DNA from: Dimorphilus gyrociliatus
Taxonomy: Eukaryota > Animalia > Annelida
Assembly (NCBI GenBank): GCA_904063045.1
Contig: CAJFCJ010000008.1
Location: 434,001-498,000, forward strand
DNA length: 64,000 nt
Direction: 5' to 3'
The position numbers were made by a program, and so were the translations under genes. The notes under the pieces are model-generated. The model did not search any database and had not been told where the DNA came from. It saw nothing but the letters and a program-made list of their open reading frames with translations. The first letter of the stretch is position 1, and each line of letters starts with the position of its first letter. Positions 1-64,000 of the stretch are shown here, piece after piece.

Positions 1-276
1 AACAATTGAGAAATAAACGATAAACCTTAAAGCAATAAAATAAGTTATAAATAAAACTCCATAATTTTTTCGTTCTTTTCTTTCAACCTTCCCACGTTCA
101 ATAATTTTTCTTTTACTATTGAAAATAGTCCAAGAATCACGTTCCAATAAGTAGACGATAAAAACCTAGTGGACATTTAGGCCTATTTGAAAATACTATT
201 CTTTATTGAACAGTATTTTACAGTATGAGAGAGTGAGTAGAGAGAAGAAAGGCCCGGTTATAGGCGTTGAATCGTG

Positions 277-277
<1 letters not shown>

Positions 278-308
<31 letters not shown>
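278..308. repeat. (TA)n microsatellite
   Basis: Direct reading. Confidence 0.9.
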
Positions 309-310
<2 letters not shown>

Positions 311-761
311 TTTTTTTTTCCTTACGGATAATTTCTTAGGGAATTTCTAACATAATCTTGATCTCTAATAGTTCATTAAAGGTAAACAATAAATAATAAT
401 ATATAAATAATCAATTTTGATATCAAATCACTTTAAAAAGTTGATTAAGCTTAACAAAAATTGCTATAAAAAGAAATACAAACAATCTGTATGAATGAAG
501 TAAAGAATTATTCATTAAATATAGGAAGAATACGGAACATTTTTGACTTTTAATGATAAATAGGTTAATGCTATGGGATATATGAATAATAATTTCTATT
601 GTATTATAATTTCATAACCTTGTAAAGAAAGAAGAAGGAAAAATATTAAAAGAGTTTATAGCTTAAGGAAAAATATATACTAAGGACGAAAAATAATATC
701 TATATAAGAAAATTGAGAAGGATAAAAAAATCTATTGAACGATATCTTTCAAGCTACAAGA

Positions 762-780
762 GAGAGAGAGAGAAACAGAC

Positions 781-798
<18 letters not shown>
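762..798. repeat. (GA)n microsatellite just 5' of the myosin ATG
   Basis: Interrupted GA run. Confidence 0.85.
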
Positions 799-811
<13 letters not shown>

Positions 812-817
812 GTAAAG

Positions 818-3800
818 ATGAATTTTAACGTAAATGCAACCCAAGAAGATTTAACGTTATTACAAACATTAGATGAGAAAACCTTATTAGAGGAGATTCA
901 AATGCGTTATAAAGGAAATAGAATTTACGTAAGTAATATCTTAGATTTTAATTAATATAAATATAGTCGTGAAAAATATTTCAACATTCTTTTTCGTGAC
1001 TCATTCGTATTGTAATAAACTTTTTGTTCTACTTGCTTATTTTGTCATATATATAGTGAACAATGAAAATTCAACTCTTAACCACCGATATCTAAACTTT
1101 AAATGAAAATATAGTAAATAATCTAGACTATTATACACTATTTAATTTACTTACTCTTCTTTTATTAATAATATCATAATATAATTGAAAATATACAACA
1201 ATAGGGAAAGTATAAAAAGTCTACTCTTGTTTTGTATTTGAAAAGAAACGAGGGTAATGTGAAAAGATATGAGCTTGTAATCATAATACAAATATTATTA
1301 AAAATCTTAAAAGGAAGTAGACTACACTCAAAAATGATATTTCTAACATTGATTTCTTTTAAACTATGCTTTTTCTTGATAAATTTATCTTTTCTTTTAC
1401 TTTTTTATAGACTTATATAGGTGATGTTCTCCTATCTATTAATCCCTATAAGGATATATCAATATATTCTATAAGACATCAAAGAGAATATACCGATATT
1501 AAAATACGCCAAGCTCTTCCTGCTCATGTATATGCTATTGCTGACAACGCCTATCAGACTTTACGTCGAACCAGACAAAGTCAAACTATAGTGATTAATG
1601 GTGAATCGGGCTCCGGTAAGACACAAAATGCTAAATTTCTTACACAGCATATTGCATTTGTTAGTGGAGGTCATCTGGATATTGATGAACTTGAGACAAG
1701 GATTATTAAAGCTAATCCTTTATTGGAAGCGTTTGGTAACGCAAAAACGATAGCCAACGATAATTCATCGAGGTTCGGTAAATATTTAGAGATAAAATTC
1801 GATAACGACGGAGAAATGATCGGTGCTCTCATAAATGAATACATGCTGGAAAAGTCAAGAATAATTCGATGCTCACCGGGTGAAAGAAACTTTCATATCT
1901 TTTATCATATGTTTGCTGGTTTATACGACGAACAATTAAAAAATAATCTACTCGACCAGCCCGATGATCACAGAATCTTGCATACATTCGACGGTTCTCG
2001 AGTATTCGCCGATCGACAATCTTATATTTATCATCAAAGCGCCTGGGATGAACTGATGAGAATTATGACTACTGTTGGATTCAACGAAGAGCAAATAGAG
2101 ACGTTAATTGCCCTACTAGCTGCTATATTACACATAGCTGATATAGAATTCGCGCACGATGTCGAAACAGATGGTGCCTACATTTTAAATGAAAATTGTC
2201 TTGAAGTATCCGCAGAATTTCTAGGTGTCGATGCCGGTGATCTTGCAAGATGTTTTATATCAAGTAGTCAAATTGTTAGAGGGGAGGAAATTGTCATGCT
2301 TAAAACTGTACCACAGGCAGAAGACACTAGAGATGCATTGGCCGTCTCTCTATACTCAAGAGTATTTGCATGGATAGTAAGGCGAATAAATCTAATGCTA
2401 ATGCCTGAAAGGCGATACGCTACAGGACAGACAATTGGTATATTGGATATGGCTGGATTCGAAGATTTTAACGAAAACAGGTTAGAGTTTTTACCTTATA
2501 GCTATTTATATAAATACATTTACAGACAGTAGATGGCTCCACATCATAGCATATGCACTGAAGTTAAACTTTTCTCTTTTTTCCCTACTCTTTCTCTTTT
2601 TAGCTTTGAACAATTATGCATAAATACGGCGAACGAAGAGCTTCAATTCTTCTTTAATTTTTACGTTTTCCGCCAAGAATTAGACGAATATAGTCAAGAA
2701 GGAGTAAAAGGAAAAACAATTAAATACACGGATAATGGTGCAATTTTAGAGATGCTCTTACAAAAACCACTTGGTTTATTTGATATCATTAACGAGGAGA
2801 GTAAAATTCGTACCGCAACCGACCTCACTTTAGCAGAAAAGTTTAATAAATACTTTTCCGCTAAAAAGAATATTTATATTAAAATTAAAAGTAAACCTTT
2901 ATGCTTTACTATAAACCATTACGCTGGACCAGTTACTTACGGGTGTGGTGGTTTCTTAGAAAAGAACCGACATACTCTTAGCCATAATTTACTCGATTGT
3001 CTTAAAATGTCCCAAAGTCAAATCGTTTCGGATTTATATGCTGCGAAATTATCGTCAACCGGATCTCTTCAAATGAAGTAAATTGATTCTAATTAGTATA
3101 GTAAATTAACAAAATAAATTGCTTTTCTTCCTTCCCTTCTATTTTTAGCCCTGATGCTCCTATGAGGAATAGACAATCAGTTCTTTATAAAAAACCTCCA
3201 TCGTTAAATCTGAAAAATAATCAGAGTATTTCAAAGAAAGCTGGTAAACAAGTAAAGAGTAAAATGTCTAAGGGAATTGTTCAAACTTTGGATAGAACTA
3301 CAAATTCAAAGACTTTATCTTCGCAATTTACGAATTCTCTAGTTGAATTAGCTTCTAAATTGCACGATTCTCAACCAACATTTATTAGATGCATTAAACC
3401 GAATTCAATGAAACAATCGAATAAATTTGATATAGAATTGGTAAGAAAACAATTGAAATATACAGGAGTAATGGAAGTAATTCGAATTAGAAAATCTGGT
3501 TATCCTACTCGTATTTCTCATAGGCAATTTATTGATTTGTAAGTAATTTTCTACCTATTTTATATATAATCTATTAATAATTACATATTATACTTAATTT
3601 ATATTTTCATATGCTTCCCTTCTATCTTCTCTCTATGAACGATAATATCAACAATTGCAAATAATAATAATAATAATAATAAAAACAGGTATAAAATAAT
3701 AGCATTCAATTTAACGAGTAAGGTTGAACCAACAGGTTCAAATTGTTTGAAAATACTTAAAGCTACAAATCTTCATCAATTCGAGATTGGTAAGACTAAA

Positions 3801-6413
3801 GTGTTTCTTAAGCATTATCATACGGAATTATTAGTAAGAAAACTGGATGATATTGGATGGAAAATCGTTCGTGTTCAAAAACAAGCTAGAAGTTATTTGG
3901 CGAAAAAACGATTTAAATGGTTGGTCGTTAAGGCAAAAGCTGAACAAGTTGAATTAAAGGCATTCTGTAAATCGGTTGCCAATATATCGAATGCTAAATA
4001 CGATATTATTAATGCGCACCAACATCACGACTCTTTAAGATTTCATAAAAAGGTAGATGGCGCTCTTGTCATATCATAATTTCGTTTTAATGTTTTTATT
4101 CTTCTTTATCACTAAATGAAATTTATATCTTGATAAACACAAAGGCTAAGGAACTAGAACAGCAAAGAAAGGCTCAACAGGCCCAAACTGCTCAGGAAAA
4201 TATCTATCAAGCAACACCAATTTCGTTCGCTCTCAAAAAGGAAAAACCTAAACCTAGACCAAGACAAATTACGACTTCTAAGAAGAATCAACAGCCAAGA
4301 TCATTGTCCAAAATGAAAATGCCACCTCAAGAAACAAACAAACTACTCGATACAATTCTTGATGAAACTCTCGGTCGTTATACTGATATTGATATTGGCA
4401 TATGGGCGAAGGTGTATTATTTTGAAAGAAATGAGGTTTGGCCCTTACACTATTTATCTTCCTATTTGATAAAGCTAAAGCCAATATTTGTTATCGGTCG
4501 TGCTTAATTTTATCTATTTTTATTCTCCGTTAGGTTGTTGCGAAATTTTATGTTAGGAATCGTGAATTCGTCATAAACGATAGCGATGACGAATATCAGG
4601 GTCGAATTATTGGTATTGGATGCTTGGAAAATGATATTAGGGACGAAAGAGTAAGGAGAGTTCGACGATTGTTTGGCGACGGTATAACGTTATCTCGCGA
4701 ATCCGATGGTTCAATTTCAATTGTTAGAGAGACGACATGTCCAATTATCGTTAGAGGTTATGAATATCCTGAATTTTTCTGTCTATCTCGCGATGTAATA
4801 GAGAATGGCGGAGAGCTTGAGAAAAATAAGAAGACAACATTATTCGATATGGACGAATTCAAAAAGAGGATAGCTTCGGAACTCGAAGATGAAGACAAAG
4901 CGGGGAATATGGAGAAGAATCTACAAAGAATGACCATAACCCGAATAGCTATTAATGAAGATACCGAATCCGACCTACAGACTCCCTGCTGGCTAGCTAT
5001 AATTAACTTTTGCGCATTGGACGCTCTAGGAAGCGATAGAGGTAAGAAAAAACAACTTTATTCCTATAAGAAACGATTATTTAAATAAATTTGAAACACT
5101 CGGAGAGGAGCTTTCTCTTCAACGGGATACCTGTTTATCTACCGCACGCATTTTTCCAACAAGATCAACATAACATCGCACGTGTTACTGTGCTAAACAC
5201 ACAAAAACCTTTTCCTTCTATATTCTGTTATAAAAGAAGTACCGCACGCGTGTTTCGAAACATCCATCTATTGTAATAGAGCAAAAAAAATATTGAACCT
5301 TAATCTTTCCATCTTTCCCTACTTTTCAGTCTTGAAAGAAATTCGAATGCTCATCAAACAACCCCATCACAAAGACGACGCCATCATGAAGGTATGTAAT
5401 ATACACACACATACAGTATAAGTAGATAAGTAGGTGTCTCTCTTTAAATCATACAATAATATATTGATATTATTAGATCAATTTAAATTAGTATTCATCA
5501 AAACTATTACATTATGTATTCAATAATTATATGTATACAAGTTTAATTACCTATCTATTTAGTTGAGAAACGGTCGAATGCCGCCTGCTCTAAGCTATTT
5601 TCCGCCCGATAAACTGACTAAAATGCGTAGAAAACGTGCAGAAAACGAACGTTACGCCGTTGAAATCGGCGATCAATTAAGCGAGAAAAATAGATTTCTT
5701 TTTAAGGTTTTCTTTTAAATATCCCATAACCTTTGAGGTTTCTTTTTTTAATATATTCTAAATATATTATAATAATACGTTCCCCTTTTTACCCTTTAAC
5801 TCACCTTATATTCCTTTTATTGTACTAGTCTCCAAACAACATCCCTACAAAAAGCTGCACACCTTTTATCTGAAGCCTTATAACACTACCGCTAGGAATT
5901 CATTTATTAATTATTATAATTAAAAAAATTGCTATGATAACTATTCCCAAGGTGAAAGAGTTGAAAAATTAACGGTTATCCACTTTACCTAGTTTTATGT
6001 TACTCGTTCAAGGAGGAAAGGCAACTCTTTCTTGTGTCTAATAACACTAATTATATTAGTCGTCACCGTTTCCGATTTTTACACGTTCTTTTCATATTTT
6101 TTCAAATCTCTTCATTCACTCTAATTATATACCTGAGGGAATGGAAAGAAGGAATAAAGTCGGATACGGTGTTAAACAATTAGGATAATAATTAATCAAT
6201 AAACAAAATATATGCTAATTACTTTTTCTCTCTTTTTTATAGAGAAATTGGGCTAAAGTAAATTTAAGACCCAAAGAACAAAGACAACTAGGATTAGGTC
6301 AAGATTACAGAGAATTGGAAAGAGAAGAGGAACACGTGCAAGTGCTGCCCCCTCATGAGCATGTAACTAAGAAAAAAGAATGGGCAAAGCAAAAAGGAGG
6401 GTTCAACTATTGA
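818..6413 (+). CDS. Unconventional myosin (class III/XVI/XXVIII-like motor, no N-terminal kinase), one IQ motif, C-terminal Smad MH2-like domain; multi-exon
   Basis: Exon 818-928 (MNFNVNATQEDLTLL...RIY) splices to 1411 (TYIGDVLLSINP). Motor motifs: P-loop GESGSGKT, switch I NDNSSRFGK, switch II DMAGFE, FEQLCIN, FIRCIKPN, GKTKVFLK. IQ motif VQKQARSYLAKK. The tail has WAKVYYFERN...TPCWLAII (MH2-like), then three small GT-AG exons ending KGGFNY* at 6411-6413. Confidence 0.9.
4403..5028 (+). other. Smad MH2-like domain in the myosin tail (split by intron about 4436-4532)
   Basis: WAKVYYFERNE|VVAKFYV...IIGIGCLENDIRDERVRRVRRLFGDGITL...LFDMDEF...LQRMTITRIAI...TPCWLAII aligns by eye with the Smad MH2 pattern WCSISYYELNQRVGE...FCLGLLSNVNR...TRRHIGRGVRL...IFNNQEF...LTRMCTIRMSF...TPCWIEL. 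Confidence 0.8.
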
Positions 6414-6470
6414 CGCGTGAGAAAAGAAAATGAAAAAGAACGAATTGGAATTGTTGTAATATTAATTAAT

Positions 6471-6471
<1 letters not shown>

Positions 6472-6511
<40 letters not shown>
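6472..6511. repeat. (AAT)n microsatellite in the myosin 3' flank
   Basis: Direct reading. Confidence 0.85.
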
Positions 6512-6512
<1 letters not shown>

Positions 6513-7129
6513 GAAAACACATGGAAAGGAAGAATGAAGAAAATTTTAAGACAAACTATATTTTATATTCAGTCTAAATTGTTTATTTTATCATCTTTAT
6601 TAATCTTGATTTCCAATGGAAGATAAATAACTTTTTTTCTTCTATTGCATTAATAAAGTTGAATCATTAATAAATCTCGCAATTCTCACGAAGATCTACA
6701 TAATCGCTAATCTCCAGGAATACTTAATTATATCGAATTTTCTCTAAAACACTTTTCTTTCCTTTCAAACGAGGTGAGCAGGTGTAGTTCCCTCCCACTG
6801 GCACTTCAGTAAGGTCCCTTCTTCCTTTTACCGATGCGTGCGCGAATTTCTATAACCGGAACTAGACGCCTTACCGTAAAATGAGAGTTTGTAAGGGTGA
6901 AGGTCATTTTGTTGAATGCTGCCAACGCTCTGACACACGTCACGTGACATGCCAATCAGAAGAGATTATGTTTGCAGCTACGGTACGCTCGAAAGCGTTT
7001 GAAAAGGTGCCTCAGTATGTACAGTTATTACTATAATTTTGGGATTGTAGTTTTTATAATAGGAAAAGTTTGTCAAGTTTAATAAAGAGTTTCGTAGTCG
7101 TTTCGTACAAACTTCTAAACCCATGTCTA

Positions 7130-7163
<34 letters not shown>

Positions 7164-7224
7164 CTTGCACTGGCATTGCAAGGGCTCGGCTGCTTTTTAC
7201 GTTTCTCAATAAAAACAAGCGGAA

Positions 7225-7345
7225 AGTGGGAACGTTCGTGCTACGTTAAATAAACATCCTCTAACCTTATCCAAACCGATAGCCAACAACTTTGATTGAC
7301 AAGTAGCACGTGCTGAACTATCCAATAGGAAATACAAGGAGGCGG
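7225..7345 (+). promoter_or_regulatory. Hey-A proximal promoter elements
   Basis: Imperfect CSL site AGTGGGAA at 7225-7232, palindromic AGCACGTGCT at 7305-7314, CCAAT at about 7322 and a GGAGGCGGAG GC-box at about 7338, upstream of ATG 7470. Confidence 0.4.
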
Positions 7346-7469
7346 AGTCTTCTTTAACGAGCTTCTTCGCGGAAACGCCACACGCATTCATTTACAACTT
7401 GAGCGCTTGTAGCGTTCGGATATATGGTTCATATTTTATATTAAACGATAATTACCACACGAGAAAAAA

Positions 7470-9014
7470 ATGAAACGAGCTTACAGCGACGACGGTTCGG
7501 ATTTCGGCGATGACGATCCATACAAAGACGGGTAAGATATTCCATATTAAAATATTAACGCATATGTAAATATACGTTCTTTAAAGGCTATAAATAATTT
7601 TTTTCATTAATAATTAAATAAATAAAAAAAATAACAATGCCTTTAAAAATACTGGTATTTAATTGGTGCATTTTTATGTAATGGAATACGGTTGAATGCT
7701 TTATTATTTCCAATAAAGTAGAGAGAAAAAACAATATCCCTGTTCGTTCCCCCCCTCTCTCTCTCTCTCTCTCTCTCATTCCGTATTACCAGCCTCTTTG
7801 TTCCCTCTCTTGAACGCTTCTAATAAATATATATTTGGAAAATATTATGTTTAACTTTCTTCTTTTAATCTGACAGCTCACCGGATCAAAGCTGTGATGG
7901 GTCGGCGAGGAAGAAACGACGAGGGGTAAGATATTTTATTTGTCTATTGCGCAATGTTAATTAATTTAGGATTGAACAAAGGCTATAAAAGAATTTTTAT
8001 TAGAAGTTTTATTAGATAAAAAAAAGTTAGAACAAAAGAATAGGAAAGAAGAATAATGAAAAATTTACAATCGGATTAGCAAACGACAAAAAAAACCCTT
8101 GAATATGTTCATTCATACGAATAATGATCGCGTAAAGTATCTTCACACCTTTTTAGACAGTCGCAATAGGGAAACGTATAGAAACGTAATCTGTATGAGG
8201 ACGCCCGCGGACTTCGGGTGGTCGATAGCGTTTAGAAAACACTTAATGTCACGTGATCATCTCCACAGATTGTCGAAAAACGTCGTCGAGATCGTATCAA
8301 TCAGAGCCTAATAGAGCTGAAGCGTCTTGTGCCTGCCGCCTATGAGAAACAAGGATCTGCTAAGCTGGAGAAGGCAGAAATACTGCAAATGACCGTTGAC
8401 CACCTGAAGATACTAAATCAAAAAGGTAACGCTCTTTTAGCCCTTTTGCTCTCGTCCGTGTAGCTCGCGTTTCGCACGACCCAAATGACCCCTAGCATTT
8501 AAATAGTTGTCTGAAGAGTTTGTTTTCATTTTCTACGGATTACATAGCAAAACTCTCGTGGGAAACAGGTATGAACGGTTACAATGTGGATCAAGCGTCT
8601 ATGGCAGTCGATTACAGAACAATAGGATTTCGGGAATGCGCATCGGAAACTGCTCGTTACCTCGTGGCCGTCGAAGGAATGGACATCCAGAACCCGTTGA
8701 GAATTCGCCTTTTGTCTCATTTGGAATCTTTTTGCGCTCAACGAGAAGCGGCCGCCAGAGCCAGTTTGCAGCAGAATCAGTGGGCGGCACCTATAGCCTA
8801 CGCCCAACCTACCTGCCAATACACGCCGCCTCTTTCTAGTCAAGTTACTATCGATAATTGCCTACCAGCTCATTGTGCCCCGCCTACTTTAATCTCTCAG
8901 ACTAATTTGCAAAATAGCAGTAGTCAACCATCTCTGCATACCTCATCTACCGCCTCTCTTACTATGATCTCCTCGAAACCTTATCGACCTTGGGGAGCGG
9001 AGTTGGCCTATTAA
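7470..9014 (+). CDS. HEY: Hey (hairy/E(spl)-related with YRPW) bHLH-Orange repressor, copy A
   Basis: Exons 7470-7531, 7877-7925, 8269-8425 and about 8548 or 8569 to 9014 (two in-phase acceptors are possible), all GT-AG. Encodes ARKKRRG|[47 protein letters not shown], Orange domain [13 protein letters not shown]...[10 protein letters not shown], and ends [10 protein letters not shown]. Confidence 0.95.
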
Positions 9015-9989
9015 TTGACTTTATCTATTTATTTATTTATTCAGTTGATCGCGTCTGATTAAACTTTTATATAAATCTGTTTAAATTATCTTCAAAACGT
9101 TTCTTCTATTTGAACTCTCTTTAAGAAGATGGCACAAAGACAACTATGCAACAAAAAAAATATGTTTCTGTTCTAGCCAATCCATCAAAATGTCTCCAAG
9201 AGTCTCACGTGATCAGTACACTTTATATATATATATATATATTTATATATTTATCTATTTTTTTCAAGAAAAGAAAACCAAGGTTAAGTATACTTGTTCT
9301 GATGGTGTAATTTATAGAGTTTTACACTAGTCACGTTCCGTTTGTTGTTTCCTCTTATGTCCATAAAAGCACGACGTATACATTCAATACGTATGCATAC
9401 ATTCGCTTATATATAAACGTCATATATTGTATATTTATATAAATATATATGTATATGTCTATATTTAGAAAAATAACAAGTATAAATATATTTATATACA
9501 TATATCTTTTTTTGAGTTTGCAATTACTATGCGACATGACAAACATTAAAAAAAAACTTATTTATTCAATAAAAAAATTTGTTACACATGCTTATTCGAT
9601 TTGTTTTAGTACGTAAATCGGTCAGCCCATCGCCAAAAACCACATGCCGCTATCTTTCATTCGCAATGACGCGCGATAAGGTTGTTTGTCGAATTTACCC
9701 GCTGGCGTATCTCTTTTCTATGGCAACACTTTCTTTATGTATTTATAAATATATATATATCCTTAAGTTTTGTATATTTAATAAGCTAGTGAGAGTGTGA
9801 GGCAACTAGCAGTCACAGAAATTTAATGAGAACACGTTTTGCTTGATAAGGGTTTTATCTTTGTGTATTATTCAAAAAGAACGGAAAGATGAACAAACTC
9901 TGACATCGCCTGTTACGACAACGCCTCTTAATTAGCATGAACAAAAGTCGGCGTAACGTCGGTCACGTGATCTTTGCAGGGTGTGGTGT

Positions 9990-11644
9990 CTAAAAGTTTG
10001 CGTGTGGTCTACTTATTATGCTGTACTTGTAACTGTTGTATAAGTCATCCTCTTTACATAATTTCTTTATTTCTGCTTCTCTTCTAGCGTTATAGTATTC
10101 AAGGTGAGAAGTTAAACGAATTCTTAAGGGATTGTACCAATCCAAACCCTCAACCGATTCTAGATAGCGCGCTATCTCCAAGACACATTCCTTAAAACCG
10201 ACACTTCTATAATCGGGAAATGATGATGTCCTCGAGTCCTGGGGCGGTATTGAATAAATTCCTTCAAGAAGAAGAAAAAAAAAGATAAAGAATTCAACAT
10301 TTCAGACGTGAGAATATGTAAATTCCTACAAAAAGAGAGATTAATTCAAACAATTTCTTAATAGTTTAAGTACGAAAACTAATGGATAAAAATAATTTTT
10401 TATCTAAACAAAACGAGGTCATTATAGGTTTAATGGAAAAGAAAAGAATAGATAGAAATAGAAGATTAAGATTGAAATCCTTGGCATTCGATAACGAGCA
10501 AAATTTTTCTTATATAAAATTCTAATGGTTTAAGAAAAAAAAAAGGGACGAAATAGTTTCGCCCAATTTTTAGTAAAAAAGAAGGTTGACGTGACGAAAA
10601 ACAGGTGTCCAAAGAATTCCTGCCATCATCGTCCCTTTGCCACACGACCTCCGTCGACTCGTCGCCTTTCTATATAATCTATAACCCCACCTAGCCCTGT
10701 TTAAGGCGTAAAGATTGCCGGCGACGGCCTAGGCCAAAGGTTATAACCTTAGGTCGTCGACATGTCAGTGAGACGCTCTGTCGAGTGGAAATATCTGTGT
10801 GATTTATGTCGGCGATTAACACTTCACTGCCACCTGATTTTATATTTATGCATAAATGACGTCATAATAATTAAGTTCCTAACCATCCGAATTCAGCTGC
10901 TTTAGATGCTCAACAGTCAATTGTAGAATTTCCGCCTTCTCAAGCTTGCTCGCAATCTGGTGTGATTCGATTTGGTTGACATCAGTGTGAAAGGATAAAC
11001 AGATGAGGTAAAACAGGGTTAAGATGGTTGTCGGTTAGTAAAGTGGGTGGGAGTGGGAGGAATCAAAAAAAAAAAAAAATTAGCATCTTCAAACACATTA
11101 AGATTTAAGAATCTCTAGAGAAACGCCGTCCAAGGCGTCTCTAGACGCCCATCGCTCACCTGGCGTCTACAAGCCGTGGGAACAAGACGTTTCAATTCTT
11201 CAAGGCTGTTGTTGATTCGATCTCTTCGTTTTTTTTCAACGACCTGATGGGGCAATAGAAACTTTGTTTTCAGCACGCGTTTTTAGACCTTATATTCAAT
11301 TTTGGTCGCGTGCGTACGCACGCGATCTATTTAGAACGCAAATATTATTTTATAATCTCGGTCTTTAAAAGCGGTTCCTTTTTTCATAATATAGAAGATA
11401 AATTAGATATTCATACCCATTTAGAAATAAATAGCGTAACGTTTTTATGTGTACTTACCCCGCGTCTCATCCTGTCCCTCGGCTTTCTGAAAGGGAAAAG
11501 AAAACACTAAGAAGAATAGCCTTTAACTTTTAATATTGAAAGTTTTGCAGTCTTTCACTTCTCAATTCTTTTTAAGGATAATTGAAAAAAAGATTGCCGA
11601 CGCGCCTTCGCTTACCCTCTAGAGATCTCCTCTTCCGAAGACAT
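9990..11644 (-). CDS. Hey-like bHLH-Orange paralog, copy B, lacking the YRPW tail
   Basis: Exons 11644-11616, 11486-11459, 11243-11160, 10956-10884 and 10261-9990, all GT-AG with consistent phases. Translation: [75 protein letters not shown]...DYRSVGFKECVLEIARYLESVEGLDWYNPLRIRLTSHLEYY...SRPHANF*. Confidence 0.9.
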
Positions 11645-11789
11645 CCCACAGAATTTGAGTGTGTCCCAAATGTTTGCAACAAATTTTGAAGATCGGCGTT
11701 GTGAACTTTCGGATCAGATTGAAAGAATGAGAGAAAGGGAAAGAAGGAAGGAGAAAATATCGAGCAGGTGCTGAATCCGGCCCATAAAC

Positions 11790-11862
11790 CGTGGGAAACG
11801 ATTGGACGCTCGACCGAGGAATTTTTCCTTTTTCACCCCACCCCTCTTTTCTCCTTATAAGG
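11790..11862 (-). promoter_or_regulatory. Hey-B proximal promoter cluster: CSL/Su(H) site, CCAAT and CArG/TATA-like box
   Basis: CGTGGGAA at 11790-11797, ATTGG at 11801-11805 and CCTTATAAGG at 11853-11862, 150-220 bp upstream of the Hey-B ATG. Confidence 0.55.
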
Positions 11863-14304
11863 TCCGAGTGCTGGACGAGTGGATGAAAAATGGCCCGAAG
11901 GCCGGCGGGCAGTTAACAGGTGAGCGGAATTCGCGGCGTCGACCCCTCCAGGATAATCGATTATATATATAGACGACGGGAAGAGGGAAATTAAACCGTC
12001 AAACGGCAATCCCTTCCGAGTGGGGGGGGGGGTTGGTTTTGTGCTCCTTTCTACTCTTATTCACTTCCCCTTTCGCGCCCTGGCCGCCGCCCTGCCGTTC
12101 GGCGAACTTGAGATTTAGCAGATGAACTTTATTACGCTTGACGTTGTTCGTAAACACTTATCCGGTTAAATATAACAGTCCGTCCATGCTAAGTTGTAGA
12201 ATAATAATATACCGGTTCAAAATAAACTTAGAAGTCGAATAAAAGGATGCTAACCTACTTTTTACTGTATCAGTAAAGATCCCAAGCCCTAGTAATTGAA
12301 GCGAATGTTAATTACCGCGAAAAGTATAAACATTCGACTTCTTCATTTCCGCCAAAATATTGAAACAGGCTTAGAAAAATCGAAACACTCGTAGCCATCA
12401 GTTAAAGTTAAAGTCACGTGATTGAAATTGGGAAGTTAAAAAATTTCAATACAGCCAACTTGTAGCATATTTCTTTTTATTCTTCAACTTTTTACATTAT
12501 ACGACCTGGTCTGCTTAAAGTAGGTGTTAATTACCGGCGGTAAACTGACCTTTGACTTCCTTAACCGATCCGGCCCCCGACTCTCCTCCGTCCGGCACGA
12601 ACGACCCCCGCCACCCGCCCTTTTCGCCCTTTTCTCGCTTATACAAATAATATGCAAATTTTGCCTACCTTCGGCTCGCGACTCTCCTTTCCGTTTTCTC
12701 TCTATCGCTCTCTCCGCTCGTTTTATACTTCTACTATAAACACGACGTTCGTTTCCCACGCTTATGGTTTTCATCAAACTTAGAGCGAAAGAGAGAGAGA
12801 GAGAAAGATTTGAAGGAGAAACGAATAGATAGACTGGTATAAGAGAAAATCCAAGGCGAAATAAATTTTAAGTGTTTTAGGTTAAAAAGGATTTTTCCTA
12901 AATACTTTAAAATATGCGTTTGAAAGGAAAAACACCCCTTGGAAGGAATCCGGAAAAGGAAGAGCGTTAGTGGGGGTTAGGAATCATCGTACGGAAAAAA
13001 GAAAACGAGATTTGGATGGTCAAACTCGAAAGACCGTGATGAAAATCGATCAGTCATTGGTTGTTTTCGGCAGTGCACACTTTTGGCGTTGCGCATCAAT
13101 TTATAATACTTTTTTCGGGCTGAATTATTACGTCACGAGTACTCCAGGTTGTCAACCGTTTTTAAATAAAGGGGCAGGTTACCCGACGCCCATACTAAAG
13201 TTTGTAGAGGAATCATTTACTTATGTCAGGTTTTTAAGGGGGTCGAGATTAACGAATCATGAAAGTGTGATCTATGTCTGTTGAGGAATGAACTCGGAAG
13301 ATTTAGGATAAAGGGTAGAGAGGCGTAAAATCTGTTCGTTTCTCTTCTCTCATTCTTACATATGTACAGTATGTATATAAATATAGTATATATCAGGCTG
13401 TATTTACAGCATTCTCTTGCTCAACTATTCCTTTTTCTTTGCAGATGCTCTCCTTCAATCACAACCGACAGCTGTAGCGTCAATTAGGGTATGGAGAGGG
13501 AGAGGGAAATTTGCTGACAAAAGCGACCCCGCTCGGATTAGCCGCTATATAACACGAAAAGAAACGGCGGGGAGAAGCGTTCGCATGTGAAGTCACGGAC
13601 GACGTCCATTTAGCCGTTATTTAAATTTACTTAAACTTTTTTTCTCCTTCTTTCCATCATTAAATGAATATGTATTAAAAAATTATACATTCATATATAA
13701 AACTTGTGAATATAACGATTCCATCGTCTAACCGTTTCCATAACCCACTTTTTCTCTTGACGTAACATCTGCCGATTATTAAAAGTCGATAATTATATAC
13801 GTTTATTTATTATATAAGAAAAAAGGTTCCTTCTTGGTCGTTTATGTTGGGAAAATTTGTAGGTTTTTTATTATTTTCTATTTATAAGGATTAAAGGATT
13901 ACGACCTCCTACTGAAAGTCACCTGGTTGAAGGCGTTATATGTTTTGGCAGTTTAGGGGGTGGGTGAATTACAATCGTGAGGGAGCGTACGCCCACGAAT
14001 CGAGTTCGCTTTTTTTTTTTCAAATTCAAATTGATGTACACAAAAATCACTGGAACTCTATTCCTAGTTTGAAAGTGGACAAAAAGTCTTGATTTAAGCA
14101 CTCAAGAGTGGAAATTGCCAAGTTATGAGGTGACCCTTAGGGGGTCGTTCGGAATCTTTAGATGATGGTAGATGAGGTTAGAAGGCTTCGTTACATAGCT
14201 TGTTTCGTTGACCAACCTTTCGATCTTTACGTGCGGGTAGACGCTCGCGCTGGTAGCCCTGCTGAATTTAGACGCCTTTCGAGAACGCGAATGGAACCGA
14301 CAGG

Positions 14305-14402
14305 TGTGCGTATGTATGTATGTATGTATGTGTGTGTATGTGTGTGTATGAGCGTGTATGTGTATACGTATGTATGTATGTATGAACGTATACTCGTGTG
14401 TG
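14305..14402. repeat. Compound (GTAT)n/(GT)n microsatellite
   Basis: gtatgtatgtatgtatgtatgtgtgtgtatgtgtgtg... It explains the spurious ORFs 14162-14419 and 14268-14594. Confidence 0.85.
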
Positions 14403-16370
14403 CGCGCCTTTACCCGTAACGGTAAATCCCTTAGTTATTTCTCCTTCAAGTCTGTAGGGATTGCATATTATTACGCATTCACGTAATAGATGCGTGCTAA
14501 ATATATGATACAATAATAAAATCTTATATAACGTGAGGCTGAATACGGGATAAGAGGAAAACTTATCAATTCTAGTTGTCTGCGACCTATTCAACTTTTC
14601 TATACCAAAAGTAAGAAAATCATTAGATGGTAAAACAATAAATTGTTATACCAGTCTCCCTGAAAATAAACAAAGATTCTCCTTCACCTAAAAGTCAGAT
14701 TAAGGGCAAATCTTTTATTTTTAAATTAAGTAGAAAATACCGTACCATTTTTTTTTTACTCTCCTCATTTCTTTCTTTACAAGACACTAATTAACCCTTA
14801 GTAAAATTATGATTAATTGATTGATATTGACATGCATAGCATATATACATATATGTACGTTTTTACTCTTTTTAACGACGTTCTTACTATGAAAAGATAT
14901 GTATAAAAAAAAAGACGAAAAAAAAGAGACTACAATGATCCTTTGTTTCGAAAGTATGACATGTTCAATGCGGTTTTGCGAAGAGGCGTTTACTATATTT
15001 AATAAAGTAGTAAAAAAAAATCTCCTTTGCATGATAACTGTGCATAAATCTTATCTTCTCCCCTTTCCTAGCTAATTTGAAAAGAATCTAAACGATCTGT
15101 CAGATTAATGTTAAGTAAACCATCCTTCATCGTAGTTTCTTTACGAAATTCTCATCCGTAAGTATCATCTATACTTTCCTTAGGTTTTGTGTTTTCCTCT
15201 TTTGGAGCATTTTCATTCGTTCACCCCCTCCCTTTTTTTATATTACCAGTCCTGTCAATTTTATTTTCAATGCTTAATTAGGAAATATAACTGCCAATTT
15301 CCAATTAATGTGAGAATCGTCGTCATATTTCACCGTAAAAAGCGTCTAAGATTCCCTGAAAGGGATCAATGGATTCCTTTATGTAAATAAAATTTGAAGG
15401 AAACTGATTCCTGTAAACTTTAAAGTTCCGATTTAAACATATCTAGATAACAAGTTAGAAGCACGTTTTCTTGATTATCGAAGAGGATAATCTTCTGTCG
15501 ACGGGTAAGATTAAGACGATAGATAAAACAGAGGGAAGTAAATCATTTTATACTATCGCCATCTATCGGCAGTCATAGACTTTAAAATATTATTTGTTAT
15601 TTATAACCAGCTGTTAAAATTCTCAGTTTCATTTTAAACTGTGAAAAATTTCAACTTTTCCCTTAAAAAATAAATAAATACCGAAAATTTAAAAATAAAC
15701 GGGAATGTATCAGTTGGTTAGAACAGTTGGTTTAAAGGGAACCCTTTTAAACTCGTACTAAAAATTTCTTCTACTTTTTCTCTCTTAAAATCTACCATTC
15801 TTTTTAATAAATTAAGACAGTTTAGAACGCTGTTTAAACAATAATAAGAAATGTAATAGTATGAAATGTGGTCTTCATGTACAACATCTGACTTTGGGTG
15901 GCCGAAGGGCACTAAAGTGCAAGATGGGAGAAACATTGCAGTTAATCAAGGTATAGGCAGATTTTTTTCATCAGTAAATCCCAACTATAGTATTTCCCAA
16001 ACGAAATTCCAACACTCTCTTTATGATAATTGCTTTTTGGAAGTATTAGATAATTGAAGAATCCCATATTGAGATTCTTTTTTTTTTGCCTTTCAGCTAT
16101 TAAATTACAGTAGTTTTGTAGTAAGTATAATATACAACTAGGACTTAATACTTGTTTTTTTACTGTTTAATAGATAATAGAAAATTTGTGACAGTGACTT
16201 GGTAAAACATTGATATGAAGTTAAGAAAACCTCTTTGCAGTATTTAGTCATACCAGCTTATGATCGTTGATCTATATTTTTTAATCATTTTTCTGTATTG
16301 TTTTGTTATTCTTTATAGTCTGATGGTTTTTAAAATATAAATCTAATAGAAAATCAGTAGTAGATGAATC

Positions 16371-18593
16371 ATGCAGAGTTCAGACGGAAGTATTGGCAGT
16401 CCGTTTCCGGATATTCAACTACGGGATATTTCCGTCCCTGAAATGCTCATGTTGTCGATGAATGAACATGACCCTAATAAAATTGCCTTTGTCAGTTTTT
16501 GAATAATCCTTGTATATTAATAAATTTATTAAATAATAATTGAAAATTTATCTAGATTGATGCTCAAACTGAAAGAAGTTATACTTTTGGGGAATTCAAG
16601 AACCTCTATAAGAGGATAAGTAGCGCACTCTCTGGAAGAGGAATGCATCAAGGAGAGGTAATTTGCTTCTTCTCACCAAATAGCCTGGAATTTGCTTTAA
16701 TGTTTGCCGCCTGTATAACCGCTGGGCTGGTCGTTTCACCTTCGAATTTTAATTCTACTAGATGTGAGAAAATGAATTAATTGATTTTATCAATCTAAAC
16801 TTTTCTTTACAGTTGAACTTACATATCAACTAAATGACTGTTGTGCCTCTTATATTTTTACTACCAAGGCATTTCTGCCAGTTGTCAAAGCTAGCTTGAA
16901 CTCAAATATTAAGGAGATATTTATAGCTGATAAAGAATCGGTAAATGGTTTTACCAGCATCTTTGAATTGGCATTGAATGATGGAAAATCTTTCATGGGG
17001 AATAATTTAAAGGTTCGTCAATATCTTGAATATATCTTGGAATATTTTTCATATTTCTTTTTAGATAAATACTCTTCAGGACGCTGTCATTATACCATAC
17101 AGTAGCGGTACTACGGGTTTACCTAAAGGGGTTGAAATTACCCATAGGAATTGCACTGCCATGCTTGATATCTTTCAGTAAATTCTTTATATAATGATCT
17201 CCTTGATTAAAGTATTTTTTTTACCTCTTTCTTTCCTCCTTCCTTTCGTAGACAACCTCAATTTTTCGGATCATCTAAGAGATCTAAAAATGATACTACA
17301 GTAGTTTTTCTACCTTTTTATCACGCTTATGGCTTGCAAAAACTACTTCTCAATAATTTATTGCAAGGCGTCTCACAAGTAATTATGGCCAATTTTGTAC
17401 CTGAACTTTTTTATCGGTGTATTCAAAAGTACAAGGTTAGCCATCTGTCGTTCATTACTTGCATTAATTGCATTTACTGTTTTTTCTAACTTTCTCTTTA
17501 ATTAGCCATTTACAATTGCTCTAGTTCCTCCAATAGTTAATTTATTAATAAAGGACACTAAGGCTCGTGAAATTAACTTTACTTGTCTACAATATATTTC
17601 ATGCGGTGCCTCTCCTCTTTCTAAGCAAATTGAAGAGAAATTCAGGAGTGTTACTAAGATTTATTGTCTCCGTCAAGGTTTGTCATCTCTTCATTAAGAG
17701 TACTATACATCAAAGTTTTTTTCTAGGATATGGAATGACTGAAGCCACCCTTGCGGTTACCTTGGGCGAAAAGGACTCATATAAAGTAGGGTCAACTGGA
17801 AGATTGGTTAACAATGTTCGCTTGAAGGTTATTGATCAAGAAACAGGGAAGTATTGCGGTATTGGAATGAAAGGCGAATTATGGTTTAAAGGTCCCATTG
17901 TAATGAAAGGTTATCTCAATAGACCAAAAGAAACGAGAAATTGTATCACGGAAGACGGCTGGCTAAAAACGGGTATACTATTAGAAAGAAACTGTGCCCA
18001 GTAACATTTGTTTGATTCTTTTAAAATAATCCATTTAGGTGACATTGGCTATTTTGACAAAGACGGCTACGTATTCATTGTAGGAAGAGCGAAAGAATTA
18101 ATTAAGTATAAGGGATTCCAGGAAAGTATTATTTCATCAAAGGCTCTCAGTTAATGGCTTTGAGGCTGAACTAGAACCTATATCACCTTAACCGAAACGG
18201 TGTGATTTATGGTTTCTATTTCAACAGGTGGCACCAGCTGAGTTAGAATCTGTTCTTTTAACTCACCCAAAGATAAAGGATGCTGGTGTTGTCGGAATCG
18301 ATGACGAAAGGGCAGGACAAATTCCCAAAGCCTATGTTGTTAAAAAAGTTGATAATCTCACTAAAAAGGAAATCAACGATTATATTGCCGGTAAATAGAA
18401 GTGCTTCATTTAACAGCCTGTTTTAATTTTCTTCTGGTTTTTAATTTATTTTATAGACAAACTATCTGATTTTAAACGATTAAGAGGTGGTATAGACTTT
18501 ATAGAAGAAATTCCAAGGTTGCCAAGTGGTAAAGTCCTAAGAAGGACTTTAAGAGATCTAGAAACAAAGAAAACATTAAACTCTCAACTTTAA
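16371..18593 (+). CDS. Luciferase-like / 4-coumarate-CoA ligase-like acyl-CoA synthetase with PTS1-like C-terminus (SQL)
   Basis: Multi-exon. AMP-binding motif [12 protein letters not shown], plus [51 protein letters not shown] and LPSGKVLRR. Ends LNSQL* (18591-18593). One intron needs a GA donor (see findings). Confidence 0.88.
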
Positions 18594-19944
18594 ATATAAA
18601 ACTCTTTAAGAAAACGACTTAATAAACTGAACTATTTGTATCGTTTCCATATAGATGATACAAGAAGATAAACTTTTTACTTTGTTGTAAATAATTTTAC
18701 ATATGAATGTCTCTTTGATTGATAAACATAAGAAATGATTTTCATTATAAAATTACACGATATATCTTTTCATGTTATATACACTGACTAAGAAGATGAA
18801 GGAATATATATATATACAGTATATATGTATATAAGAGTGAAAGAGACACAGAGAGAGAGAGAGAGAGAGAGAGAAAAAGAGAAACAAAAAAGAAACAAAA
18901 AAAAAGCCACAGTGATTTCATGGCTTGTAATAGACTTCTATTATCATTTTTAAGCAAGCCTTATGAAAAATAGAAATACTAATAGGAAAAGTAATTAGTA
19001 AGGAATAGAAAATAAAAGTTATCAAACTGTTGTTAAATATTCAACGACAAAATAATGAACCATATATACAATATATATAATATATTGTATATATAGAGTA
19101 GATACACTATATACTATATATACAATACAAAGCGTTTTATTTTTCCTCTTAAAACTATTATTACGTAATAGAATGTTGTATTTTTTATTTCTTTATAATA
19201 ATTCTCTATTTACAGTTCTTTATTTATTTAAGAATATAAAAATAGAGCATTTTAAATCCTTTTATTAGTTCTATTAAGATGATAGATATTTTTTCTGTTG
19301 AAACTCTTAATTAGAATTTTTAGAATAGAAAACATAAAGTTGAATAAACTGTCTTAAAAATAGTTTATGTTACATACTCATTAACCCTTTCAGAGAGTTT
19401 TAAATATATATATTTCAATACAATGCAAAGAATCTAATAGTAAGAAGAATAATAAGATGAAGATAAAGAAAATGGAAATATAAGGGAAAGTTTCTTATTT
19501 ATTGCTTTAAATAAAACTGTAAATGAACTAATCATAGAGATGATCCGCTAATATCTAAAAACAAAGTTACAATATAAATAAAGAATGTAGTATATTTTGT
19601 ATTTAAATTGTTCATTTGAAAACTTCATTACTACACTATAACATCCATATGCAAGAAAATAGGAACAATACCATTATTCTACTATTGTCGCTGTTGGTCG
19701 TTTCATACTTCCATGTTGTCCATAGTTTTATATTTTATATTACTAGATACAATGAGCTTTCCTAATTTAGAATAAACTTTTATATATACAGTATATAGAC
19801 ATCTTGCGTTATTTTTACTAAGACGTGTTTTATGTCTTAGCATGCTAAAACGTGATATGCTATAGATAAACGTAGTATTTAAACATTCTCTTCTTATTTG
19901 ACTCATTTTAATCAATTCTTTTCTAAGATCTTCAGTTATTATAG

Positions 19945-21021
19945 TTAAGGGTTCCTACTAGTACGTGTCGAAACTATTCCTATTGTCTGATCGCTCCTTC
20001 CACCTACAAAACCCATTGTCTGGTCGCTCTTTCCTCCTGCAAAACCCATTGTTCTATCTTCGTCTACTGCTCCATCTACAGCACACATTTTGACTAATTC
20101 TTTACGAAATTCAGTCCCAGTTAGAATGTAGAGGATAAAATTAATACAATGGTTAGTTAAGGATAGGCAGTCGGAAACTGCCAATAAAACTTCGAAGACG
20201 GCATAATCATAGCTCGTTTTCAAGTAGCCAGGTATATTTATTAGAATGCTAAGAACGCAACTTGGGCATGATAGTAGAATGAAAGTCATTGAGATTGTTA
20301 AAAGTGTTTTCGTAGTCTTTTTTGATACTTTCCTTATCACTTTACCACCAACGCTAGGTCCCACAGCAACGGCTCTTCGTAACTTAAGAATTATTAGAAG
20401 GTTGAATATTAAGATTAAAGTAGCAGGTATAAGTGAATAAAGTGAAAAATCAAGGATAGGAAAGGTTTTTAAGAGGAATTTGCTTAAGCTTCTTGTCTTG
20501 CCGACACATCTAATAGAATAATGCAGATTTTTATAGTCATTAGCCGGATTTATTTCAAGTCCTCCAAGCATAAAGCTACAAAATCCGAAAAAGATAATGG
20601 CTAAAATTAACGTTGTATATTTTGCAGTTGTTCTTGTAGAAATTGTCTTAGATCTTAGTGGAAAGTATATAGCAATGAAACGATCAACTGTAACGGCGAC
20701 TAAGTTCCAACTTGAACAATATGACGAATAATGGAAACAGAACGTTATGAACGAGCATTTTACAAACATTCGTAAGTCAACTTTGAAGTCAGTGACGCTT
20801 AAAATGAAAAAGAATAAAGCCGAAACAAGTACAAATGCTAAGTCAGCAATTGATAAAATTTTCAAGTACCAATTTGTTGTAGATTTTGGTCCTCTAAGTA
20901 AAATTTTCAATGTTATTATATTGCCAAAAATACCAAGGATAACAGCAGAAGGATAAAATGTTATCCTTAATTTCGAAGCTCCAATAGAGTACGACGAATA
21001 GTCTTCCGTAACGTTTGCCAT
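19945..21021 (-). CDS. Class A (rhodopsin-like) GPCR, peptide-receptor-like, intronless
   Basis: 358 aa with 7 hydrophobic segments. Motifs: GIFGN (TM1), LSIAD (TM2), SSWNLVAVTVDRFIAIYFPL (TM3), FILLSCP (TM6) and NHCINFILY (TM7), typical of the invertebrate FMRFamide/TRH-receptor-like expansion. Confidence 0.9.
   Translation of the reverse strand: MANVTEDYSSYSIGASKLRITFYPSAVILGIFGNIITLKILLRGPKSTTNWYLKILSIADLAFVLVSALFFFILSVTDFKVDLRMFVKCSFITFCFHYSSYCSSWNLVAVTVDRFIAIYFPLRSKTISTRTTAKYTTLILAIIFFGFCSFMLGGLEINPANDYKNLHYSIRCVGKTRSLSKFLLKTFPILDFSLYSLIPATLILIFNLLIILKLRRAVAVGPSVGGKVIRKVSKKTTKTLLTISMTFILLSCPSCVLSILINIPGYLKTSYDYAVFEVLLAVSDCLSLTNHCINFILYILTGTEFRKELVKMCAVDGAVDEDRTMGFAGGKSDQTMGFVGGRSDQTIGIVSTRTSRNP
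19982..20058. repeat. 33-bp coding tandem repeat (about 2.3 units) in the GPCR C-tail
   Basis: ATTGTCTGATCGCTCCTTCCACCTACAAAACCC / ATTGTCTGGTCGCTCTTTCCTCCTGCAAAACCC / ATTGTTC...; encodes DRTMGFAGGKS-DQTMGFVGGRS-DQTIG. Confidence 0.85.
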
Positions 21022-22083
21022 ACTTGTGAAGCTACAAATGGAAAATCTCTTTGCAGAATAAATTAATTTATTTCAGTTGTGACGTCAGAAATATCAAATA
21101 GTAGATTTTAATGAGACAACTTTCTTTTATGCTATAATTCAAATTAGTGTCAAAAACATTGAAAAATAATAATTTATATTATCTATATCATTCATAAAAT
21201 AGGAAGAGAAACTTTATATCTTTTAGCATTGCTCATATGTGAGGAAAAACTCTTTGACACATTAATATTTTAATTAATCCAAGATGATAAACTTTAGATT
21301 ACTACTTTTAAAAGTGATTTTTGTACAACTTAACAAACAAATATTACAAAAATAAAACAACAGAAATGACAGTAAAAGTATTAGATATTAGATATATGAT
21401 TTAATTAATAGTAAAGGTTAATTCGTAATAATATTAATAACATTAGTAATAAATGACTAAAAAAAACATTCTATTTGATATGTTAGAAGTATTAAGTTGT
21501 CTTTATATCTTTTTCTATTCATTATTTGTACTTTATTAATAATACAAGTCTTAGAAAAGGAAATTGACTCTTTGTTTTTTTTTAATCCCTTTTCTTTTAG
21601 TGTTTTGTAATTTATAAAAAGGGTCAGTTTTTTCTTTTTTAGATTTTCGAAGAAAGATTACTATATCAAAGGAATACGTAATATCTTCTTATCGTGTAAT
21701 TGGTACATTTATTTAGTCTATAAAAAGCATGCGTCCAACCTTTAAGTCTTTTTAATTTGAGGCTATTGCAAGGTGAAGCAAAAACGTATTAGATGTAAAG
21801 GGAGAACTGTTGATAGACTTAATTCGGCTATTTCCATTATACTAATAAAGTTTACGCCGTAGTATATATATATAATTAAATACTTTTTCATGTATTTCTT
21901 AAGTAAATAGGTAAGATAATGTTCATGAAAGCGCCTTAATATCCTTTAAATTACTGCCTTTTGCTTAACACATTTTATGCAAAAGAGCAATAAATTTCCT
22001 GTAGTGCTCTATAAATTTATTTTCTCGCCAGTTTAGAATTTCACTAGAATAAGAACGAAATTATTAACAATGTACTCGATATT

Positions 22084-23681
22084 TTAATCATCAACGTTAA
22101 AATCATCGTGTAAAACTGCTGAACTTTGAAAATTAACACTTTTTTCTATTGAATATTGTAAATAATTCAGAATTTTTAATCTTTCACCTTCCCTCATCCA
22201 TTTCTTTACTATATCTTCCCTTTCTATCTTGTCCAAATGCTCTTCTAACACTTTAGTTGCGTGTCCTAAGGGTAGGGGGCACTTTCTTAAATCATCTAAT
22301 TGAAAATTTCGTTTCAATAACAACGTCCTATTGCATTCTAGAACTGTGAATTTTTGTACCAACAAAACTCTCCTCTCTTTATCTAACTCAACGGTATCTT
22401 CTGCATTACATTCGAGAATTTTAAATAATTTGTTTGCAGTTCTTCTCCTCACGAAAGACAATTTATTGTGCTTACAGTAATGGGCAAGTGACTGAAATTG
22501 GAAGTGTCACAAAATAGTTTTCACGACATATTACAATTTTCAGAAACGTACCTCTAGTGTTATAAAGTCAGATCCAAGGTTTTCTAGTTCTTCATAGCTC
22601 TTCTTGATTGTATCTAACGAAAATAATCCAATTCTCTGGTAATCAATTAATTGATCGATACTATATCCCTTGTCTATAAAAAATTTTAATTTCTCTCTGT
22701 AATTCGTAGCTGACATATTATTCCATGTCTCAAGCAGCAAGAGTTGTGTTAAGTCAATATTAAGTTCTTCGGAAATTTTCTCCATTTTTTGTTCTTCGGT
22801 CCTAAAATTATTAACAAGCGACTCATAAACTGATTTAGCCTGAGATAGCCATGCTATAGGAGGTTTTGGTTGTATGTTTAATTTTTCTAATTCTTTTAAA
22901 CGCTGTTCGAGAGTTTCAACAGTAGGATTCGTTAACACAAAACTATGGCGTTTAATTTCATCTAATTCGTAACCATCGTTCAAAAGTAATTCCAGTTTAT
23001 TACATTTTTTGATTATTGATGTTTTATTCGGAATTTTATCTTTAGTCAACTGAAACAATCGTCTGTTGTTTATAAAGAGGCCAGATAGTTCAGAATCAGT
23101 TAACTTTAGTTTATCCCTCCAAAGTGATATATTACTATTATAGTCCATCATTGATTTGGTATACTTTTTAAGTCTTGAATGAAGAGAAGGCTGGAGTTTA
23201 AAGACATAAATATGTTAATATCATATATATATATATTTATATAGTATTTATTATAAATAGCAACATACTGATGGTGTATTATGACAAAGCCATAGAAATG
23301 GTATACTACGTTGAAATTTAGTTTGTTCCAGCTTCGCGACACTTTGAAGGATAGAGTCTTCATTCAATAATAGAACAAAAGGGCATTCGAATAGTTCGTA
23401 TAGGTCATAATTTAGATTACGTAACAGTTCTGCTGAAGTCCTTAATTCTCCCTTTTCAGTCAAATCTTCTTCAGTATTAACCTCAAGGCGATTTGTAATC
23501 TGTAAAACAATAATAATTAAACTATACTGATGATAATCATATGTTGGAAGCTATCAAATCTCACCAAATTATAAGCCCTTTCATAGAAAGAGCAATTTGA
23601 TTGTCGTCTAGTAAGTTTTAATTCTGAGCGATAAAAGGAGTAGTTTGCAAATTTGCAGTATTTATGGCATATTCTAATCAT
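22084..23681 (-). CDS. mTERF-like mitochondrial protein (multi-exon)
   Basis: Basic N-terminal exon MIRICHKYCKFANYSFYRSELKLTRR, followed by exons covering ORFs 23251-23463, 22540-23151 and 22084-22461 with plausible GT-AG junctions. Leucine-rich repeats such as LELLLNDGYELDEIKRHSFVL...TLEQRLKELEKL and QLDDLRKCPLPL resemble mTERF motifs. Confidence 0.6.
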
Positions 23682-26600
23682 TTCAAAAATAGATTACTAT
23701 TGAATTAGCAAGAACAAGCGCCTTAAAAAGTTAATTAGTATTTCAATAATCTTAATATAGGATCCACAAGCAGTAAAAAATGAACTAGATAGAAGCCATG
23801 CCGGTGAGATGTTCTAAGAGTGTTTACACATCTTTTGTACTAATGTTGTATATAAGGCATCAACTGGTTCTCAAGTTATATAATAATCATAAAAAAAGAT
23901 GTTATTAAATAATTTTATACTAACTTATTAATATTAATAAATAATATTATTAGAATGATGTACAGTATAAGAGTATATTAAGAGAAGATAATGACTATAT
24001 TAGTGTTTATATCTATTTAGACTCGAACCAAAAAGAAAAATAAGAAAGTAATTGGTAACCAATTTAATATACTAGATGGAATAGTAAAAAAAACTATTTC
24101 TCCTTCATTATTTATTAATAGTATTGTATTTGTTTATATGGAACACGAAACCTAGAAGAAGCATACGAATTTCGATAGATTTTCTTCTTAATAATTAAGG
24201 TTTATCGTTAATTGTTCATTCAAGTAAAGAAACTTATATAATACATTAAGAACAATAGAAGAATATCGATATTAAGATAATATTTTATAAGTAAGTGTTA
24301 ATCTTTGATTCAACAATGAATAAAACATTAAAAATGTATTAAACTAATTCTATTTGTATTGATAACAATAGTTACTAACGATAAGTTGACAAAAAACGAT
24401 TTTTCTGTCTCTTCTTCACCATCAAACAAATATTTTCTTTTAACAATTGAAGATAAATATAGAAATAATTAGACTATCGTGCTTTTTAAGCCGTGATTTA
24501 GTAATCTCTTTACATTTCAATTTTTTGTTGTGTCTTTACCTTACGTGCAATATAATCTATAAGGAATGATGATAGATCTAAATATAATAGCATATTTAAT
24601 ATTGTATTATTGCATAATATTTTGATGTAATTAAAGGGAAAGGATAAGGAAAGAATATAGGAATAAGAGCCAAAGGAAATAAAGTATTTTGAAGCTTGAA
24701 TGGTGATATTGAAAAGTTAAATACATAATCAGTCCTCTCCTCTATCTTTCCTCCTCCCCACGCTCTTCCCCCGTATTTTATTACACAATCTCTTCATTTA
24801 TTACACAGTGATACCCCTTTCTTTCTAAAAATAAACACACCCTTCTTATAGTTTTCTACTTCTTATTTCCTTTCATAAAGCTTCTCAAGATTTTTCTTAC
24901 TTTGATTATGTTAGCTTTGAACGTTTTATCAAATAAAATCCATCTTCTTCCTTTTTGAGTGAGATTTAAGTTACAGACCGTATTAACTTACCTATCAAGT
25001 GTTTTTTGGCAACGAGCTTAGATAAAAAGAAAAGGAAAAAGAAACGATTAACATAAATAGGATGTTATAATGAAATCTTGATGATCAATTTTCCATTGAT
25101 TTCCTTTCTTTTTGAATACCACTGATGATCAAAAATATAATTCATGGAAACGTTTGCGATGCTTTATAGACGTGTCTATTACACTTATCTACTGGATTGC
25201 TCTCTTTCTCTTAATTGCTTGAGGTATTTTTCGCAACCAATACTAAGTAATAGTGTTACAATATTCATAAACTGTATTATTCGATTTGCCTAAGGGTCTT
25301 TTAGCAATGGGTACAGTACTCATTTACAGTATTTATACAAGAAAATGAAAAGCTGCATGGCTAAAGTTTATTAGACTAGTAAATTATTCGCTAGATGGCA
25401 CTTGTATAGCTTTTCAAATATAGATGACACTTTAAAGCTTATTCCAGATGATTTTGTCAAACATAAAAATACATAGCATAATTATTATAAAATATCTAAA
25501 ATATATGAGTATACAGTATGTTAATAGTAATGATATATACTGTATATTAGCATGTACAGTATAAAGCAAAAGATAGACAAAAACTAAAGAATATAATAAT
25601 AGAAAGACACAATGAAATGAAAATACTGAATGAAAAAAATTGTATTCGACACTGAGTCACTTGTTATTTCATGTTCTATAGTTTGGCTTTTTTTCTACCC
25701 TTTAGGTTATATGTATTTCTTTTAGAAAGGAGAACAAAATTACAAAATTAAATTACAGTGAAGAAATCATTTTATTGTTTCTTTTTCTTTGTTCTTTCCT
25801 TTTCTCACTCATTCTTCTCCTTTTTTCTTCGTCGTATCCGCCTCTTTTCTCTCTCTCACTCTCTCTCCCTCCCTCTCTCTCACGTTTGTTACAGATACTT
25901 TAATAAAATCGTGAAACAAATATCATTCAGGTGTATTAAAAAATATTAAAAAAGCGGGATTAAATGATTTAATATAATAATTCATTATTTCATCATTGAA
26001 ATAGAACTTGTTTAGTTTAGGAAATCTTAACAACAAAAAATATATTAAGACTTGATGATTGGAGAAATCTCTTGGGTCAATTATTTTTAGAGCATCATTA
26101 TGACGTCAAATATCCCCGTCAGCAGCTTGGCCATGGGGCCAAGGAGAGAGGAATCTGGTTCATGGCTCAAGGCAGGACATTACTTATAAAAGTGTTAAGC
26201 AAAGTGAGAAAAAGGGAATGCAAAGTTGAAAAATTATAGCCTGTTGTTAATTAATATAATCAATTAGTGGTTCTCTGTTTATTGAAAGCATAGTGAGAGA
26301 TCTTTGAATTTAGGATTGCTCAGTATAATGTATAACAAATAAAAAATTCTCATTGCAGTAGAATACTGCAAAGATACTGTATATATATTTTACAGTGTGC
26401 TAAGGTATTTTTGCGAATAAAATCTATTAGAATTCTATAATTAAAAGAAGCTAATTTCCTATTATATTTCATTAATTAATTAACGACTGTTTCAAACAGA
26501 ACATTCTGTGAAATATTTTCAATGATATCCCATCCCATTTTTTTTAATAAAAGCGTTTATTGAGCGTCTACAGGTTTATTAGTCTTTGTCAGAAAGTACT

Positions 26601-27501
26601 ATGAAGATAGCTGAATACAATGGTACTCTTTACAGTAAAGGCGTATTATCTTAGGCCTAGGACAGGAAACGATCCATTATTTTTCTATAAGAATATGATA
26701 TTGCAATTCCATCAGGAAAGCTGTACATTGGACTAAAGGAAAAGACTTTTAAATGCTTATTTCATCGCCTATCAATGTATTATGTTTGGCGTCGTTGCCT
26801 TTGGATGGTTGAAAGTAAACTAGCTTTTGCTCCTACTGGCTTCGGATATTTATGAAAATCATTACTTTTCTCCTCGTACTGTTTGCTTTCTTTAGCAAAA
26901 GCGACAGAATATCAAAAAAAATTGTATTTTAGATAAAATAACTACTTTTTTCACGTATAAATAAAAAAAAAAACTTATTATGACGTTTGGATAGGTTCCC
27001 ATTTTGCAAATAGTCAACTGCAAATTTACTTACATATTGCAGATCGACGATGCCTAAACCACCATCAACCTTTATAAATATCACTATTGTGCAATTGTAT
27101 GAAGGTTTTTTTTTTATACTTTTTTTTTTTTGTTTTGTTCTCCTACTTTCTATAAAATATTGAAAATTTGTGATTTCTAGTTTTTTAATACCGTAATTAG
27201 GAATGAATTAAATTTTCATTAGGAAAGCAAATTATCGATTCATGACAATTAGACAGGTCTTTTTATTAGACTAAAAATAGAATTATTAATCTTTCTTTGA
27301 CTAGTACCTTAAAATATTGCTAAAAAAAATACGGAATTATTCTCTTCGTTTAACAACTCTGCAGGTTGCACATTTCTTCATTATTTTCGTTGAAAAGCTC
27401 GGTTAAGTCGCTCCATATTTTTTTCTATCGAAAAGTACAAGATACTTGAGGAGGAAGGAAGTGAAAATAAAAGCACCAATTTCCTCATAAATTTCGTTTA
27501 T

Positions 27502-30500
27502 CTACTCTCCTGTAGCCGTAAAACACGACGGAATTTTCCAGCTTCTGCTACCTCCATGAACTCGGAGAGACAGCCATAAGTTAGCATTTGGAACCGAAGA
27601 GGGACGGGATGTTCCGAATCCATTGGAAGCTTGATAGGCAGACTCAACAGTAGAAACAGCTGATTCGTCGCAACCTGTTCCAATATAAAGTATAATAATT
27701 GCAAACTTTCTACTAAAAGCAGGGCAAATCGAATTTGGAGGAAGGGAAGGAGTGGTATTAAAAAATAAAACAGCATATACGAAAAGGTTTTTTTTGTCCT
27801 ACTATTTTTACTGTATATATCTTGTATATTTCTATTTAAAAGTATTTATAATAATGTGCTTCTACTGTATGCAAATTATTAAATAATAGTAATATACATA
27901 ACTTAACTGTGCCTTAAATAATCTATGGATTTTACGAACTCTCAAAAAATCTCTACAACTAGACATATGTAACTTGAAATAAAATAAATGGGCTGTCAAC
28001 AAATCATGTGCTCTATTTAAGGAATATTTAAAAGGGGTTACAACTTACACATACTAGACGGGACTCGTCCTCTACTAGCTGATCGACCGTAACGCGGCTG
28101 TTCCAGCAGCAGCTCGACAATACCCTAAATGAAGACAAGTTAAAGGATCGAATTAAATTAAAGTCAAGTATTTGAGAATAGGAGAATCTAAGGAATACCT
28201 TTAATTCATTGAAGATATCCATTTCGAGCACGCTCTGCTTAACAATCTCATTTTGGATCATATTATTTAAATAATTTTTTACATAATTAAAGTCTTGCTG
28301 AAGTTGCATCGCTCCAATGACACTAAATCGAATTTTTTTCTGTAGTATAACGCTCGTCCAAGCGTAACATAATGCGTTCAGAGTAATACAAAAAGCTGAG
28401 GTTTGAGCGTTCGGGCTCAGGCTGTTGCAAGCGTCGATAACTGGTTCAACTAGTTCATCTATGGCTCTTTCAGCATAAGGTAAGGGATCACACGGTGGCT
28501 CTCCTTTCTTCTTCCATACTTTACCCACTGGTAGAGAGCTTTCAAAAAAATCTAAAGCTTTCTTCCGAAAAATTTCACTAAATCGTTTCGTGATACTACT
28601 AGACAACGTCTAAAAAGAAGAAATAGTTCGTTAGACGAATCTTTAGTATTCGATTTGGAGAAGTCACGAACCTGCATCGATATTGCAACAGTACTTAGTC
28701 GTTGATGTATCAATTCAGCCAGTACGTAAGTGGAATTCTCATCATACGTCAGTAGAATTCTCTCATCAGCGCATTTTGGCCGACTAACTGATACTAGGGT
28801 CGTTAGTTCGTCTGACAATATCTAATAAAACATATTAATTATTTATTAGACTTTTTCTAGTGATGATTTCACATAGAATTAGCTATTAGATGTCAATATA
28901 AATAACAGAATTCCCCTAATTATTAGTAAATTAGTTCTTAAAAAAGGCGTTGGCCCAGAGAAATTTAAATAATAACTCAATCAGAAATAGTTAATGGCAG
29001 ATGCGCTTTCACAGGTAACTCATTATTATGGATGAATGCGGCAAATATTAACCTTCAAATCTGAATAGCAGACCAGCAGAAATTGAGGTAGATTCCAGGA
29101 GGATAATAACTGAGAAGTTTGAGAATGACTCCACCTAGCCGCCATTTCGCAAACAATTTCGCACCTCGTTAAACAAGTAACTTGTAAAGGCAGCGTCTCT
29201 TTCCAGGTACATGGCAATGTTGCTGGGGGTAACGAGGAAATTAGATAAAAAGACTATTCGAAAGTCCCTTTTTTGTTTTTCATACGAAAATCAAAGGACA
29301 GAATAAATTAAAAAAAAAGTTTCTAACCATCGCTCGTGAGTTTTTGGAGCATATTGAAAATCCTAATTAGCGGCTGAAAGGAGTCACGGAGTTGGCATGC
29401 AGTTTTAGTGCAGGATAAAGAATCGTTGAGCGGAGTTGGTGAACATTTGTCTACAGTTGAAGCTCCTATCGCCTCACAGATATCTTTGAAGAAAAAGAAT
29501 AAAGATGCATTTCAATTAATAAATTGAAAAACTAAGCAGAACTAAAGTATAATTAATATATCTACTTACTCATATCACAAGCAGAGAGAGCTGCTCTGAT
29601 ATGCAGTTTTATAGAACAGAGTAACAAACTTTTACGCCCTTGTATAGGAAATATATCTGTAAAATATAGCTATTATTAATTTATCTTCAATATATTTGCA
29701 TATATATAGATGGTATTAGATATTATATATCTAATATAATGTAATAGGATTCTCTGAACAGACAATCTTAAAAAAATATTCAAACCTCTAAAACATAAAT
29801 GTTGCAAAACCTTCTCGAGCACCATTATAGCAAAGTGTGAAATAAAATTCACCCTTCCCATCATTCTTTCACAGTCGTCGACGCTACCCCAACACATTTC
29901 ATCCAGGAAATCACTTATTAAACCTCCAAAGTGCATCCAAAGAGCATCGGCGTAATGTTGCATTAATTTCTCTCTTATACCGTAATCGTCAGTGTCTTCC
30001 CATTTCACTGTTTTTTTGTCATTTTTTGACTTTCTACTACTATTTTTTCTTTTACGTCGTTTACTTGTTGATGAAGAACGCAGAGAGGAACGAAGGAGTG
30101 AAGTTGACTGGGCGAATACACTTAGAAAGTTCGATAATATTTGCCAATCATTCTGATACACTTCCATTACGGGAGAGATTCTATCTAATAAATCAAGGAT
30201 TCTCTCCTTCTCTTTCGACTTTCTGAGTACGTGATGAATTTCATCCGAACAGGCGATATGACGGTAAGTATGTATGGCTACGTACTTGGCCTTTTCACAG
30301 GCCATACAACTAAGTAACTCGGTAAAAGCTATCGATTGTGGATTGCATGAGCAATCTTTGATCGATAGGACTATGGCGTTGTATTCCTCGATTCCTCTTG
30401 CGATATTCCATAATACATCAGATGTTGTTCTTTCCAGATCACTGTGAGCTAGAACTTTGATACCAACTTTTATAAAACGCTCCATCCATAATATTGTTTT

Positions 30501-31097
30501 ATCTCTAAGACGTTTAACACGCTTCTCTATAGCTGTTAATTGAACAGCCAATTGTAATACAGAACATCCCAAATGATTCGACGAATTATGCAGGCAATGA
30601 ACGATAGACGAGAAATGGTTAGTATGCACACGTAAATCATCACAAATCGAATTTAGACAGTCTAGCTTTGATTGCGGTGGTGAATCGAGAGAATTTCGAC
30701 AAATAGCATCCCAACTTTCCATTTCTTGTCTAGCAACATTAACGACATCCTGAACGAACGTTGTAAAAGACTTGAGCCGAATTACACAATCTCTTATGAT
30801 TGATAATCTCGCCCTTTGAGCAATGAGGGTCCTCATTAATTTGTACTTAAGAGCAAAAGTAACGGACCATTTGTTATGTTGAAAAATTTCAGAATCGAGG
30901 CGCCTTATCATGCGCTCATCTGAACCAGTAGCCTTGAATATGTCCTCAAACACTTTACATAATTCGTAGGCATCGGATAAATGAAACTGATAGTGCTCAT
31001 AGGTATCCGATGCCGTTTCCAGATCCGATGGAAGTTCATCTTCGTCCACACTAGCTACTTTGCTGAGGAATTGGAGTTTGTCGCGCGATGATGCCAT
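27502..31097 (-). CDS. CCDC142: Coiled-coil domain-containing protein 142-like
   Basis: Large first exon (ORF 29676-31097) plus internal exons. KIRFSVIGAMQLQQDFNYVK, and a last exon ANLWLSLRVHGGSRSWKIPSCF...GE* (stop 27502-27504), both resembling the CCDC142 C-terminus. Confidence 0.75.
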
Positions 31098-31706
31098 CCA
31101 CGCCTATGACGTCATCGATTATACGATTCTTGCTCTCATTTCAGAGGCGTTCTGAAAATAAAAATGATGTAAAAAGACAACAAGACGTCTTGTAGATTGA
31201 CTTCGGAGATTACGGTTTGACTTCGAAAAATTTCTGCCAACCGCAGCAAAATTGTTGTTTACCAACGTAAATACTCGACAATCCTCTAATCGTGAGCTTA
31301 CATAGTAATTCACAGGCGAATTGTCATTATCTCAAAAGCGAAACTCTAATAGTAAGTAAGATATAAAAACAAAGTCAGTTATTTACAAATGCGATCTATT
31401 CCAGGGCAATCCGAAAATCGAAACATTTTCTCTCAATAGTGAAAATTCATTCACCACACGTTTGCCGCCATGTTTCTATAAACAAATTAATTACCCATCA
31501 TGCAACTTAGTAGGGCTCCTGGTCAAATTTCTTAGCTCTCACTAGATGTCACTATGTACTTACTAACATCACCAGAGTATTTACTACAAGTTGTATATTG
31601 TATAAAAATGACATTTAAACACCTTCATATACAATGTAATTAGCTGCAATTTAGCATTAAGAATTACAAATTGCAATGATTAATTATTTCGTATTGTCTT
31701 TAAGTC

Positions 31707-32348
31707 TTAACTTGTATTCGATGCAACGGCTCTCTGCACCTTTTCTTTAGCTTTTTGGGCTTTCTCGGCAGCTGTTTGTTTTAACAGTTCTTTGGGTGTA
31801 AGAACATGTAATGACTCGTTTGTGTAAAGTTTATTCAGAACATACTCCAAACCCTTGTTAGCCTTCGAAGCATTGTGTTTAAATCTTTCGGCACCGAATG
31901 TTTGCAGGGCAGTGGCTAATCCCAACAGATCAGACTTTACTGTAGCTCTACGATCAATTAAACAGCGATGTTTTTCTTGCATTGTGTACACAACTGTTTC
32001 CTCAACATACATAACTTTTGTAAGGCCAATATTTCTTGTCTTGGTTTTAAGTATTTTGCGAACGGGGTCTACTAAAGATTCCTCTATTATCGATACAGTT
32101 CTTTGTGCGGACGGTACAAGCTTCTCTCCCCATTTGGGAATAGAGTTGGTCTTGGTAAGTAAGCGGACTGAACGAAGTAGTGGTCCATCCTTTGAGAGAA
32201 TCACTTTGCGATCAACAACATCTTCAGTTAGAACGTGTTTTGAATATGGATTAGGATAACGCCTCCAAAAAGCAGTAACTACTTGTTGCCAGCTAAACGA
32301 TACGACTTTATCCGATACTTTCACTTGTTTCCCATCACTACTCCACAT
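31707..32348 (-). CDS. PRELID1: PRELI domain protein 1 (mitochondrial intermembrane-space lipid transfer), intronless CDS
   Basis: WQQVVTAFWRRYPNPYSKHVLTEDV...RLLTKTNSIPKWGE...EES.VDP...TRNIGL, and FGAERFKHNASKANKGLEYVL. Confidence 0.9.
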   Translation of the reverse strand: MWSSDGKQVKVSDKVVSFSWQQVVTAFWRRYPNPYSKHVLTEDVVDRKVILSKDGPLLRSVRLLTKTNSIPKWGEKLVPSAQRTVSIIEESLVDPVRKILKTKTRNIGLTKVMYVEETVVYTMQEKHRCLIDRRATVKSDLLGLATALQTFGAERFKHNASKANKGLEYVLNKLYTNESLHVLTPKELLKQTAAEKAQKAKEKVQRAVASNTS

Positions 32349-32478
32349 GTTGGATGATTTGATGAATGTCTCTTATACACTAATTTCTTTCCAGGTAATA
32401 TTCTTAATTTCTTATTAGATACCGCATGCCCATGACATCACATCCGTTTCCTCATTGACCTTGAATCGTGCTTACAAG

Positions 32479-32490
32479 CGCGCATGCGCA
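32479..32490. promoter_or_regulatory. NRF1/Erect-wing-type site upstream of PRELID1
   Basis: CGCGCATGCGCA matches YGCGCAYGCGCR, about 130 bp upstream of a nuclear-encoded mitochondrial gene. Confidence 0.55.
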
Positions 32491-33608
32491 GAAATGGTTT
32501 TTTTTATCTCAGGGCGGCTTAAGCGATTTTAAAATTCTTTTCACGAAAACTCCTTCGTTTGATAAAATTAACAAAAATTGATAACATTCATTTAAAATTT
32601 TTAAATCCAACTTATTAACCTAAATGTTTGTAGAAATTATACAGAAGACTTTTTTGAAGACAGTCTATCTTTACAGAGATAAGATAAAAAACTGTGTCAA
32701 ATGAACAACAAATAAAGCTGTATAAATAAATTTTCCTCTGTATAAATATCTATTTTAAATTTTACAACGACCGAAGAATAGATGTTTATCAAAGTCACAT
32801 TGTACCCCGAATAACTTCCTATTACCTCAAAACCTAACAAGTCCAATTAACAATATGTGTAAAGATTTCGTAATACGCTTACCTCTAATCAGTGATATCA
32901 ATTCAAAGCTTCCAAAACTCGGTATGATATTTGATATGATCGTAAAAAGAGAATATTATCTTGTTCTAGAATAATAACAAATATGTTAATCGAAGTAAAG
33001 CACGCAAATCTATTGGTAGTTGCTGTTTTCTTTAACCGCCAGAAGATTGTCTGACGTCTGAACTACATAAAACATCCCTCTGATTACCCTGATTTCAGAG
33101 ATAAAAAGTACTAAAATATATTTCAAAGATGATATAGAAGGAAGCAGACGAAGCTAATATCTTCAATAATTACTTCCTTACTTTTTTTTAAAAACTCTTT
33201 ACCTTCCTTGTCATAGTGTCTTTTGATTATTATTCAATATCTTATTATTATAAATTAGGTTTATGTTTCATTTTAAGATTATATCTTGAATTTCGTCTTT
33301 GTCAAGTGTTTTTTCGACCCTTTTAGGCTATTTAATCGCGACGTCTAATAAAAACTGCATCTACTTCGGAAGTGAAAAAGAAATGGCGCGTAAAATACTT
33401 TGCTATGCTCTCTGTATTGAAATTCTGTGATCATAATAATCCCGTTTTGTTTTCTATACTATATTTCATCTGAAGTAAAAGTTTTAATTATCATAGTCAA
33501 AGTAATCGATAACTTTGCATTCAGCCGTTTCAGGTGGTTTCTCTGCACTCCTGCAGACAAAAAAAAAACATGCGTAAAAAAATTTCCAACTTAGGTTAAA
33601 GGTCAATG

Positions 33609-36600
33609 TTACTTTGTATCTTCATTGGTGAGTTCTGTTATTACTGGCGGCTGCATAGTGCGACCATATATTGATCTCTGAGTTGATTCAATTAGTGACA
33701 TGTTTGGTAGTTTGGCGACGCCTCTGTAAAAAAAATATTTAAGGTTGGATGATTTTTTATCTTCTATAGTTCAAATAAATTACTTTTTAGCAGTTGCAAC
33801 AACATTCTTATAAGGTTCTTCATCATAACTCAGTGTTGTACAGAAATAAAACTCTGCAAGCTCATGAATAATATGTCTTTTATCCCGAGACATAGCTTGA
33901 AATGAGTGACTGCGGGAATTCGACTTAGATAGATTTGCCGATATAACCAACTCTCTTAAAGATGTTTCAATTTGACCAACGAACTGGGGATTAAGCCTAT
34001 TAGGGAAGAATATTTAGTCAAATTAGAAAATTAGATTGACAGCCAAGTTTACTTTTATTACTTACTTGGCAGCATTCTTCAAAAATTCTGTATAAGTTGA
34101 ATTTGTGCTTTGACGGTCAGGATCAATGCCTAAGGCTTCAGCCATTTGCTTCTTTCTCAAAATTGAAGCGCATACCTCATCGCAGGGAATCCTTTAGTAA
34201 TAAATTTAGCATATAAAATAGAAAAACTGTCTTTTTATAATTAAGTTTACATTTGTTTTTGAAGAGTTTGACGTAAAGATACCAAATTAACAGCTCCTTC
34301 GTCCTTGCAGAGTAATGGTCTTATTCTGGTTTATTAAAAAACAAAATAAGCATTTCAAGGTACATTCTATAACAATAGGAATATCTTTTACCTAGTACAT
34401 GATCGTAGTGAGGGTGCACAAGGAACCTTCATGACTTTCCGTCCGCATTCGCAATGTAAGGATATCTGTACAGATTATTTCTTTAAAATAGTACCTAATC
34501 CATCAATCAGAAATATTCTATACCTCTGTTTCGCAAAGATTCTCTGGACAAGCTGATCCAACATGACACTTGTTGTTACAAGGATGTCCACAATTCTCCC
34601 TTATTTTCTCACATTTTAGAAGGCACTCTTCACCAGTTTTTGCGCACTCATCTTTGTGACATACTTTGTCGCATTTATGTTCGCCACAAGGTAAAGGTTT
34701 GGCACATTTCAATCCGCAGGAAATATCATTCAAGTGACAAGGAATATTGTTTCGGATTTCATGTCCTCCCATACCTAATGATAATGATTTATCATAAAAA
34801 TAGTCATATAATTAACTTTCAGCAATTGAAAACTTACAAATCTTTTGAACTAAAACTGTGCAAGGGGGACATTTCACATCCGAATGACAATTATGAGAAA
34901 CTTTATGGTCGCAAGAATGTTGCCTTGAGCAAGGCTTTTTACATTCAGGTGGTTTTTCTCCACATGCAATGGGCGGTAATTTAACGGAACTTCCACACTC
35001 ACAAAAGAACTCGTCAAACGCTGGAAAATTTAATAAAAAAAATTAATAGTGATCTTCAAAAAAAAGAACTCTAGATGAAACTTACAAACGTTCCAACATT
35101 TATGACAATTGCCTTTGTGACAGGGCTCTTCACAATAATGTAACTCGCAAGACAACTTTCTACCGCAAATTTGCTCGCAAATATGTTCCTTTTTCTGCAA
35201 CAAAAATTGTAAATTCGACGAAAAAAGTTAATAAACATATACTAAAATACCGTGCAGCACTTTTCCCTGCACTTGTGACGACCGCATGATAATTTTCGAT
35301 TACATATCTTACTGCATCGCAAAGTTTTACCTATAAGTAATTAATCAATAATGAATAATTCAATTTAACTAAAACTAATTCGCTTACTTTCTCTAACATA
35401 TTCTATACATGATATTGTCTCCTCTATGTAACCACAATGACATCTCGATAGGCTTTCACCCGTACACGTAGCGCAATCTCCATCATGACATTTCAGCTGA
35501 CAAGTATGACGTTCATCTTTTTCCAAGAAAATATTTAAAATTTGATAATAAATACAATATTAATATTTCTATGTAATTACCATTCTTTCCACATCCTAAT
35601 TCCTTATTGCAAATCGAGTCACAAGTAGGTAATGGATCTTCACAACTTTTCCTGTTGGAATTTTCGATTATTGTCTTGCCACATGCGCAATAAGGACTGT
35701 TTATGTCTCTGTCACAAGCATCGCAGTCTCCCGGATGGCAAAGTGACTTACATTTGTGATTGTCACATGTTAGCAATTTGTCACATGTGTTATCGCAATT
35801 GAAATATTTTTCAACGTCACTAGCTCCGCAAGTAATAACTTTTGAAGTTCTTTGGCAGAAGCATTCTATTAAATATTTGAAAGAAAATTACTTAGGATTT
35901 ATAATTAAAATACAACAATTTTTATATACTTATGTCAATTTCTTCCTCACAAGGTTTGCAAGGTCCATCATGACAAGTTGCAGTACAAGCATGAATACCG
36001 CAATTTAGAAGTTTTAAGCATTTTTCATCACATGAAAAAGAAGCCTGAGAGCAGCATTGAACTTTTTTGCTATCAAAATTTCAAGAGAAAATATTAAAAA
36101 AAAAGGTATTTTAATTTTTTCATAAGAATATTTACCTAATTTTTCCGCATCTACATTTCTTTGATACCATTACCTGGCAAGTGGGACATGGCCCTGGATG
36201 ACACAATCTATTTTGAAAAAGAATATTTAACAAGTTAACCTTTAGAATATAATAATTTATAATTTAATCAATTTATTACATGTTACATGGATGAATGCAA
36301 TTGTGATTTCTACTTTTCCTGCAGACATTTCCACAACTAAAAGGTATTTCGTGATAATTTACAGCAGGATTTTTCACTTTCAAGCAGAAGCATTGAAAAT
36401 CAGTTGGAATTTCCGTAAAAATTAACTGACAAGCTGGACATCTCCAACAAGCATCTAAAAATAAACATATAATTACGTAACAAATTAAAGAATGCATTGT
36501 TATAGTATTTACCTTCTTCACCGGACTTAGACCATTTTTTAATGCACTTCAAGTGAAATATATGATAACATGCTCCGCAGCTCCAAATTTGATCCCGTTT

Positions 36601-37035
36601 TTTCAATTCTTTCAAGCATACCATACACTCATAGTTACCTTTCATTAAAGAGTAAATGAGGTTCTCTCTCTGGGATTCAATTTCTACGGCTGTTTTTTTA
36701 TTTTTATGTGCTCTCCTTCTAGGATTATTTGATACGTTAGCACGGGTTGCGCCTTCGTCAGCTTCACCATTTTCTTGGGCAGTTTCAGGCTGATTGGTTT
36801 TCCTTCTTCGGTTATTAGACCTAAAATTTCGATTATAATTTCCTCGATATGGTCGGTTTCGATTCTGTGAAGGCTGCTCATGTTGAACATTTTCAGTTGG
36901 TCGTTCACCTTGAGTAGCGTTGTTTTGTGTATAATTTCTTTTATTATTACGATTATATCTCCTTGGATAGCCTCTGCCTTGCTGACGTGAATTAGCTCTT
37001 GAACCGTCTGGCTCTTCGTTGTTTTGCAAGTCCAT
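33609..37035 (-). CDS. NFX1: NF-X1-type zinc finger protein (shuttle craft), with RING-like domain, NF-X1 repeats and R3H
   Basis: [41 protein letters not shown], and many C/H-rich repeats ([20 protein letters not shown]). An R3H-like exon lies at about 33790-33990. Stop at 33609-33611. Confidence 0.9.
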
Positions 37036-37649
37036 CTCACTGAAAATTATTTTATCGCTCAGTGCTTTGGCTCGTTACTGATACCTTATGGATTGTTTAT
37101 AAAGATCTTTTTCGAATGACCTTATACTTCTTATTTATCCGTATATAAAATACGAAACGAAAGGCTTAAATTGCGAAACAATCAGCTTTCGAGCTAATAT
37201 TTTTTATTGCACAACCTCAGTGCAACGAAATTGACTAACGTTGTATGGACAGAAATCCAAAGTCTTAAAAGAAAAAACGTCACTTCCGTTTAGCGGTTTT
37301 TTTAAAATTCAAACAGTCAATTAACCTAATTAAGGTATATAATTAAATATTGATATTATAAAAAAATAAGTTGAAAAAATGTATAACAACTCATATCATA
37401 AATTCATAAATAAACGCTTGAAGAGTGAAAATTTGGGCTGAAAAAATTGAATAGCTATTAAAAATTAGCTTTAAAAATATTGCTACCTGATCAATAGTTA
37501 CATTTTTATACAATAAAAGAATCGATAGAATCTTGGTTACGTTGTTTTTACTCTCTTTCTCTTTTTTCTCTGCTTCTCTATACCTTTCTGTCTATCGCTC
37601 TCTCCTCTCTCTCTCTCTCGTCTCACTATAGCTATTAGAAAAGAAAAAA

Positions 37650-39603
37650 ATGACGGATAAAGTAGAAAATGCAGGTGATACTCCGGTAAAAAAGAAATTG
37701 ACTTAATTTAACACACTTTCGTATATTCTTTAAATATACTTTGTATACATTTACTATGTTTCTTTCAGAAAAAAATTGTGTTCTTCTCAATAATTCTATT
37801 TTTAATAATTATACATGGAATTACTATTTGCGTAAGGCAGGATAAGGCAATAGAAGAAATAGATCAAGATTATGAACCAAATGCATTTAGAGCTACTTTT
37901 ATACCATATTATTTTATTGGTAAATAGAAATATAGCCATAGTAAAGTTAAATTTTATTCTTTTTTTTTCTAATTTTTCCTTTCGTTATTAAATAGGATTT
38001 TACATCCTTGCTGTTCTCATATACGGAGGAGTTAAGGGTATTATACCTCCTGTCGGAATAGCTGGTTATAAAAAATTAAATAAATTAATGATCTGGATTG
38101 TGTAAGTTTTCGTAATTACTAATTCTGAATATATTTATATATTTTGTTTCTTTTAGACTAGGTACCACTATATTGTACTTGATTCAAGTTATAGTTCATC
38201 TATCAGTTGATGTTACAAGTTTAATCAAATCTAGAACAGAAAATTCGATATGCTATTGTCAAAGTGTTCTTGAATCCTTAAGATTGACTGGAAATGCTCC
38301 TAATCAGTGTGGTTATAATTGTAGGTAAGACTAGCGATTCCCCCTTTTGAGGTTGTCTTTCTAAAAGAAAACTTTATGAAATATGTACGGAATGTATACA
38401 AATAGTGTAAAGTATTCATAATCTCATTTCCATTCTGCTAGTTGTAGGTAGTTTTAAGCTGTGGTAGTTTATTGACCTCTGAGTAAATCTACGTTCAAGT
38501 CTGAACAAAACAAATATCCCTAATTGATAGATTTTTGTTCATTCAGGATTAAATTAGAGAAGTATTGATTAGTTTAGTTTCTTACTTTTATCTTTCTTTC
38601 TCTTACTATTGATTAAGAATTAGGTGTAGTCATTGAAAATTAATATTCTATAATTCTGTATGATAGCTTAAACTAGGACAATGATTAAATAAGCCGTTTC
38701 TTATCATTTAATTAATTAAAATTAGAGAGGAAAATCAGAAGAAATGAAAGTTTCAATTATTTAATTACTATTTCTATTTTTATTTCTGCTAATTATCTTT
38801 GTAGATGTTTTGTACCGAAAGAAGACGATCGATTATATGATGTTCTTGTTAGAGCTCCTACATCTTCAGAAATAACTAAAGAGATTAAAAAACAAGGCCT
38901 GGAGGTTTTTGACGGAAATTTTGTTGTGAAAAGCGGAACTTACGATGATAATAATAATTTAGAAAAGCTATCTTCCGACTTTCCGAATACAAGAATTGTA
39001 ATGGTACTCATTCAATCATCTGCTTTTATAACCGTTCTAGTATCTCCAATATTTGCGTCTGCTGTAGTCAAAAAATGGAATAAAGACTACTTTCAAGCAG
39101 CGATATCTATATCGTTTTATAGTTTTCTGGAGTTGATTGATGCATTCGAACTGGTTGATGAAGTGATAGACAATATCGACTTTTACATTGATAAAAAATC
39201 ATTAGTAAATGCTATATTAGCTTTTGTTTCGATTGCTATTTTCACCCTACCTCTTTCATCATTTGTGTTGGCTGGAACAGATAAAAATTGGAAAGGTAGG
39301 AATTTTTCAGAGATATTAAAAAATTACAAAATATTCACAATGTGTTTATTAAACATACCATTTATATGTATAAGAATAAGAATTGTTTCACTCTACGGGG
39401 CATTGGATAGTGATAATAGCAGTCTCGTTTCATTTATACTTATCTTTAAAGAAATGGCTATGATTGTTATAGCTGTTATTGAAATATACGTTGATTGGAA
39501 ATATGAAAGTGAAGAAAAATCAACCAATAAACCTCCTCCTGTTAATCGCGTTGCGCCAGCAACGAAAGCTAGTTCTGTCTCTCTAACGGAACCACATTCA
39601 TAA
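37650..39603 (+). CDS. Multi-pass membrane protein, distantly TMEM121/CECR6/TMEM26-like
   Basis: ATG at 37650, with GT-AG exons leading to ORF 38926-39603. Hydrophobic helices with LELIDAFEL, LNIPFICIRI and ILIFKE echo the D..D / PFL.IR / F..K pattern of that family. Family assignment is tentative. Confidence 0.55.
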
Positions 39604-40371
39604 GAAACGAACAAATTATTGAAGAGGATTTGATTACTAACTCTTTTTTTACACTGCAGATAGAGCTACCAATCATACACAAACTACAGTTTGTTTTAAT
39701 ATATTGCCTATATGAATTATAGTGAATCTATTGAAATTTTCAAAGCTTCTAGGTTAAAAGGTGATGTGTACTTGTTTACTTAAAAGGTATTCGTGACCCA
39801 GTAGGAGTTTACTTAATTGACTATTAACTAAGAATTCCCTTTTCTCGTATAGGCTTTATTGATGAGAACAGAATATCTTTTTTTGTTAAATTTATTATTT
39901 TAAGCAACATTTTCTATTCAGTGAAAAAGAGATCTATTAATTTGTAGTCTATTATTAAATTGTCTAAATCCAAGGTCAAGATTTCTTCGTCTTAATTCGG
40001 AGCTTTGAAGTATAAATACTTTTTTTTGGAATTGTAATTATAAAACTTCGCCCTCTTTCTTTTCTTGGACTACAAAGACTTCTTTTTTGAATACTAATTT
40101 CATTGTGATTGATTATCAATATTCAATCTACTGTATAATTTCTATATAATATATATAGTCTATGTTCATTAACGAGTCTCTCCGGTTGACACTATATTGT
40201 GCTCTTCTTTTTAAGTATGCAGGGTGTTTCGATTAATAACGTATTTTAGAAGCGGCTGAAATAAGAATTTAAGCTTCTAAATAACAATTAAAAATATAAT
40301 ACTGAAAGGGAAAAAAGGCCAAATAGATCGTCTACGTGTTAAAATCTCTATTTTGACTTTTTGCTAGTATC

Positions 40372-41124
40372 CTATTCAAGCAATTCTGGAAGCTTCCAAC
40401 AACCTTTATGCCAATATTTATCATTATAAGATACAAATATCTTTCCAGGTGACAAAATTTTTTGACATTCCTCACATTTTATACCGAAGAGATTTTCAAA
40501 GCATTGAGGGCAGTAGAGTTTCTCTCCTCTAGTTGAAAAGCGTTTGACGTCTAGTTGCATACTACAGTTTGAACATTGAAAGCATTCGTGATGATAGCTC
40601 TTTCCAGACTCTTCCAATCCTTTTGTACTGATTGGTTTCTGACAATTAACGCATTTTGGTGCGAGGTTTGCCTCGTAACACTCGATGCATATAATCCTTT
40701 CTTCGACTGGAACGAAAGCATTAGCCCTTATGGGAACTTGACATTTCGAGCATAAGAAACAACGTTCGTGAAGTTGTCTTCCTTTTACAATATACTTAAG
40801 ATTACCGCCACGAAATGCATTCTTGCACTCATCACATTTCGATGCAAATTTTTCATCATAGCACCGTTCACAATAAACACTACTGTCCTTCTCGGCAAAA
40901 GGTATTTGGGTTAAAGAGGCACGGCAATCTGCACATTCAAAACAAGCCTCATGCCAGTGACGATTGTTGTATGATAAATCTTTGTTACCAATTTCAATCT
41001 TTTTCTGGCATTTTTCACAAATGTTAGCCAATTTTTCATTAAAACAGCTAGTACATATCTTTTTATTATTTTTTAATATATACTGGCCTCCATTAAATGA
41101 TTTACTGCAAGCGTTGCATTCCAT
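40372..41124 (-). CDS. FHL/Limpet-type LIM domain protein (half LIM + 3 LIM + truncated LIM), single coding exon
   Basis: Starts with a half LIM (CNAC...CTSC) like FHL2. Then three complete C-x2-C..H-x2-C-x2-C-x2-C..C-x2-C domains, and a final partial CEEC...WHKGC before the stop. Confidence 0.85.
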   Translation of the reverse strand: MECNACSKSFNGGQYILKNNKKICTSCFNEKLANICEKCQKKIEIGNKDLSYNNRHWHEACFECADCRASLTQIPFAEKDSSVYCERCYDEKFASKCDECKNAFRGGNLKYIVKGRQLHERCFLCSKCQVPIRANAFVPVEERIICIECYEANLAPKCVNCQKPISTKGLEESGKSYHHECFQCSNCSMQLDVKRFSTRGEKLYCPQCFENLFGIKCEECQKILSPGKIFVSYNDKYWHKGCWKLPELLE

Positions 41125-41932
41125 TTAGTAAGAAAAACGACAGGCTTCGGCACAAAGTACAACGATAAATATGACTGATTTAGAATATACAGTATATATA
41201 TATATATAGCATAATGCCGCTATATAGGCTGATATCGTCAAGCAACCGCAGTGCGATCAATAAACTCGACTGGACCAGTATCGAACCTGACACCGAACCT
41301 CTTTTTTTTGCTATCTTTTTTGGGCTAGTTATTTTGTAAAGCATTCAATTGTTGTTGTATTTAACAATGCAAAGTGTAGATAATAATTATAATTGTTTAA
41401 CAATAGGCTAACCACATGTACCATGACTAAGCCAATCATGTTGTTCTGAATACTAAAAGAAATAACGTTTAAGGAAGTTCTTCAAACTTCTAAAACTATT
41501 TAAAAAATGAGGGAGACATCTAGATTTTTAGTTGAGTAGGAATATTTTTTTATATAAATTTCACTATATTTGTACTATTAATAGATCAAAATGTACTTGG
41601 TACTTTTAAGCCCAATTGCATAGTGCATCTGGCGTAATATAATCAATTTATAATTTCCGTATAGTTTATACATCTGGCAACAACATTGTTTTTTATTGTA
41701 AAAAGTTGAACAAACAGCTCTTAAATGAAAAGTAAGGTTGAGTTTTTAGTTGTATTTTTATTAGCAATATTTTTGTAGTCTTTCCAGTTATAATCTATGT
41801 TAAATATATTAACAGACAAGTACTAAACAGGGGTTTTTTATTCTAGTGACGAACCTATGAAAAATTCTTACATCACAGGTATTTTCACACAACAAGAAAT
41901 TTCCTTCCTTTTGTATATGGCATCTAAAGTAT

Positions 41933-44638
41933 TTATTTTACGAGTTCCATGTCCTTTACTCTTTTCTCAAGAGCATTTAATTCGCCTAAAACAGCATCAG
42001 GTAAATCATCACCGACTTGGGAAGTAAGATACTCCCTTAATTCTACAATTTCTTTTTCCCAGAATTCTTTTGGAAGGTGGAATAGCTCCTTCATGTCAAC
42101 GTTTTTCAAGCCGTCAATGTTCAAGCTTCCTTCTGCAGGTAAATAACCAATAGCTGACTCCTTAGCGATGGACTCTCCCTCACATCTTCGGACAATCCAG
42201 TCCAAAACTCTACTGTTTTCTCCAAATCCAGGCCAAATGAATTTTCCTGCATTATTTTTTCTAAACCAATTAACATGGAAAATTTTGGGTAGTTTCAAGT
42301 TGCCTTTTGACCCAAAACTTAACCAATGGTCTAAATAGTGACCAAAATTATAACCAAAGAATGGACGCATTGCAAATGGATCATTCATGATTTGCTTAGC
42401 GGTATGTTCTGCAGCTGCAGTGGCTTCTGATCTCATAGTAGCTCCTATGAATACACCGTGTTGCCAGTTAAATGCTTCATAAACAAGAGGAACTCCAGCA
42501 GGACGTCTGCCTCCAAAAAGAATAGCATCTATTGGTACACCTTCTGGAGATTCCCACAATGGATCAATCATGGGACACTGAGATGCTGGGGTGCAAAATC
42601 TAGAATTTGGATGAGCGGCTGGTTCCTTACCAGGAGTCCAATTTTCTTGACCCTTCCAAGATGTAATTTGTAGTTTACTAATATCTATGTCATCCTCAAG
42701 TCCTTCCCAATAAAATCCTCCGTCAGATGTTTCAGCAACATTGGTAAAGATAGTATTGGATTGGATAGTTTCCATAGCATTAGGGTTTGTCTTTTTCGAC
42801 GTTCCTGGTGCAACTCCAAAGAAACCGGCTTCTGGATTGATAGCTCTAAGACGACCTTCAGAATCGAATCTCATCCAAGCAATATCATCTCCAACACATT
42901 CAATTTTGTATCCTGGCAGGGAAGGTACCATCATAGCCAGGTTGGTTTTTCCGCAGGCAGATGGGAAAGCAGCAGCAATATATCTCTTCTCTCCCTGTGG
43001 ATTTGTGATACCAAGGATCAACATGTGTTCAGCCAACCAGCCTTCGTTCTTTGCTATAATTGAACCCAATCTCAAGGAAAAGCATTTCTTTCCTAGAAGA
43101 GAGTTTCCACCATAACCGCTCCCGAAAGATGCAATTTTATTTTCAGCTGGTATATGAGATATTATTGTTTTGGTTGGACTGCAAGGCCAGTTATTTTTGG
43201 AGGGTTTTTCCATTGGAAGGGGTTGACCAATGGAGTGAAGACATTTGATGAAATCTTCATTACCTAATGTGTCTAATACATTTTGTCCCATTCTTGTCAT
43301 AATCCTCATACTTGCAACAACGTATGCAGAATCTGTTACTTGAACGCCAATTTTAGAAAGAGGCGATCCTACTGGGCCCATGCTAAATGGTATAACATAC
43401 ATAGTACGCCCTAAAAAAAATAAAAATAATGCAATTAATTTCCATTTGTAAAGCAATTCTAGATTTTCTATACATAGGTATAAGTAAAATAACGTGCAGG
43501 TATAAAATTATAGATCGGGACAGGATTTTTTTTTACTTTGCCCTTCACAAGGTCATACGCCTTGCATATTTCCATTCTAACGTTGACTATTGTTTTATAT
43601 ATGGTAATTTTTTTTAACAATTGATTATCAGTTTTGAGATAGCTTTTTGAATATAAAAATTCAAGTTATATCTATGAGAAAAACGCATATTATTGGTGAA
43701 TTTACAGCTGCTTTATGCACTTGAAAATACCGGGATCTTCTTTAGAAAACTAAGGTCAATCACTTGAAGGTCGTTAGTCTCATGGAAAATTACTAGTTCA
43801 CTGGAATGTTACTTTTCGTCTATATCTCAGCCATTATAAAATAAATAATGTAGTCAACTTTCTAAATATCTTATGATTGTAATTCTACATCAGTTCATTA
43901 AGTATAACAGACTGCTCTCAACTCAACAGTTGAAAATTTAATGTTACTATCAAAATAGAAAATATTCCTTAAAATTACTATACCTTTCATACATCCTGGA
44001 AATCTTTGGTTTAATTCATTATCCAAATCTGCTGGAGCAATCCATTTACCTAACTTTCCTTCTACTCCTGGTTTAGTTATTGGGACTGTATCCTGTTTGT
44101 TTGGTGTTGCAATGACAGTTTTACTTTCAACTCTGGCAACATCAGCTGGATCAGTCAATGTTAGCCAACTATATTTTGAAGATACAAAATAAATTTTAAT
44201 ATTTATTATCTACTTTAGAGGAATAATCCTCTCAAAAACAAAATTATTACCAATTTTTGTATTTCGGGAGTGGCTTGATTTGACCATTGGATTGAAGAAG
44301 ATTCAGTAAATTTTTATTCTCTTTTTCAGATCCATCACAAATATGAATATTTTCTGGGGAACATAGTTTCGCATTCTCTTCAACCCATTGACGAACTTTG
44401 GGTGCAAGGGCATTTATATTGCCGTGTATAGTTGACAAATTCCTTGTAATTCGAAGAGTTGAGCCCAAACTCTTTATAGAGTTGGATCCTCTAGAAAGCA
44501 ATTAATTTATAGAAAAACCGATAAGGCATATCTATTGCGTGATAGACAGCGTGGCATGTATGACCTACGAATTAACGTGATCCTTTTTGTTCTTAATGAA
44601 GAAGAAAACATAACTTACAGCAAAAACAGTCTTGACAT
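41933..44638 (-). CDS. PCK2: Phosphoenolpyruvate carboxykinase (GTP), with mitochondrial presequence
   Basis: Exons MSRLFLL (44638-44619), [18 protein letters not shown]..., [15 protein letters not shown], and a large last exon. Motifs [42 protein letters not shown] and [12 protein letters not shown]. Confidence 0.95.
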
Positions 44639-44801
44639 ATTCAAATAGGAGCTTTTCAAGCCAACTTATACCCAATCTGACACCAACACAAAATAACGTG
44701 ATACACTGGAGTAAATGACCTTCTCTATGATAAGCCAATAACCGGTAGAGACTGTTTTGTTATGTCACGTGATAGAGCGGGTTGAGCGATATTCAGTGAA
44801 A
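44639..44801. promoter_or_regulatory. Bidirectional promoter region PCK2/IMMT
   Basis: The predicted start codons are only about 160 bp apart, head to head. Contains CCAAT (about 44736) and GTCACGTGAT (44764-44773). Confidence 0.6.
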
Positions 44802-47800
44802 ATGTTGCGTGCTGGGAAAAAATTACCTAATATTCGCGTTAGTAGATACTACCTTTAATAATTATAATGCGATTAACTTTGATAACCAATAGTTTATTTC
44901 GGAAAAACTATACAAACATTCTAATAATAGTTTGATAGTATAACATACCTAAATATCTATTAAACATTGTGACCTTGCAGATATTACTAAAAAATTCAAC
45001 AAAATCGCCTTATTGCACGCCGGCAGAGCCGACACCTAAAAAGTAAGTTTAGTTTTATTTTATTCTGAAAAAGGAAAAATACGAAACACAAGAAGAATAC
45101 ATAGATGATTAAAAAACGGTTCCGAACAAGATAAACTTTCAACTATTACCTTCTTTTTTCTCTACGTAACCGTCCAGCAAACCTGAAAAGTCGATAGTCG
45201 ATTCACCCTTCGCTGTTGTATTTTCATTGAAACTTGATGTAGAATCCTCTTGTACTCCATAACTGTGGAGACTACCTTGCGATAGCTCACAGTAGCCAGA
45301 GTCAGGGCTAGGAACTTCATACGAATGACTACGCTGTGATTTTATACTCCTATTCTTTCCCAAAGTATTATGCATTCTATTTCTTTTGTTGCAAAACCAA
45401 GATTTAACTTGTTTAGCCGTTATTCCCCCTTCCATTGCGAATCTTTGTTTTTCTTCTGCCGTTGGATAAGGGTAATGAGCGTTCTGATCGTACCAGGCTT
45501 GCATAAGAGTTAAAGCTTTGGTGGGAAGTGTACTCCGTGAATAAGGTTTTTTTCTTTCATGTTTAAGTTTGTTTACTCCAACTGAAACTTTACTACTTGT
45601 TGACTCACTGGGGTGCTCAATAATAGGTCTTGTATCAGCAGCCGGTGGTGCCTTAATATATTTAGATATGACTGTTTGTAGTCTTCCTGACGTATGTCTT
45701 ATACACATCAATTGGGCATCTGTAATTGATTGAGAGGGAGTATATTTACATATGACGCTAAATTCATTATGAAATTCCGCCTCCAATTTTAAAACGTCAT
45801 TGTCATACAAGTAAGCGTAATTTCTAAACGTTTGAAGTAAAACGTTCTGCTCTTGCCTGACTGCAGGATGTAACTGAAACTATATGTTTAAAATATACGT
45901 ATTTATATATCTATAAATATTATTTTAGAACTTTTTTTTGTTTAAAAAACTCACCTGATTAAAACCGAAAACTTGAGTTAAGCCTGTATAATGAGTGTTC
46001 TCGACCATTTCTTAACGAGTAGTGAAGGTTAACGAGACAGTTAAGCTTCAGAGTAGTGTTTATATTAGAGAATTTACTTTCCAATAAATATCAATTTTAT
46101 AATATAATAGATTTAACTTTCGTTTCTCAACTTTTTAAAGGGGTAAGCTTGGAGTTACGCTGAAATTACTCGGTCTCACAGCGCTTGGCAGTAGTGGTGT
46201 TGTGGCTTACTCTTGGTACGATAATGATTTCAAGAAAAAAATAACCGACAACATCCCCTATTCGGACTTGGCACTTGATTACCTTCTGCAAAATGTTCCT
46301 CCAGTAGATGAAGTTAAAGCTAAATTGTAATTAAGCAATTTCAAAAGGTTTCAGATCATTTTTTTGTAATAGTATTGAAAATATAAAAAAACTACGCTCT
46401 TACTTTTTCTATTATAGTTTGAAAGCACTTTTTCTTTTTTTATTACTTTAAAAGTCCTTTTGTACTTTAAATAGAAAAAAAAATGGTCTGAAGCTACTTT
46501 TTTTTTATGTGGGTAACTTATTCTTTATGCTTAAAAGGCCTAGTCTACCATCAATTCCTGAGATGCCAAAGTTACCTTGGCAAAATTCTAAAAACAAAGA
46601 AGATCTTCCACCGGAGAAGGGTCTTGCAAAAGTTATAAGACCGGATATGAGTCAAATTAAGGAGGAAACTCCAAAACTCTCTAATAAAATTGAATCGTCG
46701 AAAACTTCGGCGAAAACAAGTGAAGTGCCTCCTAGTTCGAGCATTAAGATTAAAGATGAACCTAAGAAAGTAGAAAAGCGTATAGAAAAAAAGATAGAGC
46801 CAAAACAGGAACAAACACCTGCTGAGGTTAATAATAAAGTGGAAATTGTGAACCAAACAAAAGATACGGAATTAGATGAAGCTGTTGAAAATGCTGGTAA
46901 TACCTTACATGACTGCTCCATTCTATATTTATTGTTTACTCTTTCCATTTTCCAGCGTTAACCTCTGTTATAAAACTTTCGTTGAGCGATGCTCGTAAAA
47001 CTCTGGAAGAGACTGTTCTTGTACATAAGAAAGCAGTTGCTGCAATTAAAGACCATAATACTAAATTAAGAAAGGCCATGGAACTAGGTAAATAATTTGT
47101 CTTCATCTTTCTTTTCATTAGAAAGAAATAGCTTATCAACATTAAAACATCTCTTTTATTAATAGATTCTAGCAACATATTGGAAAAAGACAGCGAGTGG
47201 AAAAGTGTGACTGAGGCATACAATATAAAAAAAAAACGCGTTGAGGAAGCTGAGGCTCTGTTGTCAGAAACAAAGTAGAAAAGCACTCTGTTTTTTAACT
47301 CTTAATGATGCTAACAGTGATGTTTTACAGGGCTGTCATCGAAAAAATTGAATTACAGATTGATGATGGAAAGAGTAGTAAATTGACAAAGAAAAATAAA
47401 GTTTTATCGGAAGCTGTTGGCGAAGTTTCGAAGTTTAAATACGAATTAGGCTCCATCAGAGAGGAATTAAAGAAAACTGTTACTGATGATAATATCTTAA
47501 AAGAATATCACGACTTAGTTACTGCTAGTAAAAAACAATTTAGAGATGAAGTTGAAGCTGTTACACCTGGTCTTAGGTAAACTTTGTAATAATTAAAGAA
47601 AATCTAAATAAATTACATTAATTTTTTTCTATTTATAGAATCAGTAGGAAATTATGGGAAAAAATGTCTATGGATGAGATGCATTTGCTACTTGCTCATT
47701 CTTACAGAAGAGTAGAGCAATTACAAGAACAATTAGCCCAACAACAAGTTACTGAAGTATTAAGAATAGAAGTAAATTTCGACATTAATATATATGACTA

Positions 47801-49592
47801 GTCGGTAAATGTAATATGTCATAAATATCTTTCAGGAAGCCCTAGATAAGCAGAAAATATCGAACAATGACATTACCAAAAAATCTGTTGAGAGAGAAAG
47901 AGAGCTTTTGTTGAAAGAAAAAGAGAGAGAAAAAGAAAATTGGGTAAGTTGTCAAAAAAATACACTCTTCTTATACTGTATAACATGTTTATGCATTAAC
48001 TAAATGTATTATTGTAAACTTTATTAGGTAATCGATGCCAGAGTTCAATTTGAAAATGAACTACGTGAGCAGTTAAATAGACAAGCATCTATCCATGGCG
48101 ATCATATGGCTGAAATTTTAAAATTACAGGTAATTTTTGCATTTATATAAAAAATTATGAGACAGTGTTAGAGATAGAAACTTTGTTGCCGGTTCGAAAT
48201 ATCTATAATAGGCTTAAAGCCATACAACCATGAAAACCGTGGTTAGTGGTTTTACGATTGAAAAGGAAAATGGATACTATATCAAGACGACTTGGCACTT
48301 TAAAACTCTGCGAATCCAAGTTTTTCAAAGATCATAAAATCAAAATATGTAATAAGGGGTTTTTTTTAGTTCAAACTCCGCTCATTTTACGATGTCATTC
48401 ATGTGGTATTGAATTGAGAAATCCGGCAGAAATTAAAAGTTTTTCGGAACTAATACATCTAGATGAATGCAAATATTCCAATGATAGCAAACCGAAGCAT
48501 ATTCCAATCCCAGAGCTAGAAGAATGCAGTACTGATAATTCAAATGATTCAATAGATATGACATTATACGGTAATCGTTTGAAAACCTATTCTAACTGGC
48601 CTATACACGATATTATAGAGCCAGTTGAACTTGCCAAATGTGGTTTTTTCTATCTTGGAGAAGCAGATAAAGTACAGTGTTATATGTGTAAAGGAATAAT
48701 TCATCAATGGAATTTAGGTGATACAGCAACTGAAGAGCACAAAAAGCATTTCCCAAATTGTCCAGTGGCAAAGTTATTTAGCTAAAATATATTTCGAATC
48801 CTCAAATATATGATCTTTTCTCTTGTGTAATTTAACTACGAAAATAATTCCAGTTTGACTTAATCAACTATTTTGTAGAAAAAAGAATTAGAATCAGAAT
48901 ATACCGAGGTACTGAAGGAGCGTTTGCAAAAAGCTAGAGATGACTTTGATCTTACAGTTGCAGCATCGATTGGTCGCCTTCGTGGAATTGAAGAGGCAGT
49001 AGAGTCTCGTTCTAATGTTGAGGAAGCTGCCAGACAAGCTCAAAAGCTGTGGATAGCTTGTCAAAGTTTGGTAACAGCAGTTGATCAACCTGATGCAGAA
49101 TCAAGATCATTAAAACCCGATGTGGAAGCTATTCGATCAGCTTCTCAAAGTCATCCCTTCGTTCAGCGTGTTTTAGCTTCGCTAACAGGGGAACCGGTTA
49201 GAAATGAAAATGAAATTAGAAGTAGATTTAATAAAGTTAAGAAAATATGTAAACGAGTTGCAATGCTTGATGAAACTGGTGGTACACTATGGGAATATTT
49301 CGTGAGCTTCGTTCAGTCCCTGTTTGTCATATCAGCATCTAAACCAATGGATTTGGACCAGCCCATTGATATTTCCGTAATTTCAACCTTTGTTATATTA
49401 GATAACGCTAAACATTACATGGAAATAGGAGACATGGAAACAGCACTCAAGTTTATGAATCAGTTGAGAGGCGAAGCAAGAAATGTTGCTTCAGATTGGA
49501 TAAAAGATACAAGAAAGTTGTTGGAAGCAAGACAAGCTGCCAGAGTGCTCCTCGCTTTCGCTTCAGCAGAGGGAGTCGCTGCAAAAGTTTAA
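44802..49592 (+). CDS. IMMT: MICOS subunit MIC60 / mitofilin
   Basis: Exon 1 MLRAGKKLPNIR, exon 2 ILLKNSTKSPYC..., then TM exon GLTALGSSGVVAYSWYDNDFKKKITDNIPYSD (from 46141), and coiled-coil exons. Last exon 48879-49592 carries the mitofilin domain (KLWIACQSL, YFVSFVQSLF, MNQLRGEARNVASDW). Confidence 0.9.
45139..46008 (-). CDS. Divergent TALE-class homeobox protein (SPILE-like), nested antisense in IMMT intron 2
   Basis: Exon 46008-45955 (MVENTHYTGLTQVFGFNQ|gtgagt) joins exon 45879-45139 in frame. Homeodomain LPTKALTLMQAWYDQNAHYPYPTAEEKQRFAMEGGITAKQVKSWFCNKRNR has the TALE three-residue loop (AHYPYP). Confidence 0.85.
48270..48785 (+). CDS. Small BIR-domain (IAP family) protein with one degenerate and one canonical BIR, no RING; nested sense in an IMMT intron
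   Basis: RLKTYSNWP...LAKCGFFYLGEADKVQCYMCKGIIHQW...EEHKKHFPNCP is a canonical BIR. RLGTL...KGFF...LRCHSC...H...C is a degenerate BIR. Lies within IMMT intron 48130-48878. Confidence 0.85.
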   Translation: MDTISRRLGTLKLCESKFFKDHKIKICNKGFFLVQTPLILRCHSCGIELRNPAEIKSFSELIHLDECKYSNDSKPKHIPIPELEECSTDNSNDSIDMTLYGNRLKTYSNWPIHDIIEPVELAKCGFFYLGEADKVQCYMCKGIIHQWNLGDTATEEHKKHFPNCPVAKLFS

Positions 49593-50025
49593 TGTATATC
49601 TGGTTAAATCAATTCATTAATAAAATTTTAATTTTAGAGACAATTCTCTAAAGTTAGATTCACAGAAAATTTCAGTTAAATATCGCTTACATCATGTATA
49701 AACATAAATATATTTAATTGATTGATTAGTTATAAGACAATTATATAAAAATAAATATTTAGAAGTCAATTGTACAATTTTCGGATAAGAGAACAAAATA
49801 TTGGCTTTTAAACTTGAGTATGCCCTGTTTAAACACCACAAACTTAGATATCAGTTAACTTTTTATACAGCTCTATATTTTCCACTTTTAAAACTTTAGG
49901 TTAAAATATTTTGACCTTTAAAAGGTCATAATATAGTATTTATGTAATAAATTGTATTGGAAATTTTACTTGAAATGTAATTCAAAGACAACAATAAACA
50001 AGTTCTGGGAAATTTAGAAATTGAT

Positions 50026-51038
50026 TCAGAATCGGCTAGCACCGCCGTAACTTCCGTATTGAGGAGGCTGTGAATTTTGTCGACTTATTTGAGGTTGCTG
50101 CATTGCCAATTGTTGAATTTGCTGTTGTTGTTGCTGTTGTTGTTGTTGTTGCTGCTGCTGCTGTTGCTGTATCTGATGTTGCTGCATTTGTCGACTGTAT
50201 AGAGCTGATCGGCTCATTTGATTACCAGTTCCCGCTGGATATCTATTTTACAAAATTCAAAACTTTAAATATGAATCTAGTAAATTTTTTCAATACTTAC
50301 GCTGGAGGATTATTTGCGTATTGTTGTTGGGCGTTAGTCGTCATAAAATTTGCATTTGTTGACGCCTAAATACAAATAAAGATGAAGAGTAGATTAAAAA
50401 ATTGATCAACTCAAAGAAAATATATCTAAAACGTTTACCTGATAATTAGGAGTTGTTTGGCTATATTGAGCAGGGCCTACATCTGAAGAAGCAAAATTAT
50501 TTTGTACGCTATTTGTAGAACCAGGACCTCCTGTTTGACAAACTAACATGTAGAAGCACTAAATCTAATACATAGCATGCAAAAATATTAGAAAGATTGA
50601 CGAGGGATCACAACAAATTTGCAAATATTATTCAGCGCGTTCAGGAATTAGTTTTTTTTAATTATTATCTTTGTTAAATACGTAATTATATGATATTTAT
50701 TCAATTATTAAGTGTTTATTAATAAATACCATATAGAGACGTTTTCTAGGGAAGTATAAAATAATGGATATATGTATACATATATAAAAATATATATATG
50801 AATATATCAATATTGTGCAGCATAAGATCATGTGTCGAAATAATAATACATTTCTTTGCTAATTATAACAATAACGAAAAATAATCGACCAGATCCAACC
50901 AACAACATAATTTTGGTTATTGGAGTTTAATGACGTAGAAGGCTGTATATACTGTATGCATATTATTTCATAATGCATATGTAGTATATACATACATATA
51001 TATATATACTGTATATATATATTCATATCAATATGCAG

Positions 51039-51088
<50 letters not shown>

Positions 51089-54000
51089 TCAGACACATAA
51101 TCAGGTGTAATAGGGAATTATTAAGGCTTTTGCTTTTTTTAAGGAATCAAGAATTTGTTGTTTACTACTGGGACATGCTATGTTCTTGTTTTTTAATTTA
51201 CCGTGTGGCGCCATTAAGTGGAAGGCTGTTGATTGTTGGTGAATGACGTTAGGTGGTGCTGCTGTCAATGTCGAAGTGTTTTAACGCGCAAAGAAAAAAA
51301 AGAAAAAGGAAAAAAATAATTAAAGCTATTCTAATATAATATGAAATATAAATAAATTAAAAAAAAAGATAAACACCGTAAATAAGTGCAAACTAATAGT
51401 AATTACAAAAAATATTTCGAAAAGTATGAAATATACGATTTCTTTCTTAAATTTAGAAAAAACTAATATATATAACTTAAGTAATTAAAAAAAAAGAAAT
51501 AGAAAAAAATAAATAAAGCGTAACAAGAAAGAAAAGTTAATTGAAAAAAGAATAAAAACTAAATGTTTGTTTTTTTAAAAAAAAAAAAGAAAATGAAATT
51601 AATATATCTAACTTACCTGGATAAGACATCTCCGAATTTGTTGTTCTATTCATCATATTCATTGCGAGCCTTTGCCGAACCAATTGGTTGTTATTCATTT
51701 GTTGTAATTTATTAGCAGCTTGTTGCTGGGGAGGCATTCCACCTATATTTTGAGGTGTATTTGGTCGGTTTGCGTTGTAAGGGGGCATACGAGTACGTAA
51801 GAGGGTTGTTAATGCTTCCTTTCCGTTTCCATAGGGGCTTGCGCCCCCAGCTGAAGGACCTGGGAAACGGTTACCACCGTAGCCTGGCTGTTGAGGATAA
51901 AACGGTTGCTGTTGCTGTTGCTGCCCAGAATATGCCCACGGAGCGTTCGGTGGACGTTGGTATTGCTCTCTTGAACCCATCATGCCTTGGAAGTTAGGAG
52001 TTTGCATGTTGTAGACAGGTGTTGTTGGATTTGAAGTTCGATTGTTGTTAACTCTTCTACCTCTTGTGGAAGTCTTCTTCTTTTTCATATCTGTATGACG
52101 TTCTTCTAATCTCTCTACAGGTTTCTCCTCCTCTCGCACGCTAACTGGTTCAAAATCTTCAGGCGGAACAGGAGGATTTTCGAAGAAATAAGCATCCGGT
52201 TGTTTCAAGTTATGCTGGTGATGTAATAGCTGTCTGAACTGATCTTCATATTTTAAGGTTTTCCTCTCTGTTTTCCTACCAGAGAACCATGACCAAGCAA
52301 GCGGTGCAGGATTTTTGTGACCTTCTAGTATATCCCAAGAAAATACTTTTTGCTTATTTTGTATTTTGCAGCCAGATTTTGATGCAGGTTTTTTAGAGTA
52401 AGGTTCAACAGTTAGTACTTCGATTTGGAACTTATTATTTGGTAAAGGAAGTAATTGTCTCACTAAGTCAATACCTTCAGAATGTTTATCATTTACTTCC
52501 CTTTTTATACTTTTACAAAGTTTCACATAGTTCTTCCTCGACTCATCACCTTTCTCAGCAGCTTCATTAACGAGACTTCCTATAACTAATGTTCCTAACA
52601 TATCCAAAACTGATGTCAACATATAAGAATTAGTTGTCGTATCTACAACGCCGTACGAAACTAATTGAGTCAATAAAGTACACCAATCCTGAGTATTTGT
52701 TGTGCTCTTTTGCAAAGTTTCGAACATACTACCAACTAAACCAAGTCTTAGATGTAAAGCCTCTGACATCATTTGACGTAATTTTGGATCTGATGTTGTT
52801 ACTTTATCTTCCTTAGCATTTGATACAAAATTATCAATTTGACTTCTAAGGGAGTTTAATAGAGATTCCCTTTGTTCATCTTGACTTTTTAAACAAGATA
52901 AAATCAAGGAAATGAACGGCTGATAGCCAAGTAAGGTTGTTCTCTTTTGTAGATCTCGCTGTTTTTCTTTAGTTTTTATAGCCCAGAAATTGTTCCCACT
53001 TTCTAAGACTTGAGCGGCGAATCTTAAAACTCTACTTTCTACCATATTCTCCAAACTAGATAGGAATGGTCCTATTAACCAAACTGAAGGTTTATCTACA
53101 TATGTCTTATTACTTTCCGCCTTTTTATCAGCTTCTTCTTGAAAGGCTTGAATTGTTGCTTTTGCTACGTTATCCAAAAGTTGATGAAATATTTTTTCTG
53201 TTTGTCTTTCAACTAAAAACAATAATCTCATCTCTAGCCATGCTTCCCTCTTGTTCCATTGAGTTAAATTCTGAAGTATATTTGTTATGTGTCGTCGTTG
53301 AATTAGTACTTCGTCACAGTCGTCTTCGTCGTCACTATCGTAATTTGGTATTCCGTGAGGATAGCAAAATATTTCAACGAGGTTTTGAGCCATGCGAGTT
53401 GAAAAATGAACATCCAACAGATAGTCACTACCTAAAAGTGTGTGGGGAGATCTGAGAAATTTTTCTCGAATCCAATCTTGGCAAGTAAGCTCTTGGAGTA
53501 CGTATCTGGCAAAATCTGCTAAAGAAACAGATCCCATTATCTTCTTACAAGTCCAACCAATAGTTTGAAAGCTATCCGTCCTCGAATTTGTGTCCCCGGC
53601 AATCATTAACAGAAATTTTAAAACAAGAACAACAGGACTTAGGGAAGTTACGTTTTGGGCTGCAGTTAACAGATTCCTATCATACATATGCTTTATCACA
53701 AAAACATTGTCCGTAGGAAAATTCGGTGATTGAAAAATACGTAGTAACAAATTCAGGCATAGTCTAGAACCCTGATCTGTACCAGATGGATTTTGACCCA
53801 AAGTTGATACTATTTTGCCCAACGATGGCATAATTACAATTCGTAGAAAGTCTTCTAATGAAAAGCAATTTCTAGCCGTTAGTATGGACACAAAAATGGC
53901 TAAGGCATCACCGTATGACGAAACCTATAATAGGAAAGAAATGAGGTTTTTTTTGCGCAAAAACATTCAATAAACAAATAGCGGATATTCTTTAATACTT

Positions 54001-57000
54001 ACATCCAATTCGGAAATTTTTACAATGAGATCAATGTAGCCATTGTTGCTACATTCCATAGAGTTAAGATCAACTGTACATAGGGTGCTTAAGACCCCTA
54101 ACCATTCGTTGCTCAATTGATGGCAATAAGATGTCATTTGAGAGCACATGATGGCTATGTCATTAAGTCTGAAAAAAAAAATTATATTGTTTAATTAAAC
54201 TATTGGCATTAAATGACTTTATTTGAGTAACTTACTTATTACTGTCTTCTGTTCCTGAACATATTTTTAATATAGTATTACAAACGAAACTATACGAATT
54301 TGAAGGCATTTCATTTATAGCTCTAATTGTCATATTATCTGCTTGAATTCTAGGATCACCTAACATTTCTTGTAAAAACTTTTGATTCCACATAGAATTG
54401 CTATTGGCAGCTTCCATTTTTCGTTGAATGTGCGGTTTAACGTCATTTATTAAATATTCTTGATAATTTTGATCGCTCATCCTTAAGTAAGAGCAACCAA
54501 GGTAAGCCTCATGTAGATAATTAAAAGCACAAGTTTCAGCGGAGTTACATTCTTTCGGTTTTGCAAACTTTACATATTCTTTTAAACTGAAAGTATATAT
54601 TAAATAAGATTAAAGACAAAAAAAGAATTAATATTATCAATCATCGAATATTTACCCTTTACAAGCTTGCTTCAATATTTCGGGAAAATGAATTAGATAT
54701 GTATGATATTTCCAGAAAACTGAAACAATACACAGGACTAAAGAATGTAGATAGTTGCTGGCGTGAACGGGTCGTTGAAGTTTCTGATTTTTATCGCCTC
54801 TAAGTAGCTCTTTAGCTTTTTCACTAACGTTTTCGGATACTTCTGATAACAGTTGAACACAAAGATCTATCAAACCACGAATATTTAATGACTTTTCCAT
54901 TAAATCCATTAGGCAAGCTATATATTCAATTTGTGGCACAGTGGTGGTCTGACCGGACGTAAATGCTTGTATCTGTAGAGAGATACGGACAGTATGGTTT
55001 TTATTAGGAACTCTTCTGAAAAAAAAACACTGTTTCTATATAAAACAAACCTGCTCTATAATTAATGAAGCCAATGAGTTAGTTATTTGATGTTGATCAA
55101 AATAGGATGTTCTCAGACATTTTCCAATGGATGCCTTAAGTACTGAATTTGAATCAGCATCACTCAATCGTTTCTTTTTGTTCTTTACGCCAATATCTCC
55201 ATTACTTAGATCTATAGCATTCTTCTTACCAAATATTTTTACAATCTCACGTTTAATTTTTTTTAGATTATGAATAACCGCTTCTCTTACAGACCCAACA
55301 CCATATAATACAATAAGTCGTTGGTTTGTTTCGTGTGTATAGGCGTCATCGGATGGCAACGGTAAATGCATTGTATAGTATAAATGTCTACTGGGTTTTT
55401 GAACTTTTTGTGCCTTCGTTGTGCTTATTGGAGTTGTTGCAGTTCCAGGAGTGTACGCCATATGAGGAGTGTAAGGAGTGTGGGGCTGTAGACTGGATGC
55501 TGGCGTTAATGGGCTAGGATCTTGGGGAGTAGTTCCTTTGCATGCCACCGCATCGTACGACATACCTTTGGCAGAGGCTGGTGAATACAATTCAGACTTA
55601 ATTGAAGTTGAAACGCTACCAGGTGGTTGTGGAGAAAAAATTTCGTCTTTTGGTCCAACTCCAGTGAAATGTTCAGACTCTGAATCAAAGAGTTCGTTAT
55701 CATTCGATTTATCAGTTTCAGTTTTAACCGCAATGTCCGATAATTCCTGAATCTCGGTGTAGGACATATTATTTGAGCATTGTAGATCACCCCTTGATAT
55801 TAATGTGGCTATGTATGAATCATGGGAAAAGACTTCTTGACGTATTAATTCGGCAAATAGCAAAACTAAGTTGGCAAATGCCGCACGATTTTCTGGTGAT
55901 GGAGATTTATCAAGAACTGGAGCTTGCGTATCCAAAAATTCAATCAATAAACTCTGAAAGGGCATATTGGAATTTGTAGCTGCGTGTAATATGTCATCGA
56001 CTGGATTTGTATCTTCCTCATCCCTAGGTTCGTTTATTCTTGACTCAGCTTGAGCCTGCCAATAAGATTGTCTCATGTCCAATAATTTGGCTACTGCGGC
56101 AGCTTTATGAAATCCGAATCTCTGCGTATTCACTGCCCATTCACATAAAAATTTTACAATAGGTGCATCAAATAAGTAAGGTTCATTCTGATCTCTTTCT
56201 TTGGAAATAATAAATACTTTTTGATAAAGTGTCTCTATTGTAATTATTCTTGAATTGCTTTCCCTGAAATCGAAATTATATTTATCCAACTCTTCGAGTA
56301 TTTGTAAGAGTTTAGTATAGCGAAAACCCTCTTCGTTTAGTCTGCACATTGGTGATGACCATTTAATTGATGCAGCAATTGAACGCTGACGAATTTGATC
56401 TTCTGCTTCCCTTAGCTTCATTCTAGATTCATTTACTTCTTCAGATGACATACAGGAAGGAAGTGCTAGAGCAGATGGTTCGCAAGGCAATAAGTCAAGA
56501 GGTGACGCGCATAGAGAGACAACAGAACTCTTTTCAGTCTTATAAGCATTCCAAACCAAAGCCCCAGGAGACCTTAAAACAATCCCCTGCAGTAAGGCGG
56601 TGAGTAAAGATATTATTGGTTTATGTTGTGGACAAGTTAAATATTCCGTGAGAATCTCATTTACATTTCCGTCATGAGGAGGCGATGAGGATCCAACATC
56701 GGTCAGAAAAAGATTGATTCTTTTAGCACAATAGTAAGCTAGTCGCCTGGAGAGAATATGATTATTGCATATATCTGAATCATATCTCATAATATCATAT
56801 AGAATTAATTTAGTTGTTGTGTCATCTTTCTCTTTTTCCAGCATATCAATGTAAAATTGTAAAATTTCCATGCGATCTAATAGATCATTCTGTATATCAT
56901 ATTAACAATTTCTTATTAATACCATTCCAAGCGAAAAATCTTATCTAATAATAAACTACTTACGGCATACATATGATGAGTGAGATTCGAAAAAAATTTC

Positions 57001-58213
57001 CATTTTCCAAGTAACTCTTCTAATTGTTCAGAATCTCTCGAACTTGACGAACTTACTGTTAGAAATCCAGTTGGCATAGAGGGTACAGTTCCAGCATAGT
57101 TACAGTGGACTTTTTGCAAATAATCGCGAAGTAACTTTAATAGGTGCATTCCCCATTCTAAAGTAAAAATTGAAATGTACGTGATTTTCTATATACACAC
57201 ATATATTAATGTAACAGTCTTTACTGACCGCTGGAGGGATCAGTTGTTGTTCTCTTCTTTACTTTACTTTCGGCCAAAGACGCGCAATGAGCCGCGTTCA
57301 TCTTGATATACCAAGTCGCTCTAATTAGTGGAACCTTATTTTCCCACAAACAATGTAATACATCTTCCTTCCTTATAGAAACTGGCAACTACAGGTGAAA
57401 ATTAACATAAGTAAAAGATTTGTATAAATTAAGCCATACTTATAGGAGAAAATCCATTTTTTAATATAACAACTAACCTTCTTGGATAATTCTGTTAATG
57501 GCCTTAATCCACTGAGATCTTTAAAGAAGTTTAGTATACCAGATTGCTTAGGAGTGTTTGGCTTTAAAGTCTGTTAAATAAAAGGTATTATTTTTGAATT
57601 GAATGTAAAGTTAAATATACCAACCACATGGATAAAAACATCTTTAGCATTAATTGGCTGCTTTCGTTTGTTAGCACCACTGGGAGCAGTATCGGAAACA
57701 GTGTTAATCTCGGCCTTTTTTGCAAGGATAGAATCGTAAAAGTCTCCAATCTTCGCTATTTTATTACATATATCTCCATGTTTGCTACTCGTAGAAAACT
57801 ACAAACAAGATTAACGTTAAACTTTACATCTGTTAGTCGTATATACGTAAAATATATAGAAATCGTTTAAAAAGTTTCATCAAGCATATATACGCTTGAT
57901 AAATACGTAGGAAGCGCTAAATCAGTGAATTTATTTGTAAATAATATTTAGTCACCTCTTCTGCAACTAGAATTCTATATTCCAATCCTTTCTTTACATT
58001 TTCATGGCTAAGAACATCCTAAAAAGACAAATTATTATGTTAGAAATGTATAACCGATACAAGTAAACACGATTAGCAGTAAATAAAGCAAGAAAAAAAC
58101 AGTTGAAACTTTACTTCTTTCTGGGATGCCTGTTGTGGATATACATCAGGTCCGTGTGTTCCTTGCCTGGATTTTTTAAGAGGACGATACTCTTGGTTTC
58201 CGATAGAATACAT
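50026..58213 (-). CDS. MED12: Mediator subunit 12 (kohtalo), multi-exon
   Basis: N-terminus MYSIGNQEYRPLKKSRQG..GPDVYPQQ, VPLIRATWYIKM, LLCEW-like FLCEWAVNTQR, LVLLFAELIRQEVFSHDSYIATLISRGD, WDILEGHKNPAPLAWSWF, and a polyQ tail ending GGASRF*. Confidence 0.93.
50112..50175 (-). repeat. CAG/CAA polyglutamine tract of MED12
   Basis: Encodes QQHQIQQQQQQQQQQQQQQQQQIQQ. Confidence 0.9.
51043..51083. repeat. (TA)n microsatellite in a MED12 intron
   Basis: Direct reading. Confidence 0.85.
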
Positions 58214-58401
58214 GTTTTCGATCTACAGTAGTAACATTTATCGCAACATTTCTCCGCCAGTATGTATTTAAATTGTTTCTAAAATATTATCATTTCTATG
58301 ACCACCATCTTTTAATACGACGTAAAGGGACCCTGTTTTTGGCAAAACGCGATGCACGCATTAACAACGCTGAACAGGTAACCATATTTAAAAACCAGAC
58401 T

Positions 58402-58416
58402 GTTGCTATAGTAAAC
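58402..58416. promoter_or_regulatory. RFX X-box-like element between MED12 and DYNC2H1
   Basis: GTTGCTATAGTAAAC is one base off the GTHNYY-AT-RRNAAC consensus and lies about 220 bp upstream of a ciliary gene. Confidence 0.4.
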
Positions 58417-58634
58417 AAGAGCTTGGAACCAGTCTAAATATTTTGCTCGAAATTTTTGAGTCTGCAGGAAAAATTTTTATAGGAAAATTAATTATACTAA
58501 GCAGAAAGTTGATAATTAAAATACATATCAAATTGAAAATATTCATAAAATAATTAACTTTGGGTTAAATTTAACTTTTAATCAACTATCTTTAGAGCTT
58601 TAACCGGTGGTTTCTCTTATTATCGTTAAGAAAG

Positions 58635-61600
58635 ATGCCAGTTGGAGACTCAAGAAAAGATTTTATTCTAACAACGTCCTCTAATCATTTTGGACTATCT
58701 GCAAATGACAAAAGTCTTATCGGGGCCGATACTGCAAAGCCTTTAAATAGATTTTTAGACGACTCAAACGTAGAAGTATTAAGTGCTCTTTACGATGGGG
58801 GTTCTATTCAATTTAATAATAAGGTATAAATACCCAAAATAATTTTCTATTGCAAAAAAAATGTTCTATTTTTGATCGGATTTAGATTGAATTTGGAGAC
58901 AATACCGGAAATAAAACTCTGGTTTTCTGCAAAACTCGTCCAGAGGCCATAACTCCAGATAATATGTCCACAATAATTCTTATTTCATCAATGCTGGACA
59001 CACCAATAGCGTCTCTATTTCACACGATAAAGTCAGAATTTAATCCAGTATTGCTTGAGGATAATAAGTGGAGTGATTCACTTCCTCCAAAACTTAAATC
59101 CCTACTAACTGATCTAGAAGCTGCTCTAAGTAGTCTGGTAATTGGAGGTAGACAGGGAAGACAAGAGACATTAGGAGGTAAATTATTGTCTAACATACAA
59201 AATAAAATCTTTAAACTTAAATCTTTCATTGATTACATAATTTAATTCTTAATTATGTCAACTGTACTCTATTTTCATTTTCAATTTGTGGTTGAATAAT
59301 ACACTTACAGATAATAAGGATTGACAATCGAAGTCGTAAGAGGTTTTTGATTAAACTCTTAGCTTAAAGCTTTATATTTTAACAAAATTCACAAGGCTAT
59401 AGTATAAAAAATATTTTACCATATTTTATTCATCTTTGGCCCATCTAACATGATAATATTACATTACAAATTATTACTGTTATCTAATATCTTTACTTTT
59501 TAATAGGAATTCTTTCTCCTTCTGATGAACTTCAATACTGGCGTGATCAGGCTTCTAAGGGAGGATCAAGAAGGGATGCCGCGGAAACAGTTATTGAAAA
59601 TTTGGCACCGATGGCTAAAGAATTTTCCGCAATTGATATGATGAAACTATCCGATATTCCAGATGTAATAGACGAAATGCAAGACTATCTTGATGAATTA
59701 TGGAAACAATCAGACTCGGAAACGTACTCTGAGGAGAGGATGCGTCATCTATTAGATGTAAGTGCTGGACTGCTTGGACGAAGTATTCAGAAGAAAATTT
59801 CAAAAGAAGAGTTATGGAGTAGTCCGTTTTCCACTATAAAAGACCAATTAAAATCAGGTCAGGCTGTTTGTGAACGGTGGGCACAAACTTGCCACATGTT
59901 AACAACGCAATTTTGGAAAAGATACTCACCTCATCCATGGAAGGGAGAAAAATTTGTACCAGATAATTTACTCAAGTTGAAAGGACGATTGGATGAAATT
60001 CTAGCAGTTCGTGCAACGTATGAACAAATGTGCAAACTCCTACCTAATCAGGAGCAACAAGAACTAAAACTATCCGAAAGCTTTGCGCCATTCTCTGGAT
60101 TAAATCCAGTTCATTATAACCCGTATACAGAACCTTTATGGAAATCCGCTGTTGCTCAGTATGAGAGATTAACAAGTCTGGCAGAAAGTAGAGTGGCTCA
60201 AAAGCTTCGCAATCATTTCAAATCGATTGATGGAAACCCTATACAATTACTAAGAGAGTTTCAAAGATATAAAGATTTAGTAAAGAGGGATAGTATTATG
60301 AAAGAATTAACGGGAGAAAGGGAGAATTTATTAGGTCAACTAAATGTCTTCATTAAACATTGCCGAGACGAATATCAGCAAATATCGACGGGAACGGGAT
60401 CCACTCGGCTACCAACTGGTAAAAATCTACCCGAAATTGTAAATAAAATTGTTTGGGCAAGACAGTTGCAATCAAGAGTAAGCATATTATTTACATTTAA
60501 AGAAAATCTTCATTGTTTATGATAAATTATATACCTTTCATTCAATTTTAGGTCGAAGATATGAAAAGAATAACTACGGAAATCCTTGGAGATTTAGCAA
60601 GATATAAAGATTTACAATCAGATGCTGATAATTTAATCGGTGAACTAACTAACTGGCAAAAGGATCAATTCGACGAATGGTCCAGAGAGATTCAAGAGCA
60701 AATTGACGAAAATGAGAAAAATATTTGCTTAGAAACTAGCGGCAAACTTATGGAACTAGATCATCGAAGTGGAAAATTGTTTATTAACTATGGAGAGAGA
60801 TTAGTAACACTTATAAGAGAAGTTTCAACCCTTACATCATTAGGTTTCTCAATTCCAAAGAAAATTTTAAGAGTAGCTGAAACTGGAAAGAAATTTTATA
60901 AATATGGAAATATTCTTAAACAAGTCGCTAACTTTTACAATACAATTGATCAGCAAATGCTTTCCTCACAAAAAGCAATGATGTTAGAATCTGCTGTGGC
61001 CTTTGAAAGAATTATTAAAAATCCAAAAACTAGTAAGATCTAATATACTAATACACGAGTAAGAAACCTATTAAATTGCATATTCTTTCTATTAAATAGC
61101 TAACAAAGCAAAAGGCAATACAGGTGTTCAAGTAACTTGGGATAATCCTGAACAATTAGAAGAATATATAAAAAGTCTTCAAGGAGCATCAGGTAAACTG
61201 CAGACAGAGAATCGGAGACTGAGAAAATGCCACTACACTATTGCTGATAAATGTAGCGATCTCATGGGAATTGATCTACTAAAATATCCTCAAAAGTGGA
61301 AGGATTATTTGATGGAAATAAGACATATAATGGCCAATTTAACTTCCCAAGGCTTTGCGTCTGAGAATATGAGACCCTGGAAAGCTCATTGGGATAGACA
61401 ATTATATAAAGCTCTTGAACATCAATATCAAATGGGAGTTGAATCTTTAAATGAAAGTCTACCAGAGATAAACGTCGAATTGACATTCAAGCAACAAAAA
61501 CTGCAATTTAAACCACCTTACGAAGAGATCCAAGCTAAATATTTTAGAGAAATGAAAAAATTTCTCAGCATACCTAATCACTTTAAAGGCGTTAGTGAAC

Positions 61601-64000
61601 CACCATCATCAGTATTTTCTGCAATTATAGACAGGAATGCAAGCGCTTTTATAGGATGTTATATAAAAGCAGCGGATTTATTTCAAAGATTGTCAAAAGT
61701 TCAAAATGAATTTTCTGACTGGGTTGTTCTTGGTTATATTCCAGATATGGATGATTTTGTTGATAAAGAATTACACAATATAGGCGATTGGGAACGAGAA
61801 CTAAAAGCTCTCAAAGTTAGAGGACGAAACGCGGAAAAGTTAAAAACGTAAGTTTTTAACAGTTTATGATAATTAATAATCATTAACTATCGTATTTTCC
61901 TTTTAAATAGCGAATATAAAGTTGACTGCGTCCGTGTATCAACAGTTCCTGTTAAAATGGTTATTGAAGAGCATATTACGAGACTTTTCGATGCTTTATT
62001 AATGTCTTTAAGACGTTCTATAAGTAAAGAAATCGAGAGTATTGATAATTTCTTAAGTGAGGCAATTGATACATTATCGGTGAGGCCTCAAACGGTAGAG
62101 GAAATTGGTGAAGCTAACTCCAAACAGACTATTTTCAAACAAAAAAAGAGAGAGGTAATATCTATAATTTGCTATTATGTTTTTTTTTCTTATATGGACT
62201 TTTACTTTATTAGATTCGACCTCAATTCGAAGAGATCGAATCGAAAAATAAGCTATTAAAATCAGTAGCAGGAGGTGGAGTTGAATCAGTATCACAATTA
62301 AATACAAAATACGATAAATTTCAATTAATGATGGATTCATTCCAAATGATGATAAGCGAACAAGTTGAAATGATGAGAAAGAATACAGAATCTAGAATAA
62401 GCGAATACGAACAAAAATTAGAGAAATTTAATGCCAGATGGAGTCACGTCAGAAATCAAGCTAGAGATTCAATGGATGCTGACGTATCTAAATGGGGTGA
62501 AATTGTTTCTACGATTAAAGAACGAAATGAAGAGTTTCTTGAATTAGAAAAAGAAAAAGAGCAATTATGGTATAAATTCTAAATAATTACTATTTATCTT
62601 AATTTTAAAGTTTAATGTTTCCTGTTATTTTGTTTAGTACTGATTGCGCACATTTTGAATTGCCGACACCGGAATTTCCACTAGCTGAAGAATTAAAAAA
62701 TGAAATTCAAAGATTTGGAAATATGTTTGGACGTTTCGAAGAATTTAATAAAGGATTAGATGAGCTAAGAAAGGAGGATTGGATATCATTTAGAACTCAT
62801 TATTATAAATTTGAAGAATATCTTGTTCATTGGTATGAACAGATTAAAAATGAAGAAACTACAACAATGACAGTAAGACTACAACAGGAAATAGATAAAT
62901 ATAAGGTAAACTATAACAATGTCTATTAAAATAAAGATAAACGGTACTGTGCTTTCAGAATGTATTACCAGTTTTAAAATGGGTTAGAGGAGATCCATTG
63001 TCCACTGATCACTGGCTGGAATTGTTTAGAATGCTTCAACTTCCTAAGGGTACGACTCTTGAGAAGCTAACTTTTAGCGATGTTCTCAAATCTGCTGATC
63101 ATATTATTAAACGCGCCGATGATATTAAGGAACTAAATCTTAGGGCTCAAGGAGAAGTGACAATCAGAGAAGCCCTAAGAGAATTAGATTTATGGGGAGC
63201 AGGAGCTGTTTTCACACTAACCGGCTATGAAGATTCTCACAAACATAAGATTAATTTAATCAAAGATTGGAAGGATTTAATGAATCAAATTGGAGATAAT
63301 CAGTGTCTATTACAATCTCTTAAAGATTCACCTTATTATAAAGCTTTTGAAGATAAGGCATCAACATGGGAGCAAAAATTAGCATCGTTGGATGAATATT
63401 TGCATAATTTGAATCAAATTCAAAGGAAATGGATCTATTTAGAACCTATTTTTGGCAGAGGTGCCCTACCGAAAGATCAAGGCAGATTCAAGGCTGTAGA
63501 CAATGACTTTAGGTGCGTATGGTTTTAAAACAAATAGATAATCCCAATGCTCAAACCATTCTCTTTTGAAGGGGTATCATGTTGGACGTAAATCGAGATA
63601 ATAGGGTAGTGTCTTTAAACGATAAACCCGGTTTAGGGCCCCGACTTACCCAAATGCTCGATCAACTACAAAGATGTCAGAAGGCATTAAATGAATTCTT
63701 GGAAGAGAAGAGATCAGCCTTCCCCAGATTCTACTTCATCGGTGATGATGACTTATTGGAAATATTAGGTCAATCAACAAATCCCGTTGTCATTCAAACT
63801 CATTTGAAGAAATTGTTTGCCGGTATTCACTCCGTTCAATTTGATGAAAAGAATGAGAATATTCTTGCAATGAAATCACTTGATGGCGAAATTGTTCCTT
63901 TAAACAACCAAGTTAAAATCACATCTAAAGTAGAGGTAACATTTGAACTAGATTTTCAAGTTAACATTTAATATATTTTATACTATCTCCTAAAATAGGA
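58635..64000 (+). CDS. DYNC2H1: Cytoplasmic dynein 2 heavy chain 1 (IFT dynein), 5' part; runs off the window
   Basis: N-terminus DSRKDFILTTSSNHFG; tail GKNLPEIVNKIVWARQL, QVANFYNTIDQQM and WKAHWDRQLYKALEHQY; linker QRKWIYLEPIFGRGALP and FPRFYFIGDDDLLEILG. Confidence 0.95.

Follow-up and report, generated by a model that had tools for sequence, protein, structure and literature searches.

A probable MH2-tailed unconventional myosin of Dimorphilus gyrociliatus whose tail domain is of the Expansion/Rebuf type

Does the locus at 818-6413 on the plus strand of the window (the whole 64,000-nt stretch of Dimorphilus gyrociliatus DNA analysed here) encode a single protein in which a myosin motor is joined to an MH2 domain, and if so, what kind of MH2 domain does the motor carry? 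Ten exons with a summed length of 3,585 nt, equal to 1,194 codons and a stop, were modelled at this position. All nine introns were GT-AG, AT-rich (19-34% G+C) and compatible in phase, which bore out the in-phase splicing from motor to tail proposed in a first-pass annotation of the same DNA; two introns that it had named were indeed present with shifted boundaries, intron 5 occupying 4053-4144 and not 4052-4143, and intron 6 occupying 4436-4533. The exon joins were inferred from homology and splice signals, and the searches were run on single exons. We consider the interpretation as a whole probable, and very probable that the locus is one gene for a monomer-type unconventional myosin of the MH2-tailed 'myosin III-like' group, made up of Kollmar class 80 and the lophotrochozoan orphans.

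The first-pass annotation had described a complete, kinase-less motor with all catalytic motifs, and this description held. Positions 2-630 of the Myosin_head profile (Pfam) were covered in order by exons 1 to 4: exon 1 (818..928), with the start codon and the motor N-terminus, matched 2-29; exon 2 (1411..2480), the motor core, matched 30-380 with 359 bits; exon 3 (2604..3077), the lower 50K region, 382-530 with 133 bits; and exon 4 (3149..3538), the loop 2 region and SH helices, 535-630 with 88 bits. The P-loop GESGSGKT (1600-1623), switch I NDNSSRFGK (1756-1782) and switch II DMAGFE (2446-2463), all within exon 2, were canonical, and Glu was found at the TEDS position. No kinase domain was detected upstream of exon 1, which matched the extreme N-terminus of orthologues; no plus-strand ORF of more than 45 aa ended upstream of ATG 818, and an 80-aa ORF (713-955, +) passes through this ATG into exon 1. 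The true class III myosin of the genome, a separate gene on contig C9 near 32 kb (Pkinase+Myosin_head+IQ; L007), was the nearest paralogue of the motor. The sequence nearest to the motor was the MH2-myosin of Acanthaster (P0018), to which exon 2 was 49% identical (364 bits); the best paralogue of exon 2 in the own genome reached 37-38% identity (253 bits). Exon 5 (3689..4052) runs from the end of the converter through an IQ-like motif (3861-3917) into the beginning of the tail; the single IQ that had been annotated was recovered as a motif, but its score of 16.1 bits (E 0.0095) stayed under the Pfam cut-off of 20.3.

The exons aligned in order, with matching junctions, to full-length Myosin_head+MH2 proteins from molluscs, a starfish and a jellyfish, and motor and MH2 domain are therefore very probably parts of one gene, an MH2-tailed myosin. 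The references were P0018 (Acanthaster), P0001 (Sinanodonta), P0143 and P0135, all of Myosin_head+MH2 architecture. Exon 1 aligned to residues 7-34 of P0018 and 4-36 of P0143, exon 3 to 377-531 of P0001 and 393-543 of P0018 (immediately past the exon 2 match), exon 4 to 545-661 of P0001, and exon 5 to 663-783 of P0001 and 687-807 of P0018; such collinear alignment supports the joins from exon 1 to exon 5, and exon 7 (4534..5041), the MH2 core. Exon 6 (4145..4435) encodes a basic linker, followed by the N-alpha helix and the first MH2 strand (4337-4432). No orthologue sequence aligned significantly with the linker; its join to exon 5 was based on splice sites, phase and an orthologue gap of equal length (97 aa here vs 87-99 aa), and the join of exons 6 and 7 on a collinear alignment with PDB 4r9p.

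Across exons 8 to 10, BLAST against the orthologue tails gave no significant match and short motifs alone were of help. Exon 8 (5330..5391), a helix extending the MH2 domain, has a strong acceptor and restores the reading phase, with consistent arithmetic from phase 1 to 0; it was placed by a VLKE(I/V) match spanning the join, in which GSDR-V-LKEIRMLIKQ parallels ESPG-V-LKEVQNHLTQ of Patella and the corresponding stretches of other orthologues. Exon 9 (5563..5706, 144 nt) is a putative basic tail exon with an open frame and good splice sites only; it could be skipped without a change of frame, and no homology to the orthologue tails was found for it by BLAST. Exon 10 (6243..6413), which carries the end of the basic C-terminal tail and the stop codon, was placed by a conserved C-terminal motif and contains RNWAK (6243-6257) and KEWAK (6375-6389); no additional WAK-like motif occurred between exons 7 and 10. 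The pattern [RK]xW[AS]K was present near the C-terminus in 18 of 99 tails and in 0.45% of shuffled tails. For 16 of these 18, homology in the motor or neck, or an origin from annelids or molluscs, marked the protein as an MH2-myosin or a fragment of one; the remaining two (P0028 and P0128) were assigned solely by the motif and their place in the MH2 tree. All named ecdysozoan Expansion-type tails examined lacked the motif.

The Myosin_head+MH2 fusion was found in many invertebrate proteomes. Several orthologue contigs barely exceeded the coding sequence (1,139 aa on 3,802 nt for P0008, 1,702 aa on 5,972 nt for P0100 and 1,200 aa on 4,705 nt for P0178), which suggests that they are derived from mRNA. 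The tail region of Sinanodonta, used in a word-index search of proteins, retrieved only five from bivalves; this search was too insensitive to give the range of the family. The spacing of the exons and these orthologues bear on the alternative that two genes or promoters share the locus, giving a motor-plus-IQ product terminated by the stop codon at 4077-4079 when intron 5 stays unspliced, and a motor-less, Expansion-like protein that starts from an ATG in exon 6 (~4312) just before the N-alpha helix. Read-through of the exon 5 donor does meet a stop nine codons on, intron 5 has a weak acceptor (ACACAAAG), in-frame ATGs precede the helix in exon 6, and the ecdysozoan relatives have exactly this layout, with N-alpha-MH2 at the N-terminus and no motor. 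However, exons 5 and 6 lie only 92 nt apart, the phase is preserved at all joins, and more than ten orthologues hold both domains in one protein with an equally long linker, some of them on mRNA-sized contigs, so that we regard two genes as very unlikely.

The MH2 domain that had been annotated in the tail was confirmed by profile and by model: exon 7 scored 57 bits in Pfam (cut-off 25, E 3.9e-15), a whole-genome six-frame search recovered the same domain, and the AlphaFold model of exon 7 had a pLDDT of 93.1. This domain is of the Expansion/Rebuf N-alpha-MH2 type and not of the Smad type. By sequence (phmmer), Drosophila Expansion 4r9p was the only solved chain found (E 7.1e-15, exon 7 aligned to 71-236), and no Smad chain among the solved structures appeared at E <= 0.01. 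Foldseek with the exon 7 model likewise gave 4r9p as the best match, with a TM of 0.89 against 0.71-0.78 for Smads. Residues 65-96 of exon 6 aligned to 4r9p 37-68, showing that the extra N-terminal helix is present, and were 45-50% identical to ecdysozoan Expansion-type proteins. The AlphaFold model covered exon 7 by itself, and a fragment of a mollusc orthologue (P0002) was used to represent the whole tail domain; its model matched 4r9p with a Z of 29.6 over 205 of 210 residues, N-terminal helix included, and aligned to 4r9p from residue 27 but to Smads from the canonical start only.

The features by which Smads signal were looked for in the same tail. The first-pass annotation had reported that neither a Smad L3 loop nor SSXS is present, and both points were upheld: the stretch RIAINEDTESDLQTPCW was confirmed at L3, the short loop NEDTESDLQ (4954-4980) having 9 residues against 15 in three Smads, and the protein ends in ...KGGFNY without SSXS. 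Among the myosin-linked domains, 17 of 18 had a nine-residue L3, as had 57 of 77 of the Expansion type, and no exon matched MH1 in Pfam. Lacking the Smad L3 loop and SSXS, the MH2 domain of this tail is not a TGF-beta signal transducer, in agreement with its earlier description as non-signalling. Smads share with the window tail the MH2 fold, the TPCW strand and core residues, but at an identity of 17-20%, and MH1, the long L3 and, in R-Smads, SSXS set them apart from it, as does the extra N-terminal helix of the tail. Genome-wide, four MH2 loci were Smad-type and the window gene was the sole non-Smad MH2.

It had also been suggested that the tail binds Smads or SARA-like adaptors, the motor then transporting components of the TGF-beta pathway. 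Beyond the MH2 fold itself, in which Smad MH2 chains clearly match the tail by structure, and the presence of Smad-type loci in the genome, we found nothing in favour of such carriage. Against it stand the absence of Smad chains from the phmmer results, the L3 loop, which bears the phospho-serine and receptor contacts and is here six residues shorter and unrelated in sequence, and the N-terminal helix specific to Expansion, lying over the concave face; moreover, the Expansion/Rebuf subfamily takes no part in TGF-beta signalling (PMC4388265). Given an Expansion-type MH2, Smad or SARA carriage is therefore very unlikely, somewhat more so than two genes. The subtype of the MH2 domain had gone unnoticed in the first-pass annotation. 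Least credible of all is a decaying or non-functional copy with a frame open by chance, which could draw on a window MH2 that is the most divergent of its cluster (end branch of 0.9-1.2 changes per column, and a Pfam score below the 80-105 bits of orthologues), but which is contradicted by ten open exons with intact splice sites, canonical catalytic motifs throughout, a very confident MH2 model (pLDDT 93), the conserved short C-terminal motif and the status of sole copy in the genome.

The Myosin_head+MH2 architecture, which had at first been taken as unfamiliar among myosins, is already known and will not surprise those who specialise in myosins. 'Myosin III-like' myosins with a C-terminal MH2 were described by Sebe-Pedros et al. 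in 2014 (PMC3942036), and class-80 myosins together with lophotrochozoan orphans bearing an MH2 tail were defined by Kollmar and Muhlhausen in 2017 (PMC5583752). The window gene is very probably one more member of this group, catalogued twice and never studied functionally. It resembles class 80 and the orphans in its kinase-less motor nearest class III, short neck, C-terminal MH2, total length (~1,130-1,250 aa for them and the window gene) and C-terminal [RK]xW[AS]K; by its definition, class 80 is confined to Ambulacraria; the window gene, in contrast, is spiralian and its MH2 clusters with annelids. Class III myosins (NinaC/MYO3) carry an N-terminal kinase, which the window gene lacks, and a different tail; the RefSeq name of the orthologues is 'myosin-IIIb-like'. 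In the motor tree, the MH2-myosins and the class III paralogue formed a clade with a support of 97/99; monophyly of the MH2-myosins was not recovered, yet not rejected (p-AU 0.13), in this tree. A motor copy evolving as slowly as this one (exon 2 at 49% to starfish) may help to link Kollmar's lophotrochozoan orphans to class 80.

Through its tail type, this orphan myosin class is connected with the only N-alpha-MH2 proteins for which a cell-biological role is known; in Drosophila this role lies in apical chitin translocation and tube morphogenesis, and chitin translocation by Kkv requires N-alpha-MH2 (PMC9894549). Like Expansion/Rebuf (PDB 4r9p; PMC4388265, PMC9894549), the window gene has the same MH2 subtype with an equally short L3, no SSXS and no MH1. 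In the Expansion/Rebuf family, which is also characterised by conserved motif 2 (CM2) and by being needed for chitin deposition, the domain is N-terminal in a motor-less protein of nematodes and arthropods, but in the window gene it is C-terminal on a myosin. In MH2 trees the window domain grouped (96/93) with sequences among which were those of two annelids, Ridgeia and Helobdella; the myosin-linked MH2s adjoined the ecdysozoan Expansion clade. Quick trees rooted on the own Smads placed Expansion within a myosin-linked grade mirroring the species tree; in the careful tree the Smads were placed, with low support, on a long branch within the spiralian group.

Since the Smad rooting was unstable, the direction of evolution rests on parsimony and not on the root. 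Myosin-linked N-alpha-MH2 was found here in cnidarians, echinoderms and spiralians, and the literature adds MH2-tailed myosins of a choanoflagellate and a sponge. We tentatively propose that the ecdysozoan Expansion/Rebuf N-alpha-MH2 and the MH2-myosin tail are one orthologous lineage, ancestrally linked to myosin, that Ecdysozoa may have lost the motor, leaving Expansion, and that the window myosin may be the spiralian counterpart, the missing cofactor for chitin translocation. In the open literature we found no paper naming rebuf, myosin and MH2 together. The Expansion-type tail thereby offers a testable idea of how spiralians manage without Expansion and of where Expansion came from.

For the MH2-tailed myosin, the motor would anchor the N-alpha-MH2 module on the actin of the cell cortex or move it along this actin, and the module would act as a phosphorylation-independent protein-binding adaptor, as in Drosophila Expansion/Rebuf; here the motor would provide the localisation, for which Expansion/Rebuf rely on regions of their own outside the MH2 domain. 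The most specific guess, by analogy and rather doubtful, is that at the apical membrane the protein acts next to chitin synthase; the genome holds 4-5 chitin synthase loci. If the window myosin is the spiralian counterpart of Expansion/Rebuf, it would enable chitin translocation by chitin synthases where apical membranes are rich in actin, for example at the microvilli shaping chaetae, jaws or cuticle. Class-36 chitin-synthase myosins are comparable as spiralian myosins with a possible chitin link, and Kollmar's trees place the lophotrochozoan MH2 orphans near class 36 (PMC5583752). A special kinship with class 36 was rejected here: the chitin-synthase-fused head on contig C14 was the most distant paralogue (23% in the exon 3 block) and joined fast-evolving gastropod sequences only, via flagged long branches. 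The P-loop and switch I of this head are degenerate, and since it looks catalytically degenerate, the window myosin could supply the active motor. Echinoderms are classically said to lack chitin; starfish nevertheless keep the MH2-myosin, and its ancestral role was therefore probably broader than chitin.

Reading of window positions 700-6500, in the contig stretch C8:434001-498000 of the 78-Mb assembly, yielded a ten-exon gene model on the + strand, and domain scans were run separately on each exon. The Pfam Myosin_head profile was matched collinearly by E1 (818-928; profile positions 2-29), E2 (1411-2480; 30-380, 359 bits), E3 (2604-3077; 382-530, 133 bits) and E4 (3149-3538; 535-630, 88 bits). 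A single IQ-like motif followed in E5 (3689-4052), scoring 16.1 bits, below the Pfam cut-off of 20.3. Beyond E6 (4145-4435), E7 (4534-5041) matched MH2 (57 bits, cut-off 25, E 3.9e-15), which bore out the myosin-MH2 architecture proposed in the first-pass annotation; when the entire genome was searched for the family in six frames, the same domain was recovered as its sole non-Smad MH2. The catalytic motifs, claimed to be intact, were indeed canonical (P-loop GESGSGKT, switch I NDNSSRFGK, switch II DMAGFE), and with these and a Glu at the TEDS position the motor looks catalytically competent. The model was completed by E8 (5330-5391), a putative E9 (5563-5706) called from its open frame and splice sites alone, and E10 (6243-6413).

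All nine introns were GT...AG and AT-rich (19-34% G+C), with pyrimidine-rich acceptors in most and a weak one (ACACAAAG) in intron 5. Splice phases were consistent, and the exons summed to 3,585 nt, i.e. 1,194 codons and the stop codon. The two introns located earlier were correct to within one base, the actual ones being 4053-4144 and 4436-4533. The window as a whole had the composition of AT-rich animal DNA (28-40% G+C). A (GA)n microsatellite lay immediately 5′ of the start codon (756-810) and an (AAT)n run shortly 3′ of the stop codon (6478-6500); open reading frames near 7000-7700 again showed CT/GA-rich runs, and a Hairy/Hey-type bHLH-Orange gene was present shortly downstream (8329-9014).

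The MH2 domain is of the Expansion type, a point overlooked at first. Against all PDB sequences E7 retrieved one chain only, the Drosophila Expansion N-alpha-MH2 (4r9p, residues 71-236, E 7.1e-15), and no Smad chain at E 0.01. The end of E6 aligned with 4r9p residues 37-68, its extra N-terminal helix and first strand, collinearly across intron 6. An AlphaFold model of E7 alone (pLDDT 93.1) had its best match in 4r9p (TM 0.89, rmsd 2.2, 27% identity), with Smad MH2 domains second (TM 0.71-0.78, 17-20% identity). A mollusc orthologue fragment (P0002) was folded as a stand-in for the joined E6 and E7; its model aligned with 4r9p over 205 of 210 residues from chain residue 27 (Z 29.6), and with Smads from the canonical start only (Z about 20-21). 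The L3 loop measured 9 residues in the window domain, as it did in 17 of 18 domains linked to myosins and 57 of 77 of Expansion type; the three Smads of this genome that were used have 15. The same shortening, counted by the authors as 11 versus 17 residues, is reported for Expansion (PMC4388265). The nearest ESM Atlas clusters were nematode MH2-only proteins. Unlike Smads, the domain possesses neither the phospho-serine loop nor SSXS, and being of Expansion type it gives no support to the suggested transport of Smads or their adaptors.

A profile search with E7 alone against 1.84 billion representatives returned 174 matches, and the best long ones all carried Myosin_head and a C-terminal MH2. 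Fused proteins, suspected earlier to exist in invertebrate databases, were found in bivalves (Sinanodonta, Potamilus, Mactra, Dreissena, Solemya), gastropods (Patella, Haliotis, Littorina, Batillaria), the starfish Acanthaster and the jellyfish Rhopilema; annelids contributed tail fragments only (Ridgeia and a motor-less Helobdella model). RefSeq misnames such orthologues myosin-IIIb-like, IXAa, Ia-like or X-like. The window exons were collinear with them, each junction meeting the next: on the Acanthaster protein (P0018), E1 aligned with residues 7-34, E2 with 35-391, E3 with 393-543, E4 with 557-684, E5 with 687-807 and E7 with 907-1063, the unaligned stretch being of E6 size. Some orthologue contigs barely exceed the coding sequence (e.g. 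1,139 aa on 3,802 nt), which suggests that those species make a fused mRNA. A 1,473-aa Logan contig protein (P0079), with seven weak stretches in the MH2 search, was rejected as a family member; its domains are of bacterial type (Gly_rich_2, DUF5793, Fic_N), MH2 is lacking, and chance or low complexity most likely explains the match.

The tail exons were likewise compared with orthologue tails. E8 was backed by a VLKE(I/V) match spanning the E7/E8 join, and E10 begins with RNWAK. The motif [RK]xW[AS]K, often present twice per tail and here at 6243-6257 and 6375-6389, lay close to the C-terminus in 18 of 99 tails (0.45% of shuffled tails), 16 of them identified as MH2-myosins or pieces of such, either because motor or neck is homologous or because the source is an annelid or a mollusc; the other two, P0028 and P0128, are so placed by the motif and the MH2 tree alone. 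It marks MH2-myosin tails from starfish to molluscs (P0001, P0004, P0018, P0161 and others), and takes the degenerate form MKWISK in the jellyfish; none of the named ecdysozoan Expansion-type proteins had it. We know of no description of this motif.

E2 was 49% identical to the starfish MH2-myosin (364 bits) and 42% to that of Sinanodonta, versus 37-38% for the best paralogues (253 and 241 bits) among the about 15 myosin genes of the genome. The closest paralogue was a true class III myosin (L007; Pkinase+Myosin_head+IQ). A careful tree built on the E2 block united the MH2-myosins and this class III gene in a clade (97/99), within which monophyly of the MH2-myosins alone was unrecovered, yet not rejected (p-AU 0.13). 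The gene matches the 'myosin III-like' group and the class 80/lophotrochozoan orphan description, so 'kinase-less' was apt. MH2-tailed 'myosin III-like' members are on record from Salpingoeca rosetta and Oscarella carmela (Sebe-Pedros et al., 2014; PMC3942036), and class 80 was defined for Ambulacraria with a C-terminal MH2, lophotrochozoan orphans sharing its architecture (Kollmar and Muhlhausen, 2017; PMC5583752); the fusion was therefore already known, and its presumed novelty fell away. The L007 locus (1024-4062, +, contig C9 near 32 kb) is a single open frame of 1,013 aa in which the C-terminal half of a kinase domain precedes a complete motor, canonical in its motifs, and an IQ; an upstream exon must supply the missing part of the kinase.

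In the MH2 trees, ecdysozoan proteins with an N-terminal MH2 formed a single clade (97/89), whose named members come from nematodes, among them C. elegans, and from arthropods, among them Drosophila; the window domain fell in a cluster of seven including the annelids Ridgeia and Helobdella (96/93). Myosin-linked domains were placed between the Expansion clade and Smads. Two quick Smad-rooted trees mirrored the species tree, with cnidarian myosins branching first, echinoderm ones next and spiralian ones last, beside ecdysozoan Expansion. The root of the careful tree was unstable, so the proposed origin of Expansion from a myosin-linked MH2 that lost its motor draws mainly on distribution: all pre-bilaterian and deuterostome members were myosin-linked, Expansion orthologues are reported from nematodes and arthropods only, and the one non-Smad MH2 of this genome is that of the present myosin.

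The predicted protein shows an intact motor and a single neck motif, followed by an N-alpha-MH2 and a basic tail bearing WAK motifs. It would serve as a motor or anchor on cortical actin and position the N-alpha-MH2, which may act as a protein-binding module independent of phosphorylation. Chitin translocation by the fly synthase Kkv requires the N-alpha-MH2 of Expansion and Rebuf, which works only if other protein parts place it apically (PMC9894549). Here the motor could, by analogy, do the placing. The link to Expansion is the one lead worth following; no paper joining the words rebuf, myosin and MH2 was found in the open literature, which is not proof of newness. By the same analogy a chitin or apical-matrix role is conceivable but rather doubtful, and is weakened because starfish, a group classically said to lack chitin, have the MH2-myosin; echinoderms go unmentioned in a chitin synthase survey. 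The genome contains 4-5 chitin synthase loci, one adjoining a myosin head on contig C14 (L022/L025/L038), the head immediately preceding the synthase domain (697628-699772 and 694350-694979, both -) in the arrangement of class-36 chitin-synthase myosins. Since its P-loop (GESGSGKG) and switch I (NKNSTRFTK) are degenerate, this C14 head may be catalytically impaired.
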